Origin: an uncultured delta proteobacterium
Lineage (GTDB): Bacteria > Desulfobacterota > Binatia > UBA9968
Direction: 5' to 3'
Assembly: GCA_963804165.1 (NCBI GenBank)
Contig: CAWDPO010000045.1
Coordinates: 96,001 to 160,000, forward strand
DNA length: 64,000 nucleotides
Each line of letters opens with the position of its first letter. The stretch's first letter is position 1. Below, piece by piece: positions 1 through 64,000 of this stretch. The notes under the pieces are model-generated. The model was not told where the DNA came from. It did not search any database and was given only the letters and a program-made list of their open reading frames with translations. A program made the position numbers and the translations under genes.

Positions 1-20
1 GACACGTTCCTAGTTTGTCT

Positions 21-245
21 TCACCTTCTCGCGAGGCTCATTGGGATCTCAAGTTCGGCGATATTATTCGGATCGGGGTACTGCAGCCCATCTATGCGTT
101 CAAATCTCTTTTGTAATTCCAAGCGCAGCGTCGTCTTCCTTTGTCCATAAGCAACGATCGATTGCGGGCTGCTCGACCAGGTACGGCCTTCGTCCAAACT
201 GTAGAGTTGAACGCGCTGACCGTGGATTGCGATGTGCTTCGTCAT
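21..245 (-). CDS. Small hypothetical protein (74 aa, MTKHIAIHGQ...)
   Basis: ATG at 245 with AGGAG RBS upstream; lies downstream of sigma54 promoter 1. Confidence 0.6.
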   Translation of the reverse strand: MTKHIAIHGQRVQLYSLDEGRTWSSSPQSIVAYGQRKTTLRLELQKRFERIDGLQYPDPNNIAELEIPMSLARR

Positions 246-521
246 AAATTCTCCTAATCTCTCATCGCGGTTTGTTGCGACGTGATTTGTGCGCAAACCG
301 AGTTGCGTTACCACGTTGGCCACCCTGAGAGCTGGATCAATGAACTATCCGCCACCAGCAGCTCGGTATCGAATCCTCTGACGAAGAGGGTTCGCAGCAT
401 GCTGCTGGCAATGAACCCAACCGATTCAATTTTCGCCAAGTCCTCCAGAGCCCTTATTGTGGGCCCTTTCAGATCGGTTTGTTGTTCCGAGTGGGCAACT
501 TATCGGGCAGGCCCGCGAGCG

Positions 522-602
522 CTACCGGTGCCAACGAGAGTATCCCCAGCCCCCACCACCAATCAAAAGGAACACTAAAAGAACGATCAATAAAGTATCC
601 AT
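522..602 (-). CDS. 26-aa membrane micro-protein MDTLLIVLLVFLLIGGGGWGYSRWHR (DUF3309-like stress small protein)
   Basis: Translated by hand (below ORF-track cutoff); AGGAG RBS; hydrophobic helix plus GGGGWGY; first ORF after a sigma54 promoter. Confidence 0.7.
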   Translation of the reverse strand: MDTLLIVLLVFLLIGGGGWGYSRWHR

Positions 603-644
603 AGTCTCTCCTTTATTTGGGTTTCTATTCTCAACTCTTGTAGG

Positions 645-660
645 AGCACGTTGTGTGCCA
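645..660 (-). promoter_or_regulatory. sigma54 -24/-12 promoter 1 (TGGCACACAACGTGCT)
   Basis: GG-N10-GC spacing, TGGCAC core. Confidence 0.8.
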
Positions 661-733
661 GAACTTGTTGTTCGAAAAAGACTATAGTTTCCGACTGCTT
701 CTTTCGAGTTTTAGAGAAACAAGGATGAAAGAA

Positions 734-770
734 CCGTCGCGGCAGTCGAATCGCTCGACCAAAAGGTCGA
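734..770. promoter_or_regulatory. Putative enhancer (UAS) 1 for a sigma54 activator
   Basis: CCGTCG-N5-GTCGA-N5-TCGACCAAAAGGTCGA; recurs upstream of four sigma54 promoters. Confidence 0.7.
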
Positions 771-813
771 ATTTGATTTGATTCGCGGACGGCCGTTAAC
801 GAATCGGTGTGAT

Positions 814-1236
814 CTAATCTGGCCTGACTTCCGGGGTACCGGTGTCCAATTCGCCACGCCCCAGCGCTTCGCGTGCAGTGCGCGCGAGCTCTTCATAGCG
901 CACGCGAAACCGCTCGAGGTCTGCTTCTTCGAGCCCCTCGAGATCGAGTAAGGCATTGTGCGCGCCACTCACGGCGCGAATCAGCTCGTCGAGTTTGAGT
1001 TGGACGGCGTGGCTATCGCGGTTCTGGGTATTCTGAATCAGAAATACCATCAGGAATGTGACGATCGTCGTGCCGGTGTTGATGACCAACTGCCATGTAT
1101 CACTGAACTTGAATATCGGCCCTGTGACGCACCACATCACGACGATCAAAGCCGCAGCCATGAACGCAGCCGGATGGCCGGTGGCTCGCGCCGTCCACTT
1201 GGCGAAGCGGGAAAAAGGCGATGAAGAATAAATCAC
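814..1236 (-). CDS. Low-affinity iron permease (Fet4-like) family protein
   Basis: FSDTWQLVINTGTTIVTFLMVFLIQNTQNRD..KLDELI signature; true start may be ATG 1274 via an indel. Confidence 0.85.
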   Translation of the reverse strand: MIYSSSPFSRFAKWTARATGHPAAFMAAALIVVMWCVTGPIFKFSDTWQLVINTGTTIVTFLMVFLIQNTQNRDSHAVQLKLDELIRAVSGAHNALLDLEGLEEADLERFRVRYEELARTAREALGRGELDTGTPEVRPD

Positions 1237-1354
1237 GGTGGCATGGGCTTTCGAATTTCAGATCTGTTGTTCATTGCCGGGCGGCAGAGAGTTATTTAAA
1301 TAACGTTCCCTCTGCCACCAACCATTGTCTCTAGCCAGTCGGGAGACTCCGGGA

Positions 1355-1567
1355 CTAAAATTTGCCGGCTATAGCTTTGGCCGCAGTCACTACCGCGGCA
1401 CCGGTTTTTCGGCGCGCCTTGCCGACTTTCTCTTGAATTTTACCTGCTACGCGTTCAGCTTTGCCTTTGGCTTGCAGTCTAGGATTGCCGATCAATTTTC
1501 CGGCTTTCTCCTTAATTGCTCCCTCGATTTGTTGGCCCTTGCCTTTGATCTCAGCTTTATTCCACAT
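1355..1567 (-). CDS. csbD: CsbD family general stress protein
   Basis: MWNK..IKGK..QIEGAIKEKAGKLIGNPRLQAKG pattern; AGGAG RBS. Confidence 0.85.
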   Translation of the reverse strand: MWNKAEIKGKGQQIEGAIKEKAGKLIGNPRLQAKGKAERVAGKIQEKVGKARRKTGAAVVTAAKAIAGKF

Positions 1568-1609
1568 TCCTGTCTCCTTCCAAAGCTCAGATGACGGTCT
1601 TAAAATAAA

Positions 1610-2244
1610 TCAAAACTTTATTGGTCTTCGACTAATCGTCAGTCTTCTGTTTTCTCTCGATCTTCTCTTCTTTAGTCTCAGTGGATTTTCCCTTGCTGGC
1701 AAGTTCTGCTTTCTTGGCCTTCTTTTCTTCCTGTGATTCCTTCTGTTCCACCACAGTCTGCTTGCCGCCTTTTGTTTCACCGTTCCCCTCTGGGCCCCTG
1801 GCCAGACCCGCTCCTGGTTTTTCCTTTGGGTCAGTACCTGTTTGTCTGCCGCCTTTCCTCTCGATTGTCTCGGGAGCTTTGATCGGCGTTGCAGGGACTT
1901 GTGGACTTCTCCTCAGCCTTTGCTCTGGGGCTCTCCACTGACCAGGGAAACAAAGGGCCTTCCGCAGTCAAGCCCTGAACAGGCGCTGAATTTTGGTCCA
2001 GCCTCACCGAGGTCCCGGTGTTGAGTTGGAACTCCATCTTTCCTCCCTCCGGCACCCACAGCTCGTCCCCTTCATTCAGAAGCGTGTTTACAGCAGCAGG
2101 GACCCAGTCACCCGCCTCGGTCGTCCTCATTTGAACATCGCCTTCCAAAAAGCTGATGCGCACGGAACCGAGGTCCAATGCATGGGCGAATCTGGGCAGC
2201 AGAAGTACCGCCATCGCCCATAAAATAACTTTTACTGTCTTCAT
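1610..2244 (-). pseudogene. Internally deleted FecR-domain secreted protein
   Basis: Signal peptide plus RISFLEGDVQ..WVPAAVN..EGDELW..VRLDQN, then an abrupt switch to a K/E-rich low-complexity tail; 3' end approximate. Confidence 0.6.
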
Positions 2245-2409
2245 CTGGAGACTCCTTTTGAAATGCCGCTAAAGCACGCTGTCATCGGCTTTTGGGTTTC
2301 AGATATGTCGTTCATTGCCGGGCGGCACGGAGGTTAAAGCGAGAGCGAGACTTCTCGAAGTAACGCTACCGAGTCACTCAGCCCTGTGTCGTTATCGAAT
2401 TTTCTACAG

Positions 2410-2425
2410 AGCAGGTTGCGTGCCA
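2410..2425 (-). promoter_or_regulatory. sigma54 promoter 2 (TGGCACGCAACCTGCT)
   Basis: GG-N10-GC, TGGCACG core. Confidence 0.8.
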
Positions 2426-2497
2426 GGGCCGGAGATAGGAAATACGCTGCAATTCTCTGAGCTTGTTGTAGCGCGCCGCAGACAAACGAAAAGCGAC

Positions 2498-2536
2498 TCG
2501 TTGAATGCGTCGATGGGCGTCGACCAAAAGGTCGAC
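2498..2536. promoter_or_regulatory. Putative UAS 2
   Basis: GTCGATGGGCGTCGACCAAAAGGTCGAC; TCGACC starts 95 bp from the promoter edge. Confidence 0.7.
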
Positions 2537-2717
2537 TGAGACGGATAACTTGGAGAATTGAAAAAACCCGCCACTGCCTCAGTCGTGAATTGCTCCCCGG
2601 CGATGCATTTGTGAGCTTGCGTGGTCGGCTAGTAAGTCCCTGCCGGAATCGAGACCAAAGCACGTGGCTTGCTTCGACTCGCGGTCAAATGACGGCATGA
2701 AAAACACTGCGTTGAAG

Positions 2718-2816
2718 TTATTCGTACAGGCGCTCTAGTTCTTCTTTGTGTCGCTCTTCATCCTTAAGGATATCTTCAATTGTTTCATAAAGAATTGCGC
2801 CGTCATTTCCGACCGA
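2718..2816 (-). pseudogene. 3' remnant of the ferritin-like gene
   Basis: 2575-2816 aligns with 5750-5996 (3' end of the ferritin-like gene plus downstream DNA). Confidence 0.75.
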
Positions 2817-2901
2817 CTCTGGGATGCAGGCGAACATGAAAAGACTGCAATCCCACCAATTCCCCTAGTCGCCCAGACTCACTGCGAATTATTTTCGAAA
2901 C

Positions 2902-2917
2902 TGTCTAACATTGGACA
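2902..2917. promoter_or_regulatory. Palindromic operator copy a (TGTCTAACATTGGACA)
   Basis: Matches the repeated TGTCYAATATTRGACA motif; upstream of the Anbu operon; -10 element unclear. Confidence 0.6.
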
Positions 2918-3114
2918 GAAATTCTCCCGCGTAGCGCATTATGTAGATCAGACGATACTTGAATCCCAAGTTTCAGCTAAGAAGTAGGGTCAAATCTTTT
3001 TCTCCGACAATTGAACGCCAGTGCGTTGGGTAAAATCGAAAGTCCGCTCACAATGTCAATAGTACAACTGGCCCCTAAGTTATTCTGGTCTCGACCGATC
3101 GGAGAGAAGCAGCC

Positions 3115-3843
3115 ATGACCTACTGTGTAGGCATCATGCTCGACACCGGGCTGATTTTTGCGTCGGACTCGCGTACTCATGCCGAAGTCGACAATTTTGC
3201 GCGTTTCTGCAAGATGACCGTGTTCGAGCGCGCTGCTGACCGGGTCATCGTACTATTGAGCTCGGGCAACCTGGCCGGGACACAGGCCGTCATCAGCTTG
3301 CTGAAGCAGCGAGGGGGCGCTAAGGACGGGGTGCCCAATCTATGGAGCGCGGAGTCCATGTTCGATGCCGCGATGCTGGTGTCGGACGCAATGCGCGACG
3401 TCGATCGGCGCGACGGCGAGCACCTGGCAGAAAGTGATATCGGCTTCAACGCCTCCTTCATATTCGGCGGCCAGATTAGAGGCGAGCCGCCGCGCCTTTT
3501 CCGAATCTATGCGGAGGGCAACTTCATCGAGGCAAGCCTAGAGACGCCCTATCTCCAGACCGGTGAAACCAAATACGGGAGGCCGATCATCGATTGGGTA
3601 ATTACCCGTTCGACCTCGCTGAACGACGCGGCAAAATGTGTCCTCGTTTCGTTCGATTCGACGATGCGCAGCAATTTGTCCGTCGGCATGCCGATCGATC
3701 TGATCTGCTACGAATTGGACAGTCTTGAAGTGCGAATGCGTCGCCGCTTCGACGAGGGGGATGCGTATTTCAGCGCGCTCGGCAAACACTGGAGTGAAGG
3801 CACGCGACAGGTGTTCAGCCGACTGCCCAACCTGGACTGGTAA
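3115..3843 (+). CDS. Proteasome-type protease (Anbu, Ntn-hydrolase)
   Basis: MTYCVG (Thr nucleophile after Met removal), SDSRT, GETKYG, DSTMRSNLSVGMPIDL. Confidence 0.9.
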   Translation: MTYCVGIMLDTGLIFASDSRTHAEVDNFARFCKMTVFERAADRVIVLLSSGNLAGTQAVISLLKQRGGAKDGVPNLWSAESMFDAAMLVSDAMRDVDRRDGEHLAESDIGFNASFIFGGQIRGEPPRLFRIYAEGNFIEASLETPYLQTGETKYGRPIIDWVITRSTSLNDAAKCVLVSFDSTMRSNLSVGMPIDLICYELDSLEVRMRRRFDEGDAYFSALGKHWSEGTRQVFSRLPNLDW

Positions 3844-3854
3844 GGCCACCGAAC

Positions 3855-4631
3855 ATGCTGTCGGAGACCGCAGCGATGGATGGACGCGCAGCCGACTGTG
3901 GCGGCCTGGCTAGCGATGGCCTCGTGATCACCTGCGAGCATGGCGGCAACCGGATTCCCGCGCCGTATCGCGAGCTGTTTCACGCCCATCAGGCGCTGCT
4001 GGACTCCCACCGCGGCTACGATCCCGGCGCGCTCGTCATGGCAAGAGCGTTGGCAACGGCATTTGCAGCGCCGCTGGTGGCCTCCACCGTCAGCCGTCTG
4101 CTCGTTGATCTGAATCGATCCGTCGGCCATCCGCGTCTCCATTCCGAGGCGACGCGCAAAGTGTCTGTCGAGCTGCGTCAACGGATATTGAAGCGCTATT
4201 ACCAGCCTTATCGCGCGCAAGCCGAGCGTTTTGTCAGGCAGGCGATCACGGATCACGGCTTGGTGATCCATCTCTCTTCCCACAGCTTTACGCCCGAGTT
4301 GAACGGCAGGTTACGCGACGCCGATATCGGCCTGCTCTATGACCCGGCTCGACCGGGTGAGGCGGATCTGTGCGAGCACTGGAAGACTTCCCTCAAGACT
4401 TGTGCTCGCGATCTCACCGTCCGCCGCAATTACCCGTATGCGGGAAAAGGCGATGGCCTGACCGCCTGGTTTCGTCGGCGACTACCGCCCGGCGCCTACG
4501 TGGGCATCGAGCTGGAGATCAACCAGAAGCACGTTGTCAGAGCAAGTCGACATTGGACCGCAATGCGCAAAGTGATCGTAGAATCGCTGCGCAGGGTGCT
4601 CGCGACCCACAGTGCGAGGAATTTCGCATAG
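3855..4631 (+). CDS. N-formylglutamate amidohydrolase family protein
   Basis: TCEHGGN, HRGYDPGA, SRLLVDLNR, HSFTP, NYPY, ELEINQ. Confidence 0.85.
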   Translation: MLSETAAMDGRAADCGGLASDGLVITCEHGGNRIPAPYRELFHAHQALLDSHRGYDPGALVMARALATAFAAPLVASTVSRLLVDLNRSVGHPRLHSEATRKVSVELRQRILKRYYQPYRAQAERFVRQAITDHGLVIHLSSHSFTPELNGRLRDADIGLLYDPARPGEADLCEHWKTSLKTCARDLTVRRNYPYAGKGDGLTAWFRRRLPPGAYVGIELEINQKHVVRASRHWTAMRKVIVESLRRVLATHSARNFA

Positions 4632-4693
4632 CCGACCCCGATAACCAAGACCGCGAGCCCCGAGCTGCGCTGGCGGTCAGCAGGAGCCCGACA

Positions 4694-5503
4694 ATGAAGA
4701 TCCGCATAGGTTACGAACTGATTTACGACTGCCCGCAGCCGACCCCGATGATCCTGACCTTGAGCGTACACTACACGCGCGTCTCCGACATCATCATTCC
4801 CGATCACTTGATCTCTGATCCGCCCGTTCCGCTCACCGCCTATCGCGATAGCTTCGGCAACTGGTGCAGCCGTATCGTCGCGCCCAGGGGCCTGGTCAGG
4901 CTGTCCACCGATGCGCTCGTGAAGGATACGGGCCAGCCGGACGTGGTTGTCTCGTCAGCAATACAGACGCCGGTGGAGGAACTGCCCGACGAGACCCTGC
5001 TGTTCCTGTTGGGGAGCCGATATTGTGAGACCGATCGCCTGTCCGAGACAGCCTGGCAACTCTTCGACAAGTCACCGACCGGATGGGGCCGCGTCCAGGC
5101 GATCTGCGACCACGTCCACCGGCACATCACATTTGGCTACGATCACGCGCGCTCCACCAGGACGGCCTGGGAGGCTTTCCAAGAGAGGACCGGCGTTTGC
5201 CGTGATTACGCGCACCTCGCCATCGCCTTTTGTCGCTGCATGAACATCCCCGCCCGTTACTGCACCGGCTACCTGGGCGACATCGGCGTACCGCCGCCCT
5301 ATGGCCCGATGGATTTCGCCGCCTGGTTCGAGGCCTACCTTGACGGCCATTGGTACACCTTCGACGCCCGCAACAATACCCCGCGCATCGGACGCGTGTT
5401 GATCGCCCGCGGTCGGGACGCCGCCGACGCCGCCATCAGCAGCACCTTCGGTCCCAATACCCTGAAGAGTTTCAACATTCGGACCGATGAAGTGAGCGAA
5501 TAG
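4694..5503 (+). CDS. Transglutaminase-like protein
   Basis: ATG 4694 after AGGAG; GVCRDYAH catalytic Cys, DFAAWFE, FDARNN. Confidence 0.9.
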   Translation: MKIRIGYELIYDCPQPTPMILTLSVHYTRVSDIIIPDHLISDPPVPLTAYRDSFGNWCSRIVAPRGLVRLSTDALVKDTGQPDVVVSSAIQTPVEELPDETLLFLLGSRYCETDRLSETAWQLFDKSPTGWGRVQAICDHVHRHITFGYDHARSTRTAWEAFQERTGVCRDYAHLAIAFCRCMNIPARYCTGYLGDIGVPPPYGPMDFAAWFEAYLDGHWYTFDARNNTPRIGRVLIARGRDAADAAISSTFGPNTLKSFNIRTDEVSE

Positions 5504-5897
5504 TGAACCGGCTGAGGATCGGTAGGGCGATTACGCGTAAAGCGCAAACCGCCGCGCTTCGTGAATGGTATCAGGCTTGAGAGAGTGGTGTGTCCAGATG
5601 AATTGGGCCCCTCTTATCGTGGCGAGAGAAGTCTCACAGCGGTAACGCCGGCTTGAGTAGAGCAGCAAGAGCAATCGACATCCTGAATGCCAACAAAGCA
5701 AAGTCAGCGCAGGCCAACCAAGATCCGCACCAGACTCGCGCGCGCACGTTGCCTCAGTCGTGAATTGCTCCCCCGGCGATGCACGCCGTGAGCCTTGCGT
5801 GATCGGTCAGTAAGTCCCATCCGGATCGAGATCAAAGCAGGCGCGGGGCCTGCTTTGACTCGCATCAAGTGACGGGACGAAAAACACCGCGTTGAAG

Positions 5898-6317
5898 TTA
5901 TTCTTGTAAGCGCTGTAATTCTTCTTTGTGTTGCTGTTCATCTTTAACGATATCTTCAATGGTTTCGTAAAGAATTGCGCCGTCATTTCCGACCGAATCA
6001 AGTATCGACCGGTACATTTTAATAGCTGCTTCTTCCTCGGCGATGTTCACCCGCAGAATATCTTTCAAGGTCGTGGCCGGAATGAGATCTTTGGTGGCAA
6101 TCTCCATCGTCGGAGTTCCGGCTAAGGCCGTGATTCGGTCGCGCAGCTGAGCCGCATGAGTCTTTTCGTCTTCGGCTATTTCCTTGAGTCGAGTAGACAC
6201 CGCTTCCGCATAAGGCCCGGTGATAACCGCTGCATGGGTAAGATAACGAATCTGACATGCGTGCTCCTGAGCTAGAGCGTCATTAAGCATTTTGAGTATC
6301 TTGTCTTGGTTTTCCAT
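5898..6317 (-). CDS. Ferritin/bacterioferritin-like diiron protein
   Basis: EH..Y..H, EDEKTH, EEEA, DEQQH four-helix ligand pattern. Confidence 0.85.
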   Translation of the reverse strand: MENQDKILKMLNDALAQEHACQIRYLTHAAVITGPYAEAVSTRLKEIAEDEKTHAAQLRDRITALAGTPTMEIATKDLIPATTLKDILRVNIAEEEAAIKMYRSILDSVGNDGAILYETIEDIVKDEQQHKEELQRLQE

Positions 6318-6501
6318 TTTAGAGTATTTCCCCTTGTCCGATTAGAACTCGCACTTCTCACAATCCTTGTCGCCGATGGCCAAGCCGAAGTCACCGCTAG
6401 AAACGGTAACGAATTCTCCGGCGGGCGGCAGACAGTCGACTAAAAATTGTTTCCTCGCCGCCACCGGAGAAACCAGGCAAAGCCGTCGCAAGAATCGTTA
6501 A

Positions 6502-6714
6502 CTAAAGTTTGCCGGCAATCGCCTTGCCGACCTTCTGCACCGCTTCAGCGGTTTTTCGGCGCGCTTTTCCGCCCTTCTCCTGAATTTTACCTGCTACGCG
6601 TTCAGCCTCGCCTTTGGCTTCGAGTTTGGGATCCTTGATCAATTCCCCAGTCTTGTCCTTGATCGCGCCGGAAATTTGTTTGCCCTTACCTTTGATCTCG
6701 TCTTTGTTCCACAT
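6502..6714 (-). CDS. csbD: CsbD family protein, second copy
   Basis: Paralog of 1355-1567; AGGAG RBS. Confidence 0.85.
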   Translation of the reverse strand: MWNKDEIKGKGKQISGAIKDKTGELIKDPKLEAKGEAERVAGKIQEKGGKARRKTAEAVQKVGKAIAGKL

Positions 6715-6902
6715 ACCTGTCTCCTTTTAAGTGTTTGGATCCTTACGCAAGGATCGGGTTGTTAAGTACCGATTAAACTTTCCAAACCTCAGTCGGGCTA
6801 AATCAAATTGCTTAGATGCTGGGTCATTTTTTCGTTTCTCGGTTCTAACCGAGCGAGGACGGAAGGGAGCGTGCGCTAATTCGCGATGTGCGAACTGTTC
6901 AG

Positions 6903-7085
6903 TCATCGAGTCGAAGAGCTGTACAAGAATAGGCGACAACCGACAGTGGCGCCAACAATTCCCAGTATGATCTCAAGCGCGCTAGGGTCGGCCCCTAAGA
7001 TCTGCGCGTATTGATGCTGTCCTGCCACGTTTCCTATCGACCAACCGACAAGTCCGATCAGTAAAAGCCAAATGATTGCGTACAT
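6903..7085 (-). CDS. GlsB/YeaQ/YmgE-like stress membrane protein (possibly degenerate)
   Basis: MYAIIWLLLIGLVGW...IILGIVGATVG; GAGG RBS; first gene after sigma54 promoter 3. Confidence 0.55.
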   Translation of the reverse strand: MYAIIWLLLIGLVGWSIGNVAGQHQYAQILGADPSALEIILGIVGATVGCRLFLYSSSTR

Positions 7086-7131
7086 GAAACCTCTCCGTCT
7101 TTGCAGTCGCAAAACTAGCAACGCTTTAATG

Positions 7132-7147
7132 AGCAACTTATATGCCG
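7132..7147 (-). promoter_or_regulatory. sigma54 promoter 3 (CGGCATATAAGTTGCT)
   Basis: GG-N10-GC, TTGC at -12. Confidence 0.8.
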
Positions 7148-7219
7148 TACCGTCTCGTCGGGGAAAGACCGAATTTGCCTATGGATTTCTTAAGGTCGAA
7201 AAATAAAATCATTGAAGCC

Positions 7220-7256
7220 TCGTCGAGAGCGTCGAGACCTTTCGACCAAAGAGTCG
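7220..7256. promoter_or_regulatory. Putative UAS 3
   Basis: TCGTCGAGAGCGTCGAGACCTTTCGACCAAAGAGTCG; TCGACC starts 95 bp from the promoter edge. Confidence 0.7.
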
Positions 7257-7282
7257 GGTCGCTCGAGGCGTTTTTCGGTTTC

Positions 7283-7576
7283 CTAATAAACTGGCGTGCG
7301 GTATTGGCCTAGACTCATCATGAGCAGAAACACCAACTTCAATCGCTTCACTTCAACCTCGTCAGTCGGACCGGCGCGAAGCAGTCTTTTTTCGTTGCGA
7401 AGATTCTTTTCGGCGAGCGCGTTGACCTGCTGTGCGGTGCCATGTTTGTACCCGGGTCGCGCATCAAGGTGCTCTCTGGGAGCGCCGGAGGCAGCTTCTT
7501 TAGAAGATGCAACCCGTCCGTCCGCATTGAGACCAAGAGCCATCATGAGAACTGACAGCAACATTAATTTTTTCAT
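7283..7576 (-). CDS. Secreted hypothetical protein
   Basis: N-terminal signal peptide MKKLMLLSVLMMALG; has its own operator-type promoter. Confidence 0.6.
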   Translation of the reverse strand: MKKLMLLSVLMMALGLNADGRVASSKEAASGAPREHLDARPGYKHGTAQQVNALAEKNLRNEKRLLRAGPTDEVEVKRLKLVFLLMMSLGQYRTPVY

Positions 7577-7677
7577 CGCGTCATCCTTCGTTGGGAGTGA
7601 CTAGCGTTTGAGCCAAGGTGCTTTGCACATTTTCAAGTAACCCGCGCGGCTGAAACTTAATGGTTTTAATGGAAGGA

Positions 7678-7720
7678 AGCTTAGGTCGGCTCAAAAGGGG
7701 GCGCAGTCCAATATTAGACA
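7678..7720 (-). promoter_or_regulatory. Operator copy b plus -10 TAAGCT (class II-type promoter)
   Basis: TGTCTAATATTGGACT-N21-TAAGCT. Confidence 0.75.
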
Positions 7721-7888
7721 ATTTTGCAAGGAATTATCCCACGCCGCCTTCATGCCGAAATCAAGTGTCGCTGAGTCACATACGCCAAAAGCAGAGCTTA
7801 AGTTATTTGTCCTCACCGGCATCGGCCACCGCGGAGCGATTCAAGGGCAGGACAAACGGGAGGAGCTTAGGGACGCTTGCGGAAGATC

Positions 7889-8119
7889 CTAACTGCAATG
7901 ATGGATCGTCAACGCGAGCGCTTCTCCGATTGTGTTGCGTCGGGATGGGTCGTCGAGCCACTCATCGGGGATTGAAACCTCCCCCATTTTTTTCTCCTTA
8001 GGATTGAATACGAGGCAGCTTTCAGGATTTAACTTATTCGGCTCGATCACATACCAGCCGGAATACCCGTACTCGGTTAGAACGCTCTGGAGGATGTCCC
8101 GCTTCTTCAATGTTTCCAT
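7889..8119 (-). CDS. Hypothetical protein (76 aa)
   Basis: AGGAG RBS; downstream of operator copy c. Confidence 0.6.
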   Translation of the reverse strand: METLKKRDILQSVLTEYGYSGWYVIEPNKLNPESCLVFNPKEKKMGEVSIPDEWLDDPSRRNTIGEALALTIHHCS

Positions 8120-8291
8120 AAACTCTCCTTGCTTTAGCCGCGAGTTACCGTGACGGCCTATGATGGCGATTCTCTATGGGCATCGTGGAGCTTTTCTCGG
8201 CGCCGTGGTTGCCATACCGATCATTGCTCCCAGTAAAATCCAAACTGTGGCGGCACAGGTACTATTCCCTTCTATTGGGTGAATTGCTCTA

Positions 8292-8333
8292 ACGATAGGC
8301 CGGCTAGGAAAGATTGCTGTCCAATATTGGACA
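8292..8333 (-). promoter_or_regulatory. Operator copy c (perfect palindrome) plus -10 TATCGT
   Basis: TGTCCAATATTGGACA-N20-TATCGT. Confidence 0.7.
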
Positions 8334-8387
8334 GTCTCGCAAAGACTTATCACAAGGCCAGGGAAGGGAGAGCCGCCCGAGACGATT

Positions 8388-10808
8388 CTACGGCCGTTCT
8401 TGAATCGCCTCACCATGATGCGTGTAGCGCACTGAAAGCGGCGCGTGCGGATTTGAAGGGTTAAGTGCAGTTAAGGATTCGCCCTTCGCGATCGAGCCGC
8501 CTGCGAGATAAGCATTGATGTTTCTTTCCATTTGCGCCGGAAACTCCGGCGCGGGGCCTACCAGCTTTTCGCGGTACACTCGGAGCATGAGTTCTTTGAA
8601 CACCGGCAGCGCTAGCCTGCCGCCGGTTTCTCGGGGTCCGAGGGAACGGTTGTCGTCGAAGCCTACACGGACGGCGACGGTGATTCCTTCGGGACCGTAA
8701 GTCGAGCCGACAAAGAGCGCGTCTCTGAACTCGTTTGTCGTCCCTGTCTTGCCCATAACCGCGATCGGGAAAAAGCCAGAGTCAAGTGTATGAGCCGAGC
8801 CGGTGGGAATACGCACGACACCACGCAGGCCTTCCTGAATGAGCGCGAGTGCGGAGTCGTTGACATCGATCGTATGCCGCTCTCTCTCGTTATCAGCCGC
8901 AACCTCACCCGTACCGCGGACGATTTTGCGGATCAGATACGGCTCTGCGAGGATACCCGACGCCATGGTGCGGTAGGCATTGGCCAGCTCAAGCAAATTC
9001 ACTTCGGACGCGCCCAACGCCGTCGTGGCATAGGGCTGCAATCGCGTCTTAACCCCTAGACTCCGCGACGTTCCCAGGACGCTGTCAATCCCAATCTGCC
9101 CTGTAAGCCAAATCGCTACGGTGTTTCTGGATTCCGCGAGCGCCTCACGGACCGGGATCATGCCTCGGAATTGTTCATCATAGTTTGAGATCCACTTCGT
9201 ACTTAGTTTCTCTGCATCCGGAACACCGATGGGTTCGTCGGGAACCACGGTCTCAAGATTAAAAGTTCCCTGCCGAAAAGCAGCGAGGTAGGCAAACGGT
9301 TTCATTGTCGACCCGGGTTGCCGCAGGGACTTGGTGACGCGGTTAAAGTCGCTGTATACGGCGGAGCGGTCCTGGTAAAATTGACGACCGCCCGTCTCGG
9401 CGAGGATGCTCGCGTCGCGGTTTCTCAACACGACGACAGAACCTTGGATTATCCCTTTGGCACTCGGGTGTCGTTTCTCGTAAAACTCGAGGCCGCGCTC
9501 CAGCGCCTCGTTGGCAATTTGCTGCACCCGGAGATCCACCGTCGAGTAAACCTGGATGCGTCCCTGCAAAAGATCGTTAACGCTGAAGTCGCCACGGCCT
9601 TTGAGCGCCTGCAGGATAGCTCCGAAGACCGCGGGCGCTTGAAGCATCTTGTCTTTGCGTCGCGCGATCGCTTGAAGCGGCCGCTGCTCGGCTGAATTCA
9701 CAATGTCCCGGGAAATGAAACCGTTTGCCGCCATCAGCGCCAGAGTTTGGTTTCTGCGGCGCAACACCCTTGAGGTGTCCTTCGCATTGGGGGCGTAGTC
9801 GCGCGGCGACTTCGCGATGCCTGCGAGCAGCGCTGCCTTGTCGGCGTCATCGGCGTTGAACGTGGCGAGAGACCGGCCAAAATAGTATTCCGCCGCCGTG
9901 GCAAACCCGTACCGGCTGTTTCCCATGTAAATGAAGCTGGCGTAGCGGGCCAGAATTTCTTGCTTAGCGCTGCGTTTCGAACCGAAACGCTTCTGCATCT
10001 CTCTTTCGATCCACAACGACAGGCGAATCTCCTCCACCTTGCGACCTAACATGTTGACGGTCCGCGCGCCGATCAGGGTAGACAGCGTGCGAGGGAAGAT
10101 TCCGGCAGACAGGAGCTGGTTGCTGTTTTCTTTCGCCGTTAAGTTTTTGAGAAAATGACCCCGAACGAGCTGTTGAGTGATCGTCGATCCGCCTTGCGGG
10201 AGAAACGCCGGACTCTCAACTTCGTCTTGCGCTCCGAGTCCTATGAGGCGTGCCCCCAGAGCCCGAATCCTGACTTTGCTCAGCACGCGAGGAATTACCG
10301 AATAGTCAACGCCGCTATGAGAGAAGAAGCGTTTGTCTTCGGTCGCGATGATGGCATCACGAACAATCGGCGGGATGTCCGTATACTTGGTGATCTTCCG
10401 ATACTCTTTTGCCGTTTCAATGAGCGGCTGGCCGCCGGCATCATAGACGGTGCCGATGGTAGGAAACTCAAAGCGGGCGAAGGCTTCTATGTCAGGCAAG
10501 TCACGTCGGTCAAAATAGACGTGATAAAATCCAATTGATACGACAGCGGCTAAAATCGGCGTCGTGCAAACTACAAGGTTAAAAACGCTTTTCTGCCAAT
10601 GTCGTTTGGCGAAGCGGCTACTGAAGATTCTCCGAGCCTCCCCCGGAGCACTCACGCGCATACGTCTGAGCCAGTCCCAGCGAGTCTGTGGATCGGGCGC
10701 CGGCAAAATCTTTCGCGCGCCGCCGGCCGCGGTGGAAGCTATGACCCCTAAGCCCACCAGTCCGGCGGTTAGAGCAATGAGAAGAAACATCAGCGACCAA
10801 TACAACAT
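8388..10808 (-). CDS. Class A penicillin-binding protein with DUF1328-like N-terminus
   Basis: EDKRFFSH, GGSTITQQL, RK..E (transglycosylase); STMK, SRN, KTGT (transpeptidase); start uncertain. Confidence 0.85.
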   Translation of the reverse strand: MLYWSLMFLLIALTAGLVGLGVIASTAAGGARKILPAPDPQTRWDWLRRMRVSAPGEARRIFSSRFAKRHWQKSVFNLVVCTTPILAAVVSIGFYHVYFDRRDLPDIEAFARFEFPTIGTVYDAGGQPLIETAKEYRKITKYTDIPPIVRDAIIATEDKRFFSHSGVDYSVIPRVLSKVRIRALGARLIGLGAQDEVESPAFLPQGGSTITQQLVRGHFLKNLTAKENSNQLLSAGIFPRTLSTLIGARTVNMLGRKVEEIRLSLWIEREMQKRFGSKRSAKQEILARYASFIYMGNSRYGFATAAEYYFGRSLATFNADDADKAALLAGIAKSPRDYAPNAKDTSRVLRRRNQTLALMAANGFISRDIVNSAEQRPLQAIARRKDKMLQAPAVFGAILQALKGRGDFSVNDLLQGRIQVYSTVDLRVQQIANEALERGLEFYEKRHPSAKGIIQGSVVVLRNRDASILAETGGRQFYQDRSAVYSDFNRVTKSLRQPGSTMKPFAYLAAFRQGTFNLETVVPDEPIGVPDAEKLSTKWISNYDEQFRGMIPVREALAESRNTVAIWLTGQIGIDSVLGTSRSLGVKTRLQPYATTALGASEVNLLELANAYRTMASGILAEPYLIRKIVRGTGEVAADNERERHTIDVNDSALALIQEGLRGVVRIPTGSAHTLDSGFFPIAVMGKTGTTNEFRDALFVGSTYGPEGITVAVRVGFDDNRSLGPRETGGRLALPVFKELMLRVYREKLVGPAPEFPAQMERNINAYLAGGSIAKGESLTALNPSNPHAPLSVRYTHHGEAIQERP

Positions 10809-10908
10809 AGCCTGTACTCTATGATCTCTGATTATCTGTCGCAGTTCAGTTAGCCTGGAAACCCATCGGGACTCGTCTTCGCCGCGACTACACCCCGTTC
10901 GGGCCGAG

Positions 10909-11106
10909 TTAAGACAACTTCCCCACATGGATCGCGGAGAGCGAGCTGATAAGTCCAAAAACATTCAGCAGCCACAGAACTACGCCGATGACCACGACCC
11001 CATTCAGGATCGACTTGATAGATCCTGCCATCGGTATGTAGCGATTAACGAGCCCGAGCAGAACACCGATTACGATCAAGATCACTACGAGTTGAACTAA
11101 AGGCAT
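10909..11106 (-). CDS. Thivi_2564 family membrane protein
   Basis: LIVIGVLL.LVNRYIPMAGSIKSILN.VVVI.VVLWLL. Confidence 0.8.
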   Translation of the reverse strand: MPLVQLVVILIVIGVLLGLVNRYIPMAGSIKSILNGVVVIGVVLWLLNVFGLISSLSAIHVGKLS

Positions 11107-11162
11107 AAACCACCCCCTATGTCCGGACCAGCGGCTTTAGGGCTGTTCCCGGTTATGTATTG

Positions 11163-11288
11163 TTAGTGAGCCGATTTGCGGTTCAACCTCATCGCCGCGG
11201 TAATCAACCGACGATCGGCCATGAGGCCGAGTGATAATGCGCCCGTCTGCAGCAAAATCATGATGACGACTAAAATGGTTGCGAGCAT
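11163..11288 (-). pseudogene. Degenerate DUF3309-like small protein
   Basis: MLATILVVIMILLQTGAL, then TRPHGRS..DYRG in a shifted frame, resembling the family's LGALPTWPHSRSWGY; RBS present. Confidence 0.5.
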
Positions 11289-11324
11289 ACCGCTTCCCCG
11301 TAAAGACTTTAGAAGCTAAGTGTG

Positions 11325-11340
11325 CGCAAGCCTCGTGCCG
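11325..11340 (-). promoter_or_regulatory. sigma54 promoter 4 (CGGCACGAGGCTTGCG)
   Basis: GG-N10-GC, GGCACG and TTGC. Confidence 0.8.
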
Positions 11341-11414
11341 CAACTCTTTTTGAGGGAAAGGCTAAATGTTCCGATAGATTTCCTAAGCAGTCAGGATAAG
11401 CAACTCGAGAAAGC

Positions 11415-11450
11415 TCGTCGGTAGCGTCGAGACTTTCGACCAAACGGTCG
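11415..11450. promoter_or_regulatory. Putative UAS 4
   Basis: TCGTCGGTAGCGTCGAGACTTTCGACCAAACGGTCG; TCGACC starts 96 bp from the promoter edge. Confidence 0.7.
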
Positions 11451-11710
11451 TGTTAGACTAGGCCGAGGGCGCGGTGAGGCAATGTTGGTACGGCGTCAAT
11501 AACAACCATGGTGTATTCTTGAATCCATTCCTATCCTATAGCGTTGCCGCAAAAATGAGACATTCACGAAGCGAAAAAGGAGAGGGGATGGATGTTTCTC
11601 CCGCTCTGTGTGTGAACTCGATTCGCAGATTTTCAAAAAAGGAACTGGCATATCTTCAAGGCCGAAGGGAGGTTTTAATTTACCAGCATCTCCTTACCAC
11701 TGTTTGATCG

Positions 11711-12706
11711 CTAGCTCTTCTTCGCTATTAAAATCGAATCAGGATCAAAAGGAAGCGGGCTGCTACGGAAGGGGCCTCTTATACGTGAGAACCCGGCTTG
11801 GCGCAGCCATCCGAGAATCTCGTCCGAAGCGTAACAACGTCCTTGGGGCGTGTGCAAAAAAAGCGAAACGGAAAAGAGCGTCCCCCACTCGGGCGCGGTC
11901 CTATCCCGACTCATGAAAACATCGCGCAGGATCAAATGCCCCCGAGGGTTCAGACAGCGATGGAGTTGAGCAAGTAGGGAGCGATTTTCAGCGACCCCAT
12001 GGGCGTGTAAGACATTGGAGACAAATACCGTATCGAATCCTCGTGGCAGAGCATCCCGTGAAAAATCCCGTCCGATGAGCCGCACTCTTTTCGCCATGCC
12101 CGAGTCCCCGACAGCCCGACGCGCCAGAGGAAGAATATTAGGATGCTCAACAAGAGTTGCGCGAATGCGCGGATAACGACGACAAAAAGCTGCGGCAAAG
12201 CTTCCAAGCCCGCCGCCGACATCCAGCAGAGTCCGGCAGCTGATCAGGGGTAATTTCTCGATCAGATAGGGCGCGATCTGCTGCGCATGGAGATCCAGAG
12301 CGCAAAGTAAGCGCTTAGCCTGGGCGCGATCCGAGATGAAAGGTTTCTGGGTCCTTGGTCTATTTCCGGTTATGAGGTTGGAAGCGAGCCCACTCCAACT
12401 GTTCCAAGCGTCATAATTGGGCAGCAGCAAAGTTGCTCCGGCCCCACTAAGATGACGCGAAGAAAAAGGGGAGTTGCTAAATTTTGCTCCGCGTTTCCGC
12501 ATCAAGCCCATACCGCAGAGCGCATTGAGAAACATCTCCCACCCCACCGCATGGCCACCAAAATGAGCCGCCAGCGCTCGTGGACTTTTTTCCAGCTTGC
12601 CCATCCAACCGAACAAATCCAGATGGGCCGCGGTGATAAGAATGCACGAACGCCAATAGCTGCTTTCGCCTCGAAGTCTTTCAAGATTCCATTTTTTACT
12701 CGCCAT
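11711..12706 (-). CDS. SAM-dependent O-methyltransferase (dimerisation domain plus Methyltransf_2)
   Basis: LLDVGGGLG motif I, SNVLH. Confidence 0.85.
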   Translation of the reverse strand: MASKKWNLERLRGESSYWRSCILITAAHLDLFGWMGKLEKSPRALAAHFGGHAVGWEMFLNALCGMGLMRKRGAKFSNSPFSSRHLSGAGATLLLPNYDAWNSWSGLASNLITGNRPRTQKPFISDRAQAKRLLCALDLHAQQIAPYLIEKLPLISCRTLLDVGGGLGSFAAAFCRRYPRIRATLVEHPNILPLARRAVGDSGMAKRVRLIGRDFSRDALPRGFDTVFVSNVLHAHGVAENRSLLAQLHRCLNPRGHLILRDVFMSRDRTAPEWGTLFSVSLFLHTPQGRCYASDEILGWLRQAGFSRIRGPFRSSPLPFDPDSILIAKKS

Positions 12707-12721
12707 TGCTTGCCGTTGACC

Positions 12722-13771
12722 TCACGTTCCGGTCCAACGCCCGCTCGCGGCCATTTGATAGAGCCCCTCATACCCATCGACCATCTGCTCCACAGAGAAA
12801 TGTTCCTCGACCCACTCCCTGCAGCGCGCGCGATCCAGGGTCGCGATCCGATCCATCATCTCAACCATCTCATCCTCAATGTCGAGCAGATAGCCGGTCT
12901 CGCCGTGCTTGATCAACTCAGGCATGGAGCCACGCCGGTAGGCCACCACCGGAGTTCCCGCAGCCATGGCTTCGATTACGACCATGCCGAACGGCTCATC
13001 CCACTGCAGTGGGAAAAGGAACCCTTTGGCCTTGCCCATCAGTTGAACGATCTCGTGATAAGGTAGCTTTTCGATGTAGCGGATCTTATCGCCGTCAATA
13101 TGCGGCTTCACCTCCTTGAGAAAGTACTCCTCGCTCCACGGCAGGTGAGTGGTGACATGGCCGACGATGAGTAGCCTCGCGCCAGCCTTCTTAGCGATGC
13201 GGATCGCCTCGGCTATCCCCTTTCCCGGCGTCATGCGGCCGACGATGATGAAGAAATTTTCCGGTTTATCGTTAAAAAGTATCTCGTTCATATCGATACC
13301 GTTATAAACAACCGGGATCGAATCGTCTCCTAACATTTTCCTTTGAGCCTGGCTTACACATATCGGAAGGCACTGCGGGAAGTGTGTTCGATAGTATTCG
13401 TGGAGTTCTTTTTCTATATAACCGTAAGTGACCAACGTCGGCGTTGTAGTGAATGCAGAAAAATAAGGAACCAGCGTAGGCCAGTGAGCATGAATGAGGT
13501 CGAAACGTTCGGCCTGGCGATAGAGGTGGTAGGTGTGTCGCGTCTCAAACTCCTTTTCCAGATAAAAGGTCGAAAGGGGATCATCCTGGCAGGCGATGGG
13601 CAAGACCGACTGGAGGGTGCAGTCAACCTTCGAATCCCCCGAAGCAAAAAGTTCAACCTCATGTCCGCGCCGGCTGAGCTGCTGGCAAAGATGATAGACG
13701 ATACGCTCCGTTCCTCCATGCGTCTTCGGCGGAACGGAGATGTAAACACTTGTAATTTGAGCGATCTTCAT
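12722..13771 (-). CDS. Glycosyltransferase family 4
   Basis: VPPKTHGGTER, EPFGMVVIEAMAAGTPV. Confidence 0.9.
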   Translation of the reverse strand: MKIAQITSVYISVPPKTHGGTERIVYHLCQQLSRRGHEVELFASGDSKVDCTLQSVLPIACQDDPLSTFYLEKEFETRHTYHLYRQAERFDLIHAHWPTLVPYFSAFTTTPTLVTYGYIEKELHEYYRTHFPQCLPICVSQAQRKMLGDDSIPVVYNGIDMNEILFNDKPENFFIIVGRMTPGKGIAEAIRIAKKAGARLLIVGHVTTHLPWSEEYFLKEVKPHIDGDKIRYIEKLPYHEIVQLMGKAKGFLFPLQWDEPFGMVVIEAMAAGTPVVAYRRGSMPELIKHGETGYLLDIEDEMVEMMDRIATLDRARCREWVEEHFSVEQMVDGYEGLYQMAASGRWTGT

Positions 13772-14079
13772 GCCGAAACCTTGGTATATATGACAAAACG
13801 CAGCGCGAGAAGACCTTTAGAAATGCCTGGCCGAAAATGCGTGCCTCGAATCGATGTTGGCAATTCAAGCAGCGAGAACGTTGTTGCGCAAGCCGAACTG
13901 CGTCGGAGTGAAAGCGGAAGTTGAAACGAGGTTCAAGCGAAACGGTAAAGCTGGGGAAAAAACTAAGTCCGGCAAAAAAGAGTGCGACCAGGTTCCAGAT
14001 CAGGTTAACGACGAGGACCAGAAGGGACGACCGAGCTGGCGCGCCCCCCTCAGATTACCGATATTCGTTCGAACCTGAC

Positions 14080-14274
14080 TTAATTCCAGAAATAAGGGCG
14101 GTTAATGATTTTACCGCTAAACGATACGCCTTTTAAAATTTCCATCAAAACCAGACGGGTGAGCTCATAGGCCTCTTTTGGGTCTGCAGAATTTTCCAAG
14201 GCGACGTCACTGATGGCCGCTATGAGATCTCCCAAGGTGGTATCGATTCTGTTTCGGTTATGCCTTAATTTCAT
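14080..14274 (-). CDS. Small hypothetical protein (TTLGDLIAA motif)
   Basis: AAGGA RBS; compact helical ORF. Confidence 0.55.
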   Translation of the reverse strand: MKLRHNRNRIDTTLGDLIAAISDVALENSADPKEAYELTRLVLMEILKGVSFSGKIINRPYFWN

Positions 14275-14410
14275 GGCGCTTCCTTTCGCTTCATAGAACA
14301 GAAACGAATTGATGTTGTTTTTGAGACACGAGCGCTAACACGATTAATCAACCCCTTGTTCCGACGGCCGGCATCCCTCGAACGTCGTTCCTACCGATTG
14401 GATGACCGAT

Positions 14411-14815
14411 TCACAGGACCGCTGCCGCTATTGCTTTTGGTCTTTCTCCGGACACGAGATTGGTGAGACTCGTTTGGAGCGCGGCAATCGCGAAAGGCTT
14501 GGAAATGAAATCATCGCAGCCTGCCGCAAGACACCGCTGCCGGGCGATATGGTCGGGAAACGCGGTCGCTGCAAGGATGGGGATGCTCTTGTAGACACGA
14601 TGGTTTTTTAGAATCGTGGCGAGCTCGAAGCCGTTCATCTCCGGCATCCGCATGTCCATGAGAATGATTCCCGGTGTTTCGCGCTCGAGTTTGTCCAGCG
14701 CTTTTCGGCCACTCTCGGCAAGGATTGGGTTCCATCCGGATGCGGCCAGAACCGATCCGAGCATTTCGCGCAGATCACAATTATCTTCGACAATCAAAAT
14801 CTTCCTTGACATCAA
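14411..14815 (-). CDS. Single-domain response regulator
   Basis: ILIVEDN, LMDMRMPEMNG, ATA, ISKP. Confidence 0.9.
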   Translation of the reverse strand: MMSRKILIVEDNCDLREMLGSVLAASGWNPILAESGRKALDKLERETPGIILMDMRMPEMNGFELATILKNHRVYKSIPILAATAFPDHIARQRCLAAGCDDFISKPFAIAALQTSLTNLVSGERPKAIAAAVL

Positions 14816-14882
14816 CAGCTCTCCTCTAACAAGGCGTTACCCATCGTGATGATGAGGATGGAGCGGACCTTTTTTATGTGGC

Positions 14883-14925
14883 AACTTACTCTGACTCTGA
14901 TGTTATTTCCGTCTAATATTGAACC
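14883..14925 (-). promoter_or_regulatory. Operator copy d plus -10 TAAGTT
   Basis: GGTTCAATATTAGACG-N21-TAAGTT. Confidence 0.7.
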
Positions 14926-15100
14926 ATTTTAAAAAAAGATTGTGCGGCTGACGGCGCCGGTCTCGGCGATCGGAGCCACAATCAGTGTGAACATCGACAT
15001 ATCTCGAAACCAACATCTGGTTAATCGATGGCCCACCATCGAGTAAGATTTTGCAGGCCGAGGTCATGCTCCCTGAGTGAAGGATCTCTCGAAGGGGATT

Positions 15101-16666
15101 TTAAGCCAGTGGCTGCAGCTGTTTTCGAATTGTGACGTGCTGCGCCTGATAGGCAATCACGCGGTCACCGCCGGCCTGCTTGGCGGCGTACATGGCATTG
15201 TCAGCCGCTTGGAGCAATTCAGCAGCCGTGGAACCGTGTTCAGGCGCACCTGCAACGCCGGCCGATATGGTGATCGGGCCTAACACTGGGCCACCGTGGC
15301 GAATCGGTGATTCTTTGACCAGAGCGCGGATTTGTTCCACGCGTTGCTGGGTGTCCGCCAGCGATGAATCGGGCAGCACGAGGACAAACTCATCCCCGCC
15401 ATAGCGGCACGAGATATCGCTCTTACGCAGCTTCTCACGCAGCACTTCCGCCAACTCGCGTAATCGATCGTCGCCGGCATCATGGCCGAAAGTGTCGTTG
15501 TACGGCTTTAAGTTATCGAGGTCGAGCATCGCGACACAGAGTGGAGAATTTCGGCGCTTTGCACGATGCAGCTCGCGTGACAGACTCTCGTCCAAATAGC
15601 GTCGGTTGAACAGCCCGGTCAGCGGATCGTGGATGGCCTCCTCCCGCAGTTTCTCTCGCAGTTTCAAATTGGACAAGGACATCTTGATCGTTTCGCCCAC
15701 TTCCACGGCCAGTTGTTGCCTCGTGACTGAACCTCGAGCTTTTTCCGCCGCGCCGGTGAGACACAACAGTCCGGTTGTTCCGCTCTGGACTATCAATGGC
15801 ACACACAAATCGCCGGCCTGGGGTTGATCGACAAAGTGATGACACAGCAAATCCGTCCGGGGATCGCTAACTTCATGCAATTTACCGCGGCGTAACGCCC
15901 AACAGTCCTCCAATGAAAAACTGGACTTTAGTATTGTCTCATCGCCCCATCGCGCGACCGTCTCCAAATGTCGATCCGGGCCAGACAAAATGGCTAAACA
16001 ACCACTCTGCCCCGCGAATAATTCGATGGCCACGTGAGCAACCACCTGGTAGGCCTCGGCCTGGCTTGTGCAGGATTGAAGCAGATCGTTCAGGCGGATG
16101 AGCGACTTCATTTCCTCGTCACGCCTTTGCAGTTCAACCACAGAAGCCACTAACTGACCATTTACCGCCCGCATACCCTCCTCGGCCTGTTTGCGCGCGG
16201 TGATATCGCGGACGTTGCACTGGATCACGCGCCAGCCGTCGACCAGGTAGACATTGCTGACGAACTCCACCTGGATTTGCTTTCCGCTCTTGGTTTCCAA
16301 CGGCAGATTCTCGTAACGGACGTATTCCTTTTTCTGCAAGTGGCGCATGGCGTCCTGGCTCGCGGCAATATCTTTGACCGACCCGATCTCCCAGAGTGCT
16401 TTGCCAATCAACTCGGTGTGAGAATATCCCAGCAGGTCTTGCAGGAACGGGTTGACGTCGGTGATCCGCGCCGTGTCCGCATCCAGGAGAAGTATGCCAT
16501 CCTTAGCCGTCTCGAAGAGGCGCCGATAGCGAACTTCAGAAGTCCGCACTTGCTCCGGCGTAGGCATGGCACCATTGTCGAGCTGATCGTCCATAGCAAA
16601 ACCCCTTTCCCGGCCAGTACGCTGCTCGCCCCGTTGGTTAGTATTTGTGCGGGGCGGTTTGATCAT
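15101..16666 (-). CDS. PAS-GAF-GGDEF diguanylate cyclase
   Basis: DPLTGLFNRR, RKSD I-site, YGGDEF; start may be 16594. Confidence 0.9.
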   Translation of the reverse strand: MIKPPRTNTNQRGEQRTGRERGFAMDDQLDNGAMPTPEQVRTSEVRYRRLFETAKDGILLLDADTARITDVNPFLQDLLGYSHTELIGKALWEIGSVKDIAASQDAMRHLQKKEYVRYENLPLETKSGKQIQVEFVSNVYLVDGWRVIQCNVRDITARKQAEEGMRAVNGQLVASVVELQRRDEEMKSLIRLNDLLQSCTSQAEAYQVVAHVAIELFAGQSGCLAILSGPDRHLETVARWGDETILKSSFSLEDCWALRRGKLHEVSDPRTDLLCHHFVDQPQAGDLCVPLIVQSGTTGLLCLTGAAEKARGSVTRQQLAVEVGETIKMSLSNLKLREKLREEAIHDPLTGLFNRRYLDESLSRELHRAKRRNSPLCVAMLDLDNLKPYNDTFGHDAGDDRLRELAEVLREKLRKSDISCRYGGDEFVLVLPDSSLADTQQRVEQIRALVKESPIRHGGPVLGPITISAGVAGAPEHGSTAAELLQAADNAMYAAKQAGGDRVIAYQAQHVTIRKQLQPLA

Positions 16667-16795
16667 ATGTCCACCGATATTAAGAAACTCCGATCGTCAA
16701 CTATTCTCGAACGCAGTTTATTTGATTGAATGGTACGCCCTTTCAGGACAAGTTATGTCTAAGCGTAACCAGGAACAGCCGCTCTTTACCGAATC

Positions 16796-17404
16796 CTACG
16801 GCTGCTTTTCTTTCATCGTACGCACGAGCTCGGCGAAAGAAGATCGCGCGATGACGCGATCGAACTGGGATCGGTAGTTGTTGACTACACTGATGTCTGC
16901 GATCACCAGATCGTAGACTTTCCATTCCTTGTCGACGCGATGGAGTTTGTAGTTGATCGCCAAAGGGGGCTGGTTATCGCCGACGATCTTGGTGTCCACC
17001 TGCGCATAGTTCTGATCCTCGCTCTCGCGCGTGTAGAGGACATCTTGACTGGTATAGGATTCAATGTTTTCGGCGTACGATCTTCCCATCAGCGCGGCGA
17101 AAATTCCTATGAATTCCCGCTGCTCCTCCGGGGTCCGGCGTGTCCAGTTCGGCCCGAGAGAGCGTTTGGCCATCTCCGGGAAATCAAACCTGGGATGAAT
17201 GACCTCAATCAATTTAGCCCGCTGCTCGTCCATTTGTGGCTTCGATTTTGAGTTTGAACTTCTGACGATAGTCAGCACCTTGTCCACGGTGGCGCGCACT
17301 TGTTCCGTCGGACTGCCGGCTCTTGACGCTGCGGGAAGGGCAAGACAGCACAGCAAAAACAAGAGGCTTACAATGATGAATCGAGCCAGTAGAATTGCTT
17401 TCAT
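16796..17404 (-). CDS. mlaC: MlaC/Ttg2D phospholipid-binding protein
   Basis: FDFPEMAKRSLG, WKVYDLVIADISVVNNYRSQF; alternative start 17575. Confidence 0.85.
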   Translation of the reverse strand: MKAILLARFIIVSLLFLLCCLALPAASRAGSPTEQVRATVDKVLTIVRSSNSKSKPQMDEQRAKLIEVIHPRFDFPEMAKRSLGPNWTRRTPEEQREFIGIFAALMGRSYAENIESYTSQDVLYTRESEDQNYAQVDTKIVGDNQPPLAINYKLHRVDKEWKVYDLVIADISVVNNYRSQFDRVIARSSFAELVRTMKEKQP

Positions 17405-17711
17405 CGCTGCGTTTATTACAACGTGCTTGATCTTACTCACCCCCCTCGCCACCGTGCTCATGACCTTGCCCTTGATGGGATCGACTTTTCCCTCCCTCTG
17501 GTGCTGGTCATTACAAGTGAGTGTTCCCGCCACTTCTTGAATCCGCCACTTATTCTGTTCGGTTTTGCTAATCATTGCCGTTTTCCTTTCTTTGACGAAG
17601 CACGACGCGCAATCTAGTTGGACGCCGGTTAGAGCCAGCCGGTTAGTAACCGTGAATAAGCACCACTCCGTCGGCGCCAAGGCGCATATTCTGTTGTCTT
17701 CGTTTGCAGTG

Positions 17712-17754
17712 AGCTTAGGCTGGGTCAGGCGAGATTGCGGTCTAATATTGAACC
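17712..17754 (-). promoter_or_regulatory. Operator copy e plus -10 TAAGCT
   Basis: GGTTCAATATTAGACC-N21-TAAGCT. Confidence 0.7.
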
Positions 17755-17923
17755 CTTTTGAAAAGAATCGACCCGAGCCCAAACGCCGGCACGGCGGCCT
17801 CCAGGAAGGTTGTGAGGCCCCGAATGCTTCACGTTCGAATCTCGACTTTCTGGGCCATGACCCGGATCAGCGCTATTTCCGCGGACGTCTACCTGTGAGC
17901 CTGGCAATAATTCTTTTCGATAC

Positions 17924-17966
17924 TGTCCAATATTGGACAGCAACTGTCGCTGAGTAAGCCCAGCAT
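17924..17966 (+). promoter_or_regulatory. Operator copy f (perfect palindrome) plus -10-like CAGCAT
   Basis: TGTCCAATATTGGACA-N21-CAGCAT, divergent from copy e. Confidence 0.7.
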
Positions 17967-18035
17967 GAAGATCAAAAGACTCCCATGGCAGGCTCGAGCA
18001 CAATGCTCGGGTGCCAGTGCCAGAAGGAAGGGAAC

Positions 18036-18359
18036 ATGGCTTGGTATGCGGTTGATGTGCGAGACGGAGTGGTGCGGCGTGTGACTGCGGAATCCACGGA
18101 ATCCACCGAGGCGGACAACCAGGGCCGTGTTCTGGTCGAAGCCGGTTCCGCGAAACAGGCGCGGACCAAAGCCAACCGCTCATCGGGTGGGATTGCTACT
18201 GCCGAATGCGACTGCTGCCGCCATCGTTTTTGCAGTGTTTGTGAAGAATGCTCCGTCACAAAACAATACTCGGACTATTGGATTTGTCACCACTGTGGGG
18301 AATTAAATCGGCGTGTTCCAAACTTGTACTTAAAGGAGGTATCTCATGGATTGGGATAA
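18036..18359 (+). CDS. Cys-rich putative zinc-binding protein
   Basis: CDCC, CSVCEEC, CHHC; purine-rich RBS. Confidence 0.6.
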   Translation: MAWYAVDVRDGVVRRVTAESTESTEADNQGRVLVEAGSAKQARTKANRSSGGIATAECDCCRHRFCSVCEECSVTKQYSDYWICHHCGELNRRVPNLYLKEVSHGLG

Positions 18360-18693
18360 AATTAAGCTAGGTGGGTGGAGCGCCCTCGGTGGCGCGGCGG
18401 TATTAGCCCTCGTCGGCTTCAACTATGGCGGATGGGTCACCAGCGGTACCGCTGCGGCAATGGCGAAGGAGATCGCTGCCGATGCTGTCGCCGAGCGCCT
18501 GGGTACGATCTGTGTCGCACAATTTAACCGCGATTCGGATAAGGGCGATAAGGTCAAGGAAATGAAAGGAAAGGATTCCTGGGACAAAGGCCGCTATATA
18601 GAAAAGCAGAGTTGGGCGATCATGCCGGGTGAGGACAAGCCCGATAGCAAAGTTGCTGACGCGTGCGCCAAGCATCTTGCGGACAAAGCGTAA
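18346..18693 (+). CDS. Membrane-anchored hypothetical protein
   Basis: AGGAGG RBS; GF..GGWVT motif, two Cys, WAIMPG. Confidence 0.7.
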   Translation: MDWDKIKLGGWSALGGAAVLALVGFNYGGWVTSGTAAAMAKEIAADAVAERLGTICVAQFNRDSDKGDKVKEMKGKDSWDKGRYIEKQSWAIMPGEDKPDSKVADACAKHLADKA

Positions 18694-18766
18694 AAGAAGT
18701 GGGCAGCGATCGCCGGCGAGTTGCCGGTGGATTCGTCACTGTTAAAACAGTCATTCCCGTCTAAGC

Positions 18767-18800
18767 CGTCGCCATGCCTGTGGACGCGGGCATGGCGACG
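18767..18800. terminator. Hairpin between convergent genes
   Basis: 12-bp perfect stem CGTCGCCATGCC/GGCATGGCGACG. Confidence 0.55.
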
Positions 18801-18946
18801 CTTTGGAATTCACGCATTCCACGTTGCGAGAGACGCAAAAAAATTATTCTTCGCTCTCGTGCCTTCGTTTTTCTTCTTCATTCCTGGTTCACGACGAGAC
18901 CTGCGACTTAGAGAATCCCGTCGCCTGAAGAGGCTCGGCGTTGGTT

Positions 18947-20812
18947 CTAACCGCGGTGAATTGCCCGCTTAATCGTAGCGAGAACTTCTTCTTCAGCGTA
19001 CGGCTTCTGAAACACTCCGTTCAGCTCTCCTTTTGCCAATAGCGACTCGACTTCGGCGGACACGTAACCGCTGGCAATGATTCCTTTCAGCTTTGGATTG
19101 ATTTTTCTCATCTGTTGAAAAGCTTCCCAGCCATTCAGTTTCGCCAAGCCCCAATCAAGAATCGCTATGGCGATCTCGTCTTTGTGTCGAGCATGCACTT
19201 CCACCGCTTCGGGTCCGTTTTGCGCGGTCAAGACTCTAAATCCTTCCCTTTCCAGTAAATCTCGCATCAAATCAGAGAGCCTTGCCTCGTCTTCCGCATA
19301 GAGAACCGTCTCACGACGCCGTGATCGATCCTCTATGTTGTTTTGCCCGGCAATTACCGCAACTGCCGCTCCCTCGTCTCCTGGAATCGGCAAATAAATA
19401 TGGAACGTCGAACCGCAACCTGGTTCACTGGTTACCTCGACGAAGCCGGCATGTACACTGACCATACCGTGAACTATTGAAAGGCCGAGACCCGTCCCTT
19501 GGTCCGGCTTCTTGGTGGTAAAATAGGATTCAAAGACCCGGCTCCTAACGTCTGCCTCCATTCCAATGCCGGTATCTGCGACGCTGATGTGTACGTATTG
19601 TTCTGCTTTGGCTTTGGAGAAGCGTTGGCGCAGAACGGCACCCAAGGTCGTTTGAGTCTGCAATAGAATTTTCCCGCCGTCCGGCATTGCGTCCCGCGCG
19701 TTAATGCAGAGATTGAGTATTATCTGATATATGAGACCGGCATCGATCATGATCATCGGCACGCGGGGATCGAAATCTGTCGCGATCACGATTGTCGTCG
19801 GAAACATCGGAGACAATAATTTAATCATTCGTTGAAGCAGGCCATTGATATCTGCAAGTTCGAAATCTGTCTCTGTCTTTCGCCCAGCCGCGAGGATCTG
19901 CCGCGTCAGCCCCACCCCCTCCTCGACGGTTGCCCTGATCACTTCCGCGTGCTCGACAACATTATTTGGTTCGGTCGGACTCGTCATAATCAGTGTTGCA
20001 TAGGCCCGGATGACATTTAAAACGTTATTGAAATCGTGAGCGATGCTGGCCGCGACGTTATTTACGTCGGTCTTTCTCCTAGTCAATTTCGCCGTGCTTT
20101 CCACGATCCGCGCCTGCAACTCGCCGTTTAGCTGCTGCAGCTTCTCTTCCACCCTCGTTTTGTTCTCAAGGTGCGCCTGCAATGCTGCGTTTGTGGCGGC
20201 TAAGTCCAACGCTTGTTGACGCTTGTCTCGGGCTACGGCTTCGTCGCCGGCCCGTGCTTGCCATAATTGCCAGGAGGCCGACGCGAATTGAGCTAGTGTC
20301 TTGATGATCCGTTCGTCTTCCCGATCGAATTTGCGGCGCTCGTCGTGGGCGACGACCCACACCGTGCCGATCGGTTTGTGCCCGACGTGAAACGGGATGA
20401 GCAAGGCCTCGACGACGGGCGGCTGCGATCTTAGCGCTGGGAAAATGCGCTCCGCCATGTACATGAGCTGAGCTGCGTTCCGGTCGATTGTGGTGCCACA
20501 AGGACTTGCGTCTCTGGGCATCGTGGCGTTACGGCGGTCGCTAAAGACTCCCGCCAGCGCCTCCCAACGGAACACCTCCGCGCCATCTTTTTCGTCTAAC
20601 AAGCTGATTCCGGCGGTATCAGCGCGGCAAAGTTGCAAGGCTGTTTCGGCGAGCCTTTGCAAGATCATATTGGGCGCATCCGCAAGGGTCTGCGCCAGAG
20701 CGATCAAAGCCTGATTTTCGGCTTTATAGTTGGGTGCTTTGGAGGGTCTGTTTAGGAGCTCGGAATTTATGACGACGTCTTCTAACCGCAATGGAGATTG
20801 GTGCACATTCAT
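18947..20812 (-). CDS. GAF-containing hybrid histidine kinase/receiver
   Basis: AHDFNN H-box, NARDAM, DTGIGM, GTGLGL, C-terminal receiver; ATG 20812 after GGAGG, upstream promoter supports this start. Confidence 0.9.
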   Translation of the reverse strand: MNVHQSPLRLEDVVINSELLNRPSKAPNYKAENQALIALAQTLADAPNMILQRLAETALQLCRADTAGISLLDEKDGAEVFRWEALAGVFSDRRNATMPRDASPCGTTIDRNAAQLMYMAERIFPALRSQPPVVEALLIPFHVGHKPIGTVWVVAHDERRKFDREDERIIKTLAQFASASWQLWQARAGDEAVARDKRQQALDLAATNAALQAHLENKTRVEEKLQQLNGELQARIVESTAKLTRRKTDVNNVAASIAHDFNNVLNVIRAYATLIMTSPTEPNNVVEHAEVIRATVEEGVGLTRQILAAGRKTETDFELADINGLLQRMIKLLSPMFPTTIVIATDFDPRVPMIMIDAGLIYQIILNLCINARDAMPDGGKILLQTQTTLGAVLRQRFSKAKAEQYVHISVADTGIGMEADVRSRVFESYFTTKKPDQGTGLGLSIVHGMVSVHAGFVEVTSEPGCGSTFHIYLPIPGDEGAAVAVIAGQNNIEDRSRRRETVLYAEDEARLSDLMRDLLEREGFRVLTAQNGPEAVEVHARHKDEIAIAILDWGLAKLNGWEAFQQMRKINPKLKGIIASGYVSAEVESLLAKGELNGVFQKPYAEEEVLATIKRAIHRG

Positions 20813-20865
20813 GTTGCCTCCACCTGGGATTTCTCCCTTGTAGGTCCTTTTCGTGAAAAAAACGC

Positions 20866-20908
20866 ACCATATTATCCTTCTGGTTAACAATCTGTCTAAA
20901 ATTGGACA
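20866..20908 (-). promoter_or_regulatory. Operator copy g plus -10 TATGGT
   Basis: TGTCCAATTTTAGACA-N21-TATGGT. Confidence 0.7.
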
Positions 20909-20934
20909 AATTGAAGAAAAAATGGCCACGCGGT

Positions 20935-21335
20935 TTGGCGCAAGTGGAGGTAACATCGGAGGAGGCGGCGCACCCGATCGAGTCGGGATTGCTAACCGGG
21001 GACTGAATCGGGTTGGCGAGCTGCGCAACCGGGACCGCAGACCGTGCGCCTTGTGTTTGACCAGCCGCTGAGAATCAAGCGTCTGCATTTGGATTTTCGC
21101 GAAGATGAATTGGAGCGCACTCAGCAGTTTGTGCTGCGGTGGTTCGTCAAACGGCGGGCAATCCTATCGGGAAATCGTGCATCAGCAGTATAATTTCAGC
21201 CCTCCCGCCACGAACAGTGAGTGCGAGGATTATCCTGTGGAACTTGACGGTGTCACCACGATCGAGCTGAGCATCGTTCCAGACATCAGTGGCGGACCGG
21301 CCCGCGCGTCGCTCGCGCAGTTTCGCCTTGCGTGA
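20935..21335 (+). pseudogene. 5'-truncated, frameshifted galactose-binding-like (carbohydrate-binding) protein
   Basis: Segments VEVTSEEAAHPIES / GWRAAQPGPQTVRLVFD..ERTQQFVLRW / REIVHQQYNFSP separated by frame breaks. Confidence 0.55.
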
Positions 21336-21379
21336 GCACTGCGAAGCCTTTGCATCATGACCGGCGCGGGGGGCTCGGT

Positions 21380-21730
21380 CTAACTCCTCTTGGTCATTTC
21401 AACCTTGGCAAAGCAGCGCTGAATAAAAGCTCCTAGCGGCCCCGCCGCTTGCCGTCGCAGAATCTCGCCGAGATCCCCCTTATTGAGCCAAATCCCTTCG
21501 CAACTTTCACAGCGCTCTACAACAAAGCCCTTAACAGCGTATTTCGCGAATTGTCCTGAACACTTCGGGCAAGTCGCCATCTGAACTTCCCGCCGGGCCG
21601 CTTCAGCCTTGTGAAATTCGAACTTCATATCTTCGACCAGCTCATGTTCTTTCCCGGCAAAATAACGATCTTCGTTGGCGTGCTCATCGAACTGCGGTTC
21701 ATCGCCGGGCCGCCGCGTTTCGCTCTTCAT
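21380..21730 (-). CDS. zf-TFIIB-type zinc ribbon protein
   Basis: EDRYF, CPKC, CESCEGIWLNKGDL. Confidence 0.8.
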   Translation of the reverse strand: MKSETRRPGDEPQFDEHANEDRYFAGKEHELVEDMKFEFHKAEAARREVQMATCPKCSGQFAKYAVKGFVVERCESCEGIWLNKGDLGEILRRQAAGPLGAFIQRCFAKVEMTKRS

Positions 21731-21795
21731 ATTTCGCTCTCCTGACTTCATTGAATCATCGCCGGTCGATGCACCCCTCATTGCCAATTCAGCGG

Positions 21796-23895
<2,100 letters not shown>

Positions 23896-24046
23896 GTGTA
23901 ACTCAGCTTTCTTTTTGAAAGACTCTTTGCCGGGTTCCGGCGGATTGATAAGAGCGATGGAAGTTAAATCCACCGCGGCGGGGAAAAACTATCGGCGCCG
24001 CCTCATTCCTGCTGTACTCATTGACGTCGGCTCGGTGTTCTTCGTG

Positions 24047-24617
24047 CTACACTTTTCGGTAAGGGTTGACGTACTCCTCGTAGAGCCCTTCCTTGCCTTT
24101 GGCTTGTAACTCGCGCGACCGGTCCGTGAGAACCTTTTTGTCTTCGACAAAAGCCTTCCTGGTAAATCCTAAATTACCGGGATGGGTGCCGGTGTCCATG
24201 CGAATCGCGTCGCACGGACAGGCTTCGACGCAAAAGCCGCAATAGATGCAGCGCAACGTATCGATTTCATAGCGCACCGCGTACTTCTCGACCGGATCAC
24301 GCGGGTCTTCTCCGGCCTCGATGTAGATACACTCAGCCGGGCAGGCAGTTGCGCACAAGAAAGCAAGCCGTGCAGTTGGCGGTGTCATCCGCGCCGAGAG
24401 TCAGACGGTGACGGCCGCGAAAGGTGTCCGGGTAAGAAGCTCTTTCCTCCGGATATTGCACCGTGACATCGGCTTGACGGGTTTTCGCCAAACCGAAGGC
24501 GTGCAAAATATGGATGCTCAGATTACGCCAAAAGCGGAACCCGGTTACGGAGAGACCGCGCACGATCTCCGGCACGTACGCTCTCTCCCAGAGCGACATG
24601 TGTTCAATTCTTTTCAT
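24047..24617 (-). CDS. nuoI: NuoI-like 2x[4Fe-4S] subunit (one frameshift near 24360)
   Basis: [42 protein letters not shown]. Confidence 0.8.
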
Positions 24618-24637
24618 CGCTCACCCGTTGGGAAAAA

Positions 24638-25246
24638 TCATTTTGGTAGGCTGTCTTCGAGATTATCCGCCAACTCGCCGCCCATGTAGAGTTCAATTTG
24701 CTTTTTTTCCAGCCGTCGTTTTTCCTCGGCGTCCATGACGTACACGCCGTTCACCGCATCGATTTGCTTTGGCTCGTAAAAATTCCTGGACAGCTCGGCG
24801 CCCTCGTCGAATTCGTACATCTTTATCGCATCCCAGGGGCAGATTTTTTTATCGAGCCGATCGTCGGACTCCGTGCCAATCAGCTCCAGCTGAAATTTCT
24901 TCGGCAGCCTGTTCTCATCGACCGGCTTTTTGGAGCTGTCGTAATATCTCCCGGCATACTCGCGGAAGATTTCGCCGGTTTCCTTGTGCCGATGGATCTT
25001 GGTTAAATCATCACTGAAACACATCTGGCAGCCGATGCACTTGTCGTTGTCTACCCAGACTCGATAGGGCTTCAGTCCTCCGGCGGGGGTTTCCTCATAG
25101 AGTAAATTAATGCAGTTTTCCACCGGGCAGTGGAGTTCGCATAGCGGCGAGCCGGCACAGCTACTACAATTTTCGTCCATGACGGCGAGCAGCGCGGTGC
25201 CTTTTCGCTTCTTCTTCTCTTCAGGTTGTGCCGTCAGATCTGGCAT
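24638..25246 (-). CDS. 4Fe-4S dicluster ferredoxin-like protein with insertion
   Basis: CSSC...CELHCP, CIGCQMC...ICPWDAI; GGAG RBS before ATG 25246. Confidence 0.75.
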   Translation of the reverse strand: MPDLTAQPEEKKKRKGTALLAVMDENCSSCAGSPLCELHCPVENCINLLYEETPAGGLKPYRVWVDNDKCIGCQMCFSDDLTKIHRHKETGEIFREYAGRYYDSSKKPVDENRLPKKFQLELIGTESDDRLDKKICPWDAIKMYEFDEGAELSRNFYEPKQIDAVNGVYVMDAEEKRRLEKKQIELYMGGELADNLEDSLPK

Positions 25247-25483
25247 GCTTTCTCTCCAGTAGGTTACTGAACACCTCTTTTGACGCCTGTATTCATCCTG
25301 ATCGTGCCCGTGAGACTTGACCCGTGAATTAATCGAGCACAATCACATGCGCGCAGGCAGCGGTCTGGCAACTGGATCCAAGAACCTCTTGATTGTCTTT
25401 GACTAGGGACCATACGCAAAATCACGAATAGGCACACGCTAACCGCGTCAAACGGCTTGCCAAAAAAGAGCCTTTTCGATTTA

Positions 25484-25526
25484 AACTTACCTTGTGTGGG
25501 AAGGGGTTACTGTCTAATATTGAACG
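25484..25526 (-). promoter_or_regulatory. Operator copy h plus -10 TAAGTT
   Basis: CGTTCAATATTAGACA-N21-TAAGTT. Confidence 0.75.
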
Positions 25527-25708
25527 AGTTTGCAAAGAAATTAGCGCCTCCCCAAATGTGCCTAAACAGCCGCGCTGAACGACCCATGGCAAGCCATCCC
25601 TTTCACAAGGAGTGACTCATTTTAAATCGAAGAGGACCGCAATTTTTTCAGCCGACCCAACATAATTGGACACTCTTACTTCCATCGCAGGGGGTTAGGC
25701 GTAACGAT

Positions 25709-25936
25709 TTATGACGGCGAGGGAGGGTCATCGATCCATGCTTCCGCCAAGCCTATCATGTGCTTTTCTGTTTCCCGCCAACTGTCGAAATTATAGAGAG
25801 GGCCAATTATCGTGTGTGATCCTCGCCGACCGTCAGCTTGCCAACTGATGTCAGCGATAGGAACCCAAGACCTAGTATTTTCGTCGAACCGAGCGGATAC
25901 AACGATGAGCGGATTTTTGTAGAACAAATTGGCCAT
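25709..25936 (-). CDS. Hypothetical protein (75 aa)
   Basis: GGGAG RBS; shares the YK...W.P...EAE..A..WID pattern with 27321-27581. Confidence 0.6.
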   Translation of the reverse strand: MANLFYKNPLIVVSARFDENTRSWVPIADISWQADGRRGSHTIIGPLYNFDSWRETEKHMIGLAEAWIDDPPSPS

Positions 25937-26167
25937 GCGGGCTCCCCTGCTCGGGCTTCCGGTCACCGCTGACCCGGTTTTTTTAAGCTCGGACAAATAT
26001 AGATTAGCTTCTGCATGTTGCTACCGGATGCAAGACAATGGCTTATTGTTAGCTACATGACAATTCAAAATGCGTCACGATCCTTTCAGTCTCGTACTTT
26101 TCCGCTGTTATTCAATACGGTCCGGGAAAGGGGGTAGCCCCTTCCCGAACCGAAAGGCCTCTTTGGA

Positions 26168-26485
26168 CTAGGCCGCTTTCGCTGCGATCTGGTGGGAAGT
26201 CGAATTGGCGACCTCAAAGGACTCCACTTTCGGAGTGCCGTCAACCACCTTGGACAGGGTCTTCAAGACCTCGGGATATTTCTCGCGATTGTAAGCTTCC
26301 GCGTCTTCTTTCTTATCCCAGAAACTAATCGCTACCGCATCGTTACGTTCTGGGGCGACGAGGGTGATCTCGTCCTTAAATCCCTTTTGTTTGCGGAGCA
26401 CGGGAATTACCTCGTTCTCAAGAGTGCGGGCAAACTCCGTCGCGCTATTGGCCTTCAGCTTCATACTGACGTTGCGAGTATACAT
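26168..26485 (-). CDS. ABM/dimeric alpha-beta barrel-like protein
   Basis: QKGF..ISFWD..AEAY; AGGAGG RBS; paralog at 28102. Confidence 0.75.
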   Translation of the reverse strand: MYTRNVSMKLKANSATEFARTLENEVIPVLRKQKGFKDEITLVAPERNDAVAISFWDKKEDAEAYNREKYPEVLKTLSKVVDGTPKVESFEVANSTSHQIAAKAA

Positions 26486-26528
26486 TTCAACCTCCTTGGT
26501 TGGACTGGTGGTAGGGTGGAGGATTTTG

Positions 26529-26576
26529 GGCTTACGTGAAGAATTTCAGGTAACCGAGGAAGGAAACCCTAGGACT
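26529..26576 (-). other. Conserved 5' leader element, copy 1
   Basis: 41/48 identical to 27762-27809; follows a TTGACA-N16-TACTGT promoter. Confidence 0.55.
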
Positions 26577-26812
26577 AACTTCTTTAACAGTAGTCACTAA
26601 GCACCCGTTGTCAAGGTGAATCTCGAAGACGCCCCGAGCAAATCCACTTGTCCAGAAAAAGGAACGTCGATCTTACGGTTCGCTCGCCGCGCGCGGATCA
26701 TCTGCGTGATCGGTCGAAGGGCAATCCACCTACAACGGGAATAAAAATCGATCGGTGATAGTTATTTCTCCAGCCATAGCGGAAGATATCCTTATCCTGT
26801 GGCCGGCAGAGC

Positions 26813-27307
26813 TCAGGCTGAAACCTGGGCAGTTCTTACCAGCCATTTCTCCTGCATGATCTTGTCCTGGATTCTCAGAAGGCCCTCGGTCAAGGCTTCC
26901 GGCCGTGGCGGGCAGCCGGGAACATAAACGTCGACGGGAATGATTTTGTCCACGCCTTTGCAGACCGAATAGGCGAGCTGAAAAAGCCCGCCGCAGTTGG
27001 CGCAGCTGCCCATAGAAATGACGTACTTCGGATCAGGCATCTGATCGTAGAGGAGCTTGGTGCGCTTGGCCATTTTGTAGGTCAGTGTGCCGGCGACGAT
27101 CATCAGATCGGATTGTCGCGGCGTGGCGCGCGGCACTGCGCCGAAGCGATCGATATCGGCGCGCGGACCGCCCGTCTGCATCAACTCGATAGCGCAACAA
27201 GCCAAGCCGAACAACATGTACCATTGCGACGAGGCGCGGCCCCAGTTGAGCAGCTCGTCAACCTTTGTTGTAAAAACGGTTTCCGGTAACTGGTTCAATA
27301 ACGACGT
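26813..27307 (-). CDS. nuoB: NADH-quinone oxidoreductase subunit B (orphan; apparent ACG start)
   Basis: [37 protein letters not shown]; AGGAGG 5 nt before an in-frame ACG. Confidence 0.9.
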
Positions 27308-27320
27308 AAAAACCTCCTGG

Positions 27321-27581
27321 TCATCGTTTCTGCTCGATAACCGTCACTTCTTTATCGATCCAATGCATGGCGTCTTGCAGGGCAAACTCGTCGGCTTCGT
27401 TTTCACTCCAAAACGCTTTGTCGAGTTGAGCGTGATGCGATGAAACGCCACTGGTTTTGTTTTCGGCATCCTGACGCGTCACGGTATACTGTGGAATCCA
27501 GGTGCCTTTGGTTTCCCCCTGAAACGATTCACTGCGAATGAGACAGTTCTTGTATGAAATGCTGCTTTTCATTTTTTTCAC
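27321..27581 (-). CDS. Hypothetical protein (86 aa)
   Basis: ORF coupled to the upstream small ORF by a GTGA overlap. Confidence 0.6.
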
Positions 27582-27703
27582 TCCGTTGCCTCATCGTCGA
27601 TAAGGATCGTCTGGTGTTCGCTATTTACAATGTGAAACCTGTTCAATAGGATCCCAATGATTATCAAAGCCATAGGGATGGCGATAATGAATAAAGAACT
27701 CAA
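27578..27703 (-). CDS. 41-aa single-TM small protein ([41 protein letters not shown])
   Basis: TTG start after AGGGA; stop overlaps the next start; translated by hand. Confidence 0.45.
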   Translation of the reverse strand: MSSLFIIAIPMALIIIGILLNRFHIVNSEHQTILIDDEATE

Positions 27704-27761
27704 TCTATTTCCCTATTTGGCCGGAGCTGACGGCCCTTTGCTTGGAGGGGTGATGAAGAGA

Positions 27762-27809
27762 GGCTTACTTGAAGAATTTCAAGTAACCGCGGAGGCGAAC
27801 CCTACGACT
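27762..27809 (-). other. Conserved 5' leader element, copy 2
   Basis: Perfect 9-bp stem TTACTTGAA/TTCAAGTAA. Confidence 0.55.
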
Positions 27810-28101
27810 GCGAGAAGAGAGTAAAGCCTAGGTGAATTAAGTCGTGATAGCAAGTCAAGCTGTGCAGACGTCAAGTGATGTCCGAGAATCCGTTATCTAC
27901 CTAATCTGCGCTGCAGCGACTTGCGAAAACGAGATACCAAAAACCGGATTCGGAGCATCGGATCATGTTCCGGTCAACTTCCCTTGCCGACCATCGCCAA
28001 CGAATGACAACTCACTGGTTTTTAATTTTTCTAGTGGTACAGGCCCAGTCGTAGTGGTCTGATACTTGTCGCGAATGTGATCGCTTTGACCGCCTGCAAA
28101 G

Positions 28102-28422
28102 TCATGCGGAAATTGCGCCGAGCAGCGGATCACTCGTCAAGTCTATGACTTCGAAGGCTTCCATGAAGGGCACGCTTTCAGTCACCATCGACAGAGTTCT
28201 CAAGACATCAAGATAGGCCACGTGATTGTAAGCGTCCGCATTCTCTTGGTTATCCCAGAAACTGATCGCGACTGCCTCGTTCCGCTGGGAAGTAACGAGG
28301 GTAATCTGATCCTGAAAGCCTTTTTGTGTGCGCAACAAAGGAATAATTCGCTCCTTCAGTAGCTGTCTAAACGCGTTTGCACTGTTGGCCCGGAGCTTAA
28401 TTCTGACGTTCCGCGTGTACAT
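28102..28422 (-). CDS. ABM-like protein, paralog of 26168-26485
   Basis: MYTRNV..KL.ANSA..QKGF..ISFWD. Confidence 0.75.
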   Translation of the reverse strand: MYTRNVRIKLRANSANAFRQLLKERIIPLLRTQKGFQDQITLVTSQRNEAVAISFWDNQENADAYNHVAYLDVLRTLSMVTESVPFMEAFEVIDLTSDPLLGAISA

Positions 28423-28505
28423 TGACCTCCCTGGTCAGTCTAGGTAGAGAGTTACTTTTTGTCAGTTCAATCTCTTGGGAAACCGTGAAGTGAAACCCGA
28501 TGCTG

Positions 28506-29036
28506 TCAGTTATGCGAACCCGACTCGGGTAATCCGTGGGTCTTTTCAGCCTCTTTGCGTGCGAGTGCTTTGTCGACCTGCTCTTCCGTCGCACCTCTTG
28601 TCTCTCCCAACACTTCGGAAAGCTCACAAATTAGGAACTTTTTCGCCTTATTCAGTGTTTGTCGATCGCGCAGAGAAAGCGCCCTGATTTCGTTCAGCAT
28701 CGTCAGGGACTCAACGATTTCTGCCAAGTCAAATGCCGAACCCGAGCTCAACAGTTTCAAGTTGTCGATCGCACGCTGCTTCCAGTTTTTGGCTGTCGTG
28801 ACTGCATTCTCCAAATAGCTCAGCAGTTTCGGAACTTCCGATTTGCCCATTAACTGCCGCATCCGCAGAGCCTTGACTTTATCTACTGGGACAAAAACTG
28901 CGTCGCCGCTATCGTCCAACAACGTCAGGCGGTAAACGCGTGTCGTCCGACCCGCAACAATCTTGTTTTCCACTGCATCGATCAGGCAGGGGCCCTGAGA
29001 AGGATAAACGACCTTATTCCCAATACTGAACGGCAT
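28506..29036 (-). CDS. carD: CarD family transcriptional regulator
   Basis: FSIGNKVVYPSQG, VFVP, WKQR, GSAFDLAEIV; GAGGAGG RBS. Confidence 0.85.
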   Translation of the reverse strand: MPFSIGNKVVYPSQGPCLIDAVENKIVAGRTTRVYRLTLLDDSGDAVFVPVDKVKALRMRQLMGKSEVPKLLSYLENAVTTAKNWKQRAIDNLKLLSSGSAFDLAEIVESLTMLNEIRALSLRDRQTLNKAKKFLICELSEVLGETRGATEEQVDKALARKEAEKTHGLPESGSHN

Positions 29037-29046
29037 TGGATCCTCC

Positions 29047-30024
29047 TCAAACATTCACATCCTCAAAACCTCTTTGGCTTCCCTCAGACATGTTCTCCAG
29101 CCGATGGAGCATGGCGCGAATACTGCCGGTGGCCATCGCAATGCTTGTGTCGGCAGCACCGTAGTAGAGACGCAGGGTGTCGCCATCGGGAGCGATCGTC
29201 GTGCCGCAAGGGAAAACGACATTGTCGACATCGCCGCGCTGCTCATAATCTTCTTCCGGACCAAAGACCCATTCATCGCTGCGTTTCAGACAACGCTCCG
29301 GCGCTGCCAAATCAAACAACGCAAGCCCCAAGCGGTAAATCGCGCCGGCGGCTGTCTGGCGCACGCCATGATAGATCACTAACCAGCCTTGAGGTGTTAG
29401 TAGCGGCGGCGGTGAGAGACCTATTTTGTTAGCGTCCCACCAAGCACCCCGCCGCGCCTGTAGCATCAGCTTGTGCTTGCCCCAGTGGCACAGGTTCTCT
29501 GAAAACGAGATCCACATATGCGCGCGCGGCGCGCTCACCGGCCGGTGAATCAAGGCCCACTGACCGCCGATCCGATGGGGAAGCAGCGCGGCATCTTTAT
29601 CTTCCGGCGGCATGATGACGCCGTAGCGCTCGAAATCGCGGAAATTCTCCGTGAGCGCCAGCGAGACGCCCGGGCCGTCGCGTGTGAACGCCGTGTAGAC
29701 GACGGCGTATTTTTTTAGTTCTTCAACGTAGGTGATGCGCGGATCCTCGATGCCCCATAATTCTTCCGGATAACGTTCCGGATCGGCCGCCATCGTCGGT
29801 TGGGACTCGATCTGCCAATGATCGACGCCGTTGACGGAGCGGGCGACAGACAAATGGGAATGGCCGCGGCGATCTTCAACGCGACAAAGCAGTAGCGTCG
29901 TGCCATCGGGCAGTAACGTCGCTCCCGGGTTAAACACGCTGTTCACGGGATAGGGCCAATCCGCGGCAGTTAAGATCGGATTGTGCGCGCAACGTTCAAA
30001 GAGCTCGACATGATGATTGGACAT
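29047..30024 (-). CDS. GH130-like glycosidase/phosphorylase
   Basis: NPIL, VFNPGA, GIEDPRI, EDKDAAL, VVFPCG, YYGAADT. Confidence 0.85.
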   Translation of the reverse strand: MSNHHVELFERCAHNPILTAADWPYPVNSVFNPGATLLPDGTTLLLCRVEDRRGHSHLSVARSVNGVDHWQIESQPTMAADPERYPEELWGIEDPRITYVEELKKYAVVYTAFTRDGPGVSLALTENFRDFERYGVIMPPEDKDAALLPHRIGGQWALIHRPVSAPRAHMWISFSENLCHWGKHKLMLQARRGAWWDANKIGLSPPPLLTPQGWLVIYHGVRQTAAGAIYRLGLALFDLAAPERCLKRSDEWVFGPEEDYEQRGDVDNVVFPCGTTIAPDGDTLRLYYGAADTSIAMATGSIRAMLHRLENMSEGSQRGFEDVNV

Positions 30025-32309
30025 TAAGATCCTGCCTCCACGGTCAGGAGTGTACTTTCAGCCAGACGCAGTTCCAGCACGGCCTGAAGAAAGGCCAGGG
30101 AAGACTCCGCGCCCTGATTTTCATTCGGGCGGTCGGGATGCAAGCCATCTCGACAACCTCCCGTCGTCGGATCGTAGATAGGAAGGTTAAGATCGTTGCG
30201 GCCGAGGAACCAGTCGAAAGCCATCCGCGCTTCCTTGTACCAGTTCTTGTCGCCCGTAATCCGATGCGCTTCGAGGCAGGCGGAAACCATCGCTTGGGCC
30301 TCCACCGGTTGCTGATCGAAGCGAGCTCGTTTACCGCCGCGCTGATAAAAACCGTTGGAGCCGATCGGCACAAAATGACCGCCGTTTGTCTTGTCTCGCT
30401 GAAGATCAGCGAGCCACGCGAGGGACTCGAGCGCGGCGTCATTCATGGTCCTGTTCGGTATCGATTGGCCGCACATCAGAAAAGCGTGGGGCAGCGCTGC
30501 GTTGCAGTAACTCAGACTTTCTTCAAACCAGCGCCATTCATCCGAGCGATTCGCTTGATACAACGTGAGCAGCCGCCCAGCCAGTTCCTCGCGCACCTGA
30601 CTTGCCCGGCGGTCGCCGTCGTAACGGCGCAGATATTCGTGAATGCCGATCAGTGCGAAGGCCCAGGCCCGAGGACTGGTGGTCGTGAGAATTGCGGGCA
30701 GTGCCTGCTCAAACAGCCGTCCCGCCATGCTCTGGAGCCCGGGTGTGTTAGAGCGTCCCAACAGTGTGCCCAACGCCCACAGGGTGCGGCCGTGGCTGTC
30801 GTCTGAACCGCTCGCCTCCAACCAATTGCGCTGGTAATCCATAAAATTGCGGAAGCGTTTGGTCTCGCCGTTGAAGGCGTAGCAGATGAAAGCGAGATAG
30901 CGCGAGACGGTCTCGGACGCTTCGGAGTGGCCCAATTCATCCGCTAAGACACTTACCATCAGGGCCCTGGCGTTATCGTCGACGGTGTAACCTTCGCGAT
31001 AGTTGGGCAAAGTAAAAAGCGCGTGCTGCAACATGCCGGTATCGTCGGTCATGCGCCGCAAGTGATCCAGTTTGAGCGGCGGCAGTTCCGCCGGCCGCTT
31101 GTCGAGCGGCTTCACCGCGAAAACACTTGGCGTGAAATTGCGTTTCTCGGCTCTGGCCCGAGCAAAACTCTCCATGTAACGGCGGGCGACGTGCGGCCAG
31201 ATCATCTCCCGTCCGAACATATAAGCGCGCTTGCGCATGGCGTGGCGCTTGGCCTCGTTGTCCAATAGGTCAATGACTTGCGCGGCCAAAGCCGGAGGAT
31301 CGCGGAACGGCACCAGCGCGCCGCGTTCGTCAGCGAGCATTTCTTCAGCGTACCAATAGGGCGTCGAAATCACCGCTTTGCCCGCCCCCAGAGTATATGC
31401 CAGCGTGCCCGACACAATCTGCGCTTGGTTCTGATAGGGGGTAATATAGATATCGGCCGCGCCGATGAATTCGACGAGTTCCTCCAATGTGACAAACTGG
31501 TTGTAAAAAATGACTTGGCCTTCGACGCCTTTTGCTTGCGCGAGCCGTTGCAAAGAGAGCCGATAGGTTTCACCGTCGTGCTGCTTGACGTGCGGATGGG
31601 TTGCGCCGACGATGAAGTACACCACGTTCGGATGCTTGGCGAGAATCGCCGGCAGAGCCGCGATGACATTTTCGATGCCTTTGTTCGCTGACAATAAACC
31701 GAAACTAAGTAAAACGATTTTGCCTTCGACGCCGAACAGATCCTTGTGAAACCCCGGGTCAACGAAAGGCAGATCGGGAATACCGTGCGGTATCATGTCA
31801 ATCTTCGCGGTCGGCACGCGATAGATCTCGTGCAAGAATTTTGCGCCGCGTTCGCTCATGACGACCAAGCGATCCGACAGCGCAGCCACTTCTTCCAAAA
31901 CCCGGCGCTCATGGGCATCGGGCTCACGTAAAATAGTATGCAGGGTCGTGACGATGGGCATGCGCAATTCGCGCAGCAACGCCAAAATATGGCTGCCGGC
32001 CCGGCCGCCGAATATGCCGTATTCGAACTGCAGGGACACGACATCCACGCTATTGATATTCAAGAAATCAGCGGCGCGATGATAAGAGTCGATGTCCTTC
32101 TCGGCCAGTTCAAAGCGCACTCTTGCCGGGTACGCATAGCCGGATTCGTTGTCGTTTACGGGCAGAGCGATACAAGTTGTGCCGGGGTGCTCGGCGGCGA
32201 GTGCTTCACACAAATCCGTAGTGAACGTGGCAATACCGCATTGGCGCGGCAAATAATTACCGATGAAAGCAATGCGATCACTGTCTAAGTGTTTCGTATA
32301 ACGGTCCAT
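30024..32309 (-). CDS. GT4 glycosyltransferase fused to a six-hairpin glycosidase-like domain
   Basis: PRQCGIATFT, SGTLAY; C-terminal DDTGMLQHA, DDNARAL, FDQQP, NQGAES. Confidence 0.9.
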   Translation of the reverse strand: MDRYTKHLDSDRIAFIGNYLPRQCGIATFTTDLCEALAAEHPGTTCIALPVNDNESGYAYPARVRFELAEKDIDSYHRAADFLNINSVDVVSLQFEYGIFGGRAGSHILALLRELRMPIVTTLHTILREPDAHERRVLEEVAALSDRLVVMSERGAKFLHEIYRVPTAKIDMIPHGIPDLPFVDPGFHKDLFGVEGKIVLLSFGLLSANKGIENVIAALPAILAKHPNVVYFIVGATHPHVKQHDGETYRLSLQRLAQAKGVEGQVIFYNQFVTLEELVEFIGAADIYITPYQNQAQIVSGTLAYTLGAGKAVISTPYWYAEEMLADERGALVPFRDPPALAAQVIDLLDNEAKRHAMRKRAYMFGREMIWPHVARRYMESFARARAEKRNFTPSVFAVKPLDKRPAELPPLKLDHLRRMTDDTGMLQHALFTLPNYREGYTVDDNARALMVSVLADELGHSEASETVSRYLAFICYAFNGETKRFRNFMDYQRNWLEASGSDDSHGRTLWALGTLLGRSNTPGLQSMAGRLFEQALPAILTTTSPRAWAFALIGIHEYLRRYDGDRRASQVREELAGRLLTLYQANRSDEWRWFEESLSYCNAALPHAFLMCGQSIPNRTMNDAALESLAWLADLQRDKTNGGHFVPIGSNGFYQRGGKRARFDQQPVEAQAMVSACLEAHRITGDKNWYKEARMAFDWFLGRNDLNLPIYDPTTGGCRDGLHPDRPNENQGAESSLAFLQAVLELRLAESTLLTVEAGS

Positions 32310-32329
32310 AAGCTTACCTCCTTACATTG

Positions 32330-32455
32330 CCTCGCGTTGTTCGTTATTTTCCGGGTGCAGAAACGCCAAGAGGCGGTACCCATGGGGACCGCCTCTTTAA
32401 GAACCCGGTCAAGATTGGACCGAGCATGACTTTGGGATGCCAACGGTTACATCGA
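32330..32455 (-). ncRNA. Candidate structured cis-regulatory leader
   Basis: -10 TATAGT at 32461-32466, hairpin GCUCGGUC-CAAUCUU-GACCGGGU, then a 10-bp stem AAGAGGCGGT/ACCGCCTCTT before the RBS. Confidence 0.4.
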
Positions 32456-32725
32456 CAGTGACTATAGCAGAATTTATGCGTAAAGATATGCCGCATTTAA
32501 TTATTGCTTAAATCGTCATCCTTCATCGGCGCTACTCCACCGTCAACGACATTTTTGACCTCGCCGAGTCACGCGGAAAATGGTCGTATGCGACGGTCAT
32601 GACAGACAGATTTACTCTGCCTGATCGTGTTCGTGGCTCTCGTCCCGTAAGGGGGTCACGTCTGCCCCGGTCGCGACGCTCGATTCCCTTGAAACTCCCG
32701 GCTTTGTGGTTATTTTAAAGATACA

Positions 32726-33853
32726 ATGGCCAATAACGACTACTACAAGACCCTCGGCGTTGCGCGCGGCGCCTCACAGGAAGATATCCGCAAGGCTTAC
32801 CGTAAACTCGCGCGCAAGTATCACCCGGATATCAATCCTGGCAATAAGGATGCTGAGAACAAGTTCAAGGAACTCTCGGTGGCCTACGATGTGCTGAGCG
32901 ATGAAAAAAAGAAAAAGCTCTACGACGAATTCGGCGAGGCCGGCCTCGCTGCCGGATTTGACGCTGAAAGGGCGCGCAGCTATCAGCGCTGGCAGGAACA
33001 ATCGGCGCAGGCAGGTGGCGGTGGCGGCTTCGAATTCAACATGGACGACCTGGGCGATATGTTCGGTGGCTTGGGGGGCATGTTTCAGCGCGGACCCAAG
33101 ACGCAACGCGGACCGATGCGCGGCCAGGACATCGAGTCGAGCATGGACATCGACTTCCTTGACGCGGTGCGCGGTTTTCAAACCTCGATAGCGCTGCAGC
33201 GGTCCGTCTCCTGCGACGTCTGCCACGGCAGTGGAGCGAAACCCGGAAGCGCTCCGACCACTTGTCGAGAATGTAATGGCACGGGCACGAAATCAGTGGC
33301 GCAAGGACCGATACAGTTTCGCCAAACCTGCCCGCGATGTAACGGCAAGGGGCAATTGCCCGGCGATCCCTGCGCGGCGTGCAGGGGCAGCGGCCGGGTG
33401 GTGCGGCCGGATACCATACGCGTCAATATTCCGCCTGGGGCCGAGCCGGGAAAACGCATTCGCCTGCGCGGCAAAGGTGAGGCAGGAGTTCGCGGCGGGC
33501 CGGCAGGAGATCTTTTTATTACACCGCGCATTCAACCGCACCCGATCCTGTCGCGCTCCGGCAGGGACTTATCCATGGACCTGCCCATCACAGTAGGCGA
33601 GGCGGTCCGCGGTGCTACCGTGGAAGTGCCAACGCCGGGCGGGACAATAAACGTGAAAGTTCCGGCCGGCGCGCAGAGCGGCCAGCAGCTGCGCATCAGA
33701 GGCAAAGGTGTCGCTGCCCACGGGCAAATCCCGGCGGGTGATTTATATTTGCGGCTCATGGTGCGCGTGCCGACGGAAAAGCTCAGCCATGACGTCGTCG
33801 AAAAGATCGACCAAGCTTACGCCGAGGATATCCGCAAAGACGTCCGGCTATAG
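32726..33853 (+). CDS. dnaJ: DnaJ chaperone with zinc finger
   Basis: HPD motif, four CxxCxGxG repeats. Confidence 0.9.
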
Positions 33854-33866
33854 TGCGAGTAGAACC

Positions 33867-34160
33867 ATGCCGCGAAAATATCTGCACCTGACCGAGGTCA
33901 CGAAAATCTGTAACGTTAAGCCGGAGTTCGTCATGCGCCTGGAACGAGAGAAAGTGATCGCACCGATTCTACGGCGCAGCGAGAAACTCTATCCCTTGGA
34001 TCAAGTCGACCGCGTGCGCGTCGCCCACCTGCTCATCGATGAAATGGGAGTAAATCTGGAGGGCGCCGAAGTCGCGCTCCACATGCGCGAACAGATGATC
34101 GCCATGCAACGGCAATTCCACGAAGTCCTCCATCTGCTCCGCCGGCAAATGAAGCGATAG
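33867..34160 (+). CDS. CbpM/HspR-like MerR-type modulator
   Basis: EMGVNLEGAEVALHMR; directly after dnaJ. Confidence 0.8.
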   Translation: MPRKYLHLTEVTKICNVKPEFVMRLEREKVIAPILRRSEKLYPLDQVDRVRVAHLLIDEMGVNLEGAEVALHMREQMIAMQRQFHEVLHLLRRQMKR

Positions 34161-34465
34161 GTAATCGTACCGCCGGTCAGGAGCCCCAGATGAGTTTGGT
34201 CGGTGCCGAGATAAGCGCTACACGCGATTTTTTTTTGACACCGCGGCGACGAAATAGCTGCCGTCCCTTACCCGGGATGCCACCGAAGCACGCCCACCAC
34301 TCGCAGAGCGGCGGTGGTGTTTACCAAGCCGGACGCGTCAAGGTTGTGTTTTTTTTGCCGGTCGGGTTGACATACCCGCGCTTGGTTGCTTACTCTCGAC
34401 CCGAAATACCGACGATCAGCGCAAATTGCTCGCCGAGCTAGACTGCGAGCGATGAAGGTCTCTTT

Positions 34466-35762
34466 GTGAAAAGAGTATTGGCCATTATTCTGGGCGGAGG
34501 GGCCGGAAAGCGGCTCTACCCTCTTACCAAACTTCGCGCCAAGCCGGCCGTTCCCCTCGGTGCCAAATACCGCTTGATCGATATTCCCATCAGCAATTGC
34601 ATCAACTCCGAGATCCAAAGAATCTACGTTTTGACGCAATTCAACTCAGCGTCGCTCAATCGGCATATCGCGCGCACTTACCATTTGGCAGGCGCGGGCT
34701 TCACCCAAGGATTCGTCGAAGTGCTGGCGGCACAGCAAACACCGGACAGCCCGAGTTGGTTCGAAGGAACGGCCGATGCCGTGCGCAAATATCTCTGGCT
34801 GTTCGCCGAATGGGACGTTGATCAATACTTGATTCTATCCGGCGATCATTTGTATCGGATGAATTATGCGGATTTTATTCAGCGCCATCGCGAAACTAAG
34901 GCGGATATCACATTGTCCGTAGTCCCGATCGGCCGAGAGTCGGGCGACCGACTTCGGTTTGGTGAAAATCGACCGCAGCGGGCGCGTGCTCTCTTTCAGC
35001 GAAAAGCCCAAAGGCGACGCCATCGAAACGATGCGGGTGGATACGACCGTTCTCGGCCTCGGCGCGGACAAAGCCATGAACTTTCCTTACATCGCTTCCA
35101 TGGGCATCTATGTATTTGAAAAGCAGATCTTGCACGACCTGTTAAATCACGACGTGGACCAGACGGACTTCGGTAGAGAAATTCTGCCAGCGTCGTTAAG
35201 CAGTCACAACGTGCAGGCCTATCTATTCAAAGACTACTGGGAAGATATCGGAACGATCGAAGCCTTCTACAACGCTAACCTCGCGCTCACCGAGCAGCCC
35301 GATCCTTCGTTCAGCTTTTACGATGAGAAGGCGCCTATCTATACGCGATCGCGTTATCTTCCACCCACCAAGTTGCTCGATTCCAAAGTTATCGAATCGA
35401 TGGTCGGCGAGGGCTGTATCCTCAAGGAATGCACTGTCAAGCGGTCGGTCATCGGCATTCGCTCGCGCATCGAGACGGGTTGCCTGATCGATAATGCATT
35501 ATTGATGGGTTCAGACTATTACGAGTCCCCGGCGGAACGCATGAAAGCCTTGGCGAGTGGAAAGGTCCCTTTAGGCGTCGGCGCAAACACAACCATCCAA
35601 AAAGCGATCGTCGACAAAAACGCCCGTATCGGCCGCAACGTGCGAATCGTCAACAAAGATCACGTGCAAGAGGCGAGCCGGGAAAATCTCGGCTTCGTCA
35701 TTCAAAACGGCATCGTTGTCATCATAAAAAACGCCACCATTCCTGATGGCACGGTGATTTAG
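34466..35762 (+). CDS. glgC: Glucose-1-phosphate adenylyltransferase (frameshift near 34940)
   Basis: [39 protein letters not shown]. Confidence 0.9.
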
Positions 35763-35840
35763 CAGGCTCGAGCAGAGGCAATCGGGGTTACCGTACGCGG
35801 GAGATGTTTAACCCTGTCAATATGTCAAGACGAAGGTGAA

Positions 35841-36999
35841 TCACGCTTCAGGCTTTTTCTTTCTCATTCCTCCTTCCACCATCTTGTACTCGAACAGGCG
35901 ACATTCTAGGGCGCCGTTAAAAAGCGGCGTACGTTTCGAGGCGGCGAGGTGGATCAGCTTGGGCAGACGCATGTCGGCGCTGAGTAGATAGACGTGCCAG
36001 CCGCTGAATTTTTTTTTCAATACGTCGCCTAGCTTGGGATAAAACTCCGCCATCGCTTGCTGCTCGCCGAGGCGGACGCCGTATGGCGGATTGGTGACGA
36101 TAATGCCTTCCTTTGCCGGCGCCGACATTTCCAGAACATTGGCACGATTGAGGCCCACGACTCGCTCCAAACCGGCTGCCACAAGATTAGCGCGGGCGGC
36201 TTTCAGCACATCGACGGAGAGATCGCTGCCGTAAATCGCCTGCGGCGTCCTGGTTCTTTGCCTGCGTCGCGCTTCGTTGTGATAGTTCGCGCCAGCGGCG
36301 CGGGTCGAAGTTTTTGAATTTCTCGAACGCGAAATGCCGCCTCGAACCTGGCGCGATATCGAGCGCCATGTGGGCTGCTTCGACCAGGATCGTGGCGCTG
36401 CCGCACATGGGATCGAGGAGAGGAATGCCGGGACTCCATCCGGCGAGACGCAGAATTCCCGCGGCGAGATTTTCCCTGAGCGGCGCTTCGCCGGTGGCAA
36501 CGCGCTGGCCGCGCTTAAACAACGGTTCGCCCGTGGTGTCGAGATAAAGCGTAAACTCGCGATCGGTCAGATGGCCTTGGATCGGAACATCCGGCTCGTG
36601 AGTGTCCACGCTGGGGCGGTGACCCGAGAGGCGACGAATTTTGTCGCACACCGCATCTTTGATTTTAAGGGTGACGAAATTGAGACTGGTGAGCGGGCAC
36701 TTGGTCGCCGAGATATCGACCCGAATCGTCCGCGACTGGATCAAACCAATCAGTCCACCGCGGCGCGAATGCGGCACGGTAAATATCGTCCTCGCTGTGG
36801 TACACGCCGTTCGCCACCTGCCATAGAACCCGGCTGGCGATGCGGCTTTCGAGATTGGCCCGGTAGCAGAGAAAAAAATCGCCGACGAACTGAACGCCGC
36901 CGCCCACCGCATGCAATATTTTCCGCGTTGAGTTGACGTAATTCATCTGCCAAGAAGCAACTCGAGGCCGCGCGGACACGTGGCAAAAAATCTTTCCAT
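35841..36999 (-). CDS. THUMP-domain RNA methyltransferase (RlmL-like), several frameshifts
   Basis: FFATCPRG, EAPLRENLAAG, LDPMCGS, TNPPYG, LFNGALECRL. Confidence 0.8.
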
Positions 37000-37034
37000 G
37001 AGAGATGCGCCCGGTGATATCGCTGCGAAATCAC

Positions 37035-37068
37035 AAAAAAAAGGGCAACCGAATCGGTTGCCCTTTTT
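37035..37068. terminator. Intrinsic terminator of the RRM gene
   Basis: A8-GGGCAACCG AAT CGGTTGCCC-T5. Confidence 0.85.
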
Positions 37069-37092
37069 GCAGTTAATTCGTTAACGAAATAA

Positions 37093-37434
37093 CTACCAGC
37101 GGTTGCGTCCGCCGCCGCCGTCGCGATTGCCCCGGCCACCACCACCGCCGCGATTTCCACCGCCACCGCCGAAGTTATCGCGCTTCGCCATTGGCTTGGC
37201 TTCGTTGACCGTCAACGTGCGCCCGTCGAGCTGCGTGCCGTTCAGGCTATCGATGGCCTTTTGGGCCTCGCTGCTCGAGCTCATCTCGACGAAGCCGAAG
37301 CCCCGCGATTGACCGGTGAATTTATCGGAAATCACGTTGGCGGATTCTACGGTCCCGTGCTCCGCGAAAATTTCCTGCAGCCGGTCGCCGGTCACCGAAT
37401 ATGGCAAACCGCCGACATATAATTTACTACCCAT
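37093..37434 (-). CDS. RRM RNA-binding protein with Gly-rich tail
   Basis: RNP2 LYVGGL, RNP1 RGFGFVEM. Confidence 0.95.
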   Translation of the reverse strand: MGSKLYVGGLPYSVTGDRLQEIFAEHGTVESANVISDKFTGQSRGFGFVEMSSSSEAQKAIDSLNGTQLDGRTLTVNEAKPMAKRDNFGGGGGNRGGGGGRGNRDGGGGRNRW

Positions 37435-37808
37435 GTTCTCCTCCTATAAGAGAATGTTAGTGTCTTTGACCCTGAGAAATTAACTGCTAATGGCGAGCCG
37501 AACATGGGGCTCTAAAATGCTCAACCACACTCTGATCGGATTTTCCTTTTAGGTATCTGTTCGCAAGGAGAGAGACTGACAAGGGCCTTCAACCTTTCTA
37601 TGTCCTCTATCAGAAGGCCGTATACTGAAGAAGATAGGATAGATAGTAACGCACTCGACAGCACGAATTGTCAACCCATCGCACTAGGACCACACTGAAA
37701 TGTTCAACCCCTGGCTCGAACACGCCGACAATAATACCGCTTGAACCCGTTCACATATAGGTAATGCGTCCCGCGGTCGACGAGTTAGCCTTATTATAAG
37801 GAGGTTCC

Positions 37809-38783
37809 ATGCGAATACGTTAGCGCCTGCCATTTTACTCTCTCTGATCCTAGTGATCGAGAATTGCGCGCCGTCCATGGATTGGCCAGGAAGGGTTCGC
37901 ATCGGCGTGCCGCTTTTTCCGACCGTTTCCTATCCAGTTTTCATCGCCCAGGAACATGGCTTTTTCGAAAAGAACGGTTTGAAAGCCGAAATTATCCGGA
38001 TCAACAGCGAGCCAACCACCTATCAGGCGCTTATCTCCGGCGACATCGATGCCACCTCCGGCGCGCCGACCGGGCTGGTGCAGTCAAACATCCAGGGCGT
38101 ACCGGTCGTTTCGCTCGGCAGCTGGGACAATTTGGTCTCGTACACGATGGTCACTCGTGAAAAAGTCGACGACCTATCGCAACTGAGAGGTAAGAAAGTC
38201 GGCATCAACCGCCTCGGCGGCAAATCGTCGCTGATTCTTCGCGTCATGCTCGAAGACGCCGGTCTCAATACTTCGAAGGATGTAACCTTGCTGCAGCTCG
38301 GCGGATCGCAGGAACGGCTGGCCGCGCTGATCCGCGGCGGCATCGACGCCGCGCCGGTGGATTTTGTCTTTGAGCCGAAAATGAAACAAATGGGTTTCCA
38401 TCTGGTTCCCGGTAAAAAAACTCTTTTCATGAACGGCCCCATCACCGTGACGGTTGCGTCATTAAAAGCGAACCGCGGCAAATGGGTGCGGTTCGTCAAA
38501 GCCTATCTGGAAGCGACGCATTCATGACAACCAACCGCGAAGGCTCGATGGACGTTTCAAAAAAATCATCCAAACCGATGAGAAAGAGACCCTGGAATAC
38601 GGTTACGAGCAAATGCGCGCCCGCGCGACCGTCGACTTGGTGCCGCCGGAGGCTGCCGTCGAAAACCTTGTGAAAATGATGACCTATGTCGATAAGCGGG
38701 CTGCAACGGTGGATCGCAGCAAGCTCGCCGACTACTCAATCTTGAGAGAATTGCAACAGACCAAGGCCGGGACGAAAAAGTAG
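37809..38783 (+). CDS. NMT1/THI5-like ABC substrate-binding protein (frameshifts near 37870 and 38520-38560)
   Basis: GFFEKNGL, LRGKKVGI, ERLAALIRGGIDA; GGAGG RBS. Confidence 0.75.
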
Positions 38784-38786
38784 ATG

Positions 38787-38850
38787 AAGTATGGAGTACT
38801 GGGTTTCAGAGCAACATTACTCCAACACTCCAATACTCCATCACTCCAAT
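38787..38850. repeat. Octamer (ACTCCAAT-like) tandem/inverted intergenic repeat
   Basis: TGGAGTA...ACTCCAAC ACTCCAAT ACTCCATC ACTCCAAT. Confidence 0.7.
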
Positions 38851-38859
38851 TTCTTAACC

Positions 38860-40376
38860 ATGAGCGAAATTTCCTTCATCGACACCACCCTGCGCGACGG
38901 CCAGCAGAGCCTGTGGGCGCTCGGAATGAGGACCGACGCGATGCTCGGCGCGGCGGCACGAGATGGATCGCATCGGTTTCGAGTCGATGGAGTTTTTCGT
39001 CTCGATCATGATCAAAAAATACGTCCGCGAGCTCAAGGAAAATCCCTGGGATTGGGTGCGCGAGGGGACCAAACGTTTTCGCCACACGCGATTGCGCAAT
39101 CACGGCGGACTGCACGGTTCCGGCGCGTTTGAAAAGTTGCCGCACGCAGCACTGAAGCTCCTCGCCGAGCGCGTCGTCTCCTACGGAGTCACGCTGACCC
39201 GGACTTCGAATTGCTGGAACGACTTTGAAGAGATGAGAGACGAAGTGCGTCGAGCTTCGCGCGATCGGCATGGAAACAGTCGTCAATCTGATCTATTCCG
39301 TGTCGCCGCGCCACACCGACGACTACTACGAGCAAAAAACCCGCGATGCGGCTGCCATCGGACCGTACCGAATTTGTTTCAAAGACGTGGGCGGCTTGTT
39401 GACGCCGGAGCGCGCGCGAACGTTGATGCCGGCGATCCTGCAGAATGCCGGCGCCGTTCCCGTTGAATATCATGCCCATTGCAACAATGGTCTGGCGACT
39501 CTCTGTTATATCGAGGCGGTGAAGCTAGGCATCACGTCGCTGCACACGGCGGTGCCGCCGCTCGCCAATGGCTCGTCGCAGCCCTCTATTTTGAATATTG
39601 CGAGAAATCTTCGCGCGCTCGGCTACGCGGTGTATGGTTAACGATGAGGCGGTGAAACCGGTTGAAGAGCATTTTACCGCCGTCGCCAAATCTCAAGGAC
39701 TCGGCTGTCGGCAAACCGTTCGCGTACGACGAATCGCAATATCTGCATCAAGTTCCCGGCGGCGTGATCTCCAATCTGCGTCATCAGCTCGCCTGGTCGG
39801 CAAGGAAGACAAGATTGCCGAAACACTGGAAGAAGCGGCGCGCGTGCGCGCGGACTTCGGTTATCCGATCATGGTCACGCCGCTGTCACAATTTGTCGTG
39901 AGCCAAGCGGCGATCAACGTCATCGTCGGCGCCCGCTACAAAGAAGTCACCGATCAAGTCATTCAATACGCGCTGGGAATATGGGGCAAGGAAGCCACTG
40001 AAATCATGGACGCAAACGTCAAGGACAAGATCTTGAGCCGCGCTCGCGCCAAAGATTGGCAAGCCTGGCAACCGTCGGATTTGAGCTTGCACCAGGTGCG
40101 GCAAAAATTCGGCGCGACTATTTCAGACGAAGAACTCCTGCTGCGCGTCTACGCCGGCCCCGACGCCGTCGACGCGCTGACGGCCGCTGGCGCGCCGAAG
40201 CCGCAGCTCGAACGGCAAACAGCTCGCTGTTGCAGCTGATCGAACAACTCAGCAAGAAGAAAGATTGCGATCACATCTACATCCGCAGAGACGGCGTCTC
40301 GCTGACGTTGGGGAAGATCAGCGAACTCCGCAAACCTGGTGTAACGAGATCAATCCGACGGTGCGGGCGCGTTTGA
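38860..40376 (+). CDS. Pyruvate carboxylase subunit B / carboxyltransferase-like protein (multiple frameshifts)
   Basis: DTTLRDGQQSLWA, CFKDVGGLLTP, HAHCNNG, HQVPGG, GYPIMVTPLSQ. Confidence 0.8.
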
Positions 40377-40416
40377 AACCCGCCCCTACTTTGCGACCTT
40401 TGCGTTCTTTGCGGTC
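40361..40416. repeat. GTAG-type REP-like palindrome plus CTTTGCG nonamer repeats
   Basis: Minus strand GTAGGGGCGGGTTTCAAACGCGCCC; CTTTGCGNN x3. Confidence 0.6.
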
Positions 40417-40440
40417 AATGAATTTTCCTAAGGAGCTATC

Positions 40441-41881
40441 ATGAACTATGACGGCTTGCGGGATTGGCTGGCGATAATCGACCAGCGCGGCGAACTCACG
40501 ACGCTCGAAAATATCGATTGGAATTTGGAAATGGGCGCCATCGTCGACGTGCTCTACCGCGAGCATCCGCCCTATCCGCCGGCGCTGATCTTCGACAGGA
40601 TCAAAGGTCACCAGCCAGGCTACCGCGCTCTGTTCGGTCATTTCGCCTCGCCCGCAGCGCATCGCGCTGACGCTCGGCGTCGAAGAAGAATTCGATCACG
40701 TGCTGGAATTCACCCGGATCTATCACGAGAAGATCAAGCAATGCGTGCCGGTGCGCGAGAACCGAAGTGAAAACCGGCGCCGCGCATGAAAACGCCGCAG
40801 GAAGGAGAGCACGTCAATCTTTTGGATTTCCCGGCGCCGCTGCTGCACGAAAAAGACGGTGGACGCTACCTCGGCACCGGCCACCTGGTCATTACCAAAG
40901 ATCCCGATTCCGATTGGGTCAACGTCGGCACCTACCGCATCATGTCGCAGGATCAGCAACACCGCCGGAATCTATATCGGTCCGGGCAAGCACGCCTACA
41001 TTCATAAACAAAAATATTTCGAGAAAAATCAACCGATGCCGGTCAACATCGTGCTCGGCAGCGATCCGCTGATTTGGTTTGCCGCGTCTTGTCCCGTGCC
41101 TGCGGGTATCAGCGAATTCGACTTCGCCGGCGGCCTCCGAGGGAAACCCATCGACGTGATTCGCAGTGACATCACCGGCTTGCCGTATCCGGCGGATGCT
41201 GAAATTGTTCTCGAGGGGGAAATCCGACCTGGTGAGTTGAAGGAAGAAGGTCCGTTCGGCGAGTGGCCTGGCTATTACGCCAGCCCGAAAAGCCTCGAGC
41301 CATTCATCCGCGTGAAGCGTATTCTTCATCGCAACGATCCGATTGTCTCCTGCGCCAACCCGGCGCGGCCGCCGCACACGTTGACGTTGCTGCGCTCGAT
41401 CACGCGCTCTGCCCATGTCTGGGAAGAGTTGGAGAAAGCCGGCGTGCCGGAGATCCGCGGCGTCTGGTCGCACGAGCCGGGGCCGCGGCAGTTCACGGTC
41501 GTCGCCATCAAGCAACGCTACCCCGGTCACGTCAAGCAAGCCGGTGTAATCGCCTCGCAGTGCTTCTCAGGCGGCTATCAGAATCGCTTCACCATCGTCG
41601 TCGACGACGACATCGATCCGACGCGCATCGACGACGTCGTCTGGGCGCTTTCGACGCGCTGCGACCCGGCAACCGGCATCGACATCCAGCGCCGTTGCTG
41701 GTCGAGCTCCCTCGACCCGATGATTCATCCAGAATCAAAGGTGCTGCTGAATTCACGCGCCGTGATCGAGGCGTGTCGACCGTACGAGTGGATGAGCAAA
41801 TTTCCGGAAGTCGCCGAGACGAGCCCGGATCTCAGAAAACAAGTGTTAGGCAAATACGGTCGCGAATTCTTCGGCACTTGA
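40441..41881 (+). CDS. UbiD family (prFMN) decarboxylase (frameshifts at 40.65-40.96 kb)
   Basis: DGGRYLGT, NVGTYR, EGPFGEWPGYY, VVDDDID, WALSTRCDP. Confidence 0.85.
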
Positions 41882-42078
41882 ATAGATTTTTCCGACCATC
41901 GATTCTGAAGATTTCCCGTTAACAAGCAAAATCTTCGATTTCGGCTGCCGCACGAATTTTACGGCTGCCGCGTAGGAATTTCTCTTCTTCCCCACAAGGG
42001 TAGATGCGGAAATCCCGTCATTTCAGCTACTTTCTGTTGGCTCGGGGATTGCTCATTTAACTGCCTGAAGGGGAAAAA

Positions 42079-42357
42079 ATGAAATTCTGCTTTTTTATAT
42101 TCGCCGTCGCCTTTATCTTCAGGGCAACCCCCGGTTCTGCTTTCGAATTGAAGAATTCGGAACCGGATCATCGCCGGTTACGCATTGAACTCGAAGCAGT
42201 TCCAATTCCGCCGCAGCAAGGTTTCGAGGAATATGTTCAGGAACAGGCCACTGCCGCGCAACGAGATGCGAAAGATGCGGGCTCGAAACCTAACGAGCAG
42301 CTCGCGAAAAATAAACAACCCAAGCCGCTCAATCCGATGACGCTCTTTCGCTGGTAA
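42079..42357 (+). CDS. Small secreted hypothetical protein
   Basis: Signal peptide; purine-rich RBS. Confidence 0.5.
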   Translation: MKFCFFIFAVAFIFRATPGSAFELKNSEPDHRRLRIELEAVPIPPQQGFEEYVQEQATAAQRDAKDAGSKPNEQLAKNKQPKPLNPMTLFRW

Positions 42358-42407
42358 GACAAATCGCGCGCGCACTGCGCTGGGATTTTGACCTAACCGA
42401 CGATCGC

Positions 42408-42986
42408 TTAAGTCTGAATCCGAAAAATCGTACCATTTAGCGAAAGTCGTGCAAGCGTGCTTTGCCGCGGATTGGACTTCGGCAGCCGTCGCCATGTCAC
42501 TTCGACCGCTCCCGAGGTAAAGTGTGTGTCCGTCGCGCTGTTGCCATCAACTCGACAGTCCTTGCACTCCACGCGAATTTCAAAGGGATAGCCATACACT
42601 GGAAGGACTCGCGTCGGCGGATAAAGCATTTCGCGAAAGTGCCACGCGTAGAGATCGTTCGGCCGCGGCCCGTGCCCACATAAACAGCTATACAAGAAAT
42701 TCGGATAGTCGCCGAGCCGGCGGTCGATGACGGCTATATCCCAACCGTATCGGCGTGCCTGGGCGTCAACGGATGGGCGAATCTTCAGCCTCAAGTGCGG
42801 ACCTAAGGATTCGGATATCTCGGGTCGCGAATCGGTCACTGCGAACTGGATGGATGAATTTTGTTCCAGTGACGCCGCGCTCCCCGCCACGATTTCAAAC
42901 ATCAGCGAAAGCCCGGTCACGAAACCGGCGATTAATTTCAAGTTGGGCGATTCCTTGGTTATGCAGGCCACAATCACTTCCATCAT
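42408..42986 (-). CDS. Hypothetical protein
   Basis: 192-aa ORF with a hydrophobic N-region and HGPRPNDLYAWHF; no family recognised. Confidence 0.5.
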   Translation of the reverse strand: MMEVIVACITKESPNLKLIAGFVTGLSLMFEIVAGSAASLEQNSSIQFAVTDSRPEISESLGPHLRLKIRPSVDAQARRYGWDIAVIDRRLGDYPNFLYSCLCGHGPRPNDLYAWHFREMLYPPTRVLPVYGYPFEIRVECKDCRVDGNSATDTHFTSGAVEVTWRRLPKSNPRQSTLARLSLNGTIFRIQT

Positions 42987-43145
42987 CGCGGGACTGATTA
43001 TCGCGCTTCTCGTAGCACACGATCAATTTTCCGGTCAACGTTGAGTGGCTTTGACGCTTTAAACTATCGACTTGATTAGCGTTGACAGCCACGAAGCGCC
43101 CTTGTTATAGCCGTTTGAGACGCGGACGTGAAAGGAAATTAAATC

Positions 43146-44210
43146 ATGCAGATCATCGATGCCGACGGACACGTCAACGATCGGCCTTGCATGGACGAAA
43201 TCTCGAAGTATATGCCGCCGGGCAATCGCAGCCAAGTTTTCCCGGCATTCGACCATATCCACTTCCATTTTTTGGAGGGCGGCGAGAAGCGCTCGCGCAC
43301 CGGCACCGTCGGACCGAAGGAATGGGTAAATTTTCTCGAGGAAGTCGGCATCGACTGGACCGTCGTTTATCCAACGGCCGGACTGGCTGTCGGTAGAATC
43401 ATCGCTGAAGATTGGGCCATCGCCGCGTGTCGAGCGTACAATAATTGGCTATATGAAAAGTTCACCAGCGTCAGCCCGCGCATCAAAGGCATGGCGCTGA
43501 TCCCGATACAAGATGCCGATGCGGCAATAGAAGAGCTCAACCGAGCCGTCAAGCAACTCGGCATGGCCGGCGCCATGCTGCCGTCCAATGGCGAAGGCAT
43601 CAAAGGCCATTTCGGCGCAAAAATCTATTGGCCGATTTATGCAGAAGCGGAAAAACTTGATGCGCCACTGGCGGTTCACGTCGGCGCGCTGCATCACCTA
43701 GGCATGGACTCGATCGGCGTTTATTACCCGGTTCACGCACTCGGCCATCCGTTCGGCATCATGGCACAAGCAGCGGCGATGTTGTCTTACGGCGTGTTTG
43801 ATCGCTTTCCTAAACTACGCGTCGGTTTTCTCGAAGGCGGCGCCACGTGGGTACCGTTTTTTATGGACCGCCTCGACCGTTCTTATCCGCATCATTTACA
43901 GGTCGACATCAACGGCGATTTTCTTCCCAGCTCTAAACCGGACGTCATGGCGAGCGAATACTTCCGTCGCCACGTGAAAGCCGGCAGAATTTTCGTCGGC
44001 TTCGACTGCGATGACCGCGGTTTGGGATTTGCCATCCAGGAAACGGGTAACGAGCCGTTTCTTTTCGCCACCGATTTTCCGCACGAGAGCTTCGACGCCA
44101 AACATTGCCGCCAGGAGATCGACGAGTTGCTCGCGCGCGAAGACATCAACCAAGGCGACAAAAAAGCGATCTTGGCGACCAACGCGAAGAGATTTTACGG
44201 TATCAACTGA
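43146..44210 (+). CDS. Amidohydrolase_2 family protein
   Basis: IDADGH, LAVH, FLEGG, FATDFPH. Confidence 0.9.
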   Translation: MQIIDADGHVNDRPCMDEISKYMPPGNRSQVFPAFDHIHFHFLEGGEKRSRTGTVGPKEWVNFLEEVGIDWTVVYPTAGLAVGRIIAEDWAIAACRAYNNWLYEKFTSVSPRIKGMALIPIQDADAAIEELNRAVKQLGMAGAMLPSNGEGIKGHFGAKIYWPIYAEAEKLDAPLAVHVGALHHLGMDSIGVYYPVHALGHPFGIMAQAAAMLSYGVFDRFPKLRVGFLEGGATWVPFFMDRLDRSYPHHLQVDINGDFLPSSKPDVMASEYFRRHVKAGRIFVGFDCDDRGLGFAIQETGNEPFLFATDFPHESFDAKHCRQEIDELLAREDINQGDKKAILATNAKRFYGIN

Positions 44211-44286
44211 GTCGCCGCATTGCATGGCGTTGACCTTTACGTGCTAAACGGTTTGAACCATTTGAACGACTTGAACGTTTTGAACG

Positions 44287-45243
44287 ATGAAAGTACAGGA
44301 AATTAATATGGCTGAAAATTCCACGATGGCCCAAACTATGTCGCAATCCTCACCCGGCATGAAAGGCCCGCTCGTCTGGCTCGACATGGACCAGAAGGAG
44401 CTTGACGACGCCTACGATCAGAGCGTTTACGCACCCAACCAACAACTCATCGCTACCCGACGCCGGCTTGCCAGCGAAGCGATGCTGAAACGCGTCACGC
44501 CGGAGCGCGTTGCCTACGGATCCTCCGAGGATGAAAAACTCGACATCTACAAAACTGCGCGGCAAAACGCGCCCATGAACATCTTCATCCACGGCGGCGC
44601 GTGGCGCAACGGTCAAGCGCGAGACTCCGCTTATTTGGCCGAGATGTTTATCAGCGCCGGCGCCCACTTCGTCATACCCGACTTTGTTCAGGTCCATAAT
44701 GCCGGCGGCAATCTCATGCCGATGGCGCAGCAAGTTCGCAGCGCCGTAGCATGGGTCTACAACAACGTCGCTCGTTTCGGCGGCGATCCAAATCACATCT
44801 ACATTACGGGGCATTCTTCCGGGGCTCATCTCGCCGGATGCACTCTCGTCACCGATTGGCAGAAAGATTTCGGCTTGCCTGCGAACATAATCAGGGGCGG
44901 CCTCTTGGTCAGCGGCATGTACGATCTTAAACCGGTCAGGCTCTCCAAGCGCAGCGAGTATGTGAAATTTACGGACGAGATCGAGCAAGCGCTCAGCTCG
45001 CAGCGTCATTTGGATAGACTGAACGCGCCGATCATCGTCGCCTACGGGACCCAGGAAACTCCCGAGTTCCAGAGACAGAATCGTGACTTTGCCGCCGCCG
45101 TGAAAGCCGCGGGCAAACCGGTCGAGCTGATCGTCGGCGAAGGTTTCAATCACTTCGAGATGCAAGAAACCATAGGCAATCCCTATGGCATCGCCGGACG
45201 CGCGGCGTTGAAATTAATGAATCTGTCCACCAATCCACGTTAA
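44287..45243 (+). CDS. Alpha/beta hydrolase (arylformamidase-like)
   Basis: HGGAW, GHSSGAHL, SGMYDL, NHF. Confidence 0.85.
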   Translation: MKVQEINMAENSTMAQTMSQSSPGMKGPLVWLDMDQKELDDAYDQSVYAPNQQLIATRRRLASEAMLKRVTPERVAYGSSEDEKLDIYKTARQNAPMNIFIHGGAWRNGQARDSAYLAEMFISAGAHFVIPDFVQVHNAGGNLMPMAQQVRSAVAWVYNNVARFGGDPNHIYITGHSSGAHLAGCTLVTDWQKDFGLPANIIRGGLLVSGMYDLKPVRLSKRSEYVKFTDEIEQALSSQRHLDRLNAPIIVAYGTQETPEFQRQNRDFAAAVKAAGKPVELIVGEGFNHFEMQETIGNPYGIAGRAALKLMNLSTNPR

Positions 45244-45252
45244 GGAGTCACC

Positions 45253-45792
45253 ATGAGCCGAATTCCTCGCGCCACTCGCGAACAGCTATCAGCCGATGAT
45301 CAGAAGATTTGGGACCATATCCACGCCGCTCGCAGTGGCGGCGGCGGCCCCTATTCTATGTTACTGCACGTGCCGGCCCTCGCGAGCCACATGGCGGCGA
45401 CCGAGGATTACTTTCGCTTGCACTCGGCGCTGCCCGACGCCGACCGCGAGATCATTATTCTCACCGCGGCGCGAGAGTTAGGCGCGCACTACCCCTGGAC
45501 GCGTCACGAGATCCGCGCGCACAAGGCCGGCATCCGGCCCGAAGTGATCGAAGCGCTCCGCGCCAAAGCCCCATTGGATCAATTCAGCGGCCGGGAAAAG
45601 CTGCTCGTCGAGCTCGCCCGCACGCTATTGCGCGATCACGGCTTGTCCGACGAATTGTTCGCGCGCGCCGAAAAAGAACTCGGCCGCCAAAAACTCATCG
45701 AAGCGGTAGGACTGCTCGGCCACTACATCGCGATAGGAATGGTCGCAAATGTCTTCGCCGTGAAAGCACCTGAAGGAAGCAAGGCGTTTTAA
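45253..45792 (+). CDS. Carboxymuconolactone decarboxylase/AhpD-like protein (no CxxC)
   Basis: GPY..LLHVP, REIIILTAAR..YPWTRH. Confidence 0.8.
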   Translation: MSRIPRATREQLSADDQKIWDHIHAARSGGGGPYSMLLHVPALASHMAATEDYFRLHSALPDADREIIILTAARELGAHYPWTRHEIRAHKAGIRPEVIEALRAKAPLDQFSGREKLLVELARTLLRDHGLSDELFARAEKELGRQKLIEAVGLLGHYIAIGMVANVFAVKAPEGSKAF

Positions 45793-45854
45793 CTCAATTC
45801 GAGATTTCCATTTCTCGCACAAGAGGCTGTGGCACAAATTGCAAAATCATCTTG

Positions 45855-45946
45855 TGTCATGCTGAGCACAGCGAAGCATCTCGCAGTTCAGGCGGGATCT
45901 TTCGGCAGAGTTTATCCTGATAACATCGCAGGGTCTTAGGATGACA
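45855..45946. repeat. Palindromic MITE/REP-like element
   Basis: TGTCATGCTGAG...TTAGGATGACA terminal inverted ends between convergent genes. Confidence 0.6.
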
Positions 45947-46013
45947 GTGAAACACGACCTTCGAGGGTAGTGGAAATTATCGCTCTATCCTCCGTTGGTC
46001 GGAATAGGTCGCG

Positions 46014-47009
46014 CTACTTTGCCGGATACCGCTTCGCCATTTCAACGAAGAAACTTTCCTTCTCCAATTCATTTATCAGGCTCGCATCGAAGAATTGCTC
46101 TGGCTTGGCGGTCTTTGCCTGCGGCATCTGCGGCGCGAGCATGTCGAGGATGAACTGAATCCCTTTCGGCGTGAAAGCCGGCTTGCGCGGAATCGTCTTC
46201 AGGTAGTTTTGATAAGAGGTCTCCAGCACCTCGGGGTCGTTGGTGCGCATGTATTTGGCGAACACTTTTTGCGACTCGGCTTTGTTGGCGTGAATGAAGT
46301 GAATCGCTTCCAGATATCCTTTCATCGCATTCTTCACCGTATCGCGATTGCTCTTCAGGTAAGGCCGCGACGTCGCAAGCCCATTGCCTTGCACTTCAAC
46401 TCCGAGGTCGGCGATTTGCAGCAGGTCGACAAAGCCCATTTTCCGGGCGATCGGCGCCGTCGATAAGTTAAAAAATGACGCGTCGATCTTGCCGGCGCTT
46501 ATGGCGCCCAACCGTTCCGCGTCCGGTCCCGCGGCGATCAGCGCCACGTCTTTGTTGGCCTCCAGGTTGAGATGCTTGAGCAGAATTTGCGCGGCGTAGT
46601 GGGTGATCGAGCCGAAGCCGCTGATGCCCAGTTTTTTGCCTTTCAGCTGCTCCAAGCTCGTGATGCCGGGCCGCACGAACACGAGCTGGTAGAAATTGTT
46701 CTCCATGCTGATGATGAGCACCAAATTATAACCGGTGAGGTTGGCTTGAATCACCGTGCCGACGTTCACGATCGGCGGTTCGCCGGCGGCCAGTGCCTGT
46801 GTTGCTACTTGACCGCCGCGCAAGAAAACCGGATCGACGTCGAGGCCGTACTTGCGAAACAATCCCTGCTCTTTGGCAACCCAAACGTGGCTCTGCGTGA
46901 ATGCCAACGACGGATAGCCCATCGTGATATTCTTGAGCGCTTGCGCTTCGACTGAAACAACGTAAGCGAGCAAGATCAAAAGCGCAGTCGTGAGCGCGGA
47001 CCTAATCAT
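46014..47009 (-). CDS. NMT1/THI5-like ABC substrate-binding protein
   Basis: Signal peptide, GLFRKYGL, LKGKKLGIS. Confidence 0.85.
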   Translation of the reverse strand: MIRSALTTALLILLAYVVSVEAQALKNITMGYPSLAFTQSHVWVAKEQGLFRKYGLDVDPVFLRGGQVATQALAAGEPPIVNVGTVIQANLTGYNLVLIISMENNFYQLVFVRPGITSLEQLKGKKLGISGFGSITHYAAQILLKHLNLEANKDVALIAAGPDAERLGAISAGKIDASFFNLSTAPIARKMGFVDLLQIADLGVEVQGNGLATSRPYLKSNRDTVKNAMKGYLEAIHFIHANKAESQKVFAKYMRTNDPEVLETSYQNYLKTIPRKPAFTPKGIQFILDMLAPQMPQAKTAKPEQFFDASLINELEKESFFVEMAKRYPAK

Positions 47010-47029
47010 CGGACCTTTGTTGAATCCGC

Positions 47030-48220
47030 TCAAGCAATTGCGACCATGCCGTGGCCGCGCTTGAAGATCATTTCGCAGCCGCCCTCGCCGACGATCACCG
47101 GTCCACCAAAACTGAATTGAATCTTCGTGTCGGCCGATGTCACGAGCGGCTTCCAAACAAGCACGTTGCCCTTTTCAATCGGTAAATCGCGCACACGGTC
47201 ACTGCCATTTTTAGCAGTGAATAGCGGACCGTCATCGCCGTAGCCGCAGCCTTGCAGCTGCATGACTGTCTTCATGCCGTGCTTCGCCCCGAAGTCATTT
47301 ACGAAATCGCGCAGCGCGCCGAACGTCGTGCCAGGCTTGATCATCGCCGAGCCCGCTTGGTAAATTTCTTTGTGTAACTCGATCGCCGGCTTCCATTCGG
47401 CGGGAATTTTACCGAGCAATACCGGTTGGCACAGTTGCGTCCATTGCGCGCCGCGAATCGCGTTGACTTCATTGGTGATCAGCGCGTTCGGCTCCAGCCG
47501 CCGGCCGAGAGGTGGATTGGTATAGCGTTTTGCCTTTTCTGTGCCGATGGCATCGATGGATATCGTCAACGGAAAATATTCGCTGCGTAATTCGAGCAGG
47601 CGCGCCAGCACGTCGGTGTAGAGCGCCCCGGCGTCCACACCGGGACGCGCAAGCTTGATCAACTCATCGAGTCCGGCTGCGGCAACTTGCGCCGATTCAC
47701 GCACAAAGGCGATTTCTTCTTCGCTTTTGACGTAGCGTGCGAAGCCGACAACATCCGTCGCGTCTTCGAATTTTGCATTCGGTGCTTTGCTCATCACGTG
47801 CGCAAGAGCGATATGATTCACCACACCGTCGATGGAGCTGCAGTGCGTTACCGAGCCGCCTTTCAAACCGACGACCCCGACGCGCGCCCGCTCCATGCCG
47901 AGATCGAGCAGCGCTTCGCCCATCGGCTCAGCCCACTCGCGGCCGGTCTGCCAAGGCTCGGGGACCCACGCGTTGCTCGAACGCCGATCCGCGATCACGA
48001 TCGGCGCGCGGCCGTCCGTGGGTAAGACCATCGCCGAGCAGCGCAACTGCGTCATATATCGCCCGTCGATGCCGTCACCCAGCGGTATCAATACGCCGTC
48101 AAACCCGGCCTTGGCGCCGTTTTCGCGGACCGCTTTCCAGCGCCGGTCCCGCTCAGCCAACGAATAACCGTTCCAGATGTGAACTGTTGCGCCGGCTCCC
48201 GGCGGCGTCGTCCAAGGCAT
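47030..48220 (-). CDS. M24/creatinase-fold protein (degenerate metal site)
   Basis: ERDRRW, RYVKSEEEI, QGCGYGDDGP, VWKP. Confidence 0.75.
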   Translation of the reverse strand: MPWTTPPGAGATVHIWNGYSLAERDRRWKAVRENGAKAGFDGVLIPLGDGIDGRYMTQLRCSAMVLPTDGRAPIVIADRRSSNAWVPEPWQTGREWAEPMGEALLDLGMERARVGVVGLKGGSVTHCSSIDGVVNHIALAHVMSKAPNAKFEDATDVVGFARYVKSEEEIAFVRESAQVAAAGLDELIKLARPGVDAGALYTDVLARLLELRSEYFPLTISIDAIGTEKAKRYTNPPLGRRLEPNALITNEVNAIRGAQWTQLCQPVLLGKIPAEWKPAIELHKEIYQAGSAMIKPGTTFGALRDFVNDFGAKHGMKTVMQLQGCGYGDDGPLFTAKNGSDRVRDLPIEKGNVLVWKPLVTSADTKIQFSFGGPVIVGEGGCEMIFKRGHGMVAIA

Positions 48221-48305
48221 GAAAGCTCTCCTTCGGATCGCTGTTCACCAGGTTCCGAGTTCCGCGTTAAGCCCGAAACCCAACACCCAAAACCTAAAAC
48301 CCTTT

Positions 48306-49526
48306 CTAACTGATCGACACCATTCCGGGCGTGCGCTTGACCAGCGGCTCGCCGCCATTGTCGGTAACGACCACACAGCCGCCCCAACTGGTATCGAAAC
48401 TCCCGTCCGCGCTGTGGGCGATCGGCTTGACGATGAACACGCAATCTTTTTCGATCAGCACGTCGCGGTTGCGCCCACCGCGGTTTTGCGGCGTGAACAG
48501 CGGGCCGTCATCGCCGTAACCGCGCCCATGCATGAGCAGCTGGCTCTTCATGCCGCGCCTTTCGCCGTAGCCGTTGATTAAATCCATGAAATCGGCGAAC
48601 GGCCGTCCCGGCGTTAAATGCTCTAAAGCGGCGTAGTACATTTCGCGCTGAAGTTCGATCGCCGGCTTCCATGCGTCGGGAATACGCCCTAAAAAAATCG
48701 GTTGTTGTTCCTGGGCGATCAAACCGCCGAACACGGCATCGACTTCGTTGGCGATGCGATAATTCGCTTGCAGCGTTCTGCCTTCGGTCGGATCTTCGAA
48801 TCGCGGCAGTCGGCCACCGCCGTGCAGTCCGCTGTAAAAAGCCATTGGATAATACTCACTGCCCAGTCCGACCATGCGCTGCATGACGCGGGCATAGAGC
48901 AAACCCTCGTCCATGCCCGGTTTGGCCAGCTCGATCATCTTGTCGATGCCGGCGGCGGCGATCGCCGCGCCGCGCCTGAGGCAGGCGATCTGCTCGGCGC
49001 TTTTGATATAGCGCGCGTGACCGATCACTTCCGTTGCGTTTTCAAATCGCGCGTTCGGCAAACGCCGCAACACTTCGACATAGGAGCCATGATTGACGAC
49101 GCCGTGAAACGCCCGGCCATGGGTGTAAAAGCCGCGGCGAATACCGGAGACACCGATGCGCGCTCGCTCCATCCCGGCATCGATCAAAGCCTGCGCCATG
49201 CTCCCGCCCCAGGATTTTCCCACCGGACGAAACTCAGGTACCCAGGCGTTGCCGGACTCTTGATCCGAAATGACGATGGGCTCTCGTCCGTCGCTCGGCA
49301 GGATAACCGCGGCGTTATCGAGGCAAGTGAGAAAGCGGCAATCCGAGCGCGTGCCGCGCGCCTGTTCGAGCGACAGATGCAAGTTTCGTCCATCGACGCA
49401 GAGCGGCACGAGAATAGAGTCGAATCCCGCCTGCGCCGCATTCGCACGCACGCGCTGCCAGCGCCAGTCGCGTTCCGCCAGCGAGTAACCCTCCCATTGA
49501 ATTTCCGCCGGTGCTTCCATCGTCAT
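48306..49526 (-). CDS. M24/creatinase-fold protein, paralog
   Basis: ERDWRW, RYIKSAEQI, HGRGYGDDGP, IVKP. Confidence 0.75.
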   Translation of the reverse strand: MTMEAPAEIQWEGYSLAERDWRWQRVRANAAQAGFDSILVPLCVDGRNLHLSLEQARGTRSDCRFLTCLDNAAVILPSDGREPIVISDQESGNAWVPEFRPVGKSWGGSMAQALIDAGMERARIGVSGIRRGFYTHGRAFHGVVNHGSYVEVLRRLPNARFENATEVIGHARYIKSAEQIACLRRGAAIAAAGIDKMIELAKPGMDEGLLYARVMQRMVGLGSEYYPMAFYSGLHGGGRLPRFEDPTEGRTLQANYRIANEVDAVFGGLIAQEQQPIFLGRIPDAWKPAIELQREMYYAALEHLTPGRPFADFMDLINGYGERRGMKSQLLMHGRGYGDDGPLFTPQNRGGRNRDVLIEKDCVFIVKPIAHSADGSFDTSWGGCVVVTDNGGEPLVKRTPGMVSIS

Positions 49527-49748
49527 TCTCCTGGCAACTGCCTCGTCGGGACCAGTCTGCAATTTTCCATCCGGTGTCGCGGGGAGCGTAGACCATTGCT
49601 CCGCAAACGGCGTCGAGCGATCTAGCGATCTTTACCGCGAAATAGATTTCGTCCCGAGTTTCGTCTTGCTCCCGAGAGAGGCCGCCTAGATCGCAAACTG
49701 CGAGGGCTTGGCATCCGAGACCCGCGACTCAGCGCTAAGCACGAACTC

Positions 49749-50213
49749 TTACTCCGCCTCGCCGAGCATTGTTCCACGACAGCGCCGCGCGCGGCAGAAG
49801 CAAGCGTGTTCGCGCTTGGCGGCTTTCGTGTGCCTTTCGCCGATCTGCAAGTTGTAGTCGTAAGTGAGTTCGTCTCCGGCGTGGATTTCGCGGCCCGCTT
49901 CGATGAAAACCCGCTGACCTTCCTCCTCGATTTCGCAATTCGGCGCGCAGGAGTGATTGATCCAGCGCGCCGAATTGCCCCGGTGGGTCGCGTCGATCAC
50001 TAAACCGCCGTCCAAAGAGAAAAGCATCGTATGCGGCGAATTCGCGTGCATGCGGCTATAGCGCCGATCCGCCTCCTTCTCCGTAATAAGTTTGCCTTTG
50101 TATTCGACGATGCGTGTGCCTTTCGGCATGCGCCTCAAAGCAAACACACCGCGCCCGTGGATCGGCGAATTGCGGACCACGATGCGGCGGTGTTTCTTTC
50201 CTGTTTTTGGCAT
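49749..50213 (-). CDS. SET-domain protein-lysine methyltransferase
   Basis: IHGRGVFA, ARWINHSCAPN, ELTYDY, post-SET CFC..RCRG. Confidence 0.9.
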   Translation of the reverse strand: MPKTGKKHRRIVVRNSPIHGRGVFALRRMPKGTRIVEYKGKLITEKEADRRYSRMHANSPHTMLFSLDGGLVIDATHRGNSARWINHSCAPNCEIEEEGQRVFIEAGREIHAGDELTYDYNLQIGERHTKAAKREHACFCRARRCRGTMLGEAE

Positions 50214-50248
50214 GACTACTCCTAAGGCAATTGGCTGACGACCATAAT

Positions 50249-51682
50249 TCACTCGTCGCCGTCCATGCGCTTAACGAATTTGCGTATTCGCTGCGCCGGC
50301 GCCGGGTCTTGATACTGGCTATAGAGGCGTTGGCGCATGCGGTCGACTTCGCCGCTCTGCAAGCGCTCATACAGTTGGCTGCGCTTGCCGAACGAGCTTA
50401 TCACCATGTCCGCGGCGACGGCCATCAAGCGCAAGTGTTCCCTGGTGTTGGGCGCCCCACCGCGGAAATAACGTTCGACCAGCGGGCCGACGTCGCCGTT
50501 GACGAGATCTGAGGCTCCCCCGCTCAACATCAAGGTACTGGTTAACAAGCCCTCCATGGTACGCTCGGCACGGTCCGACGCTTCGATACTATGGACGCGG
50601 TAGGCGGCGCTCAAGCGCGGCGCCCAGGTGCCACCCGGGCTGAAGTAGCCATTTGTCTCAGCGACTTGAATGCACGACCGCAGGATCTCGATGTCTTGCA
50701 TCAAGCTCGACAGCAGGATCTGCGACGCCACGCTTTTGTTGCGACCTGCGTACTCGGTCAACACCTGAGCGACGCCGAGAAATCCTTCGAGCTTGGTAAT
50801 CAGCCGCACCATCGTCGAGTACTGCGCCCAAGTGTGAATGTAGTTGATGCCGGCGAGCAGCTGGGGATTTCTGTAAACGAACACTCGCTCCCAAGGCACC
50901 AGGACATCGTCGAAGATCAGCGCCGCGTCAACTTCGTCGAAGCGCGTGGTTAGCGGGTGCCGCTCGGGGTCGGCGTGCTCGGCGTAAAGATCCCGGCAAA
51001 TGATTTTCAATCCCCGTGTATTCATCGGAATCGCGAAGGCGATCGCGTAGTCGGCCTCATCGGGATCACGCGGACGGTTGGGATAGACCAGAACTTCATC
51101 GGAGATCGGAGCCAAGGTCGCCAGCGTGCGCAAGCCGCGCACCACCGGGCCCTGCTTAGTTTCGCCGACGATGTGCAGGATCAAGTCCGGATCTTCCTGC
51201 TCGCTCACCCGTTTCGATCGATCGTAATATTGATCGGTAAGTGCATGCGTCAAACAAAGATCTTGGCGACGGCAGTGAAGATAATAGTTCCTGGCGTTCT
51301 CCGCCCATCGCTTGTCATGTTTTTCGATGACATGCGCCCAGTCAAACAGCCCGACGACCAGTTGGGCGCAGAAGTCCGGATACCGCCCCATCTGGCCTAA
51401 AGTCGCTTGCGCCCAGAACTCGATGTTGCGGCGTTTTTGGGCGAGATCCGTTGCAGATTTCGGTGCAAGATAACTGTAAGACGTGCATTCGCCGTCGTTT
51501 TCCACCGTCATGATGCCGCGGAACTCAGGTGAATGCTGTTTGTCGTAAAGTTCAGCGAGCGTTTTTATCGTTCCGGTGAAACCTGCATGCGTCGTCACGT
51601 CGTCGATGCGGCGGCCCGCATGCCAGACCTCTCGACCGTCGCGCAGAGCCTTGACATAATCAGCACCGCGCCTAACGGGCAT
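50249..51682 (-). CDS. 4-hydroxyphenylacetate 3-hydroxylase (HpaB-like) flavin monooxygenase
   Basis: LRDGREVW, MGRYPD, ATLAP, RFDEVDA.LIFDDVLVPWERVF. Confidence 0.85.
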   Translation of the reverse strand: MPVRRGADYVKALRDGREVWHAGRRIDDVTTHAGFTGTIKTLAELYDKQHSPEFRGIMTVENDGECTSYSYLAPKSATDLAQKRRNIEFWAQATLGQMGRYPDFCAQLVVGLFDWAHVIEKHDKRWAENARNYYLHCRRQDLCLTHALTDQYYDRSKRVSEQEDPDLILHIVGETKQGPVVRGLRTLATLAPISDEVLVYPNRPRDPDEADYAIAFAIPMNTRGLKIICRDLYAEHADPERHPLTTRFDEVDAALIFDDVLVPWERVFVYRNPQLLAGINYIHTWAQYSTMVRLITKLEGFLGVAQVLTEYAGRNKSVASQILLSSLMQDIEILRSCIQVAETNGYFSPGGTWAPRLSAAYRVHSIEASDRAERTMEGLLTSTLMLSGGASDLVNGDVGPLVERYFRGGAPNTREHLRLMAVAADMVISSFGKRSQLYERLQSGEVDRMRQRLYSQYQDPAPAQRIRKFVKRMDGDE

Positions 51683-51804
51683 GAGACCGAAACTCCAGCC
51701 TCTCTGTTGCAGCGTGCGTAAGCATAAAAGTTTATAGCGTCAATCGAGCGGCGCAGGCAACAACGGAACCCCATTCCGGTCGCAATCAGCTCATGGAAAA
51801 CTGA

Positions 51805-53157
51805 TCATCCCCGGAGAATCGCGCACAGCGGCCGGATATCCTCGACCGCGTCCAACGTTTCGATGTAATCCAGGGCCCGCGCTGCAGCGCCCGCATCGAT
51901 CGCCTGGCGCGCGCACTCGGTAAATTTGCCGCGCAGTTCTTCTTGGCTCATCGGAAATTCCGGCCCACCCTTGGCATGCTGCGCTTCGCGACTGAGAATC
52001 TGGCCATTCTTCAACCGGATCGCCACCCGGCAAGGCCTGCCCGCAGCGTCGGTCTTTTTAAGATTGTTATCTTCTCTCATCTGTACTCTTGCCGCGAGTT
52101 TGAGAACATTTTGATCCCGCACCGCGTTATCGGTGAAGATATCCAATCCGACTTTGCCGTCGATGATCGCCCGCGCCACCAGGTAAGGCATGCAGAATTT
52201 TCCCTGGATGCCGGTTTGGGGAACGCGGAAGACGATCCTCTCGAAGGTGTGCTTGACCACATCGACGTCAACGGCTTCGATCATCTCGGCGGTCAAACCG
52301 TGCTGGGTTCTGAATTCGAGCACCGCATCGATCACTTGATGAGTGAGGCCACCGCAGGGATAAGGTTTGATGCGTAAGCCGTCGGTCACCAGCGCAAAAG
52401 ACTGACCGAGCTCTTTGATCGGCTGCTCGCGAATCGATGTGCCGTCATGGAACACTTTGTAAAAGCCGAAGCCGGATTCGATCGCTTTGGCGTTTGCCGT
52501 ATAACCGCCGTGCGCGAGTTTGGCCGCGAGAACGCCATTGCGCGCGCCGAGGCCGACATGCAACGGCTTGGTCATCGTGCCGAAATTCGCCACGATGCCG
52601 CTCGCCATCGACGCCGCGAGGCCGAGCGCCATCTCCATTTGCGAAGAGTTGAGGCCGAGTAATTTTGCGCATGCCGCGACCGCGCCGAAAGAACCCAACG
52701 TGCTCGGCGCGTGCCAGCCATCGTGCGCGCTGTCCTGCAGTGAGTGGGCCAACTTTCCGGTCACCTCGTAACCGGCGACGTAGGCTTCGATCAGTTGCCG
52801 GCCGCTGGCGCGGACAGACTCGCCCAGCGCGAAGATCGCGGGAATGATCGGCGCGGTGGGCTGGCCCATCAACGTGAAGCTGTGGTCGAAATCGAGCGCA
52901 TGCGCCGCTGTGCCGTTGGCGAGGGCGGCATTTAGTGCCGAAGTCTTGAATCCTTGTCCGATGACACTCGCGTCTTCCCGGGCATTTTCCTGACGCGCGA
53001 CCTCAGCGCAGATCTTTGCGTCCTCTTCTCTGCTGCCGGCGAGCGCGACGCCAAGACAATCGCGCACGGCGATTTTTGCCGTCTCCACGGCTTTGGGCGG
53101 TATACCTTCGTAGTCAAGATCGTTCACGAACTTGGCCAGGCTTGCAGTGACGTCCAT
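51805..53157 (-). CDS. MmgE/PrpD family protein
   Basis: NGTAAHALDFD, GWH, TMTKPLH, KPYPC, KFCMPY. Confidence 0.9.
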   Translation of the reverse strand: MDVTASLAKFVNDLDYEGIPPKAVETAKIAVRDCLGVALAGSREEDAKICAEVARQENAREDASVIGQGFKTSALNAALANGTAAHALDFDHSFTLMGQPTAPIIPAIFALGESVRASGRQLIEAYVAGYEVTGKLAHSLQDSAHDGWHAPSTLGSFGAVAACAKLLGLNSSQMEMALGLAASMASGIVANFGTMTKPLHVGLGARNGVLAAKLAHGGYTANAKAIESGFGFYKVFHDGTSIREQPIKELGQSFALVTDGLRIKPYPCGGLTHQVIDAVLEFRTQHGLTAEMIEAVDVDVVKHTFERIVFRVPQTGIQGKFCMPYLVARAIIDGKVGLDIFTDNAVRDQNVLKLAARVQMREDNNLKKTDAAGRPCRVAIRLKNGQILSREAQHAKGGPEFPMSQEELRGKFTECARQAIDAGAAARALDYIETLDAVEDIRPLCAILRG

Positions 53158-53169
53158 GTTTTCCTCCAG

Positions 53170-54222
53170 TCAATTACCCAAGATTTTTCGCGCTTGTTCG
53201 ATCACTTCGGGAGACTGGCTCAAGACTTCTTTGAGCAACGCCTCTAACTCTTCACCCGAAGTGTACTCCACGTCCATCCGGCTTTTTTTCGCGTCGGCCA
53301 AAAGCTCCGCGTCTTTCATGACACCGCGAAAACTCTCGCGCAGGATCTTAACTCTATCGGACGGCGTCCCCGGCGTCACGAGCACGGGGCGGCCGAATTC
53401 ACCGCCGGACAATAGCGCTTGAGCGACGCGACGTTTGCCGTCCGGAACTTTAAATTCCTCCAATACCTCGTAGACAGTCGGCGCTTCGGGCGCGCGCGGA
53501 TCGCGCTTGCGTCCGGACTGAAGCAGGTGAAGGTCGAAGCCTTTCTTGTGCCAGGAGTTGAACGGTTCGCGGCCGAAATGCGACGCCAGCGTATGGGCGC
53601 GGCAGACGATCTCGCCCTTCTCAACGGCAAGGTCGGCGTCGCTACCACCTTGATAACCTGAAACCGAGTTGATCTTCCCGCCCATGGTGAGCTCTATGAT
53701 CCTCGCCACGATATAGTCCGAGCTGGTGGTTCCCGAACCACCGCAACTGGGTGGCTGTTTGGCTCTGACAATATCGGCGACGGTTTTGTATGGCGTGTCG
53801 GCGCGCATGTAAAACATGATCGAATCTTGCGATGCTGAACCGAGCCAATGAAACTTCCGCAGGTCAAACTGCGCCTCCTTACGTCCCACCAGCTGTTCGA
53901 TGTAGATGCTGTTGTTCGGCAAGACAACTGTTAAGCCATCCGGTTTTGCCACGCCATAAGCGTAATTGACGGAAGTGATCGACCCGGCGCCGGGCATGTT
54001 TTGTACGATCACATTAGGGTTTCCAGGAATATATTTACCCCAATAACGAGCAATGAGACGAGCCCAAGAATCGTAGAAATTAGCGGTCGCGGAGCCGACC
54101 ACAAACCTAAGTGTTTTGCCCTTGTAAAAGGGCTCGCTCTGGCCCCAAACCGACGGCGCAAGCCAAGCCGTGATCACAAACAGAACGGCGCAACGGAGCA
54201 ACTGTTTTAAGCACACGTGCAT
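53170..54222 (-). CDS. TctC/Bug tripartite tricarboxylate transporter binding protein
   Basis: FYKGKT, PGNP..IVQNMPGAGS, KPDGLT, PGTP. Confidence 0.85.
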   Translation of the reverse strand: MHVCLKQLLRCAVLFVITAWLAPSVWGQSEPFYKGKTLRFVVGSATANFYDSWARLIARYWGKYIPGNPNVIVQNMPGAGSITSVNYAYGVAKPDGLTVVLPNNSIYIEQLVGRKEAQFDLRKFHWLGSASQDSIMFYMRADTPYKTVADIVRAKQPPSCGGSGTTSSDYIVARIIELTMGGKINSVSGYQGGSDADLAVEKGEIVCRAHTLASHFGREPFNSWHKKGFDLHLLQSGRKRDPRAPEAPTVYEVLEEFKVPDGKRRVAQALLSGGEFGRPVLVTPGTPSDRVKILRESFRGVMKDAELLADAKKSRMDVEYTSGEELEALLKEVLSQSPEVIEQARKILGN

Positions 54223-54490
54223 ATTCGTCTCCAATTCAACATCGTTCCAGAGGCGACGACTATCGCGATCCGGAAAATATCGACTTCGCAGCCACGAGTT
54301 CATTCCGTAACGAGATGGCAAAGGCTATTCGATCGCAGCCCAGTGTGTCAACGCCGAAATTTGTATTATCAAAAATCGTCCCTCGGCTAGATGGCTCGGA
54401 ATGTAAATGAGTCGCGGCTTTTTTGCTGCCGATTCGCGTCGACGCACAGCGCTTTTCATGCTACCCGTGGTAAATTAACTTTCGCGACCT

Positions 54491-56125
54491 ATGGCGGATC
54501 ACGAAACCCAACAAGCGCGCGCGAGCGTAGCGCGCAATGCCGGTATCATCAGCCTTGCTGTGATGGCCAGCCGCGTACTGGGGCTGGTGCGCGATCAAGT
54601 GTTCGCCGCGCTGTTCGGAGCGGGTCTGCAGTACGATGCCTTTCTCACCGCGTTCCGCATTCCCAATCTGCTGCGCGATCTTTTTGCCGAGGGCGCCCTC
54701 TCCGCCGCGTTCGTGACGACGTTTACCCAGACCCTCCAGAGCAAAGGCAAAGAGGAGGCCGCTCAGCTGTCGAACCGAGTGGCGACTCTCATCATCTTGG
54801 TGATCGGCGCCATTTCGATTCTCGGCTGGATCTATGCGGCGTCGATCGTTCGAATTCTCGCGCCGGGATTTTTTGCCGTTCCCGGAAAAGCCGAGCTCAC
54901 CGTCACTCTCACTCGCGTCATGATTCCGTTCCTGTTGCTCGTCGCGCTCGCCGCCCAGGCCATGGGGATGTTGAACGCGTTTAACATTTTCGGCGTGCCC
55001 GCGATCGCTTCGGCGTTCTTCAATCTCGGCTCCATCGTCGGCGGCCTGATACTGGGTTATGCCCTCGGCCCGACGCTCGGACTCACGCCCATCGCCGGCA
55101 TGGCCTACGGCACTCTGATCGGCGGATTTTTGCAATTCGCCGTGCAGTGGCCGAGTCTCCGTCGCTGCGGCATCGGCTTTCGGCCGATGATCAGCTTAAG
55201 CGATCCCGGCGTGCGCCAGATCTTCCGCCTGATGGGACCGGCGATTATCGGCACTGCCGCGGTGCAGATCAACGTTTTCGTGAATACCAATTTCGCCTCG
55301 GAGATCCTCGATCCCGCCACCGGCACCGTGACCAATGGTCCAGTGTCCTGGTTGACTTACGCGTTCCGTTTCATGCAATTTCCCATCGGCGTCTTCGGCG
55401 TCGCTATCGCGACGGCGGCACTGCCGTCACTGTCACGCAGCACGGCAAATCCCGACTCTTCGGAGTTTCGTCAAACTCTGGCGCATTCGTTGGCGTTGGT
55501 ATTTCTGCTATGCATTCCATCCGCCATCGGCCTGGCGGTTTTGGGCGAGCCAATTATCGCGCTCGTTTTCGAGCGTGGAAAATTCACCGCCTTTGACACC
55601 GTGCAGACCGCCCATGCTCTGGCGGCGTACGCGATCGGCCTTGCCGGTTACGCCGCTGTTAAAGTGCTCTCTCCGGCATTTTACGCGCTCAATGACGCGC
55701 GCACGCCGATGCTGATCAGCCTCGGCTCGATCGCAGTCAATTATGCGATGAATTCGATGCTTGTCGGCCCGTTCGGCCACGTCGGCTTGGCTTTTTCCAC
55801 CTCGGCGGTCGCCCTGGTTAATTTTTTGTTGCTCGCACTATTTATGCGTCGCCGTTTAGGCAGACTTGGAGGACGCGCTCTGGGATCAACGGTGCTAAAA
55901 ATTTGCGCAGCGTCCATACCGATGGCGGCGGCGGCGTGGGTCGTGACGGAGCTGACCAGCGCGCTGCCGCTGCGGGACCTCGCGCTCCATTTGGTCCAAG
56001 TCGTTCGGCGCTATCGGTTTAGCGACGATGGTTTTTTACTGGAGCTGTCGCTTATTGCGAGTCGAAGAATTGCACGAGGCCGTGAACGCCGTCGGCGGCA
56101 GATTTACGCGGTTGCTGCGCCGTAG
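54491..56125 (+). CDS. murJ: Lipid II flippase MurJ (probable frameshift near 56000)
   Basis: SRVLGLVRD, AFRIPNLLRDLFAEGALSAAF, QFPIG. Confidence 0.9.
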   Translation: MADHETQQARASVARNAGIISLAVMASRVLGLVRDQVFAALFGAGLQYDAFLTAFRIPNLLRDLFAEGALSAAFVTTFTQTLQSKGKEEAAQLSNRVATLIILVIGAISILGWIYAASIVRILAPGFFAVPGKAELTVTLTRVMIPFLLLVALAAQAMGMLNAFNIFGVPAIASAFFNLGSIVGGLILGYALGPTLGLTPIAGMAYGTLIGGFLQFAVQWPSLRRCGIGFRPMISLSDPGVRQIFRLMGPAIIGTAAVQINVFVNTNFASEILDPATGTVTNGPVSWLTYAFRFMQFPIGVFGVAIATAALPSLSRSTANPDSSEFRQTLAHSLALVFLLCIPSAIGLAVLGEPIIALVFERGKFTAFDTVQTAHALAAYAIGLAGYAAVKVLSPAFYALNDARTPMLISLGSIAVNYAMNSMLVGPFGHVGLAFSTSAVALVNFLLLALFMRRRLGRLGGRALGSTVLKICAASIPMAAAAWVVTELTSALPLRDLALHLVQVVRRYRFSDDGFLLELSLIASRRIARGRERRRRQIYAVAAP

Positions 56126-56249
56126 TTAAGCGTAAGATTCGACCGCCTGCTGCGAATCCCGTTTAACTCCGAACGCTGACTCAAGACTCTCCGAGCATTG
56201 ACAGCGCCTGGCCCAACATTTAACAATCCGGCAGTCCGTAGGAGGTTTT

Positions 56250-56738
56250 ATGCCGAAAGTCAATTCGCTTGGCCATGTGGGCGTTTACGTGCGCGACATC
56301 GAACGTTCGGTCGCCTTCTATCGGGATATTCTCGGCCTTCAAGTGAGCGATAGAAGTCCCCGCGGCGCGGTGTTCATGACATCGCAGGACCGTTTGGCAG
56401 AACATCACGAGCTCTATTTGGCGCCGGGCCGCAACGACGACGGCAAAGTCAACGTCTTGCAGCAAATTTCCTTCCACTGCCCGACGCTTAAAGACGTCAA
56501 AGATTTTTATGGGGTGTTCGTCGAAAAAAAAGTGCCGATTCAGCGCGTCGTCAGTCATGGCAACACGGTGAGCATTTACTTCGAAGATCCGGACGGCAAC
56601 TCAGTAGAAGTGTACTGGTCGACAGGCGTCGACGTACCGCAACCTTTCGGCAAGCCGATGGATCTAACCAAGAGCGACGCAGACATCAGAGAACAGCTCA
56701 ACCAGATCCTGAAAGATTGGGAACAACAATCGCAATAG
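56250..56738 (+). CDS. VOC/glyoxalase family protein
   Basis: LGHVG, FYRDILGL, SIYFEDPDGNSVE. Confidence 0.9.
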   Translation: MPKVNSLGHVGVYVRDIERSVAFYRDILGLQVSDRSPRGAVFMTSQDRLAEHHELYLAPGRNDDGKVNVLQQISFHCPTLKDVKDFYGVFVEKKVPIQRVVSHGNTVSIYFEDPDGNSVEVYWSTGVDVPQPFGKPMDLTKSDADIREQLNQILKDWEQQSQ

Positions 56739-56798
56739 TTCACGACTCGCGGTTTGGTTGAACAGAAACGTGGGTCGAAAAGACCAACACGCTTGTCT

Positions 56799-57815
56799 TC
56801 ATCTCACTCCGTAGGAACTGTACAGCCGGCTGATAAATCCGCTCTCTTCTAGTCTTTTCACAATTCGGTCGTCGATCAAATCTTCAACTTTGATCGTTTC
56901 CAGTTTCGGATTGCGCGTCTTCAGCAAGCGTTGCATATTGCGCAGTCCTTCCAAGGAAGGCATCGGCCGTCTGTCGAGACTCAAAAGCAGATCCTGGTAA
57001 CCCTCTTCGGCGGCTGCTGGATCATTGAGTTTTAGATTTTTCGTCATCGCCCTGATCACAGCGGGCTTGTTCTTCGCGCTCAGGATGAATGCCACGCTCT
57101 CAACCAAACCTTTGACCACGCCTTCCAGCGTTTCCGCCCGCTCGCGCATAAAGGCAGATCGAGTCACCACGCCGAGCCCAACGTAAGCGATGTTGGCCTG
57201 GCTAAGCTCCGCCAGTATCGGGAAGCCCTTCTGTTTCAGTTTGCGGCTAAACAAGCCGTCGAGAAGCGTCGCGTCGATTCTGCCGCTTTCCAACGCCTGC
57301 GCCAGGACCGTCTGATCACCGATGATAACAAAGCTAATATTGTCGCGTTGCGGGTCTAGCCCAAGGTGTTCCAATCCAAGCATGGCGCCCATCCAAAGGC
57401 CGCCACCGAAATTTTGAATGCCGAAGCGCTTGCCACGCAGGTCTTTGACCGTCTTCACGCTCGGTGTCGCGACCACGTCGTAACCGACCCGTGAGTTGAG
57501 CGCAGCGACCATTTTCGCATCCAGCCCGCCGCCGGCCGCGCCCATCAATACCGTGCCGCCGGTATAAAGGATGTGGATCTCACCAACACTCAGGCCGCCG
57601 ATCATGACCGGCGGCTGCGGCACGAAAATGACCTCCGCCTCAGCGCCGTATTTGCTGAAGAATTTCTGCTCGCGCGCGATCCATAGGGGCGTGATGCGGG
57701 CATTCAGCGCGCCATGGACGATGATGATCTTCGACGCCGCGGCTGCAGCAGGACCAGACTGTGCGTAGTGAAAGATCTCTAAGACGGTAATGACGAGCGC
57801 AATGAACTTGAACAT
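56799..57815 (-). CDS. NMT1/THI5-like ABC substrate-binding protein
   Basis: Signal peptide, FFSKYG, LRGKRFGIQ, ALESGRIDA. Confidence 0.85.
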   Translation of the reverse strand: MFKFIALVITVLEIFHYAQSGPAAAAASKIIIVHGALNARITPLWIAREQKFFSKYGAEAEVIFVPQPPVMIGGLSVGEIHILYTGGTVLMGAAGGGLDAKMVAALNSRVGYDVVATPSVKTVKDLRGKRFGIQNFGGGLWMGAMLGLEHLGLDPQRDNISFVIIGDQTVLAQALESGRIDATLLDGLFSRKLKQKGFPILAELSQANIAYVGLGVVTRSAFMRERAETLEGVVKGLVESVAFILSAKNKPAVIRAMTKNLKLNDPAAAEEGYQDLLLSLDRRPMPSLEGLRNMQRLLKTRNPKLETIKVEDLIDDRIVKRLEESGFISRLYSSYGVR

Positions 57816-58031
57816 CGCAACTTGCCGGATGGAGTATGGCAGCATTTCTAACACCGCCTCTCCCGGTTTGGCAAATGAGAAGAGCACATGCGTTCGCTCC
57901 GCTTCATGCGGTAGAGTGTGATGCTCCAAAGCAGCCACAGACGTTGTTCTTGAATCGTGCAACCCTTGACGAGAACGCTAGATGGCCGTATGCCTCACCC
58001 AGGCGCATCGTCACGCAAACGAGGCAGAATC

Positions 58032-59024
58032 ATGCGAGTAGACATTCATAGCCACACCGCTCCCGCGAAATACCTCGAAGCGATCCGGCGCGACCCCAAG
58101 AGCATGGGCTGTCGCCTCGAAAAAGACGACCAGGGACTCGAATCGGTCGTGCAGGACAACGGTCGCTCCACGCGCGTGCGCGTGAATCTCATCGATCCGG
58201 AACTTCGCCTGCGCGAGATGGCCGCGGAGCAAGTCGACGTCATCGTCGAGTCGCTCTTGCCACCGCTTTTGCCGCTGTGGGCGCCGACGGCGGTCGGCGT
58301 GCGCGTTTGCCAGGTCGTCAATGACGCCATAGCCGAAGACGCGAAGCGCTATCCGGGACGCATTGTCGGCATGGCCGTTGTTCCCCTGCAGGACGTCGGC
58401 GAAGCGATCCGCGAGCTCGATCGCGTTGTTAAAGAACATGCGATCCGGGCAGTCCTGATTCCGGCGAGCCACCACGGCAAGAATTTGGATGAACCAGAAT
58501 TCTTTCCGTTCTTCGATCGCGCTCAGGAGCGTGGCGTGTTGATTTTCATTCATCCGCACGAAGTCGCCGCCGCCGATCGGCTAAAAAAATACGCGCTCAA
58601 CAATTTGATCGGCAATCCGCTGGAGACCACCATCGCGCAGGCGAGCCTGATCTTCGGCGGCGTGCTCGAGCGACTGCCGGAATTGAAAATATGCTGCGCT
58701 CACGGCGGCGGCTATTCGCCGTGGATTCGCGGCCGCTGGCGCCATGGCCACACCAGCCGGCATGAAGCGAAAGAGGTGATTACCCGCTCGATCGATGAAT
58801 ATCTCGGCCGCGTGTACTTCGACACCTGCGTCTTTGATCCGGCGTCCCTCGAGTTTCTGATCAAAACCATGGGGAGTGATCGCGTCCTGCTCGGCACCGA
58901 TTACCCGACACCGATGATGGCCGCCGATCAGGTTGCGGTCATTGACGCGATTGACGGCCTCGCCATCGAGGACAAAGAAAAAGTCATGGGCGGCAATGCC
59001 GCCACATTACTAGAATTGCAATGA
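58032..59024 (+). CDS. Amidohydrolase_2 (ACMSD-like)
   Basis: DIHSH, FIHP, AHGGG, LGTDYP. Confidence 0.9.
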   Translation: MRVDIHSHTAPAKYLEAIRRDPKSMGCRLEKDDQGLESVVQDNGRSTRVRVNLIDPELRLREMAAEQVDVIVESLLPPLLPLWAPTAVGVRVCQVVNDAIAEDAKRYPGRIVGMAVVPLQDVGEAIRELDRVVKEHAIRAVLIPASHHGKNLDEPEFFPFFDRAQERGVLIFIHPHEVAAADRLKKYALNNLIGNPLETTIAQASLIFGGVLERLPELKICCAHGGGYSPWIRGRWRHGHTSRHEAKEVITRSIDEYLGRVYFDTCVFDPASLEFLIKTMGSDRVLLGTDYPTPMMAADQVAVIDAIDGLAIEDKEKVMGGNAATLLELQ

Positions 59025-59047
59025 CAGCGAATGCGAAGGGTTGCGAA

Positions 59048-59195
59048 TTTCAAACAAATTCCAAATCCTAAACTCGAAACAAACTCAAATGTTCAAAAAA
59101 CACAAAACTCAAAACCAAGATGCTTCCGAGTTTATTTATTGGCCTTTGGTTTAGAGTATTTGTTTCGGATTTCGAGCTTCGGATTTCGGATTTAA
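59048..59195. repeat. Heptamer-repeat inverted element (TTCGGAT/CGAAA-type)
   Basis: A-rich CAAA/CGAAA repeats, then TTTCGGA TTTCGAG CTTCGGA TTTCGGA. Confidence 0.6.
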
Positions 59196-59211
59196 ACAAG
59201 AGAGGTGGCTC

Positions 59212-59790
59212 ATGACACGCATTCCTTACGTCGATCCTGAAACGGTCACAGATTCAGAAATCAAAGGTTATCTCGAACGCGCCCGCCGCGAGGGCACGCC
59301 GCGACCGGAAAGCCAGGCGGTGCGCGCGCATGTGCCCGATGTCATTCGCGCCTTTTCCCAGGCCTGGGAGCTGACTTTTCGCAACGGTGTAGTCGATCAC
59401 GCGCTCAAAGAGCTCTGCCGGGTCTATGTTTCGAAATCGATCCAGTGCGAGTATTGAGGCGTGCAGCGCTCCGTCCAGGCTGGACGGCAGGGCCTCACCG
59501 AAGAGAAGTATGACGAGCTACTCAACTTCGCCGACTCGGACAAGTTTACCGAGCGGGAAAAAGTCGCGCTGACTTACACCAGCGCAATCGCGTGGAATTC
59601 CGATATCGCCGACGACGCGCTGTGGCAGAAACTGCACCAGCACTTTTCAATTCCGGAGTTAGTCGAGCTCGGCTTTTTTATCGGTCTCACCCTCGGCCAG
59701 CAGCGTTGGATCAAAACCCTCGGTATCGACCACGGCGCCGTGCTCGGCGACACCGCCGCGGGACTTGCGCCAGCCATCAAATTGGATTGA
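59212..59790 (+). CDS. AhpD/CMD-family selenoprotein (192 aa, Sec82 in C-E-Y-U)
   Basis: ORFs 59212-59457 and 59461-59790 are in frame across one TGA; CxxU motif; downstream hairpin. Confidence 0.85.
59455..59497 (+). promoter_or_regulatory. Bacterial SECIS-like element
   Basis: Upper stem CCGTCCA/TGGACGG with GGC loop after a 13-nt spacer from the UGA; lower stem TGAGGC/GCCTCA. Confidence 0.7.
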
Positions 59791-59893
59791 AATCACCCTC
59801 TCTTTTTTTGGCCTCTCCCTCACTGGGAGAGGCCGCCGCAACGACGGGTGAGGGTTAGATGAAAGACAATTTGAGCCGCGCAAATCATCGATC

Positions 59894-61573
59894 TCAAGTA
59901 ATAGCAGCGCTTTGCTGCGTCGCCAGCGCCGCGACATCTTCGACGACGAAGATCGCCAGCGCTTCCCGGCGATTTCTGACCGTGGCCGCGTGCCGCGGAA
60001 ACACGCTCACGTTCAATCCCGCCTGCTTCGCCACTTCTTCGGAGATCACCAGCTGGCAGGCATATTCCTTGGTCAAATCCTGCAGCCGGCTGGCCACGTT
60101 GACGGTGTCGCCGATTGCCGTGAGATGAATACTGGGACCATATCCCATGCGTCCCACCACCGCCGGTCCACAGTGAATACCGACGCCGATCTTGAGCGGT
60201 TCGGCCAACTCGCCGGCGAGCGCCTGGCTGAGGGCGTTGACCTGCTCGACCATACGCATCGCCGCCGCCAGCGCTTGACGGCAACCTTCGGCCGGTCCGG
60301 ACTCGACGCCGAATAATGCCATAACACCGTCGCCGATAAATTTATCGACCGTACCGCCGGCGCGCGTAATGCTCTCGCCGACCGTTTCGAAATAGCTGTT
60401 CAACAGAAAAACCAAATCGTACGGCAGTTTTTGCTCGGCGATGCCCGTAAACGTGCGCAGATCGGCAAACAGGACCGCAATGGTTCTCTCCTCGCCAGCG
60501 AGATAGGAAGGTTGGGCATAGCCGTCGCTGGCGTTGGCGTTGGCCGGCACGAGCGGCGTGACCGAAATATTTTCCACCGGCCGCAGTTGGCAAGCCAGAC
60601 GCACGTTCGGCGGCGCGCCAACGCGCTGCAACACCTTTTGTTCGGCGGCGCTCGGCGCCGGCTGTTTAGAGAATCCCTCGGTGACGCGAATCCGGCAAGT
60701 CGAGCAGCGGCCGCGGCCGCCGCAAACCGACGCATGAGCGATCCTGGCGAATCGGCTCGCTTCGAGAACGGAAAACCCGCGCGGCACCTGCACCTCGCGC
60801 CCGTCGGAGTAGGCAATGCGGATTCTGCTGCGCCGCTCAAACATGTCGCGCGCGATGCGCGCGAGCAACGTCAGAAGAACCGCAATCACATAAGTCGCGA
60901 CTATCGCGTCATCGAGGCGGTAAAGCGGTTCGCGTTCGCTGCGCGGCAGAACTTTGGATTGCTCAATAACCTGCGTGATCCAGTTCGGCTCCCGCGCCAC
61001 GAGATTGTCCACCTCGTGCCCGGCTTGCGTGAATCCCAAGAGTCCCAAGACCGGCAGTAGCAGAGCGCAGCCGAGAAATGTCGGCGCGGCTCGACGATAC
61101 CACGGTCGCAAACGCAGCCAGAAGTGAAACCCGATGCAGCCATGCAGCCACGCGACGGTAATCAAAACCGTTTGTTTGAGCGCGTTCCACGGCGCCGCGT
61201 GCCAAAGCGTGAGAACCAATAAAGAGTACGAATCTTCGACGCCGAACCATTCATGACTCATGCGAGTGCCGACGAAGTGAAGCGAAAGCAGTGGCGGTAT
61301 CGATAACCCGAGCGTCAGTTGCAGCGCTTCCCACAGAGGCAGCCGAAGATGGCGGCGTTGATAAAGCGACCAAAGGGCGAGCGAAAAATGCGTCAGTAGA
61401 GAGCCATAGAGCGCCACGGTTCCCACCGGGTTGCGCCACAGGGCGAGGAACCAGACCCGGCCGGCTTCCATGGCGTTAAGCGAGATCAAGCCCAGCGCAT
61501 GGTTGAGCAGGTGCGTCGCCAAGTAAGTGAGCAGAATAAGCCCGGTGACCAATCGCGTGCGGCGAACATGCAT
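59894..61573 (-). CDS. Membrane-anchored 2Fe-2S class III adenylate cyclase (CyaC-like)
   Basis: His-bearing TM helices, CGGRGRCSTCR..RLACQ, FADLR, DKFIGDG, GDTVNVASRL. Confidence 0.9.
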   Translation of the reverse strand: MHVRRTRLVTGLILLTYLATHLLNHALGLISLNAMEAGRVWFLALWRNPVGTVALYGSLLTHFSLALWSLYQRRHLRLPLWEALQLTLGLSIPPLLSLHFVGTRMSHEWFGVEDSYSLLVLTLWHAAPWNALKQTVLITVAWLHGCIGFHFWLRLRPWYRRAAPTFLGCALLLPVLGLLGFTQAGHEVDNLVAREPNWITQVIEQSKVLPRSEREPLYRLDDAIVATYVIAVLLTLLARIARDMFERRSRIRIAYSDGREVQVPRGFSVLEASRFARIAHASVCGGRGRCSTCRIRVTEGFSKQPAPSAAEQKVLQRVGAPPNVRLACQLRPVENISVTPLVPANANASDGYAQPSYLAGEERTIAVLFADLRTFTGIAEQKLPYDLVFLLNSYFETVGESITRAGGTVDKFIGDGVMALFGVESGPAEGCRQALAAAMRMVEQVNALSQALAGELAEPLKIGVGIHCGPAVVGRMGYGPSIHLTAIGDTVNVASRLQDLTKEYACQLVISEEVAKQAGLNVSVFPRHAATVRNRREALAIFVVEDVAALATQQSAAIT

Positions 61574-61812
61574 ATTGAGTTGTCAATCTACTACGAGTCC
61601 GCGTGCGCCGTCTATGTTACTAGTTGGCTAGCTTTACGCGCCTGCTGCAAACAGGATTCTAGACCGCTTTCTTACTCCGTCTATATGCCTTGATACCCTT
61701 GCTTGCTGCGGTTGATTTCCGCTATAAACTCGTCCTATTTATGAACTGCCGCTGATTTGACAAATCGGGCCATCGCGCCACAACCGGGGCGATGCAGAAA
61801 CGGAGAAAAATA

Positions 61813-62949
61813 ATGCGAGATGGATTCAAAGTCATCGACGCCGACCGCCACGTGCTGGAACCGACGGACCTGTTCGACAAGTATCTGCCGGCAAAATTTC
61901 GCGGACGCGTAAAGATCGAAGGACCCAATCAGTCGTTCCGTTCGATCGACGGCGAACCGATTTCCGACGCCGACAAGTTGCGCGACACGTCGAAACAGGA
62001 AGATTACGGTTTTACCTTCGCCGGATCCAAGCGCTGGCGCGAAACTTTTGCCGACGCCCTGGCCGCCAAGTTCGACGCGCCATCGAACGTCCGCGACATG
62101 GACCGCGAAGGCGTCGATGTTTCGGTGCTCTTCCCGACTCTCGGACTTTACATCATGTGGCGCGACAACCTCGACCCTGAGTTGAGCGCCGCCATCTGCC
62201 GCGCTTACAATACTTGGCTCGCCGACTATTGCAGCTATGATCCGAAACGGCTGCACGGCGTCTGCCTGATCCCGCTCCAGGATCCGGCGCGGTCGGTCGA
62301 AGAACTGCGCTATGCCAAAGAGAAGCTCGGACTCGTCGGCATTTTTTGGCGGCCGAATAAACTCTGCGGACGGACGCTTTCGAGTCCGGACTATTATCCG
62401 GTCTACGAAGCCGCCGCCGATCTCGGCGTCGCCGTGTGCGTGCACGAAGGCGCGCGCACTGTGCTCGAACAATGCGGTTCGGACCGCTACAGCGAGTTTG
62501 GCCGCCACATCGCCTGCCATCCGTTGGAGCAGATGCTCGCGTCTTTGAACCTGTGCGCTGACGGCGTGCTGGAAAAATTCCCCAAGCTCAACGTCGCTTA
62601 CCTCGAATCCGGCTGCGGCTGGGTGCCATTCTGGCTCGAGCGCATGGACGAGCACTGGGAGCATGAAGGACAAGGCCAGGCCAAAACCACGCACGAGAAA
62701 CCGAGCTACTATTTTAAGCGCCAGTGTTGGGCGAGCTGCGAAGCCGGCGAAGAGTTGGCTCCGGTGTTTATCGAACACGTCGGCGCCGATTATTTAACCA
62801 TCGCCACCGACTATCCGCACAGCGATTGCATCGGCAAGTTTCCCGACCGCACGGTGGGCGACCTGACAAAAAATGATCGAATCTCAACTGAAGCGCGCCG
62901 GAAAATTCTTTGGGACAATCCGGTGCGCCTGTACGGACTGGAGGTCTGA
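61813..62949 (+). CDS. Amidohydrolase_2 family protein
   Basis: IDADRH, CVHE, YLESGCGW, ATDYPHSD. Confidence 0.9.
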   Translation: MRDGFKVIDADRHVLEPTDLFDKYLPAKFRGRVKIEGPNQSFRSIDGEPISDADKLRDTSKQEDYGFTFAGSKRWRETFADALAAKFDAPSNVRDMDREGVDVSVLFPTLGLYIMWRDNLDPELSAAICRAYNTWLADYCSYDPKRLHGVCLIPLQDPARSVEELRYAKEKLGLVGIFWRPNKLCGRTLSSPDYYPVYEAAADLGVAVCVHEGARTVLEQCGSDRYSEFGRHIACHPLEQMLASLNLCADGVLEKFPKLNVAYLESGCGWVPFWLERMDEHWEHEGQGQAKTTHEKPSYYFKRQCWASCEAGEELAPVFIEHVGADYLTIATDYPHSDCIGKFPDRTVGDLTKNDRISTEARRKILWDNPVRLYGLEV

Positions 62950-62954
62950 TTCCC

Positions 62955-63980
62955 ATGGGCAAATTTCACGTAGCTTATTTTGGCAGTAACGATGTGCCGG
63001 TCGATCTCATCAAACCGATCCTGGCCGAGATCGATGCCGACATGACAATCCGCCGGCCGACCAACGATGCCGAAGTCGTCGAAATGAGCAAAGACGCCGA
63101 CGGCATCATCATGCACGGCTCGGTGCCGCTTACCCGCGAGATCATTTCGCAACTGAAGCGCACCAAAGTCGTCGCCCGCACCGGCGTCGGCGTCGATCGA
63201 ATGGATCTTAAAGCCGCCGCTGACCATGGCCTTATTATTTGCAACGCCGCTGGGTGCAATTCGATCGAAGTCGCCGAGCAAGCCATCGGTCTATTGATCG
63301 CGATCTCGCGTAAGCTCATGCGCATGAACCAGTACGTGCGCGACGGCAAATGGCGCCGCCACACCGCCGAACTGCACGCCTATCGCGGCCGCGTCTATCG
63401 AATCCAAGGGCGCACTTTGGGCATTGTCGGTCTCGGGCATGTAGGTAAGCAAGTCGCACCGCGCGCGCAAGGCCTGAGATTGAACGTGCAAACCTATGAT
63501 CCGTATCTCGATCCGAAGGTCGCGGAAAAAATGGGCGTCAAGATGGTTTCCTTCGACGAGCTGGTTAAAACCTCGGACTTCATCAGCGTGCACGCGCCAC
63601 TGACGAAGCAAACTCGTCACATGTTCGGTGCGCCGCAGTTCAAGGCGATGAAGAACAGCGCCTATCTGATCAACTGCGCGCGCGGTGGTCTCGTCGATTC
63701 CGATGGGCTCTATGACGCGTTGGTCGCCGGTGAATTATCCGGGGCCGCGTTGGATGTGACCGAGCCCGAACCGTTACCAGCGGATCACAAGCTGCTCACA
63801 CTGCCCAACGTCATCGTCACCTGTCACACGGCCGCTAACTCGGACGAATCCTATATCGACTGCCAAACCCACGCGGCAAGAGAAGTCGCCAACGTGCTCA
63901 GCGGCAAAGGGCCGACGACGGAGATCAAAGATCCGTGGCTGTTGGCCGAAGCTCAAGATGAGGGTTTCGGCGGCGTGTAA
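62955..63980 (+). CDS. D-isomer-specific 2-hydroxyacid dehydrogenase (CtBP/SerA-like)
   Basis: GVGVD, GLGHVG, HAPLT, NCARG, ALDV..EP. Confidence 0.9.
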   Translation: MGKFHVAYFGSNDVPVDLIKPILAEIDADMTIRRPTNDAEVVEMSKDADGIIMHGSVPLTREIISQLKRTKVVARTGVGVDRMDLKAAADHGLIICNAAGCNSIEVAEQAIGLLIAISRKLMRMNQYVRDGKWRRHTAELHAYRGRVYRIQGRTLGIVGLGHVGKQVAPRAQGLRLNVQTYDPYLDPKVAEKMGVKMVSFDELVKTSDFISVHAPLTKQTRHMFGAPQFKAMKNSAYLINCARGGLVDSDGLYDALVAGELSGAALDVTEPEPLPADHKLLTLPNVIVTCHTAANSDESYIDCQTHAAREVANVLSGKGPTTEIKDPWLLAEAQDEGFGGV

Positions 63981-64000
63981 AACAACTCTAAACATTTCTT

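Follow-up and report, generated by a model that had tools for sequence, protein, structure and literature searches.

A sigma-54 enhancer–promoter cassette repeated before stress-type genes in one genomic island of an uncultured Binatia bacterium

In the 64,000-nucleotide stretch of an uncultured Binatia genome analysed here (the window), four copies of a palindromic upstream element, each followed by a predicted sigma-54 promoter, precede general-stress-type genes, and four more copies lie just left of the window on the same contig. The sequence comparisons below indicate that this element is probably the upstream activating sequence of a ZraR-related response regulator (G000:C45:79722-81143), derived from an ancestral envelope-stress loop whose cassette was copied before general-stress genes. 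We regard the sigma-54 regulon as real and limited to the island. It probably arose when an envelope-stress loop took in general-stress genes, and we do not see it as a master switch for the lineage, since a sigma-54 promoter that lacks the enhancer precedes many further stress-type genes. General stress responses are known from few sigma-factor systems, and well-studied bacteria assign such survival genes to a dedicated stress sigma factor. The present analysis asks what does this job in Candidatus Binatia, one of the abundant lineages known without cultivation.

The enhancer element and its promoters

The four minus-strand GG-N10-GC promoters reported in an earlier note on this DNA are present as TGGCACACAACGTGCT (645-660), TGGCACGCAACCTGCT (2410-2425), CGGCATATAAGTTGCT (7132-7147) and CGGCACGAGGCTTGCG (11325-11340), all of the -24/-12 form, and transcription would start near 634, 2399, 7121 and 11314, respectively. 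The degenerate upstream element described with them matches all four copies of the window, its TCGAC starts 95, 95, 95 and 96 bp from the promoter edge, and TCGACC-AAAA-GGTCGA is found in copies 1 and 2, all as claimed. We refine this description in one respect: the element is not a single TCGAC-rich block, and is made of a pair of palindromes, each 16 bp long and of the form TCGAC-N6-GTCGA, of which the second, at a distance of 21-22 bp, is degenerate. The distal dyads, which like the proximal ones are assigned no strand, lie at 755-770 (perfect, TCGACC-N4-GGTCGA), 2520-2535 (also perfect), 7242-7257 and 11436-11451, and the proximal dyads at 734-749 (degenerate), 2498-2513, 7220-7235 and 11415-11430, separated from their partners by gaps of 5, 6, 6 and 5 bp. 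In 8/8 genome copies the upstream element is followed 101-104 bp on by the promoter sequence GGCA-N7-TGC. Measured from the predicted start, the dyad centres lie about 108 and 129 bp upstream and the dyads together extend from about 100 to 136 bp upstream, both within the 80-150 bp that the available part of one source gives as the norm for enhancers of sigma-54 promoters (PMC4987338).

Taken by itself, the promoter pattern is no commoner in the window than chance would give: with two mismatches allowed it matches 67 times, against 65 in shuffles. The composite pattern TTTGGTCGA-N5/6-TCGAC, by comparison, occurs eight times in the 7.5-Mb genome, where 0.6 would be expected if its halves were independent. 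The frequency of GGCA-N7-TGC is 8.6e-5 per position. All eight copies share a strand and a contig, on which they span no more than 24 kb, and the four outside the window took no part in the definition of the motif. The matrix scan proposed in the earlier note sets the island copies clear of the rest of the genome: leave-one-out scores are 31-44 bits for the copies and at best 24-27 bits elsewhere, and the scan found no weaker enhancer copy above 25 bits with a promoter. No copy lacks a promoter in this genome, and all face downstream genes. Sigma-54-like promoters were counted 117 times at 30-130 nt before genes, against 6-13 for wrong spacers, with the enhancer only at those of the island; among 161 non-island sigma-54 promoters there is no positional enrichment of TCGAC or of another dyad (best P 3e-4, over many tests).

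Over 68 non-redundant sites, conservation is highest in the dyads and the promoter, where the search pattern itself accounts for part of the invariance. The spacer stays near 0.1-0.9 bit, and its A/T peaks recur about every 10-11 bp. Where the spacing varies inside a family, the step is roughly one turn of the helix, the distance from proximal dyad to promoter being 68, 79-81 or 90 in family f3 and 77 versus 85-90 otherwise. Of the findings that the earlier note had named as speaking against its proposal, the two that sequence can address do not hold: rpoN is encoded (PF04552 at G000:C38, E 5e-62), and, in place of a uniformly conserved cassette without further copies, there are copies beyond the window and conservation is concentrated in enhancer and promoter. 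No tRNA was found at the island, and its GC content is 0.52-0.56, against 0.558; mobility of the island is thus supported by neither the tRNA search nor composition. Each of 12 RNA runs contains at most 8% of the sequence words. Contigs assembled from four of them represent relatives' sequences over the downstream genes, with no depth in bins 2401-2800 and 7601-8000, and two span promoter 1; as such contigs carry no start, strand or level information, and conserved genes recruit best, they are no evidence either way on promoter use.

Target genes and the candidate activator

The genes following the four copies of the window are all on the minus strand. The first unit begins with a 26-aa DUF3309-like membrane protein (522-602; E 4.5e-5, over cut-off), and a 74-aa protein without known family (21-245) recurs behind enhancer copies in relatives. 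Next to these are a Fet4-like low-affinity iron permease family protein (814-1236), a CsbD-like protein (1355-1567) and the N-terminal remnant of a secreted FecR-like protein (1831-2244, E 0.027; tail at 1632-1754), whose intact counterpart in locus L041 has 750 aa. Further on come a ferritin-like protein (5898-6317), a second CsbD-like protein (6502-6714) and a 60-aa small membrane protein without Pfam family (6903-7085), and finally a class A penicillin-binding protein with transglycosylase and transpeptidase domains (8388-10808), a Thivi_2564 family membrane protein (10909-11106; NF041949, over cut-off) and a 41-aa hydrophobic ORF without family match (11163-11288). The gene names given previously were borne out for both CsbD proteins and for the Fet4-like, ferritin-like, Thivi_2564 and DUF3309-like proteins; the DUF1328-like assignment reduces to a sub-cut-off match (E 1.8e-4) at the N-terminus of the 806-aa penicillin-binding protein, and the supposed GlsB/YeaQ-like protein has no Pfam match at E 0.1. 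The FecR remnant, a ferritin fragment at 2718-2837 and the 41-aa ORF make several units look decayed, so not all copies need be active.

The seven units apart from the operon of the regulator (below) comprise about 30 genes, including CsbD, BON, entericidin, DUF3309, ferritin-like, dodecin, superoxide dismutase, penicillin-binding protein and Crp-like regulator genes, and lipoproteins and small membrane proteins are numerous among the targets. CsbD, entericidin, BON/OsmY-like, Ku and ferritin-like proteins are also target families of RpoS and SigB regulons. The same likeness extends to EcfG (PhyR-NepR) regulons, since the island targets overlap that of Sphingopyxis, which contains csbD, ecnAB and ku-ligD according to the part of the list available (PMC7083833); unlike all these regulons, the present one has -24/-12 promoters with an enhancer, is confined to one island and is patchy in the genus. 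The copy at C45:88797 heads a DUF3309 gene and the Crp-like gene. A second palindrome, GTCYA-N4-TRGAC, is a predicted candidate site of this Crp-like regulator, at 2903-2916 (no strand assigned), with further copies at 7706, 8319, 17925 and 20894.

The eighth and last enhancer copy heads an operon of three genes in which a PepSY-like/OmpA protein predicted to be secreted is joined by a sensor kinase of the membrane, its periplasmic part Cache-like, and by an enhancer-binding response regulator, the arrangement expected of an autoregulated operon with an accessory gene. This protein, encoded some 15 kb to the left of the window, is our candidate for the activator that the earlier note had supposed to be encoded outside it, its cognate status being deduced from co-occurrence. 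It has a receiver domain, an AAA+ domain with GAFTGA and a Fis-type helix-turn-helix, and its best NCBIfam matches are AtoC, ZraR and NtrC, each below its own cut-off (ZraR, 443 against 760). The genome encodes 28-29 full activator domains. In the recognition-helix region, S/T-E-R-x-L-R-Y-K is common to 13 of the 14 aligned orthologues (L119 has SARGLRYK) and is missing from all 27 further activators that this genome contributed to the alignment.

The accessory protein has no Pfam match, and its model is a helix with four strands. The nearest structures are the YpeB C-terminal domain, CD1622 and YpmB (Z 7.3-8.0), entries which we take to carry the PepSY label; as a fold match this is of medium quality (Z 8.0, rmsd 2.7-2.9 Å over 63-69 residues), and the comparison with the Atlas PepSY cluster gives only 0.78. 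That the inducing signal comes from the envelope is a guess from the DegP and PepSY-like neighbours.

Co-occurrence across relatives and competing readings

The pattern was found in 19 of 60 relatives (reversed control, 0/61), and the strict pattern in 13 of 30 genomes of the genus. A sensor orthologue is present in 16 of the 19 pattern-bearing genomes, and the pattern is absent from 16 of 19 sensor-negative genomes, counts that come from kin and are not independent. Three genomes have the pattern without the sensor: G031 has a regulator orthologue at 81%, G045 has a short contig with the site in front of the accessory gene, and in G003, a genome 88% complete whose sites lie close to the end of a contig, no regulator orthologue was found, the best match being 46%. 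When sensor loci were fetched by protein match (20 of the 46 rows of the search), 18 had both dyads and a sigma-54 promoter upstream, one had the proximal dyad only, and one, a paralogue behind a multicopper oxidase, had neither. In two sister families there is a single copy, before a PepSY-like/DegP-sensor-regulator operon, and only in the family of the window do multiple copies precede CsbD, BON, entericidin, ferritin, Ku and Crp-like genes, in 10 of the 60 relatives.

Two distant genomes of 41-42% GC, L044 and L099, were found by the DNA pattern alone, and in both a kinase and a regulator are divergent beside the motif; among the activators of this genome their regulators match the candidate activator best (54-55%, 498-506 bits against 367 for the next). 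A genome of another class, G350, has a sensor homologue with a related dyad and promoter. The motif-associated regulators form one clade (support 99/92), and, as far as sequence can show, the motif follows this clade across three families and two distant lineages. The L106 paralogue has a near-identical recognition helix and no local site. Matches in G216 and G316, of another family, look like chance coding matches. Two contigs labelled Pyrinomonadaceae carry the motif and are 87-94% identical to Binatia-type loci, for which either misbinning or transfer may account; we did not count them as range. An RpoD-like paralogue follows the regulator in 5/5 loci of family f3 and is not adjacent in other families. 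A Borrelia-like RpoN-to-sigma cascade through it finds no support, as the f3 paralogue has its own sigma-70-like promoter (judged by eye) and the two paralogues of this genome have no sigma-54 promoter.

Among other readings, the one that survives best keeps the same activator and mechanism and takes the response to be narrow, envelope- or metal-specific, with one cue (misfolded envelope protein or a metal), mostly envelope targets and 'general stress' only a label from gene names. A core operon made up of a PepSY-like protein and/or DegP, sensor and regulator would fit, as would the many lipoproteins and small membrane proteins and the paralogue behind the multicopper oxidase. PepSY proteins bind metals in other bacteria (PMC9988556, in part), and E. 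coli ZraR, the nearest named relative, has three to four direct targets in the part of the source available (PMC7657598); the regulator is 47% identical to ZraR (48% to AtoC), its sister at 91/94 in a 27-row tree and without resolution in a faster one. The targets nevertheless include CsbD, ferritin-like, dodecin, superoxide dismutase, Ku and Crp-like proteins, cytoplasmic or non-envelope and typical of general stress, and we consider a narrow response unlikely.

It is less probable still that the whole lineage has its general stress response under a master switch made up of this enhancer and a single activator. In its favour, no RpoS, SigB/F/G or NepR was found over cut-off in the five genomes searched (TIGR02394, TIGR02980 and PF18557; own genome 81% complete, the others 98-99%), and the candidate site of the Crp-like regulator has 22 copies outside contig C45, through which control could spread indirectly. 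Against it, all eight copies are in one island, only island promoters among the 117 carry the enhancer, four of the six CsbD genes over cut-off lie elsewhere without it, and the multi-copy state is restricted to one family. RpoD-like paralogues and ECF sigmas in this genome are other candidates, and two near-complete relatives without sensor and motif, G007 (98%) and G008 (99%), suggest stress induction without the regulator. No dedicated alternative sigma-70-family factor thus came out over cut-off with these three models, and positions 1-12000 of the window hold one sigma-70-like site, against 5.7 in shuffles. The earlier proposal that this lineage may run its general stress response through sigma-54 stands as regards sigma-54 promoters, shared enhancer, stress-type targets and rpoN; its strong form is not supported, the enhancer being limited to one island that does not cover most stress genes genome-wide, patchy in the genus and a single autoregulatory site in two sister families. 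There is support for the broader notion that, in this genome, numerous stress genes depend on sigma-54 by way of more than one activator. As precedents, Ralstonia rpoN2 (no phenotype given and stress never mentioned in the accessible part of PMC4371752) and Bradyrhizobium RpoNp (tied to stress genes, not to csbD or 'general stress', in that of PMC13207237) were set aside.

Binding of the dyads by another protein, be it the Crp/Fnr-like regulator of the island or another of the roughly 29 activators, is very unlikely. In its favour are the size of that activator set, a Crp-like gene behind the motif in 10 of 203 downstream ORFs and the 5-6-5 geometry of the dyad, which resembles Crp sites; however, a Crp-like query (E 1e-10), which matches G274 at 82%, finds nothing in five of five motif-bearing genomes without the island, the motif adjoins the ZraR-related clade even in distant genomes, and the Crp-like protein has another palindrome as its candidate site. 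Hardly credible at all are copies that are passive products of recent duplication or of a small mobile repeat, mostly without regulatory function: the island has duplication scars (CsbD region 77%, ferritin end 87%) and its eight spacers resemble one another more (45%) than shuffled ones do (33%), yet these spacers are only 35-57% alike around nearly invariant dyads and promoters, the closest counterpart of most copies is in another genome (up to 77-93%) and not in the island, and every one faces a downstream gene from its own promoter.

Known systems and the proposed growth of a regulon

The loop resembles ZraSR-ZraP of E. coli and Salmonella and DVU3381-3384 of Desulfovibrio vulgaris in its sigma-54 response regulator, membrane kinase, small periplasmic accessory protein, autoregulation and link to envelope stress, as far as described in parts of PMC4987338 and PMC4641369, and the divergent layout of ZraSR-ZraP recurs in L044 and L099. 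In contrast, BLASTP aligns ZraS with the kinase core only (residues 344-575, 41% over 232 aa), the NCBIfam ZraS score is 256 of 479 with no homology found in the sensor domain, and the accessory protein, which is predicted to fold PepSY-like, has no BLASTP match to ZraP at E 10 and so differs from ZraP/CpxP/Spy. TCGAC does not occur between zraP and zraS of E. coli, the sites of DVU3381 are unlike TCGAC-N6-GTCGA, and the regulon has about 30 genes instead of the three or four of ZraR. Two dyads upstream of -24/-12 and a Fis-type helix-turn-helix recall NtrC/AtoC-type tandem palindromic enhancers, although GGTCGA has no occurrence among D. vulgaris activator sites in five supplementary files (PMC4641369) and TCGAC-N6-GTCGA is absent from the Salmonella consensus column in the part of PMC4987338 available. 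MrpA/MrpB/MrpC of Myxococcus xanthus likewise combines an enhancer-binding protein, two upstream sites and the sigma-54 promoter of a Crp-family regulator (PMC10701913, in part), an arrangement known here by sequence only, with small stress proteins and not development as output. The paper listings and openings of abstracts that were searched contain no description of the TCGAC-N6-GTCGA site or of the system; supplements of ZraR, MrpB and sigma-54 regulon papers beyond PMC4641369 could hold the motif.

In the mechanism we favour, an envelope cue would switch on the kinase, and the phosphorylated regulator would bind as two dimers on one helix face, oligomerise, loop over the A/T-tract-phased spacer and open the sigma-54 complex, amplifying its own operon and turning on the seven other units; the Crp-like regulator may run a second tier. 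The ancestral state would have been a small autoregulated envelope-stress loop of PepSY-like protein and/or DegP, sensor and regulator, and in one family the enhancer-promoter cassette of about 130 bp would have been copied before general-stress genes. The cassette tree (133 columns) is too short for the order of events, including derivation of the island copies from the core copy. The resulting island-limited, general-stress-type regulon would work beside other sigma-54 activators.

The mechanism itself, with sigma-54, an enhancer and a two-component activator, is textbook. With a candidate activator, a site and targets small enough to rebuild in a laboratory strain of E. coli, sigma-54 control of CsbD/BON/entericidin-type genes becomes directly testable, and the relatives offer a graded natural series of regulon growth, from one autoregulatory site in sister families to two to eight in one family. 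Tentatively, this may represent a fourth manner of wiring general stress responses, in bacteria without RpoS, SigB or EcfG, by which an envelope-sensing two-component loop was promoted to a general-stress switch by copying a 130-bp cassette before survival genes and a Crp-like second-tier regulator, with the steps (one copy, a few, eight) visible across living genomes.

Enhancer copies and their anatomy

The four sigma-54 promoters and upstream elements that the earlier note had reported in the window lie exactly where it placed them, as confirmed by sequence check and alignment. The promoter consensus alone matches 67 times in the window vs 65 in shuffles, which is chance level, and the case therefore depends on the composite of enhancer and promoter. 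In the source genome (G000; 7.5 Mb, 81% complete; window G000:C45:96001-160000), TTTGGTCGA-N5/6-TCGAC occurs eight times, without exception within 84,050-107,450 on the C45 minus strand, about 0.6 copies being expected genome-wide if the halves were independent, and GGCA-N7-TGC stands 101-104 bp after each copy. Four of these were already known, and pattern and matrix scans added four more, left of the window. With leave-one-out matrices the omitted copy scores 31-44 bits, above all other genome sites, the best of which reach 24-27 bits. The feature is real.

On the promoter strand, the element comprises two 16-bp dyads, a near-perfect distal one (TCGACC-N4-GGTCGA) and a degenerate proximal one (TCGAC-N6-GACGA), which lie 5 or 6 bp apart, so that their centres are separated by two helical turns. 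In an alignment of 95 sites from all loci (68 once near-copies are removed), the dyad and -24/-12 columns mostly carry 1.4-2 bits, some being fixed by the search pattern, and the spacer 0.1-0.9 bit; within the spacer, A-richness peaks about 40 and 29 bp, and T-richness about 18 bp, ahead of the promoter. G000 has three HU/IHF-family genes. Distal dyads deviate from the consensus at 0.4 positions on average and proximal ones at 1.5, in core (38) and other (57) sites alike. The proximal dyad mostly stands 86-90 bp from the promoter, with variants of 77 bp and, in sister family f3, of 68, 79-81 and 90 bp, which differ by about one helical turn (few events). Spacer similarity among the eight G000 copies is 35-57%, against 33% in shuffles, indicating a common but old ancestry, and most copies are nearer to one in another genome than to one another. 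Recent duplication alone, the reading that the earlier note had set against its own, is thus unlikely.

Of the 32 genome copies of a second palindrome, GTCYA-N4-TRGAC, 10 fall within C45:68,700-116,900 (68706-116894), among them those at window positions 2903, 7706, 8319, 17925 and 20894; the counts for other spacers are 8-15. An A-rich stretch often comes after it, and the Crp-like regulators encoded at C45:68766 and 87682 are candidates to bind it.

The candidate activator operon and its association with the motif

The genome contains rpoN, and the activator that had been proposed to be encoded outside the window has a candidate at C45:79722-81143, identified by domain match among 34 places matching the activator domain in G000 (28 full-length). 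This putative enhancer-binding response regulator is preceded by a sensor kinase (C45:81116-82873; its Cache-like periplasmic match falls below cut-off) and an OmpA-domain secreted protein (C45:83007-83909), and the last enhancer copy and promoter lie directly ahead of these three genes. Genomes that bear the island have the accessory protein joined via a collagen-like linker to the OmpA domain (G000:C45:83007-83909; loci L108 and L107), and two genomes (G014, G015) retain a second whole system with a short accessory protein and a variant site.

The strict pattern was found in 19 of 60 relatives (reversed control, 0/61) and the sensor N-terminal region in 41 of the 60. The sensor is present in 16/19 pattern-positive genomes and the pattern absent from 16/19 sensor-negative ones, these being bare counts from genomes that are kin and not independent. 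Among the sensor-negative, pattern-positive genomes, G031 has the regulator at 81%, G045 has the site on a short contig, ahead of the accessory gene, and in G003 no regulator was found. For a protein-based test, 20 of 46 sensor matches were fetched, picked where the strict pattern was unmatched (10/19 in family f3): both dyads were recognized in 15 by matrix, in two more with a 4-bp gap and in another by eye (one mismatch), one locus has the proximal dyad only, and one is a paralogue behind a multicopper oxidase, with neither site nor accessory gene. The helix-turn-helix motif S/T-E-R-x-L-R-Y-K is present in 13/14 regulator orthologues and 0/27 other G000 activators.

When each species was represented by one genome, a scan for the enhancer together with its promoter yielded 67 stretches, most of them under the titles Candidatus Binatia or uncultured delta proteobacterium. 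Two DNA-pattern matches, from genomes of 41-42% GC (L044, L099), combine an almost perfect double dyad with downstream genes of other kinds; divergently beside the motif they carry a kinase and a regulator, and the best match of the latter among the G000 activators is this regulator (54-55%). Of 50 phylum genomes sampled, one from another class (G350) has a sensor homologue; its accessory gene and helix are similar to those above, and a related dyad precedes a sigma-54-like promoter by 68 bp. A 27-row tree, built after 18 long or redundant rows had been dropped, unites these regulators, distant ones included, in a single clade (99/92) and places E. coli ZraR as its sister (91/94); a faster tree gives no resolved sister. 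Two loci labelled Pyrinomonadaceae (L041, L097) carry the island cassette with 87-94% DNA identity to Binatia-type loci, reflecting either misbinning or transfer to Acidobacteria.

Core system and expanded island

Sister families f2 and f3, and several genomes of the window's family f1, have a single enhancer copy; a secreted Gly/Met-rich protein, a DegP-type protease or both come next, then the sensor and the regulator. A Pfam scan assigned the secreted protein to no family, and its C-terminal domain model (pLDDT 74-94 over residues 61-130) best matches the YpeB C-terminal domain, CD1622 and YpmB with middling scores (Z 7.3-8.0), structures which we take to be PepSY folds. Two or more copies were found in 10/60 relatives and in G274, all of family f1 and mostly clustered on one contig. 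A survey of 203 clustered ORFs from 80 sites, with representatives scanned for families, placed entericidin, CsbD, BON, DUF3309, dodecin, ferritin-like, Ku, M48 peptidase, glycine-zipper and Crp-like genes behind multi-copy sites, in shuffled order. In a 300-genome class sample, a looser pattern matched 19/49 genomes of the same order and 2/251 others, the latter looking like chance.

In the window, promoter 4 precedes a class A penicillin-binding protein with a DUF1328-like N-terminal segment (8388-10808), a layout shared by L050. A secreted protein of 389 aa, with an extended Gln/Lys-rich region, a Tyr/Arg-rich tail and no family match (G000:C45:89177-90346), stands behind an enhancer copy in L033 too. 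On the opposite strand (3115-5503, +), a three-gene unit encodes a 242-aa protein with no family match, possibly proteasome-like Anbu by resemblance, an N-formylglutamate amidohydrolase family protein and a transglutaminase-like protein; the unit is an insertion with a copy of a ferritin 3' end on either side, and the second palindrome precedes it. Duplication scars (1229-1291/2270-2332, 1338-1579/6485-6726 and 2575-2819/5750-5999) and a deleted FecR-like gene reveal active rearrangement of the island.

Proposed mechanism and place in sigma-54 control

From the sequences, their layout and their co-occurrence we infer binding, signal, start sites and an order of events: probably, a cue at the envelope would lead to sensor phosphorylation, two regulator dimers would occupy the tandem dyads, and DNA looping would allow sigma-54 opening, with positive feedback on the own operon and output to seven further units. 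ZraSR-ZraP works alike, according to PMC4987338, PMC7657598 and PMC4641369, but the island system differs in sensor domain, accessory protein and DNA site. A narrow envelope or metal response, with the DegP-type protease on one side and the CsbD, Ku and dodecin genes on the other, seems unlikely. A lineage-wide master switch, considered beside the stress-type genes both inside and outside the island, is less probable still. That another protein binds the dyads, set against the regulator and motif travelling together, is very improbable, and passive repeats, given the old spacers, are hardly credible.

The activator-to-Crp step resembles that of MrpB-MrpC (PMC10701913), and target genes overlap with the EcfG regulon of Sphingopyxis (PMC7083833); such a sigma factor was not found in five genomes. 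Full-text searches found no description of this enhancer site, GGTCGA is absent from the five supplementary files of a D. vulgaris sigma-54 study, and the available portion of PMC12316311 mentions neither csbD nor Binatia.

With a crude gene caller, 117 sigma-54-like promoters lie 30-130 nt before called genes (wrong spacers 6-13, antisense 14). About 110 are above background; they are concentrated on C40 and C43, many of them ahead of small or stress-type genes, and no shared enhancer was found among them genome-wide. Several, spread over many contigs, precede helix-turn-helix-17 (excisionase-like) small regulators (C2:12797, C2:61863, C16:13998, C16:78380), one confirmed by Pfam. In 20 regions chosen because promoters are dense there, 61 first genes were scanned: 13 fall into families that we class as stress-type (PRC, Usp, Hsp20, CBS/YflT, BON, CsbD, S30AE, PsiE and Fet4-like), 26 have no family, and none has the island enhancer. 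Four of the six CsbD genes over cut-off in G000 are outside the island, two with a sigma-54 promoter directly upstream and two behind PRC-barrel genes having one. RpoS, SigB/F/G and NepR gave nothing over cut-off in the five genomes searched, where controls matched as expected; RpoD-like paralogues and ECF sigmas are present. The former, of about 500-530 aa (G000:C40:211413-212966, C16:5803-7392; L142-L146), are candidates for a stationary-phase sigma, and in family f3 one directly follows the regulator gene in 5/5 loci.

The sigma-54 general stress control suggested in the earlier note thus holds as wide use at stress-type genes but not as a single enhancer and activator, since other such genes have sigma-54 promoters without the enhancer. 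Sigma-54 would be widely used for stress-type genes through several activators, and the island enhancer, as read from sequence, would be one branch of this control.
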